Shown here one piece after another: positions 1 through 64,000 of a stretch of 64,000 nucleotides of DNA. Position numbers and translations under genes: made by a program. Each line of letters starts with the position of its first letter. Positions within the stretch are counted from its first letter, which is position 1. The notes under the pieces were generated by a model that saw only the letters and a list, made by a program, of their open reading frames with translations, was not told the origin of the DNA and did no database searches. Source of the DNA: Chloroflexota bacterium (GTDB lineage Bacteria > Chloroflexota > UBA11872 > VXNJ01); assembly GCA_965207915.1 (NCBI GenBank), contig OZ242304.1, positions 1,965,581-2,029,580 of the forward strand. The letters are read 5' to 3'.

Positions 1-159
1 TCCGCCCAGAACCACCAACAAATCGGCCTCCCGGGCCGGTGCAAGGTCTTCGCGCCAGGCGTCAACGTATCCGACCTGGTGCCCGCGCCGACGGAGCAAC
101 GGGTCCAACACTCCCAGATCTTCGAAATGGACGTGGCGGATCGCGATCACAGACGCCAT
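1..159 (-). CDS. Class I glutamine amidotransferase-like protein, 5' part only; the gene runs off the window edge
   Basis: The reverse strand from the ATG at 157-159 reads MASVIAIRHVHFEDLGVLDPLLRRRGHQVGYVDAWREDLAPAREADLLVVLGG. This is a GATase1-like N-terminus (IxHV...LG...DxLxxLGG pattern). Confidence 0.4.
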   Translation of the reverse strand, partial: MASVIAIRHVHFEDLGVLDPLLRRRGHQVGYVDAWREDLAPAREADLLVVLGG

Positions 160-226
160 CGGTCAGATCACCGCCTCTGACGCGCCGGCGGCAACGGCCG
201 CAGTTGCCGGAAGTTCGAAGGGGCCG

Positions 227-1264
227 TCATGCCCGGGCGGCGACTTGCCCGGATCGCTCAGCTGCCAGCCGGGCGGCGAGCCGGAGCGCGTACTCCATGC
301 TTTGCGCATCGGCCTGGCCCTGGCCGGCGATGTCGAACGCTGTGCCGTGCGCCGGGGTCGTGATCACCAGCGGCTGCCCGGCTTGGACCGTTACCCCTTT
401 GTCGAACCCGAGCAGTTTGGTGGCGATCTGGCCCTGGTCGTGGTACATCATCACGACCGCGTCGAACTCCCCGTCGCGGGCGCGCAGAAAAATCGTATCG
501 GCGGGAATCGGACCGGTCACGCGCAGGCCTTCCGCCTGCAGCCGGCGCACCGCCGGGGCGATGATGCGGATTTCCTCGTCGCCGAACAAGCCCTCGTCGC
601 CGCCGTGCGGATTCAATGCCGCAACGCCCAGGCGCGGTCGGGCCTTGCCCATGCCGGCCAGGGTGCGGTCGGCCAGCCGCACGACTTTGGCGATTCTCTC
701 CGGAGTAATCAGGTCCAGGGCCTCGCGCAGCGACACGTGCGAGGTGACGCGGAAGGTGCTGAACTGCGGAATGACGTTCATTTCGCCAAAATCGCCTTCG
801 AATCCGGTCATGCTGGCGATCAGGCCGGCTCCGTCGTTAAATGGCGATCCGCCCAGGTGCAGGGCCGCCTTGTTGAGCGGGGCGAAGCAGATCGCGTCCA
901 ATTCACCAGCCAGGGCGTGGTCGATTACGATCTGCAGCGTTTGTATGCAGGCCCTGCCCGCGGCCGCCGAAGCGCGGCCCTTGGCAACCACTCCCGGGTC
1001 GGCGTTGTTCAAATCCACCAGGGGCACGCCCGTTTCGCATTCCGCCCCGGCTAGCGATGCATGGGTCTTGTACCGGATGTCGACCCCGGCTTCCCGGATT
1101 CCCAGCTCAAGCACCCGGCGGTCGCCGAACAGCACCGGCCGGGCCACGCCCTCCAGTGCCCCCGACGCCAGAGCCTTGACCGTAATCTCCGGTCCGATTC
1201 CGGCCGCGTCGCCCAGCATCAACCCGATGAGCGGCGGGCGTTTCGACATCAAACAGTCGTCCAA
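227..1264 (-). CDS. pdxA: 4-hydroxythreonine-4-phosphate dehydrogenase (PdxA family)
   Basis: 345-aa product with PdxA hallmarks: GDAAGIGPEI, AALNPHGGDEG, MYHDQGQIA, TTPAHGTAFDIAG. Confidence 0.8.
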   Translation of the reverse strand: MDDCLMSKRPPLIGLMLGDAAGIGPEITVKALASGALEGVARPVLFGDRRVLELGIREAGVDIRYKTHASLAGAECETGVPLVDLNNADPGVVAKGRASAAAGRACIQTLQIVIDHALAGELDAICFAPLNKAALHLGGSPFNDGAGLIASMTGFEGDFGEMNVIPQFSTFRVTSHVSLREALDLITPERIAKVVRLADRTLAGMGKARPRLGVAALNPHGGDEGLFGDEEIRIIAPAVRRLQAEGLRVTGPIPADTIFLRARDGEFDAVVMMYHDQGQIATKLLGFDKGVTVQAGQPLVITTPAHGTAFDIAGQGQADAQSMEYALRLAARLAAERSGQVAARA

Positions 1265-1350
1265 TCTTGGGCGCCAGAGGGCCGGGGCAATTTCAACCTA
1301 AACGCAAGTCCCGATCGGGTCCTTCGCCGGCGGTATCGGCGGCAGCCGGG

Positions 1351-2448
1351 TTACCCGGCTTCGGCCCGGATCCGGCCCGGACCCAGCAAGCGCAGTCGGT
1401 CGCCGTCGATTTGAACCAGTCCGGCACCGACGGCGGTCCCCGCCACGCGCCGGGCAAATTCGGGTTCCCAGCCGAGTCCGGCGTGCAGGTGCTCGAGTTC
1501 GCTTTCGCGGCGTTCCTGCGGGGTGCCGTAGTGGTTTAGCAGGTGTTTGACCAGCAGCGTCTGGGCGAATTCAAGCTGCCGCCGCCGCCGGATCCGCAGC
1601 CGCGCTATCAAGCCGCGGCGCGGGGACGCCAGCACCGCGCCGGCGAATTGGATCCCGATGACGCAGGCGACGGATCCGGCGATGGTCGTGTCGAAATACC
1701 AGGCGCCGCCGTACCCAAGAATCGCGGCGCTGGCGCTCAGGCCAAGCGACCAGACGACCATACGTGGCAGGCGTCGGGTGAGCAGCAAAGCGCTCGCCGG
1801 CGGTCCCACCACCAGCGCCACCACCAGGATGGAACCGACCGAATCGAACGCGGTCACTGCGGTCAGCGAGGTGGCCGCAACCAGACCGAGTCCGATCGCC
1901 CCCGGCGACATGCCCATTGCGGCGGCCAGGCCCGGATCGAAGCTGGACACCTTGAGTTCTTTCCAGAAGGCGGCCGTCAGTGAGGCGTTGAGCAGCAGGA
2001 CGGCGCCGAGATACAGGAACGATCGTGGGACCGAGAGCCGGCCGATTTCTACCCGGTCGAAGGGGGCTAGTCCAATCTCCCCGGTCAGGACTACGTCGGT
2101 GTCCAGGTGCACGTTTTCGGCCAGCAGGGTGATCAGCAGTACCGCCAGGGCGAACAGCACCGGGAATACGAGCCCGATTGCGGCGTCGGTGCGGACCAGC
2201 GGTCGCCGCGCAAGGAGGTTCACCATGACTACGGTGAGGATTCCGATCAGCGCCGCGCCGGCCCGCAGCAGCGGCGAACCCAGGTCCCCGCTGAGCAGGA
2301 ACGCCAACACGATCCCCAGCAGCACCGTATGCGAGATCGCGTCGACCAGCATCGCCGATCCGCGCAGCACCAGCCAGGTTCCGGGCAAGCAGCACGACCA
2401 TCCGGCCAACAGGGCCACGGTCAGGACTTCGAGCTGGCCGGGGGTCAA
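1351..2448 (-). CDS. Metal (Mn/Zn) ABC transporter permease of the ABC-3 family (TroD/MntB-like), with a C-terminal DtxR/MntR-like metal-binding/dimerisation extension of about 75 aa
   Basis: The first ~290 aa are a polytopic ABC-3 permease (DAISHTVLLGIVLAFLL...). The tail LEFAQTLLVKHLLNHYGTPQERRESELEHLHAGLGWEPEFARRV aligns with DtxR helices 4-6 (RLAERLLTDIIGL..HDEACRWEHVMSDEVERRL). The start overlaps the upstream permease stop by 4 nt. Confidence 0.8.
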   Translation of the reverse strand: MTPGQLEVLTVALLAGWSCCLPGTWLVLRGSAMLVDAISHTVLLGIVLAFLLSGDLGSPLLRAGAALIGILTVVMVNLLARRPLVRTDAAIGLVFPVLFALAVLLITLLAENVHLDTDVVLTGEIGLAPFDRVEIGRLSVPRSFLYLGAVLLLNASLTAAFWKELKVSSFDPGLAAAMGMSPGAIGLGLVAATSLTAVTAFDSVGSILVVALVVGPPASALLLTRRLPRMVVWSLGLSASAAILGYGGAWYFDTTIAGSVACVIGIQFAGAVLASPRRGLIARLRIRRRRQLEFAQTLLVKHLLNHYGTPQERRESELEHLHAGLGWEPEFARRVAGTAVGAGLVQIDGDRLRLLGPGRIRAEAG

Positions 2449-3596
2449 GGGGAAGTCCCCGGCAACGCGATGTTGCGTTCATCCAGGATCCCGCGGGCCC
2501 GCGCGATTCCCTGGGCGGTCAACCTCCAGCCCTGTCCCGGGGAGCCGGTCGCCAGGCCGGCCGCGGCTAGCTCCCGAACCATCTCGTCGACGCCGTCGAG
2601 GTCGGGGATGCTGGCTTGGATTGCCGCCGCCGAGTGCAAGTGCTGACCGCTTAAATGCTGCCCTTCCAGGGCGAGCATCGCCGCCAGGGTCTTCTCAAGC
2701 CGGAAGCGGCTGCGGCGACGCTGGGTGCGCACGTACTCGGCAATGACCCCGTGCCGCGGTGCCGCGACGATCGACACGAGGGCGATTGCGCCCAGGCTCA
2801 GGACCACCAGCGGGCCGGTCGCCAGCGACGGGCCGAGGATCGAGACGAAGGCGCCGGCCACGCCCCCGGTCACGCCAAAGGCAGCGCTCAGGGTGGTCAC
2901 CACCGCGAAGCGGTCGGACCACTGGCGGGCTGCCACGGCCGGCGCCACCAGCATCGCGCTCATCAACACCACGCCCACGACTTTGAGCCCGGCCGCGATC
3001 GTCACAACCAGTAGCAGAACAAGCAACAGGTCGAGGCGACGCACCGCGACTCCGGCCACCTGGGCGAATTCGTAATCGAAGCAAATCGCCCGGAATTCGT
3101 TCCATCGCCAAGCAACTGCCGCCAGCACCAGCAAAGCGGTGGCGGCGATGGTGAGCAGGTCCGCGGCTACGATCGCCGCGGCCTGGCCGAAGAGGAAGTT
3201 GTTCAGCCCAGCCTGGGCGCTGTCGCCGCGCGACTGGGCGACCAGCAGGACCATGCCGAGTCCGAACGCGGCGGTCAGGACCAGGGCGAGGGCCGAATCG
3301 AACTTGACCGGGGTCGAGCGTGCCGTAAGTGAGATTGCGGCCGCCGCCGCAACTCCGGTGACACTGGCCCCGGCAATAAGGGCCCAGGGTTCGCGGACTC
3401 CCACCAGCATCGCTGCCACAACCACCCCGGGAAGGGTGGCGTGCGAAACCGCATCGCCCATCAGACTCTGCCCCCGGGCGACGGCGAACGATCCGATCAC
3501 CCCGCTGATCAGGCCCATTGCCGCCGCGCCGGCGGCCACGGTTCGGAAAGTGTGGCCAAGCAGGTACTGGTTGAGGAACTCGCCTAGTTCGGGCAC
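2445..3596 (-). CDS. Metal ABC transporter permease of the ABC-3 family (TroC/MntC-like), with a C-terminal DtxR-like winged-helix DNA-binding extension of about 95 aa
   Basis: ABC-3 permease core, followed by LEKTLAAMLALEGQ...SAAAIQASIPDLDGVDEMVRELAAAGLATGSPGQGWRLTAQGIARARGILDERNIA. This resembles the DtxR N-terminal HTH (TEMYLRTIYELEEEG...[26 protein letters not shown]...TPTGRTLATAVMRKHRLAE). Confidence 0.8.
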   Translation of the reverse strand: MPELGEFLNQYLLGHTFRTVAAGAAAMGLISGVIGSFAVARGQSLMGDAVSHATLPGVVVAAMLVGVREPWALIAGASVTGVAAAAAISLTARSTPVKFDSALALVLTAAFGLGMVLLVAQSRGDSAQAGLNNFLFGQAAAIVAADLLTIAATALLVLAAVAWRWNEFRAICFDYEFAQVAGVAVRRLDLLLVLLLVVTIAAGLKVVGVVLMSAMLVAPAVAARQWSDRFAVVTTLSAAFGVTGGVAGAFVSILGPSLATGPLVVLSLGAIALVSIVAAPRHGVIAEYVRTQRRRSRFRLEKTLAAMLALEGQHLSGQHLHSAAAIQASIPDLDGVDEMVRELAAAGLATGSPGQGWRLTAQGIARARGILDERNIALPGTSP

Positions 3597-3600
3597 TGGA

Positions 3601-4350
3601 TCAGTCGGTGTCTGCCAGCAGCGGGTTCTGGACCCCGTAGGCCAGGCTCAGGTTGGCGTTGGTGAACTCGGCCGCGACCGGGCCGGCCGCGATTCGCGAG
3701 ACGTTCAGAATCAGGACGTGGTCGAAGTACTCGGCCACCGTCCCCAGGTCATGGTGAACCGCCAACACTGTGCCACCGCCCTGCTGGATCCTTGCAAATA
3801 AGTCCGCGATCGTGCGCTCGGATACCGCGTCGATGCCCTGGAATGGTTCATCCAGGATGAAGAGCGATGCGTCCTGGACCAGGGCGCGGGCAAGGAATAC
3901 GCGTTGTTGTTGGCCCCCGGATAGGTCGGCGATGTGCCGGTTCGCAAACTCGCTCATGCCGACGTCGGCCAGCGCGGCGCGGGCCCGCTGGTTGTCGTCG
4001 CGCCCCGGACGGCGCAGCCAACCCAGATGCCCGAAGCGACCCATCAGGACCACGTCGAGGACATTGATCGGGAAGTCCCAGTCGACGCTCTCGCGCTGCG
4101 GCACGTAGGCGACCCGTCGCCGATCCGGGTCCCGCGCCGTACCGAACAACTCGATGGTCCCGGCGGCCGGCTTCACCAGTCCCAGCACCGCCTTCAGAAG
4201 GGTCGATTTGCCGGCCCCGTTGGGACCGACAACCGCCATCGCGGCACCCTGCGGGACATCGAGATCAAGGTCCCAAAGCGCGGGCTTTTCCTCGTATGCA
4301 ACGGTGAGGTCAGCAACCCGCAGGGCCGGAGCATCCTCGGCCGAGTTCAT
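3601..4350 (-). CDS. Metal ABC transporter ATP-binding protein (TroB/MntA/ZnuC-like)
   Basis: Walker [10 protein letters not shown], signature LSGGQQQRV, Walker B LFILDEP, and an H-loop. It overlaps the upstream SBP gene by 4 nt. Confidence 0.85.
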
Positions 4351-5309
4351 TGCCCGAGCGCGCCCGCGATCGCCGCTACGTTGGCCCGGTACATGCCTTC
4401 AAACGTCCCGGCATCCGAATCGCGCGGCCCCAGCGCATCCGAGAAAAGTTCGCCTCCGATCTGGACCTGGTGCCCCTGGGCCCGTGCCGCCTCGAGAACG
4501 GCGCGCATCGTTTGGTCCGGAACCGAGGTTTCGATGAATATCGCCGGGATTTTTTCTTCGGTCAGAAAGTTCGCCAACCGCTGAACGTCGCCGGCCCCGG
4601 CTTCGGAAGCCGTCGATATCCCCTGGAGACCGTAGACCTGAAATCCCCATGCGCGCCCGAAGTAGCCGAATGCATCGTGGGCAGTGACCAGTATCCGCCG
4701 GTCCGGGGGTACCTTTTCCAGCTGAGACCCGGCCCATCGGCCAAGTTCCGCCAGCCCGCGAAGGTAATCCTCGGAGTTGGCCTCATATTCATCGGCACCG
4801 GCCGGATCGGCGGCCGCGAGTTCCGTGGTTATGGTCGCGACCGCCTGCGACCAGAGCTCTAAGTCAAACCACACGTGCGGGTCGTGCCCGCCTTGTAAAC
4901 CCGCGGTATCGATGAGAGCGCTCTCGGGCATGTCGCGCGTGACCGCCACCGAACGGCGGCCGTCGCGACCCAAATTGGCCAATATGTCGGCCAGTTTGGC
5001 CTCCAAATGCAGGCCGTTGAAGAAGATGACGTCGGCCTGTTCCAAGCGCACCAGGTCCCCTTCGGACAGGACGTACAGGTGCGGATCCGTGCCCGGCCCC
5101 ATCAGGGCGTGCAACGTGACGCGATTGCCGGCCACGTTGGCGACGACGTCCTCGATTTGCCCGGTGGTGACCACCACCCGCAGCCGACCGTCGTCCGGTT
5201 GGGCGGCGTCGCAACCAAACAGGGCCGCCGCCAGCAGCGCAAACGCGCCGACGAGGCGCAGCCGGCTGGGTGAGCGGGACCGGAGTCCGCGGGCGATGAA
5301 AACGAACAA
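4347..5309 (-). CDS. Metal ABC transporter substrate-binding lipoprotein (TroA/ZnuA/MntC cluster-9 SBP)
   Basis: Lipobox LLAAALFGC; metal-ligand region HDPHVWFD; the overall SBP architecture. The start appears to be TTG at 5307-5309. Confidence 0.8.
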
Positions 5310-5325
5310 CCGGATTCAGTTGCAG

Positions 5326-5356
5326 ATGATAATCATTTACAAAAAGGATTGTAATC
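5326..5356. promoter_or_regulatory. Candidate metalloregulator operator: two AT-rich palindromes in the divergent promoter of the metal uptake operon
   Basis: ATGATAATCAT (5326-5336, a perfect 5-1-5 palindrome) and GATTGTAATC (5347-5356, 4-2-4). They sit in an AT-rich island inside an otherwise ~68% GC genome, immediately upstream of the SBP start. Confidence 0.35.
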
Positions 5357-5459
5357 ACGCCGGCGGGGGCGTCGCAGCGCTTGTCGCAAAGCTCGCCCGC
5401 GCGGGCATCTGGCAAACTGCAATCTGGTTCAGCATCCGACGAGAAATGTACGAACGCGC

Positions 5460-6227
5460 ATGCCCGAGAAATTGAATCTGCGTCAGAAGTTGCTGGCCGG
5501 CGAAACGGTGATGGGACCTTTCTTGACCATGCCCAGCCCCGACGTAGTCGAAATGATCGCCATCGCCGGTTTCGACTTTGCGATCGTCGATACCGAGCAT
5601 GGCATGTATTCGGAAGAGCGGGCCGCCCAGCTGGTTCGCGCTGCCGCCGCCCGGTCGATGGCAGCGGTCGTCCGCGTGCCGCAGGTGGACCCGCCACAAA
5701 TCACCAAGGCGCTCGATATGGGAGCTCAGGGGGTTATGGTCCCCCAGATCTCAAGTCCGGAGGCGGCTGCACGCGCCGTGGCCGCCGCCCGCTATCACCC
5801 CCTGGGCAACCGCGGCGTGATGGCGCACGTGCGCAATGCCGATTATTCCTCGCTGGGTGACCCCGGGTTCTACGAACGCGAGAACGAACGAGCAGCGGTA
5901 ATCCTGCAGATCGAGGGATCAGAGGGAATTGAATGCCTGCCGCAACTATGCCGCCTGGACGGAGTCGACTGTTTCTTTATCGGCGTGATGGATTTGTCGC
6001 AATCGCTGGGAGTGCCTGGGCAGCCTGAGCACCCGACGGTCATCGAACAGGTGGCGGCAACGGTGGATTTGTGCGCTCGCTACGGCAAAGCCCTGGGGAT
6101 TTACGCTTTTGATCCGGAGCCCGCCCGGCGCTGGCTGGACATGGGAATTCAGTTTCTCGGCTATCACACAGATGCCGGCGTGATGGTTGAAGCGTTCCGC
6201 CGGTTGCGCCGCCAACTGGCTCAGTAG
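5460..6227 (+). CDS. HpcH/HpaI family 2-keto-3-deoxy-acid aldolase
   Basis: 255 aa with family-typical motifs: FAIVDTEHG, QGVMVPQI, RGVMAHVRNADYSS. Confidence 0.8.
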   Translation: MPEKLNLRQKLLAGETVMGPFLTMPSPDVVEMIAIAGFDFAIVDTEHGMYSEERAAQLVRAAAARSMAAVVRVPQVDPPQITKALDMGAQGVMVPQISSPEAAARAVAAARYHPLGNRGVMAHVRNADYSSLGDPGFYERENERAAVILQIEGSEGIECLPQLCRLDGVDCFFIGVMDLSQSLGVPGQPEHPTVIEQVAATVDLCARYGKALGIYAFDPEPARRWLDMGIQFLGYHTDAGVMVEAFRRLRRQLAQ

Positions 6228-6637
6228 CGGGCCAGGCGCCAGAAGACCGCCGCCACCCCGGCGGCGAGGAAAAAGACCGAACTGATCACCAGGGCCAGGA
6301 AGAGGGCCGGGAATTCAACGCTCAGGCTGCCAGTCGGGATTTGCGCTATTTCGACCTGTTGGGCAATTGCCACCAGCAGCGACCCGGCGAGCACACCCTG
6401 CAGCATGGCGCTGGAACCCAGCCAGCGAGCCCGGGCCGCGTCGCTTCCGCCGCGCCGCACCCGGTCCCCGATCACCCAGCCAGCGGCCACTCCGGCGATC
6501 AATGCCAGCGGGGAGAAGACGTTGTACCCCGACGCCAGCAGGAAAATGACGTTGGCCGCGCCGGCGATCCCGGTCAATATCAGGGCCTCGGAAAGCGCCT
6601 GGCGCCGCCTGCGCGTTGCCGGCGGGGGCTGCCCCAT
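6221..6637 (-). CDS. Hypothetical membrane protein; possibly N-terminally extended by a Cys-rich zinc-ribbon segment
   Basis: 138-aa ORF with 3-4 predicted TM helices. See the finding on 6638-6769 for the in-frame 4xCxxC segment directly upstream. Confidence 0.4.
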   Translation of the reverse strand: MGQPPPATRRRRQALSEALILTGIAGAANVIFLLASGYNVFSPLALIAGVAAGWVIGDRVRRGGSDAARARWLGSSAMLQGVLAGSLLVAIAQQVEIAQIPTGSLSVEFPALFLALVISSVFFLAAGVAAVFWRLARY

Positions 6638-6769
6638 GCATTCAAAGCAGATCAGTCCGGCGTCGGTGCGCTGCAGACACTCCTGGCAGTAGGGCCGCTG
6701 GCAGCGAATGCAGTCAAGCAGAGTCGGGAGCCCGCAATGCGAGCAGACCTTGGACGACAGGGCTGAAAG

Positions 6770-7435
6770 CTAGCGGCGCGGCCGTCGCGCGCGCTTGAAA
6801 TAGGTGGGCCAGGCCGCCAGCTGCAGTTCCTTGCCCGCCGCCAGGCGCTTGAGGTTGTCGTGATGCCGCCAGATGATCATCGCGCTGCCCAGGGCCACGT
6901 AAACCATTCCCCACGGGGACTGCCAGAGACCGGTGAAATACAAGGTGAACGCGAGCAGCACGGCGATCAGCGTACCGATGAGTGACCCCAGCGAAACGTA
7001 GCGCAGGGCCGCGACCAGGCCCACGCCGACTATCACCGCCGCGATCACCACGACCGGGTAAATGACCAGCCCGGCGCCGATGCCGGTGGCTACCCCCCGT
7101 CCGCCGCTGAAGCCGTTGAAGATCGACCAGTTGTGACCGATCACCGCCGCCAGGGCGGAAATCGCTTGGATTCCGGGCAGGTCTTGGAAGAGGAGGCCCG
7201 GAATGAGCGCGGCGGCCACACCCTTGAGCAGGTCCGCCAGCAGGACGATCGCGCCGGCCGCCGGACCGACCACGCGCAGCGCATTAGTGGCACCGTAATT
7301 GCCGCTGCCTTTGGTCGAAAGGTCGGCTGAGAACACCCCTTGGGCGACCCAGCGGGCAAAGGGCATCGATCCCAGTAGATACGCCGCCAGGGTCACGATG
7401 ACCAGGTAGAGAATCGAAGAAATTTCGGAGTTCAT
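6770..7435 (-). CDS. plsY: Glycerol-3-phosphate acyltransferase PlsY
   Basis: GSGNYGATNALR motif; polytopic; 221 aa; overlaps der by 4 nt. Confidence 0.85.
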   Translation of the reverse strand: MNSEISSILYLVIVTLAAYLLGSMPFARWVAQGVFSADLSTKGSGNYGATNALRVVGPAAGAIVLLADLLKGVAAALIPGLLFQDLPGIQAISALAAVIGHNWSIFNGFSGGRGVATGIGAGLVIYPVVVIAAVIVGVGLVAALRYVSLGSLIGTLIAVLLAFTLYFTGLWQSPWGMVYVALGSAMIIWRHHDNLKRLAAGKELQLAAWPTYFKRARRPRR

Positions 7436-8775
7436 GCTCTTCCGCCACGCCCGCCCGATTGCTTGCCTCGCGCCGATCGCGCGCGCATGCGAATCACCGT
7501 GCCCTCAAGCTTAAATTGCCGTCGCAAACCGTTCTCGAGATAGCGCATATAGGACCCGTGAACGAACTTCGGGTCGGAGAAAAAAAGGTCGAAGCGCGGC
7601 GGCTTTTGACCGGTCTGAGTCGCGTAGCGCAGACGGGCCACTTGCCCGCGCGGACCGCGCGCGGTGCGGCGCTGGCCCAGTGTTAGCAGGCATCGGTTCA
7701 GCTGGGGCGTGGGAATCGCCAGGGCCCGGTTGTCGTAAACCTCCAGCGCCAGCCGCGGCACATTTTTGATGCTGCGCCCGGTCAGCGCCGAGACCTGCGC
7801 CAGCGGCGCATGGGCAATGAACCGCATCCGGACCCGCAGCGAATCCTGGAAACGGTGCAGGGCGCTCGCGTCCTCTTCCAGCAGGTCCCACTTGTTGGCA
7901 GCGAGGACGAGGCCGCAACCGCATTCGGCCGCGTACCCGGCAATGTGGGCATCTTGTGCGGTCACGCCCTCGCTGGCGTCAATCACCAGTACGCACACGT
8001 CGGCGCGGTCGATCGCGCGCAGCGATCGGATCACCGAAAAACGCTCCACCCCCATCTGTACCCTGCCGCGCCTGCGCAACCCGGCCGTGTCCAGAAGCGT
8101 AAGGCGCCGACCGGACCACTGGTATTCGGCATCGACCACGTCGCGGGTGGTCCCCGGCACCGGGCTGGTCAGCGAGCGCTCCTGTCCGAGCAATGAGTTG
8201 AGCAGGGTCGATTTGCCGGTATTCGGACGACCCGCGATCGCGACCTGCGGTAGGTCAGCGGTTTCCGGCGCAGGGACTTGCGCCGGAATCAGGCGGCCTA
8301 TCTGACCCAAGGCCGCGGCCGTCCCGCGGCCGCGACGGGCGGAAACCGCCAGCGGCGGGCCTAGACCGAGGCGGTGGAATTCGGGCGCCAGTTGATCGCG
8401 TTCCGGAGAGTCGCATTTGTTCACCAACAACAGGCGCGGCAGGCCCGACCGCCGTACTACCGCGGCGACCGCCAAGTCCTCGGTCGTCACGCCCAGGGTT
8501 GAGTCGGCTACGACCACCAGCAGGTCGGCGTCCTCGACGGCGCCGCGGGCCAGCTGGTCGGCGGCGAGCGCCAGTTCATCGCGCTGATTGGCAAAGAGTC
8601 CGGCCGTATCCACCAGGAGGAATGACCGCCCACGGTGCTGCACGCGCCGGTAGGAGCGATCGCGGGTCGTGCCGGGCTGGTCCTCGACTACCGCGTGACG
8701 CGACCTGGTGAGGCGGTTGAACAACGACGATTTGCCGACGTTGGGCGGCCCGATCAAGGCGGCGACTGCGACCAA
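7432..8775 (-). CDS. der: Ribosome-associated GTPase Der (EngA)
   Basis: Two tandem GTPase domains (GPPNVGKSSLFN and GRPNTGKSTLLN), DTAGL motifs, and a KH-like C-terminus. Confidence 0.9.
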   Translation of the reverse strand: MVAVAALIGPPNVGKSSLFNRLTRSRHAVVEDQPGTTRDRSYRRVQHRGRSFLLVDTAGLFANQRDELALAADQLARGAVEDADLLVVVADSTLGVTTEDLAVAAVVRRSGLPRLLLVNKCDSPERDQLAPEFHRLGLGPPLAVSARRGRGTAAALGQIGRLIPAQVPAPETADLPQVAIAGRPNTGKSTLLNSLLGQERSLTSPVPGTTRDVVDAEYQWSGRRLTLLDTAGLRRRGRVQMGVERFSVIRSLRAIDRADVCVLVIDASEGVTAQDAHIAGYAAECGCGLVLAANKWDLLEEDASALHRFQDSLRVRMRFIAHAPLAQVSALTGRSIKNVPRLALEVYDNRALAIPTPQLNRCLLTLGQRRTARGPRGQVARLRYATQTGQKPPRFDLFFSDPKFVHGSYMRYLENGLRRQFKLEGTVIRMRARSARGKQSGGRGGRA

Positions 8776-8808
8776 TTCAAATTCCTCTGATTCAACCGTG
8801 GCGCCGGG

Positions 8809-10185
8809 TCAGGACCGGTCGCCGGTGAATTGCTCAAGTTCGGGGGCGATCGCCGCACTGGCCGATTCAGGCAGCAGTCGGGCGATCTCGTGCATGATCG
8901 CCCAGCTGGCCCAGCGGGCCGCGCGACCGCCGCGCAGGGCAGCCGGCGGACGCAACCGGAAAGGGGGCCCGAAGCGCATCGCCACCGATTCCGGTTCGGG
9001 GCAGGCCAGTTGCGAAAGATCCAGCCGTTCCAACCCGTCAACGACCGCCGGGACAACCGGCGCTCCGGACCGCAGCGCCAGCAAGCCGGCGCCCGGATAG
9101 GGACGCCCCAGGATTCCGTCGCGGTGGCGCGTCCCTTCGGGAAAAATGCAGACCGCTCCGCCATCGGCCAGGGCCTTCAAGCCGCGCCGCAAGCCGGTAG
9201 TTTCAGCTACGTTGCGCTGAACCGGGATGGCGCGCAGGGCGTGAATTGCGTATCCGATGAGGGGCCATTCGAAAAGGGACGACTTGGCCAGAAACTGCAA
9301 CTGGCGCGGCGAGTAGTGGGCCAGGAAGTTCACGTCGGCGTTGTGGACGTGGCGGGCGGCCACGATTACCGGGCCGTGTGATGGAACGTTCTCTAGCCCC
9401 TCGAGGCGGATGGGTTCGCAATAGAGGCGCAGGTAGACATCGAAAAAGGAAGTAACGGCGGTCATGAGCAGCGAATTCGCCAACGGCCACTCCGGACGGG
9501 CCTGGGCGCCGTTGAAGGCGGCCAGGATCGCCCTGGTCACCGCCCGCGCCGACAGGGACTCGGTATCAAGGATCAATGCTCCGGGCGGGACCCGCAGGGG
9601 CGAACTGGCGCGATTGGTGTCGAAATCGTCGCGCCGCTCGATTTCGCTGCGGACTTGGGCAACGCCGCCGGCAAGCCCGGCCCCGCCGCGGTGGTCCGAA
9701 TGCAGGCGGCGCGCCCGGACCGCGGCGCTGGCCCGCAGATAAACCTTCAGATCGGCTTCGGGACAAACGGTTGTCCCGACGTCGCGGCCAAGCAGCACCG
9801 CCCCATCGTGCAAGAGCGCACGCTGCTTGGGCAAAAGCGCGGTCCGGACTGCGTCCTGGCGGGCCACCAATGGGACCGCGCGTTCGACCTGGGCCAGATA
9901 AAGATGTGCCGTCGAGGAGCGCAGCCGGGGGTCCAGCAGGCGGCCGTTGATCCGGAGCTTTGGCCGGCTGCCCGGACTCAGGTCGGCTTCGAGTTCGCGG
10001 GCTGCGTCACGCGCGGCCGATCCGTCGCGCGGATCCTTGCCCCAGCGCAGGCATTCGTAGGCGACCGCGCGGTATACCAGGCCGGTATCAATCAGGCAGA
10101 GACCCAGCCGTTCGGCGACCGCCAGTCCTACCGTCGTCTTGCCCGAACCGGACGGGCCGTCGATTGTGATGATCGGGCTGGCCAT
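8809..10185 (-). CDS. cmk: Bifunctional cytidylate kinase / 1-acyl-sn-glycerol-3-phosphate acyltransferase (Cmk-PlsC fusion)
   Basis: The N-terminal ~225 aa is Cmk (P-loop [33 protein letters not shown]). The C-terminal ~230 aa is a PlsC-type acyltransferase (HxxxxD as HVHNAD; FPEGTR). Confidence 0.8.
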   Translation of the reverse strand: MASPIITIDGPSGSGKTTVGLAVAERLGLCLIDTGLVYRAVAYECLRWGKDPRDGSAARDAARELEADLSPGSRPKLRINGRLLDPRLRSSTAHLYLAQVERAVPLVARQDAVRTALLPKQRALLHDGAVLLGRDVGTTVCPEADLKVYLRASAAVRARRLHSDHRGGAGLAGGVAQVRSEIERRDDFDTNRASSPLRVPPGALILDTESLSARAVTRAILAAFNGAQARPEWPLANSLLMTAVTSFFDVYLRLYCEPIRLEGLENVPSHGPVIVAARHVHNADVNFLAHYSPRQLQFLAKSSLFEWPLIGYAIHALRAIPVQRNVAETTGLRRGLKALADGGAVCIFPEGTRHRDGILGRPYPGAGLLALRSGAPVVPAVVDGLERLDLSQLACPEPESVAMRFGPPFRLRPPAALRGGRAARWASWAIMHEIARLLPESASAAIAPELEQFTGDRS

Positions 10186-10238
10186 TCGCCGTTGTCCCTA
10201 GCTCATTTCTGGATAGTTGCGGCCCAGTAATTCTCCGA

Positions 10239-11915
10239 TTGGGTAGCCGGGATTCGTTATCAACCTCAATATCATTTGCTAGGTTTTTGCGCCCGGGAGT
10301 CGCAGTGGAATCCAACGTCTCGCTGGAAATCGCCCGTTATCTGCGCGGATTGGGGGTGGAACGCGCCTACGGCCTGCCCGGCGGCGAGGTTACCCACGTG
10401 ATCGACGCGATGATCGAAGTCGGAATCGACTGGGTGCTGGTGCACCACGAAGCCGCGGCGGCCCACATGGCCGACGCCGAAAGCCAGGTCACCGGCCGGC
10501 CGGCGGTTTGCGTTTCTACGGTCGGCCCGGGAGCTTCCAATCTTGTCAACGGGGTCGCCAACAGCTTCCTCGAGCGCAGCCGGGTGATTGCCATCGTAGG
10601 CGAATATGATGCCGCGGAACGATCCTCCATGGTCCACATGAATCTGGACCTGAAGGCCTTGTTCGAACCCATCTCGGCTTACGTTGAGCGCATTGACGCC
10701 GCAAATCTGGCAGCCACCCTGAGCCATGCCACCAACGTCCTGCAGGCGCCGGTTCCCGGACCGGTTACGCTGCTGGTTTCCGCCTCCGACCAGCGGGTGC
10801 CGACCGCCCCGCTCGACCTTCCGGCCCCGCTTGCCAACGGCCAGGTGCTTGAATCAGCGGCGGGGACCGTGGCCGATCTCCTGGAGGGCGCCAGCAGGCC
10901 GGCACTAATCCTGGGGGTGGGAGTCCGTGATCCGGACCTGATCGACAGCGCCCGCGCGCTGGTCAACGCCCTGGACCTGCCGGTGGTGATAACACCCAAG
11001 GCCAAAGGCTGGATTTCCAGCGACGACCCTCGCTTGGCGGGGGTCCTGGCTTCGTACGGCTCTAGCGGCTCCGAACAATTGCTTGCCGGCGCGGACCTGA
11101 TACTGGCGATCGGCCTTGACGGGACGGACTTTATCCGGCCATGGCGATTTACCGCGCCGCTGCGCCTGGAGCCGGCGTCCCGAACCGATCCGTCGGTGCC
11201 GGGCGAGCAAATCATTTGCGAATTGAACCTGACCCTTGGCGAACTTTGCGAGAGCGGCCTGGGCCCGTTCAGGGGCGTCCGCCGCGCCGCCGAGGCGCGA
11301 GGGCAGGCCGAGGTAGATCGCAGCGCCGGGACGCTGCCGGCGCGCACCCTGCCGGACCACATGCGCGGGGGCCTTGATCCGGTGGATGCCCTGCGGGCGA
11401 TCCGACGCGCCACTCCGCGGTCGGCAATTACGACTTGCGACGTTGGAATGTTCAAACTGGCCATCTGCCAGTACTGGGACTCTTACAGCCCGCGCACCTT
11501 CCTGGTGTCCAACGGGTTGTCCACGATGGCATACGGTCTTCCGGCAGCCAGCGCGGCCGCGCTGGCCGGCGATGAACCGGTCGTGACTTTGGTCGGCGAC
11601 GGCGGGCTACTCATGGGCGCCGGCGAGCTGGAAACCCTGGCCCGGCTGGACCTGCCGGTAACCGTGGTGGTCGCGGTCGACTCCTCGTTGGCGCTGATCC
11701 GCCTCAAAGCCGAGATCGACGATTTGACCGAGGTGCCCAACGACTTCTCGCGCGCCGATTACGTCGCCCTGGCCGAGGCGCTAGGGGTCAGCGGGCGCCG
11801 TGCCCGGAATCTGGACGAGCTGGAAGACGCCGTGGCGACCGCAGTCTCGTCCGGGCGACCCGCGTTGATCGAGGTCCCGGTTGATTACACGGCCTATCGA
11901 CGGATGGGTGGCTAG
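10239..11915 (+). CDS. Thiamine-diphosphate-dependent enzyme (acetolactate synthase / benzoylformate decarboxylase family)
   Basis: N-terminal TPP pyrimidine domain (GLPGGEVTHV, GPGASNLVNGVAN) and C-terminal TPP-binding GDGG motif (LVGDGGLLMG). The start may be an internal GTG. Confidence 0.75.
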   Translation: MGSRDSLSTSISFARFLRPGVAVESNVSLEIARYLRGLGVERAYGLPGGEVTHVIDAMIEVGIDWVLVHHEAAAAHMADAESQVTGRPAVCVSTVGPGASNLVNGVANSFLERSRVIAIVGEYDAAERSSMVHMNLDLKALFEPISAYVERIDAANLAATLSHATNVLQAPVPGPVTLLVSASDQRVPTAPLDLPAPLANGQVLESAAGTVADLLEGASRPALILGVGVRDPDLIDSARALVNALDLPVVITPKAKGWISSDDPRLAGVLASYGSSGSEQLLAGADLILAIGLDGTDFIRPWRFTAPLRLEPASRTDPSVPGEQIICELNLTLGELCESGLGPFRGVRRAAEARGQAEVDRSAGTLPARTLPDHMRGGLDPVDALRAIRRATPRSAITTCDVGMFKLAICQYWDSYSPRTFLVSNGLSTMAYGLPAASAAALAGDEPVVTLVGDGGLLMGAGELETLARLDLPVTVVVAVDSSLALIRLKAEIDDLTEVPNDFSRADYVALAEALGVSGRRARNLDELEDAVATAVSSGRPALIEVPVDYTAYRRMGG

Positions 11916-11950
11916 TCCGCCGCGTCTGGGGCACACGCCCGGATAGCACC

Positions 11951-13888
11951 GTCCTCCACCGTCCCGCGGCGACCGCTGACGGGGTACGTGCCGACCGACC
12001 CGCGTCGCGAGTCCGGCGCCTTCTGCTGGGCGTTGGGCTGGCGCTGGCGCTGGCAGTCTCGGCGCCGACTGGCGCGAACAGCGTCCGCGCCGACGGGGCG
12101 ATCCCCTACGACCCCAATCTGGTCCTGCGATTTGATGGAATCGGCAACGGGCACGGCGTCGGGATGTCGCAGTGGGGAGCCTACGGACGCGCCCTGGACG
12201 GGCAGACCGCCGAGGAGATCGTGCACGCCTATTACAGCGACGTTGCGATCGAACAGCGCGACCTGTCCCAGCAGCAGCTCCGGGTCCTGATATCGGACGA
12301 CTACCGCGCGCCCGCGGTCGATGGCTCATACGCCGGCAGCAACGGACTGCGGGGCCAGATCTGGGCCTGGGGCGGACCCTGGGAGATTGCCGGCCTGAGC
12401 GATCCGGTCGAAGCGGGCGGCCGGGTCGAGTTTTCCTCGTATCCGGGTGAGGCGAAGTACCTGGTCCAGATCTTCAATTCGCAAAGCGTGCGAGTCGGCC
12501 AGTTCGACATGTACCGCTGGATTCGACTGCGACCGCTGTCGGCCTCGACCACGTTTCAGGTCTGGTACAAGGAAACGACGCCGGTGCCCGGCGGAAATAG
12601 GGCGATCTACTACGACGTCTTCCGCGGCGGAATGCGGGTCATCGTCCGTCCCGGGGGCACTTTGCGGACGATCAACGAAGTCGATGTCGAACAATACCTG
12701 CGCGGAGTGGTCCCGGTCGAAGTGGTCCATGACTGGCCGCTGGAGGCGTTGCGCGCCCAGGCTATGGCGGCGCGAACGTTTGCGGTGAGCCGGATAGCTC
12801 GCGGGGGAGTCGACTGGGACGTCGACGACACCCCGTTCTCGCAGGTCTACATGGGCGTGAATGCCGAGGAGCCGGAGACCGACCTGGCCGTCTTTACCAC
12901 CGCCGGGCAGGTGATCACCCACAACGGAGCACCGATCAACGCGCTTTACTTCTCCAGCTTTGGCTCCCGCACCGAAAACTCCGAGGACGTATTCAGCGCC
13001 GCCCAGCCGTGGTTGCGGTCGCGCCCGGATGTCGACGCCGCCGGCCTTCCGTACGACGCGCTGGGCCCCTGGACCGGCTGGTCGACGTCCGAATTCGCAA
13101 TGTCGCACCTGGCCACGGCCCTGGCGGCGCGCGCCAATACCGATGTCGGGCAGCTGCGGTCGATTGACTTTTCGGACCGCTCCGAGTCCGGCGCGGTGCG
13201 GCGCGTGACGATCGCCGGCTCATCGCGCCAGATCACGGTCGCCGGAGAATTCTTCGTCCAGGTGTTCAATGTTCGAACCCCAACCGAACTGGGCCTGCTC
13301 TACAGTCACAATTTCGAGGTGGTAACGCCCGGCCGGACGACGCCGGTGGCCCTGATTCCGGGCCCGGATCCCGGCATCGAGGAAGGTTCCTTCTACTACC
13401 CGCAGACCGGCCGGACGGTATCGCCCCAGTTCCTCGATTTCTTCCGCGACGGCGGAGGCATAGCGACCTACGGAGTCCCTTTGACGACACCGCGCAACGA
13501 GGGCGGCAAGCTGGTGCAGTATTTCGAAAAAGCTCGTCTCGAATTGAATCCGGAGCTGGCCGGCACGCCCTACCTGATCACGCTGGGCCTTCTGGGCAGC
13601 GAGCTTACCGCGGGAGTTTCATTCAGCCCCGATCCGGCCAATACCGCCCAAGGCGACGCGTTCTTCCCTGAAACCGGCCACAGCGTGCGTGGCGCCATGC
13701 TCGACTACTTCCGGTCCAACGGTGGAATCGACCGGTTCGGATTTCCAATTTCGGGCCAGATCGCCCAGGGTGGACTGGTCGTGCAGCACTTCCAGCGGGC
13801 GCGCTTGGAGCACCCGGCCGGATTTCCGGATCAGGTGGTGGCGGCTAACGTCGGGTCGGAGTTGCTGCAAGGACTCGGCCGACTATAG
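11951..13888 (+). CDS. Secreted SpoIID/LytB-domain protein with two C-terminal LGFP-like repeats
   Basis: GHGVGMSQWGA is the SpoIID/LytB hallmark. The frame is open upstream back to a stop at 11945-11947, and contains a signal-peptide-like RVRRLLLGVGLALALAVSAPTGANS. The track's ATG at 12164 therefore truncates the gene, and a GTG start at 11951 or 11984 is likely. The C-terminus carries two ~55-aa repeats (GGIATYGVPLT...KLVQYFEKARLE and GGIDRFGFPIS...LVVQHFQRARLE). Confidence 0.65.
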   Translation, partial: VLHRPAATADGVRADRPASRVRRLLLGVGLALALAVSAPTGANSVRADGAIPYDPNLVLRFDGIGNGHGVGMSQWGAYGRALDGQTAEEIVHAYYSDVAIEQRDLSQQQLRVLISDDYRAPAVDGSYAGSNGLRGQIWAWGGPWEIAGLSDPVEAGGRVEFSSYPGEAKYLVQIFNSQSVRVGQFDMYRWIRLRPLSASTTFQVWYKETTPVPGGNRAIYYDVFRGGMRVIVRPGGTLRTINEVDVEQYLRGVVPVEVVHDWPLEALRAQAMAARTFAVSRIARGGVDWDVDDTPFSQVYMGVNAEEPETDLAVFTTAGQVITHNGAPINALYFSSFGSRTENSEDVFSAAQPWLRSRPDVDAAGLPYDALGPWTGWSTSEFAMSHLATALAARANTDVGQLRSIDFSDRSESGAVRRVTIAGSSRQITVAGEFFVQVFNVRTPTELGLLYSHNFEVVTPGRTTPVALIPGPDPGIEEGSFYYPQTGRTVSPQFLDFFRDGGGIATYGVPLTTPRNEGGKLVQYFEKARLELNPELAGTPYLITLGLLGSELTAGVSFSPDPANTAQGDAFFPETGHSVRGAMLDYFRSNGGIDRFGFPISGQIAQGGLVVQHFQRARLEHPAGFPDQVVAANVGSELLQGLGRL

Positions 13889-14021
13889 GGTCCGGAATTC
13901 CGGAAGCGGTCCCTCCGCAGCTGCCGGTGCCCGGATTCAATTGCGACCCAATACCCAGGCGATGGTGCGGTGATCGGTCTGCCAACCCGGTCGCCCTGAC
14001 GCCGGACCGGCCGCCAGCTCC

Positions 14022-15155
14022 TCAGAGGTAGTCGGCCAGCGGGGTCGCGGTCAGGGCGTGGTCGGGAATCTCGCTCGCGTGGCTGCCCTGAGCCGGGTAC
14101 TTGTAGACGTTCCCCTCGTAATTGGCCAGGGTTGCGTACTCGTCATCGAGGCTCAGCAAGCGGTTCGGAGCGACGGTCATCTTGCCGCCGCCGCCCGGGG
14201 CGTCAATCACGTACTTGGGCACGCCGAAACCGGTGATGTTGCCTTGCAGGTAATTGATGATGTCGAGACCGGCTTGGATGTTGGTGCGGAAATGATGGGT
14301 CCCCTTCACCAGGTCGGCCTGGTAGAGGTAATAGGGCTTGACCCGGATCTTGAGCAGACCCAACATCAGTTCCTTCATGACCTCGCGATCGTCGTTGACA
14401 CCCTTCAGCAGGACCGTCTGGCAGCCCAGCGGTATGCCGGCGTCGGCCAGTCTGTTGCAGGCAGTAGCGGCTTCCTCGGTCAACTCGCGCGGATGGTTGA
14501 AGTGCGTGTTGATGTAGAGCGGATGGTGTTTTTTGAGCATCTCGCAGAGTTCGGGCGTGATGCGCGAAGGCAGCACGCACGGCAGCTTGGATCCGATCCG
14601 CACGACCTCGATGCTCGGAATTGCGCGCAGCTCGGTCAGGATCCGGTCCAGGTGCTGATCCGAGAGCAGCAGCGGATCGCCGCCGGAAAGCAGGACATCG
14701 CGGACTTCGGGATGCGCGCGCAGGTAGTCGAAGACCGCCTCCATTTCCGACCAGCGCGGGACCGGGTACTTGCCGACCTTGCGTTTGCGGGTGCAGAAGC
14801 GGCAGTAGATGGCGCAGGTGTAGGTGACGGTGAACAAAACGCGGTCGGGGTAGCGGTGCGTCAGGTGCGGAACCGGCGAGTCCTCCCCGTCCTCGCCCAG
14901 CGCATCCTCCATGTAATAGGTAGGGTCGCTCAGTTCTTCGGACGATGGAATGACCTGCTTCCAGATCGGATCGTCCCTTTCCTCGATCAGGCTGGTGTAG
15001 TAGGCATTCGAGAAGAAAGGGTAGAGCTTGCGGACCGAATCGATTTCCTCGGCTTCCAGGGCGTCCACGGCGGGCGCATCCTCCCCGTGCCGCAGGCTGT
15101 TGCGCATCTCCTGCTTCCATTGCGCTACGGCTCGGGTCACGCTTGGTCCTTCCAC
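14022..15155 (-). CDS. KamA-family radical SAM enzyme (lysine 2,3-aminomutase-like)
   Basis: CAIYCRFCTRKR radical-SAM cluster motif; SPVPHLTHRYPDRVLF, GGDPLL and VRIGSKLPCVLPSRITPEL closely match clostridial KamA. It lacks the C-terminal Zn-binding CxCDxC tail of the long KamA form. Confidence 0.85.
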   Translation of the reverse strand: MEGPSVTRAVAQWKQEMRNSLRHGEDAPAVDALEAEEIDSVRKLYPFFSNAYYTSLIEERDDPIWKQVIPSSEELSDPTYYMEDALGEDGEDSPVPHLTHRYPDRVLFTVTYTCAIYCRFCTRKRKVGKYPVPRWSEMEAVFDYLRAHPEVRDVLLSGGDPLLLSDQHLDRILTELRAIPSIEVVRIGSKLPCVLPSRITPELCEMLKKHHPLYINTHFNHPRELTEEAATACNRLADAGIPLGCQTVLLKGVNDDREVMKELMLGLLKIRVKPYYLYQADLVKGTHHFRTNIQAGLDIINYLQGNITGFGVPKYVIDAPGGGGKMTVAPNRLLSLDDEYATLANYEGNVYKYPAQGSHASEIPDHALTATPLADYL

Positions 15156-15249
15156 GATCGGCGGATTGGTGGGCGCGGCTCAGGGGCAGGGCGTCCCGCC
15201 GCGCAATGTACCGCCGGTGCCCGCAATTGTCTTAAATGCCCCGGGGCGT

Positions 15250-16695
15250 TCAAAGCGGCGATTCGGGGTCCTGCGCCACCGGAGCCATCACGGCGTCGGC
15301 CATGCCGTGCAGGATCTTGGACGAGTCCGGGCAGGCGGTGGCCAATATCCCGGCCAGCTGGACGTCTTCGCCGGAATCGATGAAGTAGGGTGAAAAGCGC
15401 CCCCGCACCCGGCTATCGCGCAGCCGGTTCTGGTCCATATCGAACCATTGAACGCTGAATCTTCGGCTGGCAAAGTACGGCTGCAACACGTGCGGGCTTT
15501 GCTCGAATGCGACCATCGCCGCTTCGAGCGCATCCCCCCATTCGGGAGCCGGCACGTCGTGGCCGATCGTCACCCCGCGCGAACCCCAGGCCTGCGGAGA
15601 AAACCCGGACGGCTTGATCACCATGCGCCGTCCGCGTTGCGTGGCCCCGCAAAGGTCCCGCCAGCGGCGCACGGGCCGCCCGGCGCTGGTCAGCGGCGGA
15701 TCGATCGCCGCGAACGGGGGCAATGGGGTGGGATCGATGACCCAGGTGGGCGGCAAATGCTGCCGCAGCGCCGCAAAGGAGTCGTCACCCAGCTGGCGCT
15801 CCCAAAAGCCGGTCAGCTCGGGATGGTGGAACAGGGCCAGCAGCAGCTTTTCCTCCAGGGGCGCGCGTGGCGGAGGGGTGATGACCACCTGGCGCGCCTG
15901 CATCGCTTTGAACATCGACTCGGCCCCGGGTACGTTTTCCAGGTCGAACAATTCGAAGAACCGGTAGATCAGGTCGACCTTCGGGCCCCGCCCGGGGGCA
16001 CCAAGCCAAACGCCGGCATCGTCGAACTCCAGTTCATCCGGCCAAACCGCCCGACAGCGCAGCCCCAACCTGCACAATTCCTCGGCCAGGGCGGTCAATT
16101 CGGGGCGGTAGGCGTCGCCTTCTTCGGAAACGACGATCGCCACGAACGGATCGCCAATTCCAGCCTGGGCGACCAGACCGGACTTGAACGATTCGGCCAG
16201 GGGAGCGCCAACGCTCTCCAGTCCGGCCCGGGAGTACCCGTCGCGCAACGCCTGAAGCACTCCCAGACCGCCGGGCACCGAATCCAGTTCGGTGGCCAGG
16301 ATCGCTCCCTGCTCGGTCAGCATCAGGTCGGGCCGAATCACCAGCGGAAAGCGATTACGCAGTCGATTGCGGCGCGCCAGCGAAATCACGAATTCGGATT
16401 TGCCGGCATCCAGGAGCTTCGCCGGCCAGCCGGCCACGTTTCCGCGTACGCTGTCCTGGTAGAGGCGGCCCGCGGCGCGGTAAAAGTCCGCCAGCAGCGG
16501 ACCCAGGCGTTCGATCCGATCCAAAGTCGCCGGCGAGACGCCGATCGGTTGCGGGCTGAGCCGGAATGGCGCTCGCGATCCCTTTGCCCCGGACTCCAAG
16601 TCGCCGTATAGGCCGCTGGCCGGCAGCGATTGATCAAGGCGGGCGACCACTTCGCTGGGCGGCAGGGGGGAGGCAGCGGCGTTCGTCTGCCGCAA
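15250..16695 (-). CDS. Hypothetical protein with an ATP-grasp-like signature, possibly an amide ligase; co-operonic with the KamA-like gene
   Basis: 481 aa. RRMVIKPSGFSPQAWGSRGVTIG resembles the ATP-grasp K-loop/Gly-rich loop (vvKP..gs.G.gv). The remainder has no motif I can assign. Same strand as the KamA-like gene, 95 nt upstream of it. Confidence 0.45.
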   Translation of the reverse strand: MRQTNAAASPLPPSEVVARLDQSLPASGLYGDLESGAKGSRAPFRLSPQPIGVSPATLDRIERLGPLLADFYRAAGRLYQDSVRGNVAGWPAKLLDAGKSEFVISLARRNRLRNRFPLVIRPDLMLTEQGAILATELDSVPGGLGVLQALRDGYSRAGLESVGAPLAESFKSGLVAQAGIGDPFVAIVVSEEGDAYRPELTALAEELCRLGLRCRAVWPDELEFDDAGVWLGAPGRGPKVDLIYRFFELFDLENVPGAESMFKAMQARQVVITPPPRAPLEEKLLLALFHHPELTGFWERQLGDDSFAALRQHLPPTWVIDPTPLPPFAAIDPPLTSAGRPVRRWRDLCGATQRGRRMVIKPSGFSPQAWGSRGVTIGHDVPAPEWGDALEAAMVAFEQSPHVLQPYFASRRFSVQWFDMDQNRLRDSRVRGRFSPYFIDSGEDVQLAGILATACPDSSKILHGMADAVMAPVAQDPESPL

Positions 16696-16822
16696 TGCGC
16701 AGCGCTTTCTCGATTGAGGTTTTGGGGAGGCATGGCATTGTACGGGCCTATTTCCAAAGACCCCTCAAAATCGACCGCGCCGGCTTGACCATTAACACGG
16801 TTACTAACCTAGGGATGGCGCG

Positions 16823-17320
16823 TTGGCGGCCGGCGCGCCGCGTACGTGGCCGAACCTTGGCGGGAGGGATGAAATGCTGCTCGCGGCCCAAATACTGCTT
16901 ACGATCGCCACCCTTGGCTACAGCGCCATCCCGACGCTCGTTGACCTGGGTCCCACCCACGCAACAAACCCTTCATGGACCGGCCATGCGCGCTACCACG
17001 TGGTGTGGCAGGTGGCGAGCCTGGTGATCATGGCCCTGCTGGGTCTATTCCTGACTTGGACCGCGACCGGGCCGGGCATCAGGCTGTGGATCTCGGCCGG
17101 ACTCTGCGTTGTCGCCTACGGCGGGTTCTGGGCCGCGCTCCTGACCCGTCCGAAGTACCAAGGTATCTTGCAGGACGAGGTCAACGGTGTCCCCGAGGTT
17201 GGCTTCAACGTATTCGGCTTGAAGGCCTCGATCGACGCCAACGTGTCGCAATTTGCGCCGCTTTCGCTGATCGCCCTTATAGCGATTGGCCTGATCGCCG
17301 CCTTGCCGCCCGAGGCCTAG
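16823..17320 (+). CDS. Hypothetical small membrane protein
   Basis: 4 predicted TM helices. The more likely start is the ATG at 16874 (MLLAAQILLTIATLGYS). Divergent from the ATP-grasp/KamA operon. Confidence 0.4.
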   Translation: MAAGAPRTWPNLGGRDEMLLAAQILLTIATLGYSAIPTLVDLGPTHATNPSWTGHARYHVVWQVASLVIMALLGLFLTWTATGPGIRLWISAGLCVVAYGGFWAALLTRPKYQGILQDEVNGVPEVGFNVFGLKASIDANVSQFAPLSLIALIAIGLIAALPPEA

Positions 17321-17323
17321 GAA

Positions 17324-18106
17324 TTGCTCTCGGAGGCCGACCGCCAAGCTGCGGCCGAAGCGATATACCGCGCCGAGCGGACCCGGATTCCCTGCCCTCC
17401 GCCGTCACACGAATGGCCGGGCATGCAAATCGAAGACGGGTATGACGTGCAGCGCCGCTGGGCCCGAATCCGCATCGAAAACGGCGCCCGGATAGTCGGA
17501 CGCAAGATCGGGCTCACCAGCCGCGCCATGCAGGCGGCGTCGAATATGAGCGAGCCCGACTACGGGGTGATCCTGGACGACTCGTTGTACCGGGACGGAG
17601 CCCGGATCCCGGCCCGGACCTTCATCAAACCGCGTCTGGAGACGGAACTGGCGTTCGTGATGGGAGAAGACTTGGGCGGGGCCGGGTGCCAGGTCCACGA
17701 CGTCCTGCGGGCCACCGAGTACGTGACCCCGGCGCTGGAAGTAATCGACCGCCGCACTACGGTGCCGCGGGCCATCGCCGACGCGATCGCGGACAACGCC
17801 GGCTATGGCGCGATCATCCTGGGCGGTCGGGTCATCCGACCGTTCGACGTCGATTTGCGCTGGATCGGGGCGACCTTGGCCAGGAACGGGGTCATCGAAG
17901 AAAGCGGCGTCTCGGCGGCGATCATGGGTCACCCTGCGGCCGGGGTCGCCTGGCTGGTGGAAAAGCTGGCGCCGCTGGGGGACGAACTCAAAAAGGGTGA
18001 CATTGTGCTGGGTGGATCGTTCACGCGGCCGGTCGATGTAGCTCCCGGCGATGTGGTGTTTGCCGACTACGGCCCGATCGGCGCGATCGGCGTCAGCTTT
18101 GATTGA
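17324..18106 (+). CDS. 2-keto-4-pentenoate / 2-oxohept-4-enedioate hydratase family protein (MhpD/HpaH-like)
   Basis: Fumarylacetoacetate-hydrolase-related hydratase fold motifs: GRKIGLTS, EPDYGVILD, TELAFVMG, EVIDRR. Confidence 0.75.
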   Translation: MLSEADRQAAAEAIYRAERTRIPCPPPSHEWPGMQIEDGYDVQRRWARIRIENGARIVGRKIGLTSRAMQAASNMSEPDYGVILDDSLYRDGARIPARTFIKPRLETELAFVMGEDLGGAGCQVHDVLRATEYVTPALEVIDRRTTVPRAIADAIADNAGYGAIILGGRVIRPFDVDLRWIGATLARNGVIEESGVSAAIMGHPAAGVAWLVEKLAPLGDELKKGDIVLGGSFTRPVDVAPGDVVFADYGPIGAIGVSFD

Positions 18107-18498
18107 GGGGCGGCGACCACGCACGCCCGGTTGACATTTGTCGATCCCCGATGACGACGGTCGCGATTTAGGGGCTGGTAGTTGCGCTGGTGGAATTGGC
18201 CGCCGGGGAAGGGCGGCAAATCACGAGCCATGCGACGCCCGGCAGCGGACCGCGAGCCAAGCGGAAGCTTCCATTCCGGCGAAATTTGGTGATAATTGGG
18301 GGCACGCCAGACCCCCGGCTGATTCCCCCGGGGCCTTCCCGGCCGACGCGTGATCAGACAGCCACCGCGCGACTTTGCTCGCGGAAACGTCCAAGACAGC
18401 GGTGGCAGCAATCAATACCCACCGCAAGGATTCGTTGGATATTGCCTAAAGCAGCATCCAGGCTGATTGCCTTAGTGCGGGCGAAGAACCTGGGGCAT

Positions 18499-20535
18499 AT
18501 GGCCAACGGGCCGCTGATCCGGTTGCTGCTCATCGTGCCGGCCGCGGTCCTGCTGGCGGGCTGCGAGTTCTTCGTTGCCGCGGTCGCCCCGACCCCCACC
18601 CTGGTGGGCTCGGCGTCGTCCTCCAACCGTCCGCTGGTCACCGTGGACCGAGGGACGATCGAGCAGGCCATCCGGGCCACCGGAAGGGTGGTGGCGCGCG
18701 AGCGGGAAGACCTCTATTTCGTCTCTGGAGGTCGGATCAAGTCGGTTTCGGTGCGCCAGGGCGAGATCGTCGAAGCCGGCACCCTGCTGGCCGAACTGGA
18801 GACCGGAAATCTTGAGTCCCAGGTCGAAAGTGCCCTGGAATCGTTCGAGACCGCCTCGCTGCGGGTCAAGGCTGCCGAACAGGCCCTGGCCAACGATCAG
18901 GCGAACTCGCTTCAACAGCTTCTGACGGCCCGCAACGACGTGATCCGCCGGCAAGAGCAAATCAATCTCTCGCTCAACGGCGGAGACCCCGACCTGGTCA
19001 CCTCGGCGCGAGCCCAGCTGGCGGCCGCCCAGATGGCCTACAGCAACGCCCAGACGAAACTCCAGGTGTTGCAGGCATCGCCCGCCAACATACGGTCTGC
19101 AGTCGACTTGGAGCTAAACGCCAGGCTTGAACGCCTGTCTTCGCTCCAGCTTGCGCTGCAGGACCTGGCCGCCGCCGGCCCGCCGTCCGGCGGCGAGGCG
19201 CGCGCCGAGGCGGCGCGCCGCTTGGCCGACCTGCGCAGTGCCGTGACGGTCGCCCAAGCCAACGTCCTGCTGGCACAGGAAGACCTCGATCGAATCCGCA
19301 ACGGCGCCACCGGCGAGGACCTCGAGCAAGCCCGACTGGTCTTCCGGCGCGCGGAAATCAATTACGAGAACTCGCTCGAGCGCAACTTCAGCGGCGATCA
19401 GCGCGAACAAGCCGAAATCACCTACAACCTGGCCCTGCTGGCCTACGAGCGTGCGGTCAATCCGGGCGACGAGGCCGACGTCGCCAAAGCCCGCGTAGCC
19501 CTGGACCAGGCCCGCACCCGCCTGGAGCGGGCCCGCGAATCCCTGGCCGATGTGCTGGTCGACGGCGATGAACCCGGCGCGCTTGAGCGCCTCATCGCCC
19601 AGGTGCAATCCGAATACGGCGTCAGGGTTGCCAACGCCCAGCTGGCGGTGGTGCAGGCCCAGCGATCGGTCGATGAGTCCCGCGTGGAACTCTCCAACAT
19701 CGATGCCGGCCTGGGTTCGAACGAGCAGCGCGCCGCCCAGGCGAGCTTCTCCCAGGCCAGCAACAATCTCGCCCGCGCCCAGTCCCGTCTGGCCGAACTC
19801 CTTGATCCCCCGCCGGCCGACCTGGACGTTGCCCAGAACGCGTTGGATGCGGCCATTTCCCGCCGCGACAACCTGGAGGAGCGTTACGCGCAGTTCGAAC
19901 GCAAGGAATCGCAGAAGGACATCGACCTGACGATTGCCACCAACAATTTCGACCAGGCCAGGATCCAGCTTGAACGCCTGCAGGCGCAGACCTTCGAAAA
20001 CCAGATCGTGGCTCCCTTCGGCGGGGAAATAACCTTCACCCGCGGTCGGGCCGGCGACCAGGTTCAGGCATACCAGGAAATCATCGGGATTTCCAACCCC
20101 GAAAACCTGGTGATCGAATCGCTGATACCGGAGACCGATTTCGAAAACCTTTCGATCGGTCAAATCGTCGACGTCCAGCTGGACGCATTCCCGGGCCGCA
20201 ACTTCGTGGGTACGGTTTCCTCGCTGCCGCGCAACATCGTCTCCAACACCGGCCAGACGATCAAGATTCCGGAGACCGAAATTGAAGTGGACTGGGCCGG
20301 CGCCGCGGTCGAACTGGGCATGCTGGCGCGCCTCAAGGTCACGGTTCAGGTCAAGGATGACGTCCTGAAGGTGCCGGCCGCGGCGGTGCGCCGCGTGAAC
20401 GCCCGCGAATTCGTCGAGACGATCGTCGACGGGCAGCGCCGCAGCCTGCAGGTGACCACCGGAATCGCGTCAGACACCGAAATCGAGATTGAATCGGGCC
20501 TTGAAGAGGGCATGGAGATCTACGCGTCGCCGTAG
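18499..20535 (+). CDS. Efflux periplasmic adaptor (HlyD/MFP family) lipoprotein with an unusually long coiled-coil
   Basis: ATG at 18499 (MANGPLIRLLLIVPAAVLLAGC, lipobox). The beta-barrel/lipoyl halves (VTVDRGTIEQAIRATGRVVA...SGGRIKSVSVRQGEIVEAGTLLAEL and a C-terminal MP domain) are separated by ~400 aa of Ala/Gln/Leu/Arg-rich heptad sequence. ~678 aa in total. Confidence 0.75.
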   Translation: MANGPLIRLLLIVPAAVLLAGCEFFVAAVAPTPTLVGSASSSNRPLVTVDRGTIEQAIRATGRVVAREREDLYFVSGGRIKSVSVRQGEIVEAGTLLAELETGNLESQVESALESFETASLRVKAAEQALANDQANSLQQLLTARNDVIRRQEQINLSLNGGDPDLVTSARAQLAAAQMAYSNAQTKLQVLQASPANIRSAVDLELNARLERLSSLQLALQDLAAAGPPSGGEARAEAARRLADLRSAVTVAQANVLLAQEDLDRIRNGATGEDLEQARLVFRRAEINYENSLERNFSGDQREQAEITYNLALLAYERAVNPGDEADVAKARVALDQARTRLERARESLADVLVDGDEPGALERLIAQVQSEYGVRVANAQLAVVQAQRSVDESRVELSNIDAGLGSNEQRAAQASFSQASNNLARAQSRLAELLDPPPADLDVAQNALDAAISRRDNLEERYAQFERKESQKDIDLTIATNNFDQARIQLERLQAQTFENQIVAPFGGEITFTRGRAGDQVQAYQEIIGISNPENLVIESLIPETDFENLSIGQIVDVQLDAFPGRNFVGTVSSLPRNIVSNTGQTIKIPETEIEVDWAGAAVELGMLARLKVTVQVKDDVLKVPAAAVRRVNAREFVETIVDGQRRSLQVTTGIASDTEIEIESGLEEGMEIYASP

Positions 20536-20582
20536 GCGCAACGCAGCGGCTTTGCAAATGACCGGTCGGAGTCGCTGAGGCG

Positions 20583-23441
20583 ATGCTGCTGCCGATGGTG
20601 GTCTTTGCCGCCAAACGCCTGCTGCACAAGAGCCAGCTGATCCTGGCCACCGTGTTGGGCCTGATCATTACCGTCACCCTGGTGACGGCGGTCCCGGTCT
20701 TCTCCGACGGGATGTCCGAATTCCTGCTGCAGCGCGAGCTCAAGGAACCGAGCGTTGACCGGCGCCAACCCGCCTCTTCGGTCATGCTGCGCCACTTTTC
20801 CAGGCCCGAGGTGAACGAAGCGCCGACAACGGTCGAGGAATTCCTGACCGCCGACAGCTTTTTTGCCCATCGCATCGGCCAGCTGACGGGCATGGATGAA
20901 ATCTCGCAGGTCACGTACCTGCAGACCGACGTCCATCCGGTCTTGCCATTCGAGGCCTCGCTGCAGAGCGGACGCCGCGAGCGCACCCTCGAGTACGCGT
21001 GGTTCGCCACGGCTTCCGATATCGACGAGCACATCCGGTTCCTGGAAGGTCGGGCGCCGACCAGCGAAGTCGGCTCCATCGAGGTGAACGGCGAACCCGC
21101 CATGTTGCTGGAGGTGTCGGCATCCAACAACTTGCTCGACAAGTTCGGCTATCTCGTCGGTGACCGGATCAAGTTGTTCTACACCGACCAGGACACCGAG
21201 GAGGAGCACCCGATAGCCTTCGACATCGTCGGGCGGTGGGTGCCGACCGATCCCGACAACCGCAGCTACTGGTTCTACAGTCCGATCTCGACGTTCGACC
21301 GCGGTGGATTCATGATCAATCGCGACGTCTACCTGGATCGGCTGGTCGCCACCTTCCCTGGCATCTTCTACGAGGCGACCTGGTATTCGGACTTTGACCC
21401 GGCCTCGATAAGGGCGTCGAGTTATCGGGCCGTCGCCGGAGGGTTGGTGACGCTGCGGGCCGCGACCAACCAGATCCTCCCCGGGACGAAGCTCGATTAT
21501 TCTCCGCAGGACGTGATCGTCAGCTTCAACGACAAGCTGTTCTTCCTGAAGCTGCTGCTGTTTATCCTGGCGGCCCCGGTAGTGGCGATCATCCTCTACT
21601 ACGTGAGCCTTACCGCCGGCATGGTGATCGACCAGCAGCGCAGCGAAATCGCCGTCCTCAAGAGCCGCGGCGTCGGCACCCTGCAGATCGTAGGGGTTTA
21701 CATAATCGAAGGATTGTTAGTAGCTGCGATCGCCCTGGGTCTGGGGCCGCTACTGGCCCTGGGGCTGGCTCAGATCATCGGCAAGACTTACACGTTCCTG
21801 GTCTTTACCGACCGCGAAAACCTGCCGGTGATGCTCACCCAGCAGCACTACCTCTACGCCGCCGGGGCGGTATTCCTGGCGGTCCTGGCGACCCTGGTAC
21901 CGGCGATCGGGGCGGCCCGGCTCTCGGTGGTGGAGTTCAAGCAGGATGTCTCTCGCACCCTGGGCAAGCCCTTCTACCAACGCTTTTTCCTCGACGTCCT
22001 TATCGTCGGGATCGTCATCTACGGCTACATAAACCTGCGCGAACGCGATTCGCTGCTCTCGTTCGGGCCCGGCGGCGAACTGTTCTCGGACCCGCTGTTG
22101 GTGGTGATGCCGGTGCTGTTCATCTTCGCCCTGGCCCTGCTGTTCCTACGCTTCATCCCTTACCTTGTGGCCCTCCTGGCCGCGATCGGCGGGCGCTACT
22201 GGGGAGTCGGTATACACCTCGGTCTGCGACAGATCGGCCGCAGTCCGGGCCAGTACACCAGGCTGGTCCTGCTGTTGGTGCTGACCTTTGCGCTGGGAAC
22301 GTTCTCCGCCTCGATGGCGGCGACGATCGACCGCAACATCTCCGACCGCGCCTATTTCGAAGTCGGTTCGGAGGTCCTGTTTGAGGAGACCGGTTTCTGG
22401 GACGCCGACAACGGGGTCTGGATCATCCAGCCGGCCGACTTGCATTCACGTGCCGTCGATGAGAACGGTGAACCGATGCTGGAGCAGTTCGCGCGGCTAT
22501 GGCATGACGACGACGCCCACTTCATTCCGCCGGGGCGCAACCAGGCCGACACGGTCAACGTCTACGGGGTGGATCCGATCCCGTTCGCCAAGACTGCATG
22601 GTGGCGTTCGGACTTTGCTCCCTATCACATCAATTCGATGATGAACGCGCTGGCCGGCGACGAACGCGCCCTTCTGGCCGACCGCTCCTACTTCGGCGAC
22701 CAGCTGCTGCTTCGACAGGGCGATCCGCTCACGATCCGCTTCGCGCAGCTCGATCTCGAATTCTTCATCGCCGGCTGGATCGATGATTTCCCGACCCACT
22801 ACCCCGAATCGGGCCCGTTCGTGGTCGCCAACCTGGACTACATCCACCGCAACATCGGCGAGAGCCCCTGGAACATCCTGGGGATACCGGCCGAGGGAGT
22901 CGCTGTCCCGGATATTGCCGAAAAACTCTGGGAATTGCGCATCGACCTGCTGCGCTACAACGTGACCGCCCTGACTATCCAGGACTCGCGGGCCGACGCG
23001 ACCCAGACCGGGACCTTCGGAATCCTCACGGTCGGGTTCGTGATCTCCACGCTCCTGACCCTGCTGGGATTCCTGCTTTATTCCTTCCTCTCATTTAGGC
23101 GGCGCCTCCAGGAATTCGGCGTATTGCGGGCGATGGGACTTTCGGTTCGGCAGATGATCAACCTGTTCATGTTCGAGAACGGTTTCCTCATTGGAATGGG
23201 CACCCTGGTCGGAACCGCGCTGGGAATCCTGACCGGCAACCTGTTCATCCCGTTTCTGCAGCTTTCGGCAGACCGATTCGCCGACACGCCGGCCTTCATC
23301 ATCGAAACGGCCTGGGGCGACATCGGCAAGATATACCTGGTGCTCGGAGTGGTGTTGGTGGTGGCGGTTCCGGTCTCGATCTGGATGCTGCGCCGGATCC
23401 GGATACACGAGGCAATGAAGTTCGGGGACGAGACTGGATGA
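20583..23441 (+). CDS. ABC transporter permease with two tandem FtsX/MacB-type halves, each with a large extracytoplasmic domain
   Basis: 952 aa; two FtsX-like 4-TM modules (ILYYVSLTAGMVIDQQRSEIAVLKSRGVG and FLSFRRRLQEFGVLRAMGLS), each preceded by a ~250-aa soluble domain. Confidence 0.8.
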   Translation: MLLPMVVFAAKRLLHKSQLILATVLGLIITVTLVTAVPVFSDGMSEFLLQRELKEPSVDRRQPASSVMLRHFSRPEVNEAPTTVEEFLTADSFFAHRIGQLTGMDEISQVTYLQTDVHPVLPFEASLQSGRRERTLEYAWFATASDIDEHIRFLEGRAPTSEVGSIEVNGEPAMLLEVSASNNLLDKFGYLVGDRIKLFYTDQDTEEEHPIAFDIVGRWVPTDPDNRSYWFYSPISTFDRGGFMINRDVYLDRLVATFPGIFYEATWYSDFDPASIRASSYRAVAGGLVTLRAATNQILPGTKLDYSPQDVIVSFNDKLFFLKLLLFILAAPVVAIILYYVSLTAGMVIDQQRSEIAVLKSRGVGTLQIVGVYIIEGLLVAAIALGLGPLLALGLAQIIGKTYTFLVFTDRENLPVMLTQQHYLYAAGAVFLAVLATLVPAIGAARLSVVEFKQDVSRTLGKPFYQRFFLDVLIVGIVIYGYINLRERDSLLSFGPGGELFSDPLLVVMPVLFIFALALLFLRFIPYLVALLAAIGGRYWGVGIHLGLRQIGRSPGQYTRLVLLLVLTFALGTFSASMAATIDRNISDRAYFEVGSEVLFEETGFWDADNGVWIIQPADLHSRAVDENGEPMLEQFARLWHDDDAHFIPPGRNQADTVNVYGVDPIPFAKTAWWRSDFAPYHINSMMNALAGDERALLADRSYFGDQLLLRQGDPLTIRFAQLDLEFFIAGWIDDFPTHYPESGPFVVANLDYIHRNIGESPWNILGIPAEGVAVPDIAEKLWELRIDLLRYNVTALTIQDSRADATQTGTFGILTVGFVISTLLTLLGFLLYSFLSFRRRLQEFGVLRAMGLSVRQMINLFMFENGFLIGMGTLVGTALGILTGNLFIPFLQLSADRFADTPAFIIETAWGDIGKIYLVLGVVLVVAVPVSIWMLRRIRIHEAMKFGDETG

Positions 23442-24388
23442 AAGACTTCACCAGCCACATTGAAACCGGCGAGAGTCTGGTCGTGTGCTCCGGACTGGTC
23501 AAGATCTACAAGGTCGCGGACCTGGAAGTTGTCGCCTTGCAGGGCTTGGACCTGTCCATCGGGCGCGGCGAACTCATGGCCATCATCGGCAACAGCGGAT
23601 CCGGCAAATCGACGCTATTGAACATCCTGGGCGGGCTGGACCGGCCGTCGGCCGGCAGCTGCCGGATGGGGGAATTGGACCTTGTCAACTGCTCCGAGTC
23701 CGATCTCGTCTACTACAAGCGGCATATCGCCGGCTTCGTCTGGCAGCAGAGTTCCCGCAATCTGATTCCCTATCTGTCGGCGCTGGAAAACGTCGAAACC
23801 CCGATGATCTTCTCCGGCCTTTCCGGGCGGGTGCGGCGCGATCGGGCGCGCGAGTTGCTCGATACGGTCGGCCTGGGCGACCGGATGGGCCATAACCCGG
23901 GCGAACTCTCCGGCGGGCAGCAGCAGCGCGTGGCGATTGCGGTGTCGCTGGCCAACAATCCGGACATCCTGCTGGCCGACGAACCGACCGGTGAAGTCGA
24001 CACCGAGACCGCCCACCTGATTTACGACCTGTTCCACGATCTGAACCGCGAGCGCGGCCTGACCGTGGTGGTCGTTTCGCACGACCGCGGCATCGCGAAC
24101 CAGGTGGACCGGGTGGTGGCGATCCGCGACGGACGCACGTCCACCGAGACCGTGCGCCGAATCAGCGGCGAGCACACCGACGAGGTCTCGCACGAGGAGT
24201 ACGTGATCGTTGACGACGTCGGACGCCTGCAAATCCCGCACGAACACCTCGAACACGCCGGGATCGCCGGACGCGCGGTCGTCGAATACGAAGAGGGTCG
24301 GGTAATCATCAAGTCGGCCGCCAACGGCGACGAAGAGCAGCCCCGCAACGCGCCGCGCCGGACCGGGCTATTCGGCAGGGACCGGTGA
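23438..24388 (+). CDS. ABC transporter ATP-binding protein (MacB/LolD-type NBD), subunit 1
   Basis: [41 protein letters not shown]. Overlaps the permease stop by 4 nt. Confidence 0.85.
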   Translation: MKDFTSHIETGESLVVCSGLVKIYKVADLEVVALQGLDLSIGRGELMAIIGNSGSGKSTLLNILGGLDRPSAGSCRMGELDLVNCSESDLVYYKRHIAGFVWQQSSRNLIPYLSALENVETPMIFSGLSGRVRRDRARELLDTVGLGDRMGHNPGELSGGQQQRVAIAVSLANNPDILLADEPTGEVDTETAHLIYDLFHDLNRERGLTVVVVSHDRGIANQVDRVVAIRDGRTSTETVRRISGEHTDEVSHEEYVIVDDVGRLQIPHEHLEHAGIAGRAVVEYEEGRVIIKSAANGDEEQPRNAPRRTGLFGRDR

Positions 24389-25248
24389 GCACCGAAACCG
24401 CTACCACCCTGGTGGGCCTCAAAGGCGTCTGCCGGTATTACCACGCCGGCGAGGCCAACGAGGTCCGCGCCGTCGATCGGGTGGATCTGGAAGTCAAGCG
24501 CGGGCGATTCATCACCCTGCGCGGCCGGTCCGGTTCAGGCAAGACAACGCTCCTGAACCTGGTCGGGGGACTGGACAAGGCGACCGGGGGCGAGGTTTTC
24601 TTCGACGGCAAGGCGCTCGCCTCGCTCAATGACAACCAGTTGACCGAGCTGCGCCGCCACGAGATGGGATTCGTTTTCCAGACCTTCTCGCTGCTGCCGG
24701 TGCTGTCGGCATACGAGAACGTGGAATTGACGATGCGGATCGCGGGCATGCCGGCCGGCCAGCGCCGCCAACGAGCGCGCGAACTGTTGACGTTGGTGGG
24801 TTTGCGCAGCCGCATGCACCACCGTCCGTTTGAGCTGTCCGGCGGTGAGCAGCAACGGGTTGCAATCGCCCGGGCGCTGGCCAACGACCCGACCCTGCTG
24901 ATAGCCGATGAGCCGACCGGGGCGCTGGACTCGGTGACCGGAATCGAGATCGTACTGCTTTTCCGTCGCGTCGTCGACGAACAGGGCATTACCGTGATCA
25001 TGGCCACGCACGATCCGGCGCTCTCGCAGTTCACCGACGACACCTGGCTGATGGAAGACGGACGGCTCAGTCACGCCGAAGGTCCCTTGGACCTGGATCT
25101 TCCCGATCTTGTCCAGCACGTGGAATTTGCCGAACCGCTGCTTGATGTGAATAAATCCCAGCACGATGCCGAGGAACACCTGGGCATCGCCCAGCCCGAA
25201 GCCGAACCGGCCGGCGACGACCAGTTCCGGCGGCCGGACCCCGAGTAA
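24385..25248 (+). CDS. ABC transporter ATP-binding protein, subunit 2
   Basis: [41 protein letters not shown]. Overlaps subunit 1 by 4 nt. Confidence 0.85.
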
Positions 25249-25260
25249 GCGCGGCCGCGC

Positions 25261-25854
25261 TTGCCGGCGGATGACCAGGTCAGCGGCGGCCGACCCGGCC
25301 GGTCGCTGACGGCGCGCAGCGACCCGGGAACCCGGATAACCGGAGAGCCGGCTGCCAAGACCGACCTGCGCGTCCGCGCCCTGGGCGAAATCGACGAGCT
25401 GACGAGCTATCTCGGGGTGGCCCGGGCTCATAACCCGCACCCCGAATTGGGAAAAATCCTGGTTCGTTTGCAGGAACTATTGCTTACGCTGGGCTGCGAA
25501 ATAGCCGACCCCGAGCGTCGCGGCGAGGTGTTTTTGACCGCCGCCGATTGCCGGGCGCTGACTGAAGCGGTCCGGGTTCACGAACGCGCGCTCCCGCGGC
25601 TGGTCCGGTTCATCGTCCCGGGACCGCCCTCGCCGGCGGCCGAACTGCACTACTCGCGTTCGATCGCCCGTCGGCTGGAGCGCAGCCTGCAGTCGCTGGC
25701 GGCGACCGAACCGGTGTCGGAGGCGGCCTTGGCGGCCGCCAACGAGCTTTCCGACCTGCTTTTCGCGCTGGCACGCCGCGCGGCGCACGCCGCCGGCGAA
25801 GTCGATCACGAGTGGCGTCCGCGCGCACCGCTGTCGGATAGCGATCTGCAGTGA
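25261..25854 (+). CDS. Cob(I)alamin adenosyltransferase-like protein (PduO-type), divergent N-terminus
   Basis: TRITGEPAAKTDLRVRALGEIDELTSYLGVARA resembles the PduO-type ATR N-terminal motif but is shorter. The real start is probably internal. Confidence 0.5.
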   Translation: MPADDQVSGGRPGRSLTARSDPGTRITGEPAAKTDLRVRALGEIDELTSYLGVARAHNPHPELGKILVRLQELLLTLGCEIADPERRGEVFLTAADCRALTEAVRVHERALPRLVRFIVPGPPSPAAELHYSRSIARRLERSLQSLAATEPVSEAALAAANELSDLLFALARRAAHAAGEVDHEWRPRAPLSDSDLQ

Positions 25855-25949
25855 CCGGGTCTCGGCGGATTTCAATTCCAGCTGCCAGCGGCCGTGCGTT
25901 TGTGCCGCGCCGCCGGCGGACGCGGACCTAGCCTATCCCGTGAGGATGC

Positions 25950-26609
25950 GTGTCGGCACCGATTGCTGGCAACATAGCAGATGCCAACCAGCCGTTCAAA
26001 CACCCAGTGAACCGTCCGCCGGGATCGTATTCGACCCTGGAGAGGCTGCTATTGAGCCCCCTGCGGCGCTGCGCCAACCCGGCCTTCGGAGCGGTAGCCC
26101 GTCTGCTGCAGCGGGTAGGTGTCAGCCCCAACGCGGTGTCACTCACCCAGATTCCGCTGGGCGTGGTCATAGCTTGGCAACTCGGGCAGAACCCGATTTT
26201 GGCCCTGGCGCTTTTCGTTTTAGCGCTGCTGCTTGACGGGCTTGATGGCGCGCTGGCCCGCATGAGCGGACGCGCTTCCGGGTACGGAGCGCTGGTGGAT
26301 CAGGTGGCCGACCATGTCCGGGAACTTACGGTCATGGCCGGATTTGCGGCCGCGGGGTTGATCTCGGGCGGCGTTGCAACTATGTACGCCGCCGCCTATC
26401 CGCTGCTCAACGCCCTGCTGTGGATCGGCGATCGCCACGGCCGGCCCGCGCGCGTGTCGGCCAAGGTCTGGCTCACCTTCTACCCGTTCTTCGCTCTCTG
26501 GGCGCTCACCGGGGTCAACTGGCTGAATTGGGCGGCTGCCGCGACGGCGGCGCTGTTGCTGCTCTCCAGCGCCTGGCAACTCTGGCTTTTGCGAACGTCA
26601 CGCCTGTAA
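25950..26609 (+). CDS. CDP-alcohol phosphatidyltransferase family protein
   Basis: DGLDGALARMSGRASGYGALVDQVADHV matches D-G-x2-A-R-x8-G-x3-D-x3-D; polytopic membrane protein. Confidence 0.6.
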   Translation: MSAPIAGNIADANQPFKHPVNRPPGSYSTLERLLLSPLRRCANPAFGAVARLLQRVGVSPNAVSLTQIPLGVVIAWQLGQNPILALALFVLALLLDGLDGALARMSGRASGYGALVDQVADHVRELTVMAGFAAAGLISGGVATMYAAAYPLLNALLWIGDRHGRPARVSAKVWLTFYPFFALWALTGVNWLNWAAAATAALLLLSSAWQLWLLRTSRL

Positions 26610-26627
26610 CCGGGGGATTGGCGGCGC

Positions 26628-27494
26628 CTAGAAGTCGACGACCGCGCCGTCCCTGCCCCACCACAGCTGCCCGCTGAAATTGGCGGCCACGTCGGCAATC
26701 GCACGCGCGGTCTCGCCGGGTCCGTCCATGGATGTGGACTGGTGGTTGATCAACAGCCGCCTGGCACCGGCCTCCTCGGCCATGCGTCCGGCCGATTCGG
26801 TCGAGGTCTCCGAAATCACGCTGGGCAGAGTCCGACCGTGGACCTCGCGGTGGACCGCCTCGATGACCGCCAGGTCGGCATCGCGGCACAGTTCGACCAC
26901 GGCCTCGCAGGGCGCGGTGTCACCGGAAAAACCGATTACGCCGTCGTCGGTCTCGAACCGGAAGCCGTAGCACTCGATGTACGGCTGGGCGTGCTTTACC
27001 TCCAGCGCCGAAACCTCCCAGCCGTCTCCGCTGGCCACCGGTCCGGATTCGTACTCGGTCACTTCGACCACGGGCGGCGGGCGCTCGCCCTGCCCGCCGC
27101 GCGAGTGGTAGGCGTTGACACTCATGGGGTGATTGACGCGCGCAACGACGTCGTACCAGAAAACCCCGCGGTCGGGGCTCCACAGCCGGTCGTGAATGTC
27201 CCGGACAGGACTCGGGCCATACACCTTCAAGTCGGGTTCGACGCCGATCGACTGGTCGAATCGGGTCATCAGAAAACAGGGGTAATCGGAGATGTGATCA
27301 GAGTGCAGGTGGGTGAAGAACAGGTGCTCGATTTCGGTGCAGCTGACCCCGAACTGGTGGAGCAGTTTGTGAGTGGTGGCCGGACCGCAGTCGATGAGGA
27401 ACTTCTGGCCGACCGCCTCAAGCAGGAAGCTGGTCCCCCAGCGTTCGATCGTCGGGGTCGGAGTCCCGCCGCCGACTACCCCCAGCCGCGCCAT
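26628..27494 (-). CDS. MBL-fold metallo-hydrolase
   Basis: HLHSDH (HxHxDH) motif. The start MARLGVVGGG is at 27492-27494 and overlaps the upstream oxidoreductase stop as ATGA. The track's 626-aa ORF (26628-28508) is a read-through artefact of this gene. Confidence 0.75.
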   Translation of the reverse strand: MARLGVVGGGTPTPTIERWGTSFLLEAVGQKFLIDCGPATTHKLLHQFGVSCTEIEHLFFTHLHSDHISDYPCFLMTRFDQSIGVEPDLKVYGPSPVRDIHDRLWSPDRGVFWYDVVARVNHPMSVNAYHSRGGQGERPPPVVEVTEYESGPVASGDGWEVSALEVKHAQPYIECYGFRFETDDGVIGFSGDTAPCEAVVELCRDADLAVIEAVHREVHGRTLPSVISETSTESAGRMAEEAGARRLLINHQSTSMDGPGETARAIADVAANFSGQLWWGRDGAVVDF

Positions 27495-28516
27495 CAGGCG
27501 ATGTCGGCCGGGCGCACCCAGCCGCCGGTGCGCGCCGACTCGTAGATGGCCTGCGCGATCTTGAATTCGGCCAGCGACTGTTCGGGGCCGGCCTGGAGCG
27601 GCTTGCCCTCCAGCACCGCGTCGGCGAAGTCCTCGATTTCGCGCGCAAAAGCGCCGTTGTATCCGGAAGCTTCCATCACCGACCGCCCGTTCGGCGATTG
27701 GGCGTCGAAAAGCCGCAACTGCCCCTCGAATCCGTCGCCGATAGCGATTTCGCCTTCCCGCCCGATGATGCGCCACCAGTCCTGGGGACCGAGCACGCCG
27801 TCGATGTTGAGCGCTTCGAAAACCGCGGTTTTGCCGGATTCGAACCGAAATATGGCCTGGCACTGCGATTCGCCCTGCATCCGGGCAAACGGATACCCGA
27901 TGACCGCGGTTACCGCTTCGACCTCGCCCATCCAATTGCGCAAAGGTCGGATCCAGTGCGAGGAACCGTCCACCACTATCCCGCCGCCGGTTTTCTGCGA
28001 GTCGAAGCGCCAAGGGTTCTCGGCCCGGAACCACTGCGGGTCGTATCCGTAAACGAAATTGGCGCGCGCGGTTACAACCTCGCCAATGACCCCTTCGTCG
28101 ATCAGTTCCTTGGCCCGCACCAATTCGGGCCAGAATTCGCCGTTCTCGGCCACCGAGAACACCACCCCGGCCGCCCCGGCCGCGGCCAGGATCCGATTGC
28201 ACGAGGCCAAGCTGGTGGATATCGGCTTCTCCAGCAGGACGTGTTTGCCGGCTGCGAACGCCTCCAGCGCAAGCGGTTCGTGCAGGTGGTGCGGGACCAT
28301 GATGTCGACCGCGTCGAAGCCTCCGGCGGCGATGGCCTCGGCCAAGCTCTGATAGGGTCGGCCGCCGGTGCGCTCGGCAAAACTCTGGGCCCGCTCCAAT
28401 TCCGGATCGACAAGGGCGGTCACCGCGACTTTTCCGGCGAGCTCGTTCGCGCCGGCCAGGTGATATTCGGCTATCGAGCCGCAGCCGACCAGGGCCAGCC
28501 GCAAACAATCACTCAT
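27494..28516 (-). CDS. Gfo/Idh/MocA family NAD(P)-dependent oxidoreductase
   Basis: N-terminal Rossmann LALVGCGSIAEYHL; EKP motif LLEKPIS; C-terminal alpha/beta domain. Confidence 0.8.
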   Translation of the reverse strand: MSDCLRLALVGCGSIAEYHLAGANELAGKVAVTALVDPELERAQSFAERTGGRPYQSLAEAIAAGGFDAVDIMVPHHLHEPLALEAFAAGKHVLLEKPISTSLASCNRILAAAGAAGVVFSVAENGEFWPELVRAKELIDEGVIGEVVTARANFVYGYDPQWFRAENPWRFDSQKTGGGIVVDGSSHWIRPLRNWMGEVEAVTAVIGYPFARMQGESQCQAIFRFESGKTAVFEALNIDGVLGPQDWWRIIGREGEIAIGDGFEGQLRLFDAQSPNGRSVMEASGYNGAFAREIEDFADAVLEGKPLQAGPEQSLAEFKIAQAIYESARTGGWVRPADIA

Positions 28517-28536
28517 GAGATCGCATCTCCATCGGG

Positions 28537-28830
28537 TTAATTGGGCGGTTCATGATCTTCGTCTTGGCGGTCCAGGATCCGACCGCGCTGTGCCATCCAA
28601 CCGGCCGCGTCCCAGGGTGCGCCCCATAGCCACCACCAAATACGCCGCACCAGTCGCATCGATCCGATCGCCCAGATTACGACGAAGGCCACGAATCCTA
28701 CGCTCAGCGGCCAGATCCACAGCGCCGGAATGACGATGCCGCGCGAATAGAAGATGAAATTCAACCCCATGCCGGCGGCGGCTATCAGGAGTACAGCCGC
28801 CGGCAAACGCAGCCGCGCCCAACCACTCAT
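28537..28830 (-). CDS. Hypothetical small membrane protein
   Basis: 97 aa, 2-3 TM helices, Trp-rich (RIWWWLWGAPWDAAGW). Confidence 0.35.
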   Translation of the reverse strand: MSGWARLRLPAAVLLIAAAGMGLNFIFYSRGIVIPALWIWPLSVGFVAFVVIWAIGSMRLVRRIWWWLWGAPWDAAGWMAQRGRILDRQDEDHEPPN

Positions 28831-28839
28831 CGCGGTAAG

Positions 28840-30873
28840 TTAGTTGGCCTTGGCGCCGGCTGCTTGGCGGCTGCCGTGTTCGAGCATTGCCCGGATTTCG
28901 GCGACCTCGTCGCGTAAATCGGCGGCCCGCTCGAATTCAAGCGCGTCGGCGGCGATGTGCATTTCTTCTTCGAGCCGGGCCATCCGGCGCACCGCCTCGG
29001 CCGGAGTCAGACGAGTCAGATCGGCCCGCTCGCGCCCCTTGCGGACTTCCTGCTTGGCGGGTTGATCCGGATCGAGATTGAGCATTTCGCGAACGTCACG
29101 CAGCCGTTTGCGAACCGATTCGGCGGTAATGCCGTGGGTGCGGTTGTAGGCGACCTGGATTTGGCGCCGGCGGTCGGTTTCGTCGATCGCCCGCCGCATG
29201 CTGCCGGTTACGTAATCGGCGTACATGATCACCGAACCGTCCACGTTGCGGGCCGCTCTACCCATCGTCTGGATCAGCGCTCCTTCCGAGCGCAGGAACC
29301 CCTCTTTGTCGGCGTCCAAGATGGCCACCAGGGTAACTTCCGGCAAGTCGAGCCCCTCGCGCAGCAGGTTTATTCCGACCACGACGTCGTAGGCGCCGCG
29401 CCGCAAATCGTTCAGGATCTCGACCCGCTCAAGGGTATCCACCTCCGAGTGCAGATAGTGAACCTTGATGCCCAGCTCTGCAAGGTATTCGGCCAGCTCC
29501 TCGGCCATGCGCTTGGTGAGGGTGGTCACCAGCGCCCGCTGTCCGCGCTCGGTCCGGGCGTTTATCTCGTTGATCAGGTCGTCGATCTGGCCTTTGGTGG
29601 GCCGCACCGTTACTTTGGGGTCCAGCAGCCCGGTGGGGCGGACGATCTGCTCGACGATTCGCGAGGAGTTCTGATATTCGAATGCGGCCGGCGTGGCCGA
29701 CGTGAATATCGCCTGCTTGACGTGCGCGAGGAACTCATCGTGCGAGAGCGGGCGGTTATCGAATGCCGACGGCAGGCGGAAGCCGTACTCGACTAATGCC
29801 TGTTTGCGAGAGCGGTCTCCGCCCAGCATCGCCCCGACCTGCGGCAGGGAGAGGTGCGACTCGTCTATGACCATCAGGAAGTCGTCGGGGAGGTAATCGA
29901 GAAGCACCCAGGGCGGGTCGCCGGGGCGGCTGCCGGCGATATGGCGCGAGTAGTTTTCGATCCCCGAGCAGTAGCCGACTTCGCGCAGCATCTCGATGTC
30001 GAAGCGGGTTCGTTGCTCCAACCGGGCCGCGGCTAGGACGTTGTCGGCCGCGCGCAGCCGCTGCAGTTGCTCGGTCAATTCGACCTCGATCGATTCGATC
30101 GCCGATTCAATCCGCTCGCTCGGGGCAACGTAGTGACGCGCCGGGTAAATCTCGATCGCATCGTGCTCGGCCAGGATCTCCCCGGTCAGGGTGTCTATCT
30201 GCAGGATCCGCTCGAGCTCGTCGCCGAAGAATTCGAACCGCAGGGCGAAGTCGTCGTAGGAAGGAAAAACCTCAAGCACATCGCCGCGCAGGCGGAAATT
30301 ACCGTGCGTCGGCGCCTGGTCGTTGCGCGCGTACTGCAGGTCGGTCAGCCGCCGCAGCAGCCGGTAGATGTCGTATTCGGCGTCCTTTTTCAGACTTACC
30401 GTCATCTGCCCGTAGTCGACCGGCGATCCGATGCCGTATATGCACGAGACCGAGGCAACGACGATTACATCGCGACGCGAGAACACCGAGCGCGTGGCCG
30501 AGAGCCTAAGCTTCTCGATCTGCTTGTTGATGTCGACCTCTTTGTCGATGTAGGTATCGGTCCGCGCGATGTAGGCTTCCGGCTGGTAATAGTCGTAATA
30601 GGACACGAAATACTCGACGGCGTTTTCCGGGAAGAACTCGCGGAACTCGGAGCAGAGCTGGGCGGCCAGAGTCTTGTTCGGGGCCAGCACCAGGGTGGGA
30701 CGGTTGACCTGCGCAATCACGTTGGCGACCGTGAAGGTCTTGCCCGACCCGGTGACTCCGAGCAGGGTCTGGAATCTTTCCCCGCCGTTGATGCCCTCGA
30801 CAAGCCCGGCGATGGCGTCAGGCTGGTCGCCTGCGGGGGCAAATGGGGCGTGCAGCTTGAATAGATCCATCAT
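28840..30873 (-). CDS. uvrB: Excinuclease ABC subunit B
   Basis: [15 protein letters not shown] Walker A; helicase motifs; the UvrB interaction domain; C-terminal UVR coiled-coil ([15 protein letters not shown]). 677 aa. Confidence 0.95.
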
Positions 30874-30958
30874 GTTGCCGGGTGGAGGCCGAAGCAGTCG
30901 ATTTTCGCCTGCACCGCCCGGCGTTCAATCCATCGGAGGTGGGATAATCACCGCGTTG

Positions 30959-31042
30959 GCCGAGGTGGCGGAATTGGCAGACGCGCTAGCTTGAGGGGCT
31001 AGTGATCTTCGGATTGTGCGGGTTCAAATCCCGCCCTCGGCA
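30959..31042 (+). tRNA. tRNA-Leu (anticodon GAG), type II with a long variable arm
   Basis: Acceptor GCCGAGG/CCTCGGC; D-arm GGCGGAATTGGCAGACGC; anticodon stem CTAGC/GCTAG with loop TTGAGGG (anticodon GAG, G37); long variable arm; T-arm GCGGG-TTCAAAT-CCCGC; discriminator A; CCA not encoded. Confidence 0.85.
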
Positions 31043-31057
31043 CCCAAGAGCGCCCCC

Positions 31058-32233
31058 TCACGCCGGCGGGCGGATGGCGCCGAATCGGGCGGGGTCGAAC
31101 AGGTCGATGTCATGCTCGGTGCTGCCCGACGTTGCCAAGTCGGCCAGGATTTCCCCGATCGCGCTGGCGAACTTGAACCCATGCCCGGAGAATCCGGCTG
31201 CGAAAACAACCTGCGGCCAGCGCGGGTCGGCGCCGATTACGAAGTGCCCGTCCGGCGAATTGGTGAACATGCACACTGAGGCATCCAGCGTTCTGCCGGC
31301 GGCCTCCGGAAAGCATCTCCGGGCGACGTCGCGCAGCTCCTCCTCTTCGTCTGGTCGCCGATTCCTGTCCAGGGCATCGGGATCGGCTGGGCCGCTGGCC
31401 AGATCGAACTTGCCGATCTTGAAGCCCGCCCTCTCGAAATCCGGAAACCCGTAGTACTCCACATCATCAAGCGTGAGGATGAAAACCGGGAACCGGCTTG
31501 GCTTAAACCACGACCGGGTCAGGGTTTCGAACCAGACAACTACCTGGCGGGAGGGTACCGCCAGACCCGCCAGTTCGGGCATGATCTGGGATGCCCAGGC
31601 GCCGGCCGTCAGCACCAGGGAGCCGGCGTCGTAGTCTGCGCGGTCGGTGCTGACCCGGACGAAGCCCGCGTGGGCCTCCCAGCCGAGCACCTGTTCGCGT
31701 TCGTGGACGGCGGCGCCCAGTGCGCGGGCGGCCTCGGCGTGCGCTTGGACGCAGCGCTCGGGGGCCAGGAAGCCGCCCTGCGATTGCAGCACCGCCTTGA
31801 ATCCGGACGGCAACCGATACCCCGGATAGCGCGAAGCAAGTTGCGCGCTGGTCAAGACTTCGTGCTCGACCCCCTGCCGACGGCAGGCCGCCAGCGTTTG
31901 CTCGAAGCCGACCGATCCCGGCTCACCGGCGTGCACCGACCCGGTGATGGTAAGCAGGGACTGGCCGGTTTCTGACTCGAGTTGGCGCCAGAGCCGGTAG
32001 GCGCGGCGCCCCAGCGGTACGTATTGGGGTCCTTCGTGAAACGCCAGTCTGATGATCCTGGTTAGCCCGTGCGATGATCCCATCTGGTGTGGAATCTGAA
32101 ATCGCTCCAGGGCCAGCACGCTCCGGCCGCGACGGGCCAGCTGGTAGGCCGCGGCGCTGCCCATCGCCCCGGCCCCGACGACGATTACATCGAAGTGTTG
32201 GGTGCGCAGGCGGTCGGTCAATTCGCCCTCCAC
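31058..32233 (-). CDS. solA: FAD-dependent N-methyl-amino-acid oxidase (monomeric sarcosine oxidase / MTOX family)
   Basis: N-terminal dinucleotide motif DVIVVGAGAMGSAAAYQLA; Cys near the C-terminus (GHGFKF) typical of the MSOX/MTOX covalent flavin family. Confidence 0.7.
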   Translation of the reverse strand: MEGELTDRLRTQHFDVIVVGAGAMGSAAAYQLARRGRSVLALERFQIPHQMGSSHGLTRIIRLAFHEGPQYVPLGRRAYRLWRQLESETGQSLLTITGSVHAGEPGSVGFEQTLAACRRQGVEHEVLTSAQLASRYPGYRLPSGFKAVLQSQGGFLAPERCVQAHAEAARALGAAVHEREQVLGWEAHAGFVRVSTDRADYDAGSLVLTAGAWASQIMPELAGLAVPSRQVVVWFETLTRSWFKPSRFPVFILTLDDVEYYGFPDFERAGFKIGKFDLASGPADPDALDRNRRPDEEEELRDVARRCFPEAAGRTLDASVCMFTNSPDGHFVIGADPRWPQVVFAAGFSGHGFKFASAIGEILADLATSGSTEHDIDLFDPARFGAIRPPA

Positions 32234-32327
32234 GGGGGCCAGGTGTGGATTGGACGTGAATTCTCCTACGCGCGATCCGCATCGACCGCTTCCCCGGGAG
32301 CGTTTTGCCGGCGGCGAGAATCCACCC

Positions 32328-33110
32328 GTGACCAGGGCGCGATTGATCCACCAGCATCCGGCCAGCGCGGCCGGGCGCGTGCGCCAACTGGAATCGGCCG
32401 GTATTGCGGTCGATTATTCGGACACTCCCGATTCGGCGGGACTGCGCCGGCTGGTCGAGAACATTCCTGACGTCTACCTGATCGACCTCGAGCGCCTCCC
32501 ATCGCACGGCCGCGAAATCGGGCTCTGGCTGCGGCGGCGAACATCCACCCGCCGGGTCCCGCTGGTGTTTGCCGGAGGCGCGCCGGAAAAGGTCGAGCGG
32601 GCCAGGGCTCTGCTGCCCGACGCCGCCTTCTGCACCTGGGAAGAAGTAGCGCCGGCCATCGCCGACGCGCTGGCGAATCCGCCGGCCGATCCGATCGTTC
32701 CCGCATCCCAGATGGCCGGTTATTCGGGCACGCCCTTGCCCAAGAAACTCGGCATCAAGGAAGGGTCGGTGGTCGCCCTGATCGATCCGCCAGCGGAATT
32801 CGACCAGATCCTGGGTCCGCTCCCGCCGCGCGCGCGCCTCGTCCACGGGCAGCAGCCTGACGCCGACTTGACGATCTGGTTTTGCCGGGCCCGGGCCGAT
32901 CTCGACGCCCAGGTCGCCACGGTGCGCGAACGCCTGCCCGACGGCGGACGACTTTGGATTGCATGGCCCAAACAGTCTTCCGGGCTCGCATCGGACCTGC
33001 GCCAGGCGGCAGTTCGCGCGGCCGGCCTCGCTTGCGGACTCGTGGACTTTAAGATTTGCGCGATCGACGGAACCTGGTCCGGCCTGCAGTTCGCGCCGCG
33101 CCGCAATTGA
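32328..33110 (+). CDS. Hypothetical protein with a DUF3052-like C-terminal domain
   Basis: RLWIAWPKQSSGLASDL resembles the conserved DUF3052 motif. The start is uncertain: GTG at 32328 is proposed, and the track's ATG at 32202 would overlap solA. Confidence 0.3.
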   Translation: MTRARLIHQHPASAAGRVRQLESAGIAVDYSDTPDSAGLRRLVENIPDVYLIDLERLPSHGREIGLWLRRRTSTRRVPLVFAGGAPEKVERARALLPDAAFCTWEEVAPAIADALANPPADPIVPASQMAGYSGTPLPKKLGIKEGSVVALIDPPAEFDQILGPLPPRARLVHGQQPDADLTIWFCRARADLDAQVATVRERLPDGGRLWIAWPKQSSGLASDLRQAAVRAAGLACGLVDFKICAIDGTWSGLQFAPRRN

Positions 33111-33230
33111 TCCGCGGAAAGCAGTGATTGGCGGGCAGATCGCGCCGCCCGCCCTGCAAAGCCACTTGGGCCATACTTGCTGCGGCCATCGGCCTGCTCA
33201 ATCTCCCTGCTGCTGCGGTAAGACCTGACC

Positions 33231-34223
33231 ATGACTGAATCCGGGCTGGCGATCTGGACCGGCGGATTGCATCGCCTTTTCGATCGCGTGCATGCGGTCC
33301 GCGGCGTCGACATCGCCGTCGCCCCGGGCGAGATCTACGGATTTCTCGGCCCCAACGGGGCCGGCAAGACGACTACGCTCCGGGTTCTTACCACCCTGCT
33401 CCTACCGAGCGCGGGGCGGGCAAAGGTGGCCGGTTTCGATGTTGTTTCCGACGCCGCCCGGGTCCGCCTCAAGATCGGGACCGCGCTCCAGGACGTCGGG
33501 CTCGATCCCAAGCAGACCGGGCTCGAACTTCTGCGCCTGCAGGGGTATCTCTACGGTCTATCGCGCCGCGACGCCAACCGCCGGATAGCCGAACTCGAGC
33601 ATCTGATCGACATTGGGGACGCGATAAAGCGCCTGATCGGAACCTATTCGGGCGGCATGAAGCGGCGCCTCGACCTTGCTGCGTCGCTGATACATTCCCC
33701 CGAGATTCTTTTCCTGGACGAACCGACCACGGGCCTGGACCCTATTTCACGGGCGCGCGTGTGGGAGCACATCCGCTCGGTCAATCGCGAGTTGGGCGTG
33801 ACGATCTTCCTGACCACGCAATACCTCGAGGAGGCCGATGCCCTTGCCGACCGGGTTGGAATCATCGACGAGGGCGTTCTGGCGGTGGAGGGAACTCCGC
33901 GCGAGCTCAAGCGGGACATCGGATCGGACGTGATCGTGGTCAGCGTGGACGATCCCGTAATCGCCCTGAAAACGCTTCAAGGCCTGCCCTGGGCAGGGCA
34001 GATCGACACCTTTGGCCACGAACTGTCGGTGGCCGCCCCGGGCGGTTCGCGTCAGATCAGCGAAGTAGCCATCGCCCTGGCCCAGGCGGGGGTGGCGGTG
34101 GATGCGCTTACCCTTCGCACTCCCACCCTGGACGACGTTTTCCTGCACGTTACCGGGGCGCGGATGTCGGGCGGAGCCGAACCGGCGGCGCCGGCGAAAC
34201 TCGAATCGGTGGGCGGACATTGA
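33231..34223 (+). CDS. ABC transporter ATP-binding protein (DrrA-like, ABC-2 exporter)
   Basis: GFLGPNGAGKTTTLRVL, YSGGMKRRLDLA, LFLDEPTTGLD. Confidence 0.85.
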   Translation: MTESGLAIWTGGLHRLFDRVHAVRGVDIAVAPGEIYGFLGPNGAGKTTTLRVLTTLLLPSAGRAKVAGFDVVSDAARVRLKIGTALQDVGLDPKQTGLELLRLQGYLYGLSRRDANRRIAELEHLIDIGDAIKRLIGTYSGGMKRRLDLAASLIHSPEILFLDEPTTGLDPISRARVWEHIRSVNRELGVTIFLTTQYLEEADALADRVGIIDEGVLAVEGTPRELKRDIGSDVIVVSVDDPVIALKTLQGLPWAGQIDTFGHELSVAAPGGSRQISEVAIALAQAGVAVDALTLRTPTLDDVFLHVTGARMSGGAEPAAPAKLESVGGH

Positions 34224-35020
34224 CGACCGCCGAGAGGGTTGTGGCCCGCCCCGCCGGGTTCTGGCGCGACCTGGCCAGCCTGGGCGAGCGGGCGATCCGG
34301 TCGATTCCCCGCGACCCGGAAACCCTTGTCGGAGCCCTGATCGTGCCGGCGTTCTTCTTTTTGATCAACGTCGGCGCCCTCCAGGACCTGACCGAGGGAT
34401 TCCCGGGTGCGGAAGGCTTTGACTACAAGGCCTTCCAGATCCCGGTGGCGATCCTGTTTGCGGTCACCGGACTCAGTCGCGCCAACATCCTGGTCCTGGA
34501 CATCCAGGGCGGCTACTTCGACCGGCTCGCGGTCACCCCGGTCAATCGCCCCGCAATGATGCTGGGATTCATGGTGGCCGACATGGTGCTGGCGGTGGTG
34601 ATGACGATTCCGGTCCTGATTCTTGCGCTGGTTGTGGGGGTGGAATTCAAGACCGGCGTGCCGGGGGTGATCGCGTTGCTGGTGCTGACCGTCTGCTGGA
34701 CGGCCATTTACAACGGATTCCCCTACTCGATCGCTCTGAAAACCGGCAATCCGGCGGCCGTCAACACCAGCTTCATAATCTTTTTCCCGGTCGTATTTCT
34801 CAGCCCGGTATTCGTTCCACAGGAGGCCATGACCGGCTGGATGGCCACAATCGTTACCTTCAATCCGGTGACCTATCTGCTCCAGGGAATGCGCTCACTG
34901 GTCAGCGAGGGCTGGGTGATTTCCGACATCCTGGGCGCGATTGCCGGAATAGCCGCTATCGGGCTGATCACCTTCCCGCTGGCCACCTGGGCGCTGTTGG
35001 GCCGGATTCGCCGCAAATAG
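34220..35020 (+). CDS. ABC-2 family transporter permease
   Basis: 6 TM helices. A TTG start at 34220 overlaps the ATPase stop (TTGA). 266 aa. Confidence 0.75.
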   Translation: MTTAERVVARPAGFWRDLASLGERAIRSIPRDPETLVGALIVPAFFFLINVGALQDLTEGFPGAEGFDYKAFQIPVAILFAVTGLSRANILVLDIQGGYFDRLAVTPVNRPAMMLGFMVADMVLAVVMTIPVLILALVVGVEFKTGVPGVIALLVLTVCWTAIYNGFPYSIALKTGNPAAVNTSFIIFFPVVFLSPVFVPQEAMTGWMATIVTFNPVTYLLQGMRSLVSEGWVISDILGAIAGIAAIGLITFPLATWALLGRIRRK

Positions 35021-35085
35021 GGCCCCGGTTGGCCGGACAATTGATATCATTTAGCCAGCACAATGCCATCACATCGGTGCTCCCA

Positions 35086-35328
35086 ATGCCGAATATTTCC
35101 GTCCGCGATGTGCCCGAGGCGGTGCACCTGGCTTTGAAGGCAGAAGCGCGCCGCAACCGGCGCAGCCTCAATCGCGAAATCCTGAATCGGCTGGAGGACT
35201 CGCTGGCGCGCGAGCCCCGCGACTCCGAGGCGCTGCTTGAGCGAATCCGTTTGCGCAAGCGCGTGATCGGGCCGATCGCGGCCGGTCCGGAGATCGTGCG
35301 GGAGTTGCTGGACGCCGGCCGACGATGA
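35086..35328 (+). CDS. vapB: Ribbon-helix-helix antitoxin (VapB/FitA-like)
   Basis: MPNISVRDVPEAVHLALKAEARRNRRSLNREILNRLE is an Arc/RHH fold signature. It overlaps the PIN gene by 4 nt. Confidence 0.65.
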   Translation: MPNISVRDVPEAVHLALKAEARRNRRSLNREILNRLEDSLAREPRDSEALLERIRLRKRVIGPIAAGPEIVRELLDAGRR

Positions 35329-35720
35329 TCGTTGTCGATGCCAACGTGGTTATTGATCTGCTGCTCGACGTGGATTCGGGGCGTGACTCTGAAGAATTGT
35401 TCACGAGGGATCCGGACTGGGTGGCTCCGCGACTGTTATCCAGTGAGTTGAGCAACGTTTTGGTCGGATTCGTGCGGCGGAATCTGCTGGAACCCGCGGC
35501 GGCTGCAGAGGTTATCGGCGATGCCGAAGCGATATTTGACGGCCGTCTGGTTGAGGTGTCTGCGTCCGCCGCGATGGCGGCCGCGCTTGAATCGGGACTG
35601 AGTGCTTGCGACGCCGAATACGTGGTCGCGGCGCGCGCGCTGGGAGTGCGGCTGGCCACTCGGGACGGAAAGATTCTGCGAACCGCGCCCGACGTCGCGG
35701 TTGCGCCCGCGGCGGCCTGA
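35325..35720 (+). CDS. vapC: PIN-domain toxin VapC
   Basis: MIVVDANVVIDLL with the conserved acidic residues (D5, E40-like, D95-like AEYVVAARALG, TRD near the C-terminus). 131 aa. Confidence 0.75.
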   Translation: MIVVDANVVIDLLLDVDSGRDSEELFTRDPDWVAPRLLSSELSNVLVGFVRRNLLEPAAAAEVIGDAEAIFDGRLVEVSASAAMAAALESGLSACDAEYVVAARALGVRLATRDGKILRTAPDVAVAPAAA

Positions 35721-35811
35721 TCGGGGTTTCGAAACCGGGTTGAACGTCACAGGGGACGATTCGATCGGACCTCAAACCGGTTCATTGCGCTGAAGCCGGG
35801 GCGCTCGCCCT

Positions 35812-36306
35812 TCAATCCAAGGCGGTATCCAGGATCGCGTCGCGATCGGCTCGCCGCGCTGAATTGAGGGCTTCGGCCAGCGATTCGTCGTGCAGGGCCA
35901 GGATCTGGACGGCCAACAGGGCCGCGTTGTGGGCTCCGGCCTTCCCGATCGCCAGCGTGCCGACCGGGATCCCGCGCGGCATCTGCACCGTTGAGAGAAG
36001 CGAGTCGAGTCCGTCCAGGGCCCAGCCCGGCATGGGGACTCCCAGCACCGGACGGACGGTCTGCGCGGCCACCGCGCCGGCCAGATGGGCCGCCCCGCCG
36101 GCGGCGGCAATGAAAACCTGCACCCCGCGCCGTTCGCAGGACCGTATCCATTCAACCGTGTCGTCCGGGGTTCGGTGAGCGGAAAGGACGCGCGCCTCGA
36201 AGGCGATTCCGAATTTCTCCAGCTGCTGGGCAGCGCTCTGCATGACCGGCCAATCGGACTTGGACCCGAAGACCACGCCAACCTGAAGAGTTTTTTGCTC
36301 GGACAT
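35812..36306 (-). CDS. purE: N5-carboxyaminoimidazole ribonucleotide mutase
   Basis: VGVVFGSKSDWPVMQ, SAHRTPD, AAGGAAHLAG motifs. Confidence 0.9.
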   Translation of the reverse strand: MSEQKTLQVGVVFGSKSDWPVMQSAAQQLEKFGIAFEARVLSAHRTPDDTVEWIRSCERRGVQVFIAAAGGAAHLAGAVAAQTVRPVLGVPMPGWALDGLDSLLSTVQMPRGIPVGTLAIGKAGAHNAALLAVQILALHDESLAEALNSARRADRDAILDTALD

Positions 36307-37740
36307 CTACTGACCTTGTGCTAGTGAGAATCCGGGATTTCCGTCATAGGTGTAAAGGTTCGCCGCCGAGACGAAATCGATGCCGGCGGCGCCCAGGCGG
36401 GCGAGCAGCTGGGCTATTTCTTCGTGCGAGGCGGGATCGCGCTCAAAGCGGCAGCGCCAGTGTTCGGAGACTATGGCGTCGCTCGAATCACCCGGCCAGA
36501 CCTTCAGGCCGCGGTTATCGATAACCGTCAGTTCGAATCCCTGGCCGAGCGGCTTTACCCTGCCGGCCAGCTCGCTCGGCGCGGCGCCATCCCAGTCGAC
36601 GAAGACATCGACTCCGACTATCTTTTTGGCTGGCCGAGTTACTGCCGTGGCCGCGGCCACGGCGCCCTCCTCGGGATCTCCGAATTTGGAAGGGCCGAAC
36701 CGCTGCGGACGGCTACCGATCCGCTCGATGACCGCATCGGCGAATTCGCGGGTGCCGACCTTGCGCGAACTGCGCTCCTTCGAGTACATGTCGTAGGTGT
36801 GCACGCCGTCCTCGATGGTCGCCAGCCAGGCGTCGCGAACCCTTGCCGCCACCTGCCCCTGGCCGATGTGGACCAGCATCAGGATCGCGCCGTGCAGCAA
36901 CCCCGAAGGGTTGGCCAGATTCTGTCCGGCGCGGCGCGGTGCCGATCCGTGGATCGCCTCGAACATGGCGCATTCGGCCCCCACGTTGGCCGATCCGCCC
37001 AGACCGACGCTGCCGGCTATCTGGGCCGCGATGTCGGAGAGGATGTCGCCGTAAAGGTTCGGGGTAACGATCACGTCGAATACTTCGGGCGTGTCGGCCA
37101 GCTTGGCCATGCCTATGTCGACTATCCAGTGTTCGTTCTCGAACTCCGGGTATTCGGCGGCCACTTCGTCGAACACGCGATGGAAGAGGCCGTCGGACAT
37201 CTTCATGATGTTGTCTTTGGTAAAGCAGGTCACCTTGCTGCGCCCGAACCGCCGGGCATATTCGAACGCGTAACGGCAGATTCGTTCGGACCCGGAGCGC
37301 GAGATCAGCTTCAGGGACTGCGTCACGCCGGCGGTGGGTCGATGTTCAATTCCGGCGTAGAGATCCTCCTCGTTCTCGCGGACGATCACCACGTCCATGC
37401 CGGGATGCTTGGTTGCGACGAAGGGGTCGTAGGCGACGGCCGGGCGGACGTTTGCGTAAAGACCGAGGGCTTTGCGGATCGTGACGTTCATGCTCTTGAA
37501 GCCGCCGCCCTGCGGAGTGGTTATCGGGGCTTTCAGGAAGACCTTGGTGCGCCGCAGCGATTCCCACGATCCGTCCTCGATTCCGGCGGTGAATCCGCGC
37601 AGGTAAACCGGCTCGCCGACAACGATCTCTTCAATCTCGAGCCGGGCGCCGGCGGCATCTAATATGCGAAGCGTTGCGTCCATGATTTCGGGGCCGATAC
37701 CGTCCCCGTGGGCAACCGTTATCGGGACGTTGGATGACAA
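36307..37740 (-). CDS. icd: Isocitrate dehydrogenase (long form, ~477 aa, with a C-terminal extension)
   Basis: Isocitrate/isopropylmalate DH family motifs (TVAHGDGIGPEI, NLYGDILSD, GSVGLGGSANVG, HGSAPRRAGQ) plus ~70 extra C-terminal residues. Confidence 0.9.
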   Translation of the reverse strand: MSSNVPITVAHGDGIGPEIMDATLRILDAAGARLEIEEIVVGEPVYLRGFTAGIEDGSWESLRRTKVFLKAPITTPQGGGFKSMNVTIRKALGLYANVRPAVAYDPFVATKHPGMDVVIVRENEEDLYAGIEHRPTAGVTQSLKLISRSGSERICRYAFEYARRFGRSKVTCFTKDNIMKMSDGLFHRVFDEVAAEYPEFENEHWIVDIGMAKLADTPEVFDVIVTPNLYGDILSDIAAQIAGSVGLGGSANVGAECAMFEAIHGSAPRRAGQNLANPSGLLHGAILMLVHIGQGQVAARVRDAWLATIEDGVHTYDMYSKERSSRKVGTREFADAVIERIGSRPQRFGPSKFGDPEEGAVAAATAVTRPAKKIVGVDVFVDWDGAAPSELAGRVKPLGQGFELTVIDNRGLKVWPGDSSDAIVSEHWRCRFERDPASHEEIAQLLARLGAAGIDFVSAANLYTYDGNPGFSLAQGQ

Positions 37741-37757
37741 GCGCGGCTCCGTTGGGT

Positions 37758-38699
37758 CTAGTCGCTGGGATCAGGGTTTATGGGCGGAGCTTGTCCACGG
37801 GCGCGCCGCCAATGCATGGTCCGGGTGGACAGGCGCCCGGTCCAAAAGAGGAATAGCGCCAGCCCCGCGACCAATCCGATCGCGACTGCGATCCATTGCG
37901 CCTGGGAAAAGGGGCCGTAAAGCTCGTCCTGGCGCAGGAAAGTAATCAGGAATCGGAATAGCGAATAGGAAAACGCATAGAGTGCGAAGACCCGCCCGGA
38001 CCCGCCCCAGCGGCTGATCGCAAATATCAGGACCGCCAGGATGAGGACGTCGGCGAGCAATTCATAGAGATGGGCCGGGTGGGCCGGGAACGTCGCGCCG
38101 GTCGCGTCGCGGGCGGCCAGGGTGGCCGGATTGGTGTAAAGAAAAGCCCAGGGTAGATCGGACGCGACGCGGGTGTGCTCGCCGTTGACCACGTTGGCCA
38201 GACGGCCGATGGCCTGGCCCAGGATCAGGCCCAGCGCGCCGACGTCGGCCACGGCCGGGATGTAGATCCCGTGTCGCCAGGCGGTGATCGCGCCCCCGGC
38301 CACCCCGCCGATGATTCCGCCCCAGATCGCGCCCCCGCCGCGCCAAATCTGCGGCGCCAATAGGGGGTCGGAAGCGTAGATCTCCGGCCATTTGTCGATC
38401 ACGTGCAGCGCCCGGGTGCCCACGATTCCGGCGATGATCGCCCACAGCGCGATCGCGTCGACGTCGTCGACCGTGACCCCAACCGCGTGAGCGTAACGAC
38501 GACAAATCCACCAACCGGCGGCAATTCCGGCCACGACGATCGGTCCGTAAAACCGCAGCGTAACCGGCCCCACCTCCAGGTAGGGACTCAATGGGATCTC
38601 GATCAAACCGAAGATAAAGCGGTGTTCTCCCGCGTGCGCATGATGGCGGGTGCCTTGCGGGCCGTCGCAGGGACTATGGCCCGCACAGATTTTGCCCAA
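37758..38699 (-). CDS. lgt: Prolipoprotein diacylglyceryl transferase
   Basis: PVTLRFYGPIVVAGIAAGWW N-terminus; Lgt signature GGIIGGVAGG...GQAIGRLANVVNGEH. Confidence 0.8.
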   Translation of the reverse strand: MGKICAGHSPCDGPQGTRHHAHAGEHRFIFGLIEIPLSPYLEVGPVTLRFYGPIVVAGIAAGWWICRRYAHAVGVTVDDVDAIALWAIIAGIVGTRALHVIDKWPEIYASDPLLAPQIWRGGGAIWGGIIGGVAGGAITAWRHGIYIPAVADVGALGLILGQAIGRLANVVNGEHTRVASDLPWAFLYTNPATLAARDATGATFPAHPAHLYELLADVLILAVLIFAISRWGGSGRVFALYAFSYSLFRFLITFLRQDELYGPFSQAQWIAVAIGLVAGLALFLFWTGRLSTRTMHWRRARGQAPPINPDPSD

Positions 38700-39774
38700 T
38701 GACAGCTCCCGGCGGGCGTCGATCTCCGGTCTCCGCGTAACCGGTCAATTCGACGAACCCTCGCCCCACCGGCTGGCCGGCCTGCCGGGCTTGGACCGAT
38801 CCCTCCCAGTAGATCGTGCCGGTGCTGGCGCTCGTGTCCAGCTCCTGGTCCGGGATGGTCGGAATCAGATCCAGGTTCAATCCCGCCGAAGGGACTCTCA
38901 GGTTCCAGCGGGCCGGGTAATCGGCGCCCGAACGCGGGCTGCGCCAGTCCGCCAGAACCTGGATTTCGATCGCCGTCGCGTCCAGATGCGCGGCGGCGCC
39001 CGTGCCGCCGACCAGGGTGCCATAGACCGTCGTCTCATCCCCGTCGGCGTCACGCAGGACCGTCGCCATCAATTCGCGGCCGTCGTCCAGCTGCAGCGAA
39101 AACCAGTCCCAGCCACCTTGCCCGGTCACCAGGAAATCGCCCCACTGGTGGTCGAACCAGGCTTGCCCGGTTACGCTGCGTTCGGCCCCGCCGACGGTGA
39201 GCTTCCCTTCGACCGCAAGCCGGGTATGCGAGTAGTAATACGACCATCCGGCGGCGCCGAAGTCGATTACGCCTCCCTCACCGTGCAGCACCGGCGGCTT
39301 GGTCGGCCGCAGCATCAGATCGAAGCCGAATAAGTCGTCGCCGGCCGCGATCGAGAAATCGTTCTCCCCTACTCCGAGGGTCCACCCGCCCACGCAGAGC
39401 CAGTCGCCGCGGTTGGCGGCGCCGTGCACGTTCGAGGTCCGCTCCGCGTAGCGGAAGCTGCCCGGGTTCGGGTCTGAGATCGCAACGTGGGCGGCGAAGC
39501 TGGAGCCCAGGCTTTGGCGGTTGGCGGCGAAGATCACGAATTCGAACCCGAACCAGATTCCTTCGCGGTCCTGCAGATGGCCCGTGAAGTACCACCATTC
39601 GGACAGGTCCTGATGGGACCGATGGTCGCGCGGCAGTTCGATCGGCGGGAGGCCGGCTATTTCCACTGGCGCCGGCGCGGCCGGGTCCGGCAGCGGGGTA
39701 AGGGATTGGGCGCAGCCGGCCAGCAGCAGGCCGATTATTAATCCCGGCAGGGCGTTTGGCGGCGCGGCCCTCAT
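38674..39774 (-). CDS. CrtC/AttH-like (hydroxyneurosporene-synthase/lipocalin-like) lipoprotein
   Basis: Start ATG at 39772-39774, overlapping the MMPL stop as ATGA. Lipobox LLLAGC; SEWWYFTGHL...WFDHQWGDF motifs of the CrtC/AttH family. Confidence 0.6.
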   Translation of the reverse strand: MRAAPPNALPGLIIGLLLAGCAQSLTPLPDPAAPAPVEIAGLPPIELPRDHRSHQDLSEWWYFTGHLQDREGIWFGFEFVIFAANRQSLGSSFAAHVAISDPNPGSFRYAERTSNVHGAANRGDWLCVGGWTLGVGENDFSIAAGDDLFGFDLMLRPTKPPVLHGEGGVIDFGAAGWSYYYSHTRLAVEGKLTVGGAERSVTGQAWFDHQWGDFLVTGQGGWDWFSLQLDDGRELMATVLRDADGDETTVYGTLVGGTGAAAHLDATAIEIQVLADWRSPRSGADYPARWNLRVPSAGLNLDLIPTIPDQELDTSASTGTIYWEGSVQARQAGQPVGRGFVELTGYAETGDRRPPGAVIGQNLCGP

Positions 39775-41960
39775 CGGGGCTGCAAACGATACGCCCGAAC
39801 GGGCATCCACCAGTTCCAGGCACCGGCCAACTTCATTGCCGCCGGCGCCAGCAGGGAGCGAACTATCGCCGCGTCGGTGGCTATCGCGATCGCTCCGGCG
39901 ACTCCCAGCGCCTTAACGGTCACCACCTCGGCGCTGGCGAAGGCCAGGCCAACCACGATCACAACCAGCGCCCCGGAGGTGATCACCCGCCCGGAGGCCT
40001 GCAACCCGTTGGCGACCGCCGCCTCAACGTTGCCTGATTCGAGCCAGTTTTCCTGCACCTGGGCCAGCAGGAACACCTCATAGTCCATGCTGAGGCCAAA
40101 CAGCATCGCAAACAGGATCACCGGCAGGGTGGCATCGATGTAGCCGAGCGGCTCGAACCCCAGCAGCGGCGCAAGCCAGCCGAATTGGAAGATGAGCACT
40201 ACCGCGCCAAAGCTGGTCGTTAGCGAGAGCAGGTTGAGCGCGACCGCTTTGAGCGGCAGTATCAGCGAATGGAACATGCCCGCCAGCAGGACCAGAGTGG
40301 CCAGCAGGATGACCCCGATCACAATCGGAAAGGTCCCGTAAACGGCGTCGACGAAATCCGTGTAGTTGGCCGACCCGCCGCCCAGCTGTCCCTGCAACTC
40401 CAGGCCGGCAACCCGGTCCCGGATCGCATAGACCAGTTCGCGGCCGGCGGCGCTATTGCCTGCAACTGAAGGCGTGATTCCAATCAACGCCAGGTTGCCG
40501 CTGGTGGAAACCTGGGCAGCGGCGCGGGCGATCGGATCGGATGCGGCGGGACCGTCGGAGTAAAGCAGGCGATATTGATCCAGGGTTATGCGCGGATCGA
40601 TGCTCACGATCCCGCTGGTTTTCGCCACCCGCGGGTCGGCTTCGAGCGATCGGACCAGCCGCAGCTGCTTTTCGAGGGCGGCGTCGCTGAAGGGGCCGTC
40701 TTCGAATTCCAAGACTAGAAAGAGCTGCGCCAGCTGGCCGGGACCGTATTCGGATTCGAGCAGCTCGAACGCCTGCCGGGCATCGGCGCGCTGGGGCAGG
40801 ACGCGCGCGTCGGGCAGGGTGATGCGAGCTTCGGAGAGCGGTATCACGAATGCCAGTAGGACCATTGCAACCGGCACGAAGACCCTTATCGGGTGCTTCA
40901 TGACCGCGCGGGCGGTGCGGGCCCAGAATCGGCCCCCGCCGAATAGACGCGGCAGGATCCGGAAACGGTTGATCGACGGCCCCAATATCGCCAGAACCGC
41001 CGGGGCCAGCGTCAACGCGCAAAGCGCCGCGACGGCGGTCACCATGGCGCCGACGATTCCGATCGAGCGCAGGAACTGGAATTCGAACATCGTCAAAGCG
41101 GTCAGGCCGATGATGACCGCCGTCGCCGAGAAGGCGATCGTCTTGCCCATCGAGGCGCTGGTCGCCACGACCGCCGCCCGGGGGCCGGCGCGGCGCAATT
41201 CGCGCCGGTACCGTGAGACCAGGAAGAGCGAATAGTCCACGCCCAGACCGAGTCCCAGCAGGGTGGCGATGTTGAGCGCGAAGATGGAAATCTCGACCGC
41301 GCCGGCAACCATCCAGACAAGTGCCAGGCCCACCCCCACCGAAATCGCGCCCATGACCAGCGGCAGGGCGGCGGCGGTCAGGCTTCCGAATACCGCCAGT
41401 AGGACCAGCAGCAGAAACGGAACCCCGAGCAATTCGGCCCGTTGCAAATCGGACTTGGTGAACTGCTCGATATCGTGGTAGTAGGCGGCCGGACCGGCCA
41501 GTCGCACCTCCAGCCAGGAACCGGCAATGGCGGTATTGACCGGCCCCGTCAGCGCGTGGGCCCGGGCGGTCTGCAAATCGGTAGTCACGTGCAGGAAGAC
41601 GGTCTTCCCCGAATCGGCGCGCTGGAAGCCGGCCTCGCCCAAGGCCTGGACCGCGGCGACGCCCTCGACCGCCAGGACCGCGGTGCGCAGCCGCTCGATT
41701 TCGGCGAGGGCCGCGGGCGAATCGATTCGCCCATCGGAGTCGTGAATGATCAGCGTGAGCACCGGCAAGGGTTGCTCGAACGCGGCGGCGTACCGCTCGT
41801 AGGCCTGTGCGACTTCCAGGTCGGGGGAACTGAATCCCCCGGCTACGAGCCGTTCGGGTACCTGGACCGCGAACACCGACCCGACTCCGGCCAGCAGCAA
41901 CCAGCCGAAAACCACCGCCCAGCGCCACCGCACCACCACCCGGCCCAGGGATACAAACAC
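39771..41960 (-). CDS. MMPL-family (RND superfamily) transporter
   Basis: 729 aa. Two 6-TM bundles with two periplasmic porter domains. GLGVDYSLFLVSRYRREL and GLSMDYEVFLLAQVQE are MMPL/SSD signature motifs. Confidence 0.8.
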   Translation of the reverse strand: MFVSLGRVVVRWRWAVVFGWLLLAGVGSVFAVQVPERLVAGGFSSPDLEVAQAYERYAAAFEQPLPVLTLIIHDSDGRIDSPAALAEIERLRTAVLAVEGVAAVQALGEAGFQRADSGKTVFLHVTTDLQTARAHALTGPVNTAIAGSWLEVRLAGPAAYYHDIEQFTKSDLQRAELLGVPFLLLVLLAVFGSLTAAALPLVMGAISVGVGLALVWMVAGAVEISIFALNIATLLGLGLGVDYSLFLVSRYRRELRRAGPRAAVVATSASMGKTIAFSATAVIIGLTALTMFEFQFLRSIGIVGAMVTAVAALCALTLAPAVLAILGPSINRFRILPRLFGGGRFWARTARAVMKHPIRVFVPVAMVLLAFVIPLSEARITLPDARVLPQRADARQAFELLESEYGPGQLAQLFLVLEFEDGPFSDAALEKQLRLVRSLEADPRVAKTSGIVSIDPRITLDQYRLLYSDGPAASDPIARAAAQVSTSGNLALIGITPSVAGNSAAGRELVYAIRDRVAGLELQGQLGGGSANYTDFVDAVYGTFPIVIGVILLATLVLLAGMFHSLILPLKAVALNLLSLTTSFGAVVLIFQFGWLAPLLGFEPLGYIDATLPVILFAMLFGLSMDYEVFLLAQVQENWLESGNVEAAVANGLQASGRVITSGALVVIVVGLAFASAEVVTVKALGVAGAIAIATDAAIVRSLLAPAAMKLAGAWNWWMPVRAYRLQPR

Positions 41961-42042
41961 TAGGCGCCATCGTCCGGGTTCGATCTAATTTTTTAATTAT
42001 GGGTGTTTTTGGGCATCCTGATATTGCGGGCGAAGAAATGGA

Positions 42043-42981
42043 GTGCATGCCTTGACGCGCATCGCGATTGCCGGCGGTACCGGCATGCTGGGTCGGGCGG
42101 TTTCGGCGGTGCTGGAGGAAAAGGGCCACTCACTTGTGCTGCTTTCGCGCCGGGCTCAAATCGCCCCTGGCTACGAGCAGGTCGTCCAATGGGACCCGGT
42201 TACGAGGCCGGCGCCGGCCGAGGCCCTCTCCGGGGTCCAGGCCGTCATAAACCTGGCCGGTGAGCCCGTATCCGGACGCTGGACGTCGGCCAAGCGCGAA
42301 CGCATCAGGACGAGCCGGGTTCGAGGAACGACGAATCTGGTGCGCGGCATGCTCGATGCTCGGCCGGGACCGCAACTGCTGATATCGACCAGCGCGATCG
42401 GGTACTACGGCCCACGCGGCGACCAGGTCCTCAACGAACGCGCCTCGAGCGGCGACAGCTACCTGGCCCAGGTCGCCCGCGAGTGGGAAGCTGCGGCCGA
42501 GCAGTTCGCCACCGCCGGCAATCGCCTGGTTACCATGCGGCTCGGAATCGTCCTGGGCCACGGCGGGGCTCTAAAGCAAATGCTGCCGCTGGCGCGCCTC
42601 GGCCTCGGCGGACCGCTGGGCAGCGGCCGGCAATGGTGGTCATGGATTCACATCGCCGATGTGTGTCGGTTTGTGGTCGGGGCAATTGAGGATCTCGAAT
42701 GCACCGGAACCTACAACCTGACTGCCCCAGAACCGGTTCGGCAGAGGGAATTTGCGCAAACTCTGGGACGCGTTCTGGGTCGCCCGGCGGTTCTGCCGGC
42801 GCCGGCGTTCGGCCTGCGCCTATTGCTCGGCGGTTTCTCGACTGAACTGCTCGACAGCAAGCGGGTAATCCCGGAACGCCTCCAGAACTCCGGTTGGCGG
42901 TTCGCGCACCCCGATCTGTACACGGCACTCAAGGGCCTTATCCTGCGCAGGCGATCCGACGGGCCGCCTGCTAGCGTATGA
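42043..42981 (+). CDS. TIGR01777/YfcH-like NAD-dependent epimerase family protein (DUF1731)
   Basis: IAIAGGTGMLG Rossmann motif; C-terminal DUF1731-like region (RVIPERLQNSGWRFAHPDL). GTG start. Confidence 0.75.
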   Translation: MHALTRIAIAGGTGMLGRAVSAVLEEKGHSLVLLSRRAQIAPGYEQVVQWDPVTRPAPAEALSGVQAVINLAGEPVSGRWTSAKRERIRTSRVRGTTNLVRGMLDARPGPQLLISTSAIGYYGPRGDQVLNERASSGDSYLAQVAREWEAAAEQFATAGNRLVTMRLGIVLGHGGALKQMLPLARLGLGGPLGSGRQWWSWIHIADVCRFVVGAIEDLECTGTYNLTAPEPVRQREFAQTLGRVLGRPAVLPAPAFGLRLLLGGFSTELLDSKRVIPERLQNSGWRFAHPDLYTALKGLILRRRSDGPPASV

Positions 42982-43041
42982 AAAACATGGGCGCCCAAGG
43001 CCAGGGCGCGACTCCCTCCTGCCTGATTCCGGACCCAAATC

Positions 43042-43698
43042 TTGTCCAATTTCGCCGCCACTCTTAGCCGCTCGCGCGGACTGGTCTTGGCCGCCGCCGG
43101 GGTTGTTGCCGCCGCCGCAATCGTGCTGATCGGCATCGGCATCGGCGCCCAGCAAGCGGAAGTCGCCGCTCCCGAACCGGCGGGCGCTCCGCCGCCGCCG
43201 ATTACGGTCACCCTCCAGGATCGGGGTCCCGCGCCCGAGTTTTCGGGTATCGGAGCCTGGATGAATGGCGAGAAAACAACGATCGCGGGCCTGCGCGGCC
43301 AGGTTGTCCTGATCGACTTTTGGACACTGGGCTGCATCAATTGCCGCCGCACCCTTCCCTATGTGCGGCAGTGGCACGACCGCTACGCGGCCCACGGGCT
43401 CAAGGTAATCGGCGTGCACACGCCGGAATTTGCCTACGAAAAGGACCAGGAGCGGGTCCGCCAGGCGATGGCCGAATTGGGCGTGACCTGGACAGTTGCG
43501 ATCGACAACCAAAAAGGCACATGGTACGCCTGGCGCAACCGCTGGTGGCCGCGCAAGTACCTGATTGACGCCGCCGGCACCCTGCGCTACGACCGCATCG
43601 GCGAGGGCGCCTACGAGCAGACCGAGCATGCGATCCGGCTTCTCCTGGAGGAGAACGGCGCCGACCTGAGCGCCGTGCCATTCGGCGCTCGTCTCTAG
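43042..43698 (+). CDS. Membrane-anchored thioredoxin-fold thiol-disulfide oxidoreductase (TlpA/ResA-like)
   Basis: N-terminal TM anchor, and a WTLGCINCRRTLP active site (CxxC = CINC) in a redoxin fold. Confidence 0.7.
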   Translation: MSNFAATLSRSRGLVLAAAGVVAAAAIVLIGIGIGAQQAEVAAPEPAGAPPPPITVTLQDRGPAPEFSGIGAWMNGEKTTIAGLRGQVVLIDFWTLGCINCRRTLPYVRQWHDRYAAHGLKVIGVHTPEFAYEKDQERVRQAMAELGVTWTVAIDNQKGTWYAWRNRWWPRKYLIDAAGTLRYDRIGEGAYEQTEHAIRLLLEENGADLSAVPFGARL

Positions 43699-43708
43699 GC
43701 GGTGGCGC

Positions 43709-46114
43709 TCAGCCGGTCCGGCTCGGGCGGACCCGGGCCGGTCGGTAGGGGTCGTCTTTGGTCAGCGGGTCGCTGGCCAGGAAGGCCGGCAGATTTCGCC
43801 AGGATTGGGCGGCGAACTGGGCGTCGCGCAGATCATCGCCCAGCAGCTGCAACCTGACCGGGTCGGGCTCGCCGGGATGGAATTCGAGCACCGCCGCCTG
43901 AAAGTACTGACGGATGAATCCGGGATCTCCGATCGCCAGGACCGCGCCCGCCTGCCGGTCGACCCTGGCCTCGGTCTTGGGCAGGCCGAATGACTGCACT
44001 CCGCCAAGCCGGTTGAAGAAGTCGGCGAACCCGGTGACCGTCCCGTCAACGGCCCGGTTTGAGACCCGGCGGCCCCAAGGCTCAAACACCTGCCCGGGAT
44101 GCGGGTTGGTCGGCGCGTACTCGACTCCCAAGTCGGTGCTGCCGCCTTCGCCGCCGCCGAAGTAGTCCCAGGCCAGCCGCCGTTCGACCACCCAGCCGGC
44201 GCCGACCGAGTGGAAGTCGACCACGCCGCGCTGGTAGTACTGGCTGAGGGCCCCGGGTTCTACGATCAGGACCTCCGAAACCGGATAGCCCCAGCGTTCC
44301 AATCCGCCGGTTGCCTCGAAATGGGCGCGGAAATCGGCGACCGCGGTACCCCCGCCGGGGAGCTCCACGTCGAGCACCGGAACGTTGTGGGCCAGGACGT
44401 CGTGTGCCTCGACGGCCAGATGCAGGTTGTCGAGCACGGTAATCTTGCCGAATGCCGGTTCAGGCGGCTGCGGAGGCGCCGGAGCCACGTAATTTGCCGC
44501 GTCCCTGATGCGCACGGTCACGAAATCGATGATCGGGGTGAACCGCCCGAAACCGGGGGTCGCGCGATCGATCATCAGCAGGACGAATGCCTCGTCATCG
44601 CCATCCGAAACCCGCTCCTCGGGAACGTCCAGGGCGACCAGGCGGGCGCTGCCAAACGGCACGTCGACGTTGATCGGCCGCGGCAGGTCGCTGGCTTCGG
44701 CGCCATGGCCGCGGTTCTCGGACTTGAGCAGCAGTCGGGCCACCACCCCGGCCGCTTCGCGGTCCTGATGTTGCAGGCCGACGGCCAGCGGGCGACCCTC
44801 ATCGGCGTAGTAGACCGGATTGTCGAACCCGGTGACCGCGCGCGAATCCGGGTCCAGGATTACCTCCACACCGGGAACGATCTGCTGTCGCCAGAGCGCC
44901 GGCAGGTTCGATAGACCGAACCCTTCCCCTTCGGCGCCCGGATTGTCTCGGACGTCAACCACGAGCGTTCTTGCCGGACCGATCTCGCCCAGCAGGTCCG
45001 GCGCCAATGCGGTCAGACCGGCATTGCTCAAATCCAGCCGACGCAGGTGCGGCAACTGCGAAAAATCTGCCGCGTTGATGTCGGCCACGTCCGCATGGCC
45101 GGAAAGATCGATCTCGGTGACGTGAGCCAGTTGCGCTATGCTCACCTCCTCGCAGGCCCTTTTCCGCGGCAGCCAGGATTCGATCTGGGTGCGGACCGCC
45201 GGATGGCGCTGGCAGAGCGAATGCCGAGGGGCGTCGTTGTCGCGCACCAGAAGCGTCGAATAGTCGATATCGCCGTCGTTTATGTCGGGCCGCGGGGCGG
45301 TCCCCTGACAACCCGGAATCAGGTCGAGCAGCAGTTCCAGTTCATAGTCGGGTTCGATTTCAGCGTTATCGGGCAAGCTGATCACCAGCCCGAACACCGA
45401 CCGGATGCGATCCGAGGCGTTGATTCGCAGGCGCCATTGGCGGTGTCCCTCGAGAGTTATCTGCAAGCAAACGTCAATCGCCTCGTCGCCGACTTCCACC
45501 CCGGCCCCGGGCGGAATCGAGGCGAATTCAAACTCGATCAAGGGGCGCGAGCCTTCCGGCGCCGAATACCCCGAACTTCCGAATCCGACCCGGGTTCCGG
45601 TGCCGCCGTCGAACACCAGCAACAACCCTTCCGGCAACTCTGAGATGTCCACGTCGTCGGGCCCCAACGGGTTTCCGGAAAAACGCAGGCGGTCGATGTG
45701 ACCGGCCGCAAAGTGGTAACTGATCAGCGCCTCGAGTGAATCGTCGCGCCAGCTGAACTGTTCCAAGTCCAGATTCGAGAAGTCGAGGGTGGCCGGGCGT
45801 CGGCCCGGGGTCCGGTCCAATTCGCGGGCCAGCTGGGCCAGCTTGGTGCCGGGGCGCAGCGCCGGATCTCGATCGGCCTCGTAATTGACGTAGAACTCAT
45901 CGCAATCGTTGTAGTCGAGGTCGCCATCCGAATCTATGAGTCCGGCCACGGTGGGCGAAATGGTCGGCAGCAGGCCTTCGTAGAGCCGCTCAAATGCCTG
46001 GAAATGGTTGGGGTCAAGGAAGTGGCAGAGGTTGTAGTTGCCGTCACCGGCCAATTCGCCGGTGGCCGGCCGCGGTGCAAGCGCCAGGACGCTGGCGGCG
46101 ATCGCCAGCCCCAA
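43709..46114 (-). CDS. Large secreted protein with leucine-rich-repeat-like segments and two LGFP-like repeats
   Basis: Signal peptide MGLAIAASVLALAPRPATG. LRR-like segment LPHLRRLDLSNAGLTALAPDLLGEI. LGFP-like repeats GGLERWGYPVSEVLIVEPGALSQYYQRGVVDFH and GGVQSFGLPKTEARVDRQAGAVLAIGDPGFIRQYFQAAVLEFH. Confidence 0.55.
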   Translation of the reverse strand: MGLAIAASVLALAPRPATGELAGDGNYNLCHFLDPNHFQAFERLYEGLLPTISPTVAGLIDSDGDLDYNDCDEFYVNYEADRDPALRPGTKLAQLARELDRTPGRRPATLDFSNLDLEQFSWRDDSLEALISYHFAAGHIDRLRFSGNPLGPDDVDISELPEGLLLVFDGGTGTRVGFGSSGYSAPEGSRPLIEFEFASIPPGAGVEVGDEAIDVCLQITLEGHRQWRLRINASDRIRSVFGLVISLPDNAEIEPDYELELLLDLIPGCQGTAPRPDINDGDIDYSTLLVRDNDAPRHSLCQRHPAVRTQIESWLPRKRACEEVSIAQLAHVTEIDLSGHADVADINAADFSQLPHLRRLDLSNAGLTALAPDLLGEIGPARTLVVDVRDNPGAEGEGFGLSNLPALWRQQIVPGVEVILDPDSRAVTGFDNPVYYADEGRPLAVGLQHQDREAAGVVARLLLKSENRGHGAEASDLPRPINVDVPFGSARLVALDVPEERVSDGDDEAFVLLMIDRATPGFGRFTPIIDFVTVRIRDAANYVAPAPPQPPEPAFGKITVLDNLHLAVEAHDVLAHNVPVLDVELPGGGTAVADFRAHFEATGGLERWGYPVSEVLIVEPGALSQYYQRGVVDFHSVGAGWVVERRLAWDYFGGGEGGSTDLGVEYAPTNPHPGQVFEPWGRRVSNRAVDGTVTGFADFFNRLGGVQSFGLPKTEARVDRQAGAVLAIGDPGFIRQYFQAAVLEFHPGEPDPVRLQLLGDDLRDAQFAAQSWRNLPAFLASDPLTKDDPYRPARVRPSRTG

Positions 46115-46182
46115 CAGGAAATTGACGTGCCGGCGCCGCGCGCCTTGGGCGATGGCCTGGACGCCCGAACCGACTGGGGCGG

Positions 46183-47214
46183 TTATGCCAGCGGTCCTGC
46201 GGCCACGCCCAGGCCGGCGGCGGCGTCGCGGATGTTGGCCGCCGTGGCGTCGGCGATTTCTATTCCGGCCGCGCGGTTGTTGGCGCGGTTCATGCTTTCC
46301 GGTTCGCCGGGCACCAGGACTTGATCGAATCCACCCGCCGGGGGCGTACCGTGCATCCGCGCGACCAGTTGGCGGACCCCTTCTCCGTAGGTTTCGGCAC
46401 CGACCAGGGCCCCGGGATCGACGGCGATGATGCTGCCGCCCATCAGCAGGCCCGATGCCGACGCGTAGGTGCCGGTCACGGCTGAACCCAGCGCTTCGAC
46501 CAGCAGCGCCAGTCCGTAGCCCTTGTGGGCGGCCGCTGGCACCATCATCCCGCCGGCGTAGAAGTCGGCTGGATTGGTCGACGGATTGCCGTCTTTGTCA
46601 AGGATCTGACCGGGTGGCAGCTGGGCCCCTTTGTCGCGGGCGACCCTGACCTTGCCTTCGGCGGTCGAGGTGGTCGCGAAATCCATGACGATCGCGGGTC
46701 CCGCCGGGTTGGGGACTCCGGCCGAAATCGGGTTGGTTGACAGCGCGCGCGCCGCGCCGCCGAACGGCGCCCCGGCCCCGGCCCCGGCGCCGCCGCCCAC
46801 TGCCATGATGGCCAACACCCCTTCCGCGACGGCCATTTCCGACCACTGGCCGACCCGACCCAGATGGTTTACCTCGCACAAGCCGACCAGGGCGACTCCG
46901 GCGGACTTCGCCTTGGCGATCGCGATCTCGGTCGCGTATTTGCCGGTGAAGTGCCCGAATCCCTTGTTGCCACTGATGAGGGCGGTCGTGCCCGACTCCT
47001 TGAGCAATTCCGGCCGACCGTCCGGCACAATTCGCCCGGCCTCGATCATCTCAAGGTATGACGGGATCCGGATTACGCCGTGCGATGGGTGGCCGGACAA
47101 GTCGGCCAGGACCAGCGAATAAGCCATGAAATCGGCTATGTCGGCCGGGGTTCCGGCGCTGGCAAAGATCGACCGGGTCAGTTCCTGGATCGCGTCAGGG
47201 GCGTAGCGGGGCAT
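46183..47214 (-). CDS. Ldh_2 family (malate / L-sulfolactate / ureidoglycolate) dehydrogenase
   Basis: Ldh_2 family motifs: SHGVIRIP, NHLGRVGQW, and a C-terminal region. Confidence 0.75.
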   Translation of the reverse strand: MPRYAPDAIQELTRSIFASAGTPADIADFMAYSLVLADLSGHPSHGVIRIPSYLEMIEAGRIVPDGRPELLKESGTTALISGNKGFGHFTGKYATEIAIAKAKSAGVALVGLCEVNHLGRVGQWSEMAVAEGVLAIMAVGGGAGAGAGAPFGGAARALSTNPISAGVPNPAGPAIVMDFATTSTAEGKVRVARDKGAQLPPGQILDKDGNPSTNPADFYAGGMMVPAAAHKGYGLALLVEALGSAVTGTYASASGLLMGGSIIAVDPGALVGAETYGEGVRQLVARMHGTPPAGGFDQVLVPGEPESMNRANNRAAGIEIADATAANIRDAAAGLGVAAGPLA

Positions 47215-47284
47215 GGAAGATGCCGAGTCCTGGGTCTGGTTCAGGCAAGTAAACGATCTGCGGCCGGAGCGGCGCGCGGTTGAC

Positions 47285-47638
47285 TCAACCGCGGCCCAGC
47301 ATGAACTTGAGATCTTCGCTCATCATATCCATGCTCCAGGGTGGGTCCCAGACGATTTCAATGTTCACCTCGTCGACCTTTTCCATCTCCTCGACCGAGC
47401 GTTGGGTTTCGGAGATCAGTTGCGGCCCGTAGGGGCACATCGGCGAAGTCAGGGTCATTTCGATATCGACCTTGCCCGCGTCGGGCTTGACCTCGTAGAC
47501 CAGACCCAGATTCCAAATGTCCAGGTGCAGTTCAGGATCAAGCACGCTCTCCAGAACCGCGATCACATCATCGCGCGATACGGTCTGCTCGGACATTTGG
47601 GGCCCCTCCGTGGCGGCGTCTGCAGATGCTGAGTCCAT
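47285..47638 (-). CDS. DUF59 / SufT-like Fe-S cluster assembly protein
   Basis: VIAVLESVLDPELHLDIWNLGLVYEV...TLTSPMCPYGP is the MIP18/SufT family motif. The likely start is the internal MSEQTV. Confidence 0.7.
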   Translation of the reverse strand: MDSASADAATEGPQMSEQTVSRDDVIAVLESVLDPELHLDIWNLGLVYEVKPDAGKVDIEMTLTSPMCPYGPQLISETQRSVEEMEKVDEVNIEIVWDPPWSMDMMSEDLKFMLGRG

Positions 47639-47684
47639 TATCGCCGCCGAAGATCGGAACGGGCGGCGGAAAACACCGAACGGC

Positions 47685-47714
47685 TTGCAAACAAACAGGC
47701 GGCCAGATTATAAT
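47685..47714 (+). promoter_or_regulatory. Sigma-70-like promoter candidate upstream of the topoisomerase B-subunit gene
   Basis: TTGCAA (47685-47690), an 18-nt spacer, then TATAAT (47709-47714). It sits ~150 nt upstream of the proposed TTG start at 47861, which implies a long 5' UTR. Confidence 0.4.
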
Positions 47715-47725
47715 CAGCAAGCTGA

Positions 47726-49795
<2,070 letters not shown>

Positions 49796-49826
49796 ATCCC
49801 AATCCAGACACAAAACCGGAACGGCA

Positions 49827-50828
49827 ATGTCCGAGCAGCGACCGCGGGTCATCTTCGACGTCATGGGCGGCGATCATGCGCCCGGACCGATGGTCGTCGG
49901 AGCTCTGCGGGCGGCCCGCGATTACGGCATATCCAGCCTGCTTGTTGGTGACCGGGCCGCGATCGAACCGCATTTGGCCGAAGGCGGTCAGGAACGCGAC
50001 CTGATCGAGGTCGCCCATGCCGGCGCGGTAATTGGCATGGACGAACATCCGGCCGAGGCGGTCAGGAACAGGCCCGATTCCTCCCTGGTGCGGTCGATCG
50101 AGTTGCTGCGCGACGGCGCCGGCGGATCCACGGTTTCACTCGGCAACAGCGGCGCGATCATGGCGGCCGCAGTGCTGCGGCTGCGTCGCCTGCCCGGGGT
50201 GCGCCGCCCGGTAATTGCCTCGCTGCTGCGATTGCCCGGCGGGGCGACGGTCTGGATGGACATAGGCGCCAATGCTGACTGCGACGCGGATCATCTCTGC
50301 CAGTTCGCCCAAATGGGTGAGATTTATGCTCGGTCCGAGCTGAGAATCGAACGACCTACGGTGGGGCTGCTGAACATGGGCCACGAAGAGGGCAAGGGTC
50401 CGCAGGTGGTCAGGGACGCGGCGGCGATGATTGCCGCCAGGGGGTTAAATTTCGTCGGCAACGTCGAGCCCCAGATGATGCTGCGGGCCGAAGTCGACGT
50501 CGTCGTTGCCGACGGGTTCACGATGAATATTGCGGTCAAGACCCTCGAAGCGTTGGCCGACATGATCTTCGGCACCGTGCGCGACTATGCCCGTTCCTCG
50601 CTGCGGGGTCGGCTTGGCGGGATGCTGCTACGACCGGCTTTCGCCGGCCTTCGCTCGCAAGTTGACTACCGCGAGATCGGAGCCGCCCCGCTGCTCGGGG
50701 TCAACGGACTGGTCCTCATCGGTCACGGTCGCTCCCGCGAGCGCGCCGTGGTCGGCGCCATCCGCCAAGCCGACAGGCTGACCAGGGTCGACGCGGTTTC
50801 CCAGTTGGCGCGTGCCTTTGCCCCCTGA
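49827..50828 (+). CDS. plsX: Phosphate:acyl-ACP acyltransferase PlsX
   Basis: ATG at 49827 (MSEQRPRVIFDVMGGDHAPGPMV); PlsX family motifs GNSGAIMAA, GVNGLVLIGHGRS. Confidence 0.85.
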   Translation: MSEQRPRVIFDVMGGDHAPGPMVVGALRAARDYGISSLLVGDRAAIEPHLAEGGQERDLIEVAHAGAVIGMDEHPAEAVRNRPDSSLVRSIELLRDGAGGSTVSLGNSGAIMAAAVLRLRRLPGVRRPVIASLLRLPGGATVWMDIGANADCDADHLCQFAQMGEIYARSELRIERPTVGLLNMGHEEGKGPQVVRDAAAMIAARGLNFVGNVEPQMMLRAEVDVVVADGFTMNIAVKTLEALADMIFGTVRDYARSSLRGRLGGMLLRPAFAGLRSQVDYREIGAAPLLGVNGLVLIGHGRSRERAVVGAIRQADRLTRVDAVSQLARAFAP

Positions 50829-52161
50829 TCCGGGTGCCCCGCGAATCGCGGTAATCGGCTGCGGCTACGTCGGCCTGGTTTCGGGAGCATGCTTTGCCGA
50901 GCTCGGCAGCCGTGTGCACTGCCTGGACGTCGACCGCGCAAAGATCGCCCAACTGTGCGCCGGCGAGGTGCCTATCTACGAGCCAGGACTGGAAGAACTG
51001 GTCCGGCGCAACCGGGAGGCGGGCCGACTGGAATTCGGCGATTCGTTCGCCGTTGCAGTGCCGAACGCCGACTTCGTCGTGATTGCGGTAAACACGCCGG
51101 TCGGCGACTTTGGGCGGGCCGACCTTTCCGCGATCGAGAAGGTTGCCCGTTCGATCGCCGAACACGTCCGCCCCGGGACGGTGGTCGTGGACAAGAGCAC
51201 GGTCCCGGTTGGCACGGCCGAGGTCGTCCAGCAGCTGATCGCCCGGCACGTGGACTTCCCGGTACCGGTGGTCGCCAATCCGGAGTTTCTGCGCGAGGGA
51301 TCGGCGGTCGACGATTTCCTGCATCCCGACCGGGTCGTGCTTGGCACCGCCGACGAAGCGGCCGGTGACGCGGTGCAGGGCCTGTACGCCGGGATAGCGT
51401 GCCCGGTGGTGCGCACCGACCTGCGCAGCGCCGAAATGATCAAGTACGCCTCCAACGCGTACCTGGCCGCCCGGATTTCATTCATCAACGAAATCGCGGC
51501 AATCTGCGAGCGGCTGGGCGCCGACGTGACCACCGTGTCCAGAGGCATGGGGCTCGACCAGCGGATCGGATCGCGCTATCTGCAGGCCGGAATCGGGTGG
51601 GGAGGAAGTTGTCTCGGCAAGGACGTTCTCGCGCTGGAGCACATGGCGGCGGTCGCCGGTTCGCACCCGCAGCTTTTGCGGGTGGTGCTGGAAATCAACC
51701 GCGACGCCCGCCTCGGGGTGGTGCGCCGGCTGCGCGACTTGCTGGGCGACGTGCGGGGCCGCAAAGTTGCGCTCCTGGGTCTTGCCTTCAAGCCGCAGAC
51801 CGACGACATCCGCGACGCTCCGGCGCTGGAAATCGCGCGCTTGCTGCTCGCCGACGGCGCCGAAGTGAGCGCCAGCGACCCGATGGCTGCCCGGCGCGCC
51901 GCCGCCGCGGAGCCCCGGGCACAGGTCTCCGACGATCCCTTGGCCGCGTTGACCGGGGCCGACGCCGCCGTGCTCTGCACGGAATGGCCCCAGTTCGTGG
52001 AGCTGGACTGGGAAGTTGCGGCGGCCAGGATGCGGGGGCGGATTGTCATCGACGGCCGCAACGCCCTTGACGGCAAGAGCCTGCGCCGGCTCGGGTTCTT
52101 GTACGCGGGCGTTGGTCTTCCGGGCCCGGAAGCGGCCGCCGACGCGGTTTCAAGCGCGTGA
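50812..52161 (+). CDS. ugd: UDP-glucose/GDP-mannose dehydrogenase family protein (nucleotide-sugar 6-dehydrogenase)
   Basis: IAVIGCGYVGLVSG Rossmann motif; catalytic GGSCLGKD; C-terminal UDP-binding domain (LGLAFKPQTDDIRDAPA). Confidence 0.8.
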   Translation: MPLPPDPGAPRIAVIGCGYVGLVSGACFAELGSRVHCLDVDRAKIAQLCAGEVPIYEPGLEELVRRNREAGRLEFGDSFAVAVPNADFVVIAVNTPVGDFGRADLSAIEKVARSIAEHVRPGTVVVDKSTVPVGTAEVVQQLIARHVDFPVPVVANPEFLREGSAVDDFLHPDRVVLGTADEAAGDAVQGLYAGIACPVVRTDLRSAEMIKYASNAYLAARISFINEIAAICERLGADVTTVSRGMGLDQRIGSRYLQAGIGWGGSCLGKDVLALEHMAAVAGSHPQLLRVVLEINRDARLGVVRRLRDLLGDVRGRKVALLGLAFKPQTDDIRDAPALEIARLLLADGAEVSASDPMAARRAAAAEPRAQVSDDPLAALTGADAAVLCTEWPQFVELDWEVAAARMRGRIVIDGRNALDGKSLRRLGFLYAGVGLPGPEAAADAVSSA

Positions 52162-53843
52162 TCTCGAACCGGGCGATTGCCGCCCATCTGGAGCGCATCG
52201 CCCAGGCAATCGATCTGGCTGACCCGGATTCGGGGCGCTCGCGGACCTACGGTGCGGCGGCGCGCCGCATCGAATCGTCCAAACGGGATTTCGCTGCCTT
52301 GGCCCAGGCCCGCGAACTCACCGGCGTGCCCGGCATCGGTCCCTCGTTGGCGCGAACGATTGGTGAGTTTGTCAGCAGCGGTTCCAGCAGGCGCTTGGAC
52401 GAATTGCTCCAGCAGATCCCGCCCGGGGCATGGCAACTGCTTTCGGTCCGCGGCCTGGGAGCACGCACGGTGGGCCGGATCGTGCGGGACCTTGGAGTTT
52501 CCGATCTGGATTCCCTGCGGGCGGCGGGATCCGACGGTCGACTCAGTCAGCTGCCCGGCATCGGAAGTCGCAAGGTGGCGCAGATCCTGGCCGAAATCGA
52601 GCGGATCGCTGCCACCCGCGGGTTGTTCTCGCTCGGGCACGCGCTGGCCACGGCGCACCTGGAAGCCGCCCGGCTCGGGAATATCGATGGAGTCAGCGCG
52701 GTGCGCTTGGCCGGTGCCGCGCGAAGGGCGTGCGAGACGATGTCGGGCGTCGACCTGGTGGTCGCGGTGCGCGATCCATCGCGCCCCGCGTTGGCCGCCC
52801 TTGGCGGGGAATCGCTCGTCCAGCTTGACCCGGATGAATTGCAGGAACCAATTCCAGTCCGGATCCGGGTATCGGCTGAAGAGTCGCTTGGCTCGGCGTT
52901 GGTGCTGGCGACCGGCTCAGACGAACACATTGCCCGGTTAACCGACCTGGCGCGGCGGCGTGGCATCGAACTCGACTCGCCCCAGACCACTTTTGGAACC
53001 GAAGCCGAGCTTTATCGCGCGGTCGGCCTGGACCTGATTCCGCCCGAACTTCGCGAGGGGCGGGAAGAGATTGAACTGGCCCGGCGCGGGCAGTTGCCGC
53101 GCCTGCTGGAGCACCGCGACCTGGGCTGCGATTTGCATGCCCACAGCGACTGGAGCGATGGTCAGGACAGCATCGCGGCAATGGCCGAGGCGGCCCACCG
53201 GGCCGGCCTGCGGCAACTCGTGATCAGCGACCATTCCCAGTCGCTGGCGGTGGCCAACGGACTTTCCCCGGAGCGGGTGGCAGCCCAACGCGACGAGATT
53301 GCGGCACAGGCGCGGCAATGGGGGGAACTGTCCCTCCTGCATGGCACCGAAAGCGAGATCCGCGTCGACGGATCGCTTGATTTCGAGCCCGAGGTGCTGG
53401 CGAGTCTCGACTGGGTAGTCGCATCAGTGCACGCCGGACTGGGCCAGTCGCGATCGGCGATGACCGAACGCATATTGACCGCGATCTCCAATCCGGCGAC
53501 CTGCGCGATCGGTCATCCGACCGGCAGGATCGTGCTTGGTCGTGAGGGGTTCGATTTTGATCACGATGTGGTCTTTGCGGCCGCCGCCGAAACGGGTGTC
53601 GCGCTCGAAATCAACTCGCAGCCCGGCCGGCTCGACCTATCGGCCGACCTCGCGCGCCGCGCAGCCCGCGCCGGCGCCGTATTGACCGTCAACAGCGACG
53701 CTCATGCGGCCGCCCAATTGGCAAATACACAGCTGGGGGCGATGATCGCGCGGCGGGCCGGCCTGACCTGCGCGCAGGTGATTAATGCTTGGGAGTGGGA
53801 GCAGATCGCGGAGCGCCGGGCGCGTCGCCTCGCCGGAGCTTGA
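52158..53843 (+). CDS. polX: DNA polymerase X family protein with a C-terminal PHP (phosphoesterase) domain
   Basis: N-terminal HhH motifs (GIGPSLA, GLGARTV, GIGSRKV). C-terminal PHP domain (DLHAHSDWSDGQ, VISDHS, SVHAG, AIGHPTGR, NSDAHA). GTG start overlapping the ugd stop (GTGA). Confidence 0.8.
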   Translation: MISNRAIAAHLERIAQAIDLADPDSGRSRTYGAAARRIESSKRDFAALAQARELTGVPGIGPSLARTIGEFVSSGSSRRLDELLQQIPPGAWQLLSVRGLGARTVGRIVRDLGVSDLDSLRAAGSDGRLSQLPGIGSRKVAQILAEIERIAATRGLFSLGHALATAHLEAARLGNIDGVSAVRLAGAARRACETMSGVDLVVAVRDPSRPALAALGGESLVQLDPDELQEPIPVRIRVSAEESLGSALVLATGSDEHIARLTDLARRRGIELDSPQTTFGTEAELYRAVGLDLIPPELREGREEIELARRGQLPRLLEHRDLGCDLHAHSDWSDGQDSIAAMAEAAHRAGLRQLVISDHSQSLAVANGLSPERVAAQRDEIAAQARQWGELSLLHGTESEIRVDGSLDFEPEVLASLDWVVASVHAGLGQSRSAMTERILTAISNPATCAIGHPTGRIVLGREGFDFDHDVVFAAAAETGVALEINSQPGRLDLSADLARRAARAGAVLTVNSDAHAAAQLANTQLGAMIARRAGLTCAQVINAWEWEQIAERRARRLAGA

Positions 53844-54792
53844 GGTCGCCCGCCGCTTTCCTCCGCCCCCCGTCCCGGGAGAACTGCTTCTCAACCGGAT
53901 CGCGCAGCGAATGGCGCAGGAACTCGGATATCTTGGCCAGGTATTCGTCGCGCAGGATATGAAAGCCTTCGACGTGCTCGGCTTCGTCGATGACCCAGAG
54001 GTGCTTTTCGGCGCTGGTAGCGGCCTCGAACAACTTGCGGGTGCTCTCGGCGCTCACGATTGAGTCCTGCCCGCTCTGGACGACCATCAGCGGGCGTGAA
54101 TGCAGCGAAGCGACCAAGTCGACCGGCCGGATGTGGTCCATCCGGTGTCCGACCAGTCGCTGACCCAGCCAGACCACCGGACCCACGAACAGCCAGGGCG
54201 GAAGCCCTGTTATTCGTTTGAATGCCCGGGCCACGTTCTCGCGCAGGGTTGCAAATGGACTGTCGGCGATAACCGCCTCCAGCCGCTCGTCCAACGCGGC
54301 GGCCATGATCGCCACCGAGCCGCCCATTGAATTCCCCCAAACCGCCAACCGGCCCAGCTCCACTTGGTCTGCGGCCCAGTCCACGACGCCAAGGAGGTCC
54401 AGCATTTCCCGGTAACCCATCGTGGTGGTGCTGCCCTCGCTCTCGCCGTGGCCGGAGAAGTCAAACAGTACGACGCCATATCCGAGCTTGAGCAGCTCGA
54501 CGCAGCGGCCGACCATTTCCTTGTGGTTGGTCCAAACCCCGTGACAGAGGATTACCGACGCCGGATGGTGTTTGGGCCGGGCGATCCATGCCTTGAGCGT
54601 CATGCCGGTCCGGCTTTCGATCTGTACAGGTTCGAGTCCCAGCACCGAGGGGTCGAAATCGGGCGCATAGCCCTTGGGCGTGTGGCGTGGGTTCGGGTGG
54701 GTCAGGTACCAGGCGGTACGAAAGACCAGCAGCGTCCAGAGGCCGGCCAAGCCGATCGGTATCAGCAAAAGCAAAAGCAGCCAGGGATTCAC
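53782..54792 (-). CDS. Alpha/beta-fold hydrolase with an N-terminal membrane anchor
   Basis: GNSMGG nucleophile elbow; HGVWTNH; catalytic Asp/His region DSIV...EAEHVE. Its 3' end overlaps the polX 3' end (convergent). Confidence 0.7.
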   Translation of the reverse strand: MNPWLLLLLLIPIGLAGLWTLLVFRTAWYLTHPNPRHTPKGYAPDFDPSVLGLEPVQIESRTGMTLKAWIARPKHHPASVILCHGVWTNHKEMVGRCVELLKLGYGVVLFDFSGHGESEGSTTTMGYREMLDLLGVVDWAADQVELGRLAVWGNSMGGSVAIMAAALDERLEAVIADSPFATLRENVARAFKRITGLPPWLFVGPVVWLGQRLVGHRMDHIRPVDLVASLHSRPLMVVQSGQDSIVSAESTRKLFEAATSAEKHLWVIDEAEHVEGFHILRDEYLAKISEFLRHSLRDPVEKQFSRDGGRRKAAGDLKLRRGDAPGAPRSAPTPKH

Positions 54793-55602
54793 TTACGAAT
54801 CGCCTCCTTGGCGGGCCGCTCCAGCAAGCTGGCTCACGAATTCTTCCGCGCGGGCCAGGCGTAATGGGCGATCGGCCAGGCCGCAGATTTTCACGAACGC
54901 CGAGCCAACGATCGCCCCGTCGGCCAGCCCGTGCAGCCCGAGGACGTGCTCGGGGCTGGATATGCCGAACCCGACCGCCAGCGGGCGGTCGGTCAGCGAG
55001 CGCGTGCGGCGCAGAAACGTCGCCAGTCCCACGCCCATATTTTGCCGAGCGCCGGTCACGCCGGTGAGCGAGACGACATAAATGAACCCCGACTCGTTCG
55101 CCAGCACCCGGACGGCGCGTTCGGGATCGGTGGTCGGGGCAAGGAACTGGACGAGCGCAACGCCGCGGCCGGCCAGCGCCTGCGCCAGCGGCCCGGACTC
55201 TTCGGGCGGCAGATCAACGGCGATCGCCGCGTCCACCCCGGATTCCGCGATCGCGGCGGCCAGGGGATCGATTCCGTAGGCCAGGAACGGATTGGCGTAA
55301 CCCATTAGGATCAGGCCGGCATCGGTTTCGGCGCGCAGGCGGGCCGTGAATTCCAGGCAATCGCCCAGGTTTACGCCGTTTTCGAGCGCGACCTGGGACG
55401 AGTGCTGGATGGTGGGACCTTCGGCGATCGGGTCGGAAAACGGAATGCCCAGTTCGAGCACGTCGGCGCCGCCGGCCAGGGCGGCGCGGGCCAGTTCCCA
55501 GGACTCTTCGAGCGACGGATACCCGATGGTGAGGAATATGTTCAGCGCCAATTCGCCGCGGCTGCGGGTTCGCCGGTAAATCCGCTCGAGGCGCGCCGTC
55601 AT
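54793..55602 (-). CDS. trpA: Tryptophan synthase alpha subunit
   Basis: [33 protein letters not shown] motifs. Confidence 0.9.
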
Positions 55603-56813
55603 TTGCCGGCAAGCCCATGCTCGGCGATGGTCTCCATGTCCTTGTCACCGCGCCCGGATAGGTTGACCACGACCGATTGGTCTTTGCGCATGCCGCCGGC
55701 CAGTTCGAGCGCGAAAGCCACCGCGTGCGCCGATTCGAGCGCCGGAATTATGCCCTCGGTGCGGGCCAGGGCGGTGACCGCTTCGAGCGCCTGCCGATCG
55801 GTGATCGAGGCGTACTGCGCACGACCGCTGCTGGCAAGGTGGGAGTGCTCGGGCCCCACGCCCGGATAGTCCAGGCCGGCCGAAATGCTGTGGGCCGGGA
55901 GCACCTGGCCCCACCGGTCCTGCAGGACCATCGTGCGCGTTCCGTGCAAGACGCCTTCCTTGCCGGCGCCGATCGTTGCCGCGTGCGAGCCGCTGGCCAA
56001 TCCGTGACCGGCCGCTTCAACGCCGTGCAGGGCGACCGCGGAATCGTCCAGGAACTCGTAGAACAGCCCCATCGCGTTGGAACCCCCGCCAACGCAAGCG
56101 ACCAGGGCATCGGGGGTACCCCCGACCAACCGGTTGAATTGCTCCCGGGTTTCGCGTCCGATCACCGCCTGGAAATCCCGGATCATCATCGGGTAGGGAT
56201 GCGGCCCGGCGACCGACCCGAGCAGGTAGTAGGTGTCGGCGACATTGGTGACCCAATCGCGTATGGCCTCGTTGATCGCGTCCTTCAGGGTTCGGGAACC
56301 GGACTCCACCGGGACGACTTCGGCGCCGAGGACCTGCATCCGCACCACGTTCAGGTGTTGACGCTCAATGTCCAGGCTGCCCATGTAGACCACGCATTTC
56401 TGGTCCAGCAGGGCGCAAACCGTCGCCGAAGCCACGCCGTGCTGCCCGGCGCCGGTCTCGGCGACCACCCGGTCCTTACCCATGCGTCGGGCCAGCAGAC
56501 CCTGGCCGATGGCGGCGTTTATCTTGTGGGCACCGGTATGGGCCAGGTCCTCGCGCTTGAGATAGATGCGCGCGCCGCCGGCCAGAGCGCTCAGGCGGGA
56601 CGCCTCGTAAAGCGGAGTGGGTCGCCCGACGTATTCACGGAGGTATGTGGCCAATTCTTTAGCGAACGCCGCGTCGGCGCGAATCGCGCGATAGGCGTCA
56701 TCCAGTTCGTGCACCGCCGGCATAAGCGTCTCGGGCATGAACATGCCGCCCCAGGGACCGAAATGCCCGCTGGCGTCCGGCAGTTCGCGCAATCGCCGCG
56801 AAGGAGCGGTCAT
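55599..56813 (-). CDS. trpB: Tryptophan synthase beta subunit
   Basis: PLP-lysine motif [13 protein letters not shown]; [10 protein letters not shown]; [10 protein letters not shown]. Confidence 0.95.
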
Positions 56814-58180
56814 GAAAGCTCCGCCGCCCGCTTGGCGCGCTCAACGAACGCGGCGATTTTGCGGCGGTCTTTCCGCCCTTCGGTTTCGACGCCGGAGGAC
56901 ACGTCGACCCCCCAAGGCCGCAAGCGGATCACGGTTGCGGCGACGTTTTCCGGGTCCAGCCCCCCGGAGAGAAGGTAATTGCGTCGGCCGACCAGCCGCG
57001 GCGCCTGGGTCCAGTCCCATGCCTTGCCGGATCCGCCGCCGGCGGGCGAATCGACGTGGACCAAGGCGGCATCGATCGCCCCGAGATCCGGTTCGAGGCC
57101 GCCCGAACCGACTCGGAAAGTCGGAATCACGCGCTCGGCCAGTTCCCTGGGCGGAGGTTTCCCCAGGTCGTGCACCTGGACGTAATCGGCGCCGGTCTGG
57201 TCGAGGGCGCCGGCCATCTCGGCCGCGTCGGCCGCCACCATCACCGCAACCGACTTGGCGTTCGGCGCGGCGGCGAATATCTCCCGCGCCCGCTGCGGCG
57301 AGACCTGGCGACGCGATCGGGCCAGAATGGCGCCGATGAAGTCGGCGCCTGCGGCGGAGGCGGCGGCCGCGTCGGCGGGATTCGATATTCCGCAGATCTT
57401 CACCCGCGGCGAAGGGGCCTTGATCAAAGCCCGCATCCGGTCCACGTCGCCGCTGTGACGGGCCAGGGTTTCGCCTATCAACACGGCATCGGCACCGGCG
57501 GCGGCCAGCCGCGCCAGATCGTATTTGTCCTTGACCCCGCTTTCGGCAACCAGTACCGCCTGACCGCCGATTTGGGGGGCCAGCCGTTCGGTGGTCGCCA
57601 GATCGGTTCGGAAGGTTTGCAGATCTCGGTTGTTGATCCCGATCAACGTCGCGCCGGCCGCCAGCGCGCGGTCCAGCTCGGACTGATCGTGGACCTCCAC
57701 CAGAGCGTCCATGCCCAGTTCGCCGGCCACCCCGAGGAGCGGCTCGGGATCCTCGATCGCGGCCATGATCACCAGTACCGCGTCGGCGCCCAGTGCGCGC
57801 GCTTCATGAACCTGCCAGGGGTCGATGACAAAGTCCTTGCGCAGGACCGGAAGCCGGCAGGCGGCCCGGGCCCGAATCAGGTCCTCATCGCTTCCGGCGA
57901 AGAATTTCTCGTCGGTTAACACGGAAAGTGCCGCCGCGCCGGCCAACTGATAGTTGGCGGCAACCGCGCTCGGATCCAGGTCCGCGATCCGGCCGGCGGA
58001 TGGTGAGGCGCGCTTTAGTTCGGCTATGACCGCCAGTCCCGGCCCGGACAACGCTTTCGCAAAACCGCGCGGCGCCGCCGCCGCCAGCGCTCGCCGGCGG
58101 ATCTGAGCCAGCGAAACCTGGGCTGCGCGCTGCCCAAGTTCGGCGCGCTTGTGGGCGAGGATATTTCGCAATACGCTCAT
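56810..58180 (-). CDS. trpC: Bifunctional indole-3-glycerol-phosphate synthase / phosphoribosylanthranilate isomerase (TrpC-TrpF fusion)
   Basis: N-terminal IGPS ([32 protein letters not shown]). C-terminal PRAI ([14 protein letters not shown], ~200 aa). Confidence 0.85.
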
Positions 58181-58221
58181 GGTTTGGGATTTGATCCGCT
58201 TATTTGTCGCGCGGTATTGGC

Positions 58222-59235
58222 TCAGACCGCATGGGTTGCAGCCGTGAAATCGGCCAGCTTGCGGCGGGCGTCGCCCGAATCGAGGGTTGCCCTGGCCAGC
58301 GCGACACCGTCCCCAAGGTCGTTGACTCTGCCGGCCACCAGCAGCGCCGCCGCGGCGTTGAGCAGCATGAAGTCCCGCGGCGGTCCGGACTCGCCGGCAA
58401 AGACCGCGCGGATGATCTCCGCGTTTTCAACCGGGTCGCCGCCGGCGACTTCTGCCAGCGGTCGTTCTTCGAGGTCGAAATCAGACGGTCTGACTTGGAA
58501 CTGTTCGATGCGCTCGCCCCGAACCGAAAACACCCGCGTCGGGCCGGCGATGGAAATCTCGTCCAGGCCTTCCAGCCCGTGCACTACCAGCGCCCGGCGG
58601 GTCCCCAGTCGGGCCAGCGCCCCGGCAACCAGATCCAGCAACTCGGGCCGGGCGACGCCCAGCAGCTGGCGCCGCGCGCCGGCCGGGTTGGTCAGCGGCC
58701 CGAGGATGTTGAAAACCGTCGGGATCCCGATCTGCGCCCGCAGCGGGCCCGCGTGGCGCATTGCCGGATGAAACGATTGGGCGAAAAGGAACCCGATCCC
58801 GACCCGGCTTATGCAATCGCCGACCTGTCGCGGCGTCAGGTCGATCCGGGCACCGAGGGCTTCGAGGACGTCGGCCGAACCCGATCGCGAGGAGGCGGCG
58901 CGGTTGCCGTGCTTGGCGACTACCGCGCCGGCTGCCGCGGCGATCAACGCCGCGGCGGTGGATACGTTGAACGTGTTCTTGCCGTCTCCGCCGGTACCGC
59001 AGGTATCGATGTGGTCCTCGCCGGCGACCTCGAGAGCCAGCGCCGCCCGCCGCATGGCGCGGGCCAGTCCGGCCACTTCGTCGGCGGTCTCACCCTTCAT
59101 TCCCAGGCTGGCGACGAACGCGCCGAACTGCGCCGGTTCGAATTCACCGGACATGATCTGATCCATGACCGATTCGGCCTCGTCGGCGGTCAGGTCTTGG
59201 CCCTGGTAGACCCTGGCCAGCATTTGGGCGATCAT
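58222..59235 (-). CDS. trpD: Anthranilate phosphoribosyltransferase
   Basis: [41 protein letters not shown]. Confidence 0.9.
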
Positions 59236-59816
59236 GCGCGCGGCCCGATCCGATAGAGCTCTAGGAAGTTGCGCAGAATGTCGTGCCCCTGCGGGGTGAG
59301 GATCGACTCGGGGTGAAACTGCACCCCATGCACGGGCCGGCTCCGGTGTCGGAGCCCCATGATTATCCCGTCATCGGTCTGCGCCGAAATCTGCAACGAA
59401 TCGGGCAGCGACTCGCGTTCGACGATCAGGGAGTGGTAGCGGGTGACCTGGAACGGTTGCGGCAAATCCTTGAACTCGCCCGCGCCGTCGTGTTCGATCA
59501 TCGAAGTCTTTCCGTGCATAAGCGACGGCGCGCGAATGACCCGCCCGCCGAACACCTCGCCGATGCACTGATGCCCCAGGCACACCCCCAGGGTTGGCAG
59601 GTCACGAGAGACTTCTTCGATCAGCTCCATGGAAACTCCGGCTTCATGCGGGGTGCAGGGTCCGGGTGAGACCACGACCGCCTCCGGCCCGAGTTTTCTG
59701 ACCGTGGCGGTGTCGATCGCGTCGTTGCGGTAGACCTCGACCTCGCATCCGAGCTCGTAGAGGTACTGGACGAGGTTGTAGGTGAAGGAATCGTAGTTGT
59801 CGATCATCAGGATCAT
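59232..59816 (-). CDS. trpG: Anthranilate synthase component II (glutamine amidotransferase)
   Basis: [19 protein letters not shown] catalytic Cys, HPES. Confidence 0.9.
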
Positions 59817-61306
59817 TTGCTTGCTCCGTGCGCGCGGTCAATCGCGGCCAGCAGCGCGGCGGCCTTGTTCATCGACTCGTTGAACTCGTATTCGGCTTCC
59901 GAATCGGCCACGATTCCGCCGCCGGCCTGGACGTACCCGATCCCGTCCCGGACGACCATCGTGCGAATGCCGATGGCGGTGTCCAGGTCGCCCGAGTAGG
60001 CGAAATACCCCACCGCCCCGCCGTAAACTCCGCGCCGGGTGGGTTCAAGTTCGTCGATGATCTCCATCGCCCGGATCTTGGGCGCGCCGGAGAGCGTTCC
60101 GGCCGGAAAGCAGGACCGCAGCGCGTCAACCCCGCTTTTGGCCGGGGACAGCGAACCGTCGACGTGCGAGACGATGTGCATAACGTGCGAGAACCGGTCG
60201 ACTTCCAACAAACGGGTAACGGAAACGCTGCCGCCGACCGCCACACGGCCCAGGTCGTTGCGCGCCAGATCGACGAGCATCACGTGTTCGGCGACCTCTT
60301 TCTCGTCCTCCAACAGCTCCTCGGCGATCCGGTCGTCGCTGGTGCGGTCTTTGCCGCGCCAGCGGCTGCCGGCCACCGGAACGGTCCGCATCCTGGACCC
60401 GCGCACCCGCACCAGCATTTCCGGAGACGCGCCGCAGACATGCATGTCGGGCAGCTGCAGGAAATACATATAAGGAGACGGGTTCAACTGCCGCAAATGA
60501 CGGTAAACGGCGAACGGGTGAACCGCCAATCGCCGCTTGAGTCGCTGCGAGAGCACCACCTGGATGATGTCTCCGGCGGCGATGTATTCCTTGGCCTGGC
60601 GAACCATGGCCGCGAATTCGGCCTTGGACATGTTCGTCTCGACCGGACCGGCCGCGCCGCAACCATGATCCAGCGAGGCCGGCCGGCTGCCTAGCCGCTC
60701 GGCCAATTGATCGAGGCGCTTCAGCGCTTCCTGGTAGGAGCGTTGCGGGTCATCGCTCGGGTGGGCCAGAGTCACCAGCTTCTGGGTTCGCGACACGTTG
60801 TCGAACATCACGAAGGTGTCGACAAACATGAGTTGAACGTCTGGCAGTCCTACGTCGTCGGCGCGGGTGTGCGGGAGTCGCTCAAAACTCTCGACCGCTT
60901 CGTAACCCAGGTAGCCGATGGCCCCACCCTGAAAAGCAGGCAGCTCCGGGAGGGACACGGCGTTGATTTTCGCGAGTTGACGAGCGACGACCCGCAGCGG
61001 GTCCCGGTAAGCGACCGTTTCGGTTCCACCGTCGGCGAAAGTAAACGTCGCCGCGCCGTCGCGCATCGCGACCAACATGTAGGGGTCCGACCCAACGAAG
61101 CTGTAGCGGCCGACGGATTCGTCCGGTTCGGCGCTCTCCAGCAGAAACGCGGGCCCGTCGCCGGCAAGCTTGAGGTAAGCCGAGACAGGCGTCTCCAGGT
61201 CGGCGAGCAACTCGCGGTAAACCGGGACGGCGCGGTTCTGGCGAAGGTGACCGATAACGGCCTCGACGGCGGGAGCGGTGCCGATCATCTGCACCGGGGT
61301 GGCCAT
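59813..61306 (-). CDS. trpE: Anthranilate synthase component I
   Basis: Chorismate-binding family C-terminal motifs ([30 protein letters not shown]). Confidence 0.9.
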
Positions 61307-61640
61307 TTGAAGTCCTTCTGGGCGGTTGCTTTGTGAATTGACCGCCGGGACGAATGGCTAAATCAGCCACGCGCGGTGCCACCCAGCTTGGCCGGCCCGA
61401 AGTGGCCGACCCTCTCTGATTCGGGTGCGGACGCTCGGCGGCGGCCTACCGCCGCAGAGGGTCGATACCCAGTCCCGTTAACGGAGTTCCTCTACCGTCG
61501 GCGCCTACTGTGGGATTTCCCAGTTCGGGCCGCAGCTCCCGGGTCCATTCACCTGGCGGCACGTCGCCGGCATCTCACCGCTAACCGACTCTCTGTACTC
61601 GCGCCGGGATCAGGTTACTAGTCCCGTTCACAGCCTTTGG
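61307..61640 (-). promoter_or_regulatory. T-box leader (tRNA-Trp sensing riboswitch candidate) upstream of trpE
   Basis: The minus strand carries the canonical T-box motif GGGUGGCACCGCG (plus-strand 61373-61385), ~70 nt upstream of the trpE AUG. Upstream of it lie an AG-box-like AGAGAG, a GA-motif-like GGUGAGA, and a candidate specifier GAAUGGACC (UGG = Trp, followed by A). An AT-rich promoter-like stretch lies at the 5' end near 61640-61660. No U-rich intrinsic terminator follows. Confidence 0.55.
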
Positions 61641-61696
61641 GCGCAATTAAATTGTCAGAAATTATCGCAGCCGCTCCAAGGGTTGGGGCGACCCGC

Positions 61697-62335
61697 CTAG
61701 CTGCCTGAATCCTCGGCCGGTATCAATACGAACTGGCGGGGATCGACGCGTTGCGTGATACCTTGCCGCAGGTTTGAAATCTGGGTAGACATCGATTCGA
61801 GATCGGTTATCGATTCGTAAACGCTGGCAAAACGCAAGTAGGCGATTTCGGACAGCGGTCGCAGCCGTTCCATTACCATCCCGCCGATTTCGACGGTCGG
61901 AATCTCGTGCAGGGCCAGGCGCGAGATTTCGGCGATCAGGTCGTCGACCAGCGACTCGATCTGATCGCTGGAAACGGGCAATTTGGCGGTGGCGACCCGG
62001 ACGCTGGCCAGGACCTTGTCCCGCCGGAAAGGTTCGCGGCGGCTGTCGCGCTTGACCACCACCAGGTCGCGCGCGACCGCGCTTTCGCGGGTCTCGTAAC
62101 GAGTCCCGCAGGCAAGGCACTCACGACGGCGCCAGGAAACGCCGCGCTCGAATTCAAGTTTCGTGGTCCGCGAATTGGGGGAGCTGCAGGTCGGGCAGAT
62201 GAATCGCTCGACTCGCTCGTAGGTCGTAAAGCGCCGCCCGCAGTTGCCGCACTCGCGCCGCCGCCGGGTGGCGTCATCGGCGTGGCGGCTGTCGACCACC
62301 CGCAGATCAAGGCTCTGGCAATGCGGACACCACAC
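61697..62335 (-). CDS. nrdR: Transcriptional repressor NrdR with a tandemly duplicated N-terminal zinc ribbon
   Basis: MWCPHCQ...VVDSR...RRRRECGNCGRRFTTYE is the canonical ribbon. A second copy follows: CPTC...WRRRECLACGTRYETRE. Then the ATP-cone (REPFRRDKV...AYLRFASVY). 212 aa, versus ~150 for typical NrdR. Confidence 0.85.
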   Translation of the reverse strand: MWCPHCQSLDLRVVDSRHADDATRRRRECGNCGRRFTTYERVERFICPTCSSPNSRTTKLEFERGVSWRRRECLACGTRYETRESAVARDLVVVKRDSRREPFRRDKVLASVRVATAKLPVSSDQIESLVDDLIAEISRLALHEIPTVEIGGMVMERLRPLSEIAYLRFASVYESITDLESMSTQISNLRQGITQRVDPRQFVLIPAEDSGS

Positions 62336-62635
62336 TCGCTGCCTCCTTGAATCCGTAGGCCCGACCCGGTGGCGGGAGGGAGCGGGCGCTCGCCCCGTTT
62401 AAGCCACTCGATCAAATAATGCCTTAGTGGAGGCTCGGTTCCCGTTCGCGGCCGACCCGCGATCCTCGGGCGGACGCGAGAATTGACGGTCGCCTCTGGC
62501 GCGATTTCCCTCCCGTTAGCCATCGGCGCCGAACCATCGCACGGCGCGGGTGCCGTCACGCGCTGGCCCAGTCGATCGAGAGCGCCCGAACAGCGTAATT
62601 CGGACGCGCTGCAAACCAGGCAGGAGCAACTATTG

Positions 62636-63883
62636 ATGCAGGCCGCCGCCACGCTGCCTGGACCGCCTGAGAAGCGGTCGGCCCGCGCCGAGTCATGGCT
62701 GACCACCGCGATCCTGATCATGCTGGCCGCCCTGGCGCCGCTCTCGATCGACATGTTCCTGCCGTCGATCCCGGATATCACCGCCGAGTTTGCGGCCGAC
62801 TCGGCCACCATCCGCCTGGCGGTAACGATGTATCTGCTGGTTTCGGCCGGCGCCGCATTGTTATTTGGACCGATTTCGGACCGTTTCGGGCGCCGGCCGG
62901 CCCTGATCGCCGGCATGCTGCTCTACGTGCTGGGCGGGATCGTGTGCTGGGTTTCCGTTTCGGCACCGATGCTGGTCGGGGGACGCATCGTGCAGGGGTT
63001 CGGCGGCGGAGTCGGGATGGCGGTCGCCAGCGCCACAGTCATCGACATTTACGGGCGCGACCGGGCGGCGCGGATCCTGGCCATCATGGGCGTGGTGATG
63101 TCGCTGGCGCCGATGCTGGCGCCGATAGTCGGCGGTGTTTACCAGGAGACTGTCGGTTGGCGCTGGGTATTCGGAACGCTCACCCTCATGGGCGTGGCCC
63201 TGATATCTGTCTACCTGCTCTGGATTCCGGAAACCAATCGCCACAAGGATCCGGACGCACTGCGACTGCGGCGGATTCTGGGCAACTACCGGACTCTGTT
63301 CTCGACGCGCGTGTATGTGATTCCGGTAACCCTGTTTGCGGTGACGTTTGCCGGGCACCTGGTGTTCATTTCCACCTCCGCCCTGGTGCTGATTGACGAG
63401 ATCGGAATCGGTCCGGGACTTTACGGAATCGCGTTCGGAGTCGTTTCCTCCGGATTCATGGCCGGCGGGGCGATCGGCGGCGCGCTGGCCGGCCGCCAGA
63501 GCGGCCAGCGGATCATGATCGGCGGCATTGGGATGACCGCCGCGGCCGCGCTCGCGCTGCTGGCGGCGGCCTGGCTGCTGATCGAACCCGGTTCGGGGCT
63601 CTACGGGGCCGCGCTGCTGGTGGTACCGATGTTTTTTACCGCCATGGGGGCGGCGATCGTTCGCCCGGTAGCCACCGCGGCCGCACTCACCCCGTTTCGC
63701 CAGATGGCCGGACTGGCCTCAGCGGTGTTGGGGTTCTCGATGATGTTGGTCTCCTCCCTTTACGCGATTGGTTTCGCGGCCCTGCTCGAACCGACCGCGC
63801 TTTCCATGGCCGGGGCCATCGCCTTGACCGGGGTCGGTTCGTTCCTGTTGGTGCTGCTGGCCGGGCGTCAGATCATGCGCTGA
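62636..63883 (+). CDS. MFS transporter (Bcr/CflA-like drug:H+ antiporter family)
   Basis: 12 TM helices; LSIDMFLPSIPDI; MFS motif A GPISDRFGRRP. The ATG at 62636 is preferred over the track's 62483 start. Confidence 0.75.
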   Translation: MQAAATLPGPPEKRSARAESWLTTAILIMLAALAPLSIDMFLPSIPDITAEFAADSATIRLAVTMYLLVSAGAALLFGPISDRFGRRPALIAGMLLYVLGGIVCWVSVSAPMLVGGRIVQGFGGGVGMAVASATVIDIYGRDRAARILAIMGVVMSLAPMLAPIVGGVYQETVGWRWVFGTLTLMGVALISVYLLWIPETNRHKDPDALRLRRILGNYRTLFSTRVYVIPVTLFAVTFAGHLVFISTSALVLIDEIGIGPGLYGIAFGVVSSGFMAGGAIGGALAGRQSGQRIMIGGIGMTAAAALALLAAAWLLIEPGSGLYGAALLVVPMFFTAMGAAIVRPVATAAALTPFRQMAGLASAVLGFSMMLVSSLYAIGFAALLEPTALSMAGAIALTGVGSFLLVLLAGRQIMR

Positions 63884-64000
63884 TCGGATCGCCGCGTCGG
63901 TTTGAGGAATCAGGTGACGGCCGCCACCGGCCCGTCCGATCGCGGTAGATTGCGACGCGGACGCGCCGAATCGCACCTGACAACCGCGATCCTGGTCGCC

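Follow-up and report, generated by a model that had tools for sequence, protein, structure and literature searches.

In the Chloroflexota window that we analysed (the whole stretch of 64,000 nucleotides), the gene for a KamA-family radical-SAM/PLP 2,3-aminomutase (377 aa; 14022..15155, minus strand) lies downstream of a gene for an ATP-grasp ligase of an unnamed family, here called X (481 aa; 15250..16695, minus strand). We read the two as a β-lysine module in which the product of KamA is built by X into a small-molecule amide, an interpretation that we hold with about even confidence. Specifically, the KamA-clade enzyme (radical SAM, [4Fe-4S], PLP) would turn free L-lysine into β-lysine (3,6-diaminohexanoate), and X, which judging from its conserved residues is probably a catalytically intact ATP-grasp enzyme, would activate its acyl substrate with ATP, as an acyl-phosphate, before making the amide bond. 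The product would be a small molecule, either a β-lysyl amide or a pseudodipeptide.

The open reading frames bear out the two-gene cassette at 14022-16695 that an initial annotation of this DNA had described: both genes are on the minus strand, X is upstream of KamA, and 94 bp (15156..15249, minus strand) separate the stop codon of the ligase gene from the start codon of KamA. A consensus scan found no terminator-like site in this spacer, and the two genes are presumably co-transcribed. The operon promoter presumably lies in the 127 bp that precede the ligase gene (16696..16822, minus strand) and that also flank a divergent ORF for a 165-aa membrane protein (16823-17320); a scan of this region showed no sigma-70 consensus, a negative that carries little weight in Chloroflexota. 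Two long antisense ORFs, 14058-15383(+) and 15448-16611(+), were dismissed as high-GC artefacts. PADLOC matched no defence system at the locus, and no NRPS context was found around the pair. A SpoIID gene is present in the window, as it is in one of the compared loci (L001).

The assignment of the 377-aa protein as a KamA homologue with cluster and PLP motifs, already made from the letters of the DNA, holds up well. Its score of 298.9 bits against TIGR00238, the model of the KamA subfamily, exceeds the cutoff of 199.2, and it matches the Radical_SAM and LAM_C domains, the latter with its C-terminal part missing. Aligned to the lysine 2,3-aminomutase (LAM) of C. subterminale (2a5h; E 6e-108), it has kept both the CxxxCxxC motif and the lysine that binds PLP. 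In this alignment, C114/C118/C121 and K325 of the window KamA correspond to LAM C125/C129/C132 and K337, and R123, D281 and D318 to R134, D293 and D330. Following the structural literature on LAM, we take R134 to bind the α-carboxylate of lysine, D293 and D330 its ε-ammonium group, and K337 the PLP. All seven residues (C125/C129/C132, R134, D293, D330 and K337 in LAM numbering) are kept in 35 of 35 ligase-adjacent KamAs, which strengthens the earlier suggestion that β-lysine is the product. The Zn ligand C268, by comparison, is an aspartate in 32 of the 35, and the window KamA belongs to a short clade that has neither Zn site nor C-terminal domain. Among the equivalog models, that of AblA (TIGR03820) scores best, at 443.3 bits against a cutoff of 525.4; glutamate 2,3-aminomutase (TIGR04368; 393 bits, cutoff 650), arginine 2,3-aminomutase (TIGR04468; 343 bits, cutoff 600) and EpmB (TIGR03821; 234.8 bits, cutoff 369.3) likewise stay below their cutoffs. 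From these sequence features, we predict lysine 2,3-aminomutase activity for the protein, with conversion of L-lysine to β-lysine. Three long KamA homologues (P0135, P0152 and P0238) were considered as fusions and set aside, with only an unannotated insertion seen in them.

The sequence of X found no match in Pfam, NCBIfam, PADLOC or the PDB, so the initial annotation was accurate in stating that the ligase could not be assigned to a named family. Even at E values up to 1, the Pfam models GSH_synth_ATP, GSP_synth and CP_ATPgrasp_1/2 did not match the window protein, and two sequence profiles (A1 and A2) found nothing in the PDB. An identical 481-aa protein has been deposited from a Chloroflexi MAG (P0001) under the label "hypothetical protein", and the family comprises about 2,000 clusters at 50% identity, every one of them annotated as hypothetical. 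The ATP-grasp fold had been proposed from a K/Gly-rich loop, a cue that is thin evidence in itself, and it is corroborated by structure prediction: the AF2 model of X has a pLDDT of 90 and a pTM of 0.90, and its best Foldseek matches are eukaryotic glutathione (GS) and homoglutathione synthetases (E 1e-17 to 1e-14, TM 0.62-0.68), with human GS matched over the full length (E 2.6e-17, TM 0.66-0.68, about 500 aligned columns). These are followed by Cp1B, 3n6x, YgiC/YjfC, GspS and TryS, and all 49 matches at E ≤1e-6 belong to the circularly permuted eu-GS/GspS clade. On the evidence of the model, X is a circularly permuted ATP-grasp protein of the eu-GS/GspS type. Of the families suggested initially, the CP_ATPgrasp and GSP_synth types are supported, by Foldseek and weakly by sub-threshold Pfam matches, and the classical RimK type is not. 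Those Pfam matches involve GSP_synth in 4 of 63 X members (best E 4e-4, best score 19 bits where the cutoff is 29.3) and CP_ATPgrasp_2 in 2 of 63, and their carriers are divergent members of the family. No Pfam domain was found in two N-terminally extended X proteins (P0303 and P0329).

Residue conservation in X was assessed in an alignment of 63 sequences with a mean identity of 30%. R121, P122, D123, P141, R356, K361, G364, Q405, R433 and H463 are invariant throughout the family, and E136, D138, E192, R245 and K283 are invariant or nearly so. Global hhalign alignment of X to eu-GS failed, and the alignments obtained are local and weak (E 0.006-0.08 with a probability <10%). The weakly aligned segments are co-linear, and in them R121/D123 of X correspond to R125/D127 of human GS, E136/D138 to E144/N146 (Mg ligands), E192 to E214 and K361 to K364; K283 was matched to K305 by motif only. 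Again in weak alignment, the γ-Glu-Cys residues S149, S151, R267 and Y270 of human GS fall on P141, G143, R245 and E248 of X. Divergent X branches replace E192 by H, Y or W, E199 by Q and E248 by Y, and the loss of these acidic residues there is in line with the KamA-associated clade acting on a more cationic substrate. D380 and K460 were dropped as candidate substrate residues, since the two charges are exchanged in the divergent branch (K/R380 and D460), a pattern suggestive of a salt bridge.

Based on these positions, we tentatively favour β-lysine as the carboxylate (acyl-phosphate) substrate of X. It may be held by the clade-specific acidic residues E192, E199 and E248, at sites where glutathione synthetase would hold the γ-glutamyl end of its acyl substrate. 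As no third gene is conserved with the pair, a common cellular metabolite would then serve as the amine acceptor. That β-lysine is a substrate of X, whether as donor or as amine, and that the product is a small molecule, we infer from the linkage and from the relatives of X: its closest structural enzymes all make small-molecule amides. Homoglutathione synthetase itself uses a β-amino acid, β-alanine. By analogy with that enzyme, or with GspS and the aminopropyl amine of spermidine, β-lysine could equally be the amine nucleophile. In its specific form, this alternative has X joining β-lysine to the carboxylate of a thiol peptide (γ-Glu-Cys, glutathione or similar) or of another acid, giving a novel low-molecular-weight thiol or a polyamine-like conjugate for a glutaredoxin-like protein, and we regard it as unlikely. 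It draws on the top structural matches (GS, homoglutathione synthetase with its β-alanine acceptor, GspS and TryS), on a chemical resemblance between the H2N-(CH2)3- end of β-lysine and the aminopropyl end of spermidine, and on a CPYC glutaredoxin-like gene (~85 aa) that separates X from KamA in at least 16 Nitrospirota/Nitrospina loci. However, neither the window nor the Chloroflexota and Bacillota loci contain this gene, its product stays below every NCBIfam cutoff, no gshA-like gene is linked to the pair at the loci examined, and the P141, G143 and E248 of X, on the weak alignment above, do not retain the S149, S151 and Y270 of human GS.

The arrangement of X followed by KamA on the same strand recurs in at least four phyla, across more than 40 loci with otherwise non-syntenic surroundings. 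The order ligase, then glutaredoxin-like gene where present, then KamA is seen in 31 of 31 assessable Nitrospirota loci, and X also precedes KamA in Nitrospina, in three Bacillota loci and in most Chloroflexota loci. The recurrence of order and strand on this scale argues that the adjacency is not due to chance. The initial annotation had tied its proposal to conservation of the pair as neighbours, and this conservation holds for the groups just named and breaks down in Poribacteria, Latescibacterota and a few others: X and KamA are non-adjacent in about 35 loci of Poribacteria, Latescibacterota, Gemmatimonadota, Dormiibacterota and Sericytochromatia, and they are also unlinked in some Chloroflexota. 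The co-occurrence of unlinked X and KamA was verified in Poribacteria and Chloroflexota. Poribacteria have a KamA of this clade at another genomic position (KamAs 56-59% identical), and in one Chloroflexi MAG the two unlinked genes share a 150-kb contig. In divergent X branches, the partner is an amino-acid racemase, or a HAD-like hydrolase with an NTP-transferase or OTCase, all of which are small-molecule enzymes.

The unlinked genes of Poribacteria, Latescibacterota and some Chloroflexota, together with these other partners, would fit a purely historical adjacency, in which KamA supplies β-lysine as an osmolyte or for catabolism and X acts on unrelated substrates. We consider this quite improbable, since it is at odds with the short spacers and the shared order and strand of the recurrent pair in non-syntenic surroundings, and since neither an AblB-type GNAT nor lysine-fermentation genes, including kamDE/kdd/kce, were found near the pair. 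The lack of a fermentation context at these loci also counts against KamA being a plain lysine-catabolic enzyme, the outcome that the initial annotation had named as damaging to its proposal.

A different destination for β-lysine would be a protein. X could place it on the EF-P lysine, as a non-homologous replacement of EpmA, or on another translation or envelope protein; EpmB/EpmA provide the precedent of KamA-made β-lysine ligated to a protein, the neighbours of KamA in Poribacteria serve translation and housekeeping (EF-G, PPIase, M24 peptidase, LeuRS), one locus has an ArfB-like RF-1 gene overlapping the stop codon of KamA, and in several phyla the X family resembles a core gene. We nevertheless find this highly doubtful, given that tblastn with an approximate E. 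coli EF-P query, run against the window and 92 loci, gave no efp gene within 10 kb, that the window KamA scores nearer to LAM/AblA than to EpmB, that the characterised members of the eu-GS/GspS clade all act on small molecules, and that no conserved target or precursor-peptide gene was found near the pair in the window and the compared loci.

The slightest chance of all goes to decoration of the envelope, a purely contextual reading in which X would join β-lysine by an amide bond to a carboxylate on a surface glycan, a lipid head group or a precursor of peptidoglycan, by analogy with the pairing of a racemase with D-aspartate ligase or with lysyl-phosphatidylglycerol. A divergent CxxCxxCC and LPG_synthase_C gene in 15 Nitrospirota loci, the recurrent neighbours GDPD, GT2 with DUF2064 and SpoIID (window and L001), the coupling of one divergent X branch to an amino-acid racemase and the position of another behind an NTP-transferase all lend it some colour. 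Yet such neighbours are confined to single phyla, none being kept across phyla, and X has neither a signal peptide nor a membrane-related Pfam match.

Returning to the small-molecule module, the recurrence of the pairing in several phyla points to an undescribed β-lysine-containing product. It is tempting to speculate further that X and KamA, with the glutaredoxin-like protein in Nitrospirota, make a new β-lysine-containing core metabolite with a housekeeping role in Nitrospirota, Chloroflexota, Poribacteria and allied phyla. We think this rather unlikely as a whole; the metabolite could take the form of a β-lysyl or glutathionyl-type low-molecular-weight thiol, a polyamine surrogate or an oligo-β-lysine. 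To our knowledge, KamA-made β-lysine has only two understood fates outside antibiotic clusters and fermentation, namely EF-P β-lysylation and N-acetyl-β-lysine. If our reading is correct, an ATP-grasp-dependent route would be the third and a new branch of β-amino-acid metabolism, and it would give a function to a family of about 2,000 clusters now known only as hypothetical. The pair is kept by nitrite oxidisers (Nitrospirota and Nitrospina) as well as by major phyla of sponge symbionts. A literature search (aminomutase with ATP-grasp; gshA/gshB in Nitrospira; sponge symbionts) returned no prior description of it, and it is not mentioned in a paper on Nitrospira osmoprotectants. The hypothesis is directly testable with two recombinant proteins and LC-MS.

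Comparison with known systems confirms the claim that the pair is distinct from AblA/AblB and EpmA/EpmB. The negamycin cluster was discarded as a parallel, as it uses other enzymes. AblA-AblB, which makes the osmolyte N-ε-acetyl-β-lysine, likewise consists of two genes, for a lysine 2,3-aminomutase and a β-lysine-modifying enzyme; however, AblB is a GNAT acetyltransferase whereas the partner here is an ATP-grasp protein without an Acetyltransf match in Pfam or NCBIfam, and the window KamA stays below the AblA cutoff (443 against 525 bits) and belongs to the clade without the Zn site and C-terminal domain. In EpmB-EpmA, a KamA-family aminomutase also feeds β-lysine to an ATP-dependent ligase that forms a β-lysyl amide. 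The ligase in that system, EpmA, is a paralogue of class II LysRS and works through an adenylate; X, which has no tRNA-synt_2 match in the same databases, would instead make an acyl-phosphate. In addition, KamA falls short of the EpmB model (235 against 369 bits) and the pair lacks efp linkage. GspS ligates a cationic amine. Together with trypanothione synthetase, E. coli YgiC-YjfC and CP_ATPgrasp (3n6x), it falls in the same structural clade as X (E 1e-12 to 1e-9), from which X differs in scoring below all gathering thresholds, in lacking an amidase domain and in its gene context. The fungal ligase Cp1B of E-64 biosynthesis (9cjn) is a further structural neighbour (E 8e-13, 14% identity), and according to the work describing it (PMC12568646) it is a ligase in a pathway that couples an acid to amino-acid and amine units independently of nonribosomal peptide synthetases; Cp1B is fungal, and its substrates are unrelated. 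With 12-15% identity and without a GS Pfam or profile-to-PDB match, X differs from eu-GS and homoglutathione synthetase (2hgs, 1m0w, 5oes, 3kal) also in being bacterial and KamA-linked, and the weak alignment suggests that it has not kept the γ-Glu-Cys-contacting S149/S151/Y270. Nonetheless, the circularly permuted ATP-grasp fold of these enzymes extends along the entire chain of X, and the weak alignments, with the motif match for K305, suggest candidate equivalents of eu-GS R125, E144/N146, E214, K305 and K364.

The pair consists of X, a predicted ATP-grasp ligase of 481 aa (window 15250-16695, reverse strand, start codon TTG), and KamA, a radical-SAM/PLP 2,3-aminomutase homologue of 377 aa located 94 bp past the end of X (14022-15155, reverse strand); both open reading frames (ORFs) coincide exactly with the coordinates in the initial annotation. 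The best-supported reading of this pair, which we regard as about an even call, is a two-step β-lysine module, in which a KamA-clade enzyme would convert L-lysine to β-lysine and X would then incorporate β-lysine into a small molecule by ATP-dependent amide ligation. G+C across the window is 62-68%, and two long antisense ORFs on the forward strand (441 aa, 14058-15383, opposite KamA; 387 aa, 15448-16611, opposite X) were treated as the usual high-G+C artifacts. No σ70-type promoter or intrinsic terminator was detected between or around the two genes, which is little informative for this phylum. Housekeeping genes flank the pair: PlsY, Der GTPase, a Cmk-PlsC fusion, a TPP enzyme and SpoIID to one side, and a 165-aa membrane protein, an FAA-hydrolase-family protein and a HlyD/MacB/ABC exporter to the other. 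They include no NRPS/PKS genes, no efp and no lysine-fermentation genes, the last of which argues against the alternative that KamA is simply a lysine catabolic enzyme. Two flanking features were also noted: Cmk is joined to a PlsC-type acyltransferase domain in one 458-aa ORF (8809-10185, reverse strand), adjoining Der GTPase and PlsY, and the exporter cluster (18190-25248, forward strand), which is syntenic with two of the compared loci (L001/L002), comprises an unusually long HlyD-like adaptor (781 aa), a 952-aa MacB/FtsX permease and two ABC ATPases.

In Pfam, KamA hits Radical_SAM and the first half of LAM_C. With 299 bits, it clears the cutoff of the KamA subfamily model TIGR00238 (199), and it falls short of all equivalog models: AblA (443 bits, cutoff 525), glutamate 2,3-aminomutase (393, cutoff 650), arginine 2,3-aminomutase (343, cutoff 600), AblA_like_2 (315, cutoff 396) and EpmB (235, cutoff 369). 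It aligns with Clostridium subterminale lysine 2,3-aminomutase (LAM, 2a5h; E = 6e-108) and retains C125/C129/C132, R134, D293, D330 and K337 (LAM numbering), residues that are invariant in 35/35 KamA homologues adjoining the ligase gene in other genomes and that in LAM are the cluster cysteines, the α-carboxylate contact, the two ε-ammonium contacts and the PLP lysine, respectively. These results bear out the proposed close KamA homology, with cluster and PLP residues kept, and favor β-lysine as the probable product, as had been suggested. Because the Zn-ligand position C268 is Asp in 32 of these 35 proteins and the Cys-rich C-terminal domain is missing, we consider KamA a distinct short clade, which, judging from its sequence, very probably still turns free L-lysine into β-lysine. 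In three close homologues of 512-572 aa (P0135, P0152 and P0238), an insertion of ~150-190 aa separates the radical-SAM core from LAM_C; it has no Pfam match and may represent an intein, an inserted domain or an assembly artifact. By alignment and model scores, the window KamA is nearer to LAM/AblA than to EpmB, which speaks against β-lysylation of a protein by X, as do the small-molecule substrates of X's structural clade and the absence of efp from all 92 loci searched (tblastn with an E. coli EF-P query); we regard this alternative as quite improbable.

X has no match in Pfam, NCBIfam or PADLOC and, alone or as profiles A1 and A2, nothing meaningful among PDB sequences, so the earlier statement that it cannot be assigned to a named family by sequence stands. 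An identical protein from a Chloroflexi MAG is deposited as “hypothetical protein” (P0001), and none of the >5,000 homologues at 90% clustering is named or carries a Pfam domain; at 50% identity, there are 2,056 clusters with E ≤1e-3, 405 of which reach ≤1e-30. An AlphaFold2 model built on an input alignment of 40 sequences is confident (pLDDT 90, pTM 0.90), and Foldseek against the PDB matches it over its full length to human, yeast and potato glutathione synthetase (GS) and to soybean homoglutathione synthetase (E 2.6e-17 to 1e-14, TM 0.62-0.68, 12-15% identity), followed by Cp1B, the fungal ligase of E-64 biosynthesis, 3n6x (CP_ATPgrasp), E. coli YgiC/YjfC, GspS and trypanothione synthetase. 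These proteins are all members of the circularly permuted ATP-grasp branch and form small-molecule amides via acyl-phosphates. Going by the predicted fold, X clearly belongs to the ATP-grasp superfamily; the initial annotation's ATP-grasp guess was thus right as to fold, while the type is permuted GS/GspS rather than RimK. Faint sequence bridges agree with this placement, namely, sub-threshold Pfam matches to GSP_synth in 4/63 diverse members (best E 4e-4) and to CP_ATPgrasp_2 in 2/63. With a human GS query 100% identical to 2hgs, hhalign gave local alignments that are weak yet co-linear (X 118-244 to GS 122-265, E 0.006; X 304-362 to GS 325-365, E 0.08), which map R121/D123 to R125/D127, E136/D138 to the Mg ligands E144/N146, E192 to E214 and K361 to K364. 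In an alignment of 63 X sequences (mean identity 30%), R121, P122, D123, P141, R356, K361, G364, Q405, R433 and H463 are invariant and E136, D138, Y196, Y244, R245, E281, E282, K283 and S363 nearly so. Given this mapping and conservation, X looks catalytically competent.

We surveyed linkage in 97 related loci, seeking KamA by tblastn with the window protein. A KamA homologue follows X directly, in the same orientation, in 31/31 Nitrospirota loci with enough downstream sequence, and the same arrangement is found in the sole Nitrospina locus, in three Bacillota/Limnochordia loci and in Chloroflexota (L009-L012, L035, L001, L002 and L005), so that the pair is conserved as neighbors across these groups. 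The surroundings are group specific (cytochrome c maturation genes; a LacI regulator with ETF genes; dCTP deaminase with GT2 and DUF2064), and because neighboring genes differ completely between groups, the conserved unit is X followed by KamA. That order and strand are kept amid such non-syntenic surroundings argues against the two proteins being functionally independent, which we think improbable; gene context is the only point in favor of the pair decorating the cell envelope, a reading we hold to be very improbable. No KamA was found within 10 kb of X in ~25 Poribacteria, 6 Latescibacterota and 3-4 Chloroflexota loci or in one locus each of Gemmatimonadota, Dormiibacterota and Sericytochromatia. 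Poribacteria nevertheless have KamAs at housekeeping loci (56-59% identical to the window KamA, as close as those of Nitrospirota), and in one Chloroflexi MAG, X and KamA are ~118 genes apart on one contig (in other MAGs, they have consecutive accessions); thus, in these two phyla, the two genes co-occur even where they are not linked.

A Grx-like gene (~85 aa, CPYC motif) separates X from KamA in at least 16 loci of Nitrospirota and Nitrospina (L008, L032, L044, L047, L053, L061, L063, L067, L070, L071, L075, L077, L080, L082, L086 and L087); its product does not reach the NCBIfam cutoff of the YruB, mycoredoxin or Uxx-star family, and the gene is missing from the window. It is the only point for a GspS/homoglutathione synthetase-like reaction with β-lysine as the amine, yielding a thiol conjugate, which we judge unlikely. 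The other recurrent neighbors of X are largely phylum specific. In Nitrospirota, a divergent ~500-aa gene lies head-to-head with X, just upstream on the opposite strand (L026, L039, L049, L052, L053, L057, L061, L065-L067, L070, L074, L077, L080 and L081). It encodes a CxxCxxCC zinc/iron domain and an MprF aminoacyl-transferase domain (LPG_synthase_C/DUF2156), has no NCBIfam match and might be part of the X-KamA pathway; GDPD is another recurrent neighbor there. In Latescibacterota and Gemmatimonadota, LarE (passing TIGR00268) follows X by ~20 bp or less (L014, L019, L020, L042, L056, L058 and L088), mostly along with peptide deformylase (def), a PHP phosphoesterase and a QRPTase-like gene, with no functional link to X apparent. 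In Poribacteria, X has SerA on one side and a PhyH-family dioxygenase on the other, the latter ~55 bp downstream in the same orientation (L022, L025, L031, L038, L040, L051, L060, L062, L076, L078 and L084); this enzyme shows distant similarity to ectoine hydroxylase and halogenases, and hydroxylation of the substrate or product of X is a possible role for it. In a single Manganitrophaceae MAG, a 120-aa RF-1-domain gene (ArfB/PrfH-like; L008:9833-10195) overlaps the KamA stop codon.

Homologues of X at 24-31% identity have no adjacent KamA. One overlaps an upstream amino acid racemase (Asp/Glu-type, passing TIGR00035), and three are translationally coupled to a ~150-aa HAD-like hydrolase, with an NTP-transferase or an OTCase gene ahead of them (L095:1425-3690, L093:3-2590, L094 and L096:2223-5185 for these divergent branches). 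These partners suggest that the family goes with enzymes supplying or processing small molecules, often nonproteinogenic amino acids. Three additional acidic residues, E192, E199 and E248, set the KamA-associated clade apart from the divergent branches, which carry H/Y/W, Q and Y at these positions. In the weak alignment, the three residues correspond to GS E214, Q220 and Y270, which hold the γ-glutamyl end of the acyl substrate. On this basis, we tentatively place dicationic β-lysine in the acyl-substrate site of X. D380/K460 was rejected as a substrate contact, as the reversed pair K380/D460 in the divergent branches suggests a salt bridge.

The analysis establishes the family and fold of each protein, the retention of catalytic and substrate residues and the linkage across phyla. 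That X in the two-step module uses β-lysine, in which role, and with what partner is inferred; since a third conserved gene is absent, the partner to which it would be joined must be a common metabolite or β-lysine itself. A full-text literature search returned no paper joining an aminomutase to an ATP-grasp ligase of this kind, and we rate the chemistry and superfamilies as already known and the X family and its pairing with KamA as undescribed. The pair occurs widely among phyla that matter environmentally and have been little studied, and it is amenable to immediate testing. Its logic is that of AblA/AblB and EpmB/EpmA, in which an aminomutase is combined with an enzyme consuming β-lysine. 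Nevertheless, it is distinct from both, as initially proposed: KamA scores below the cutoffs of the AblA and EpmB models, and X is neither a GNAT, like AblB, nor an aaRS paralogue, like EpmA.
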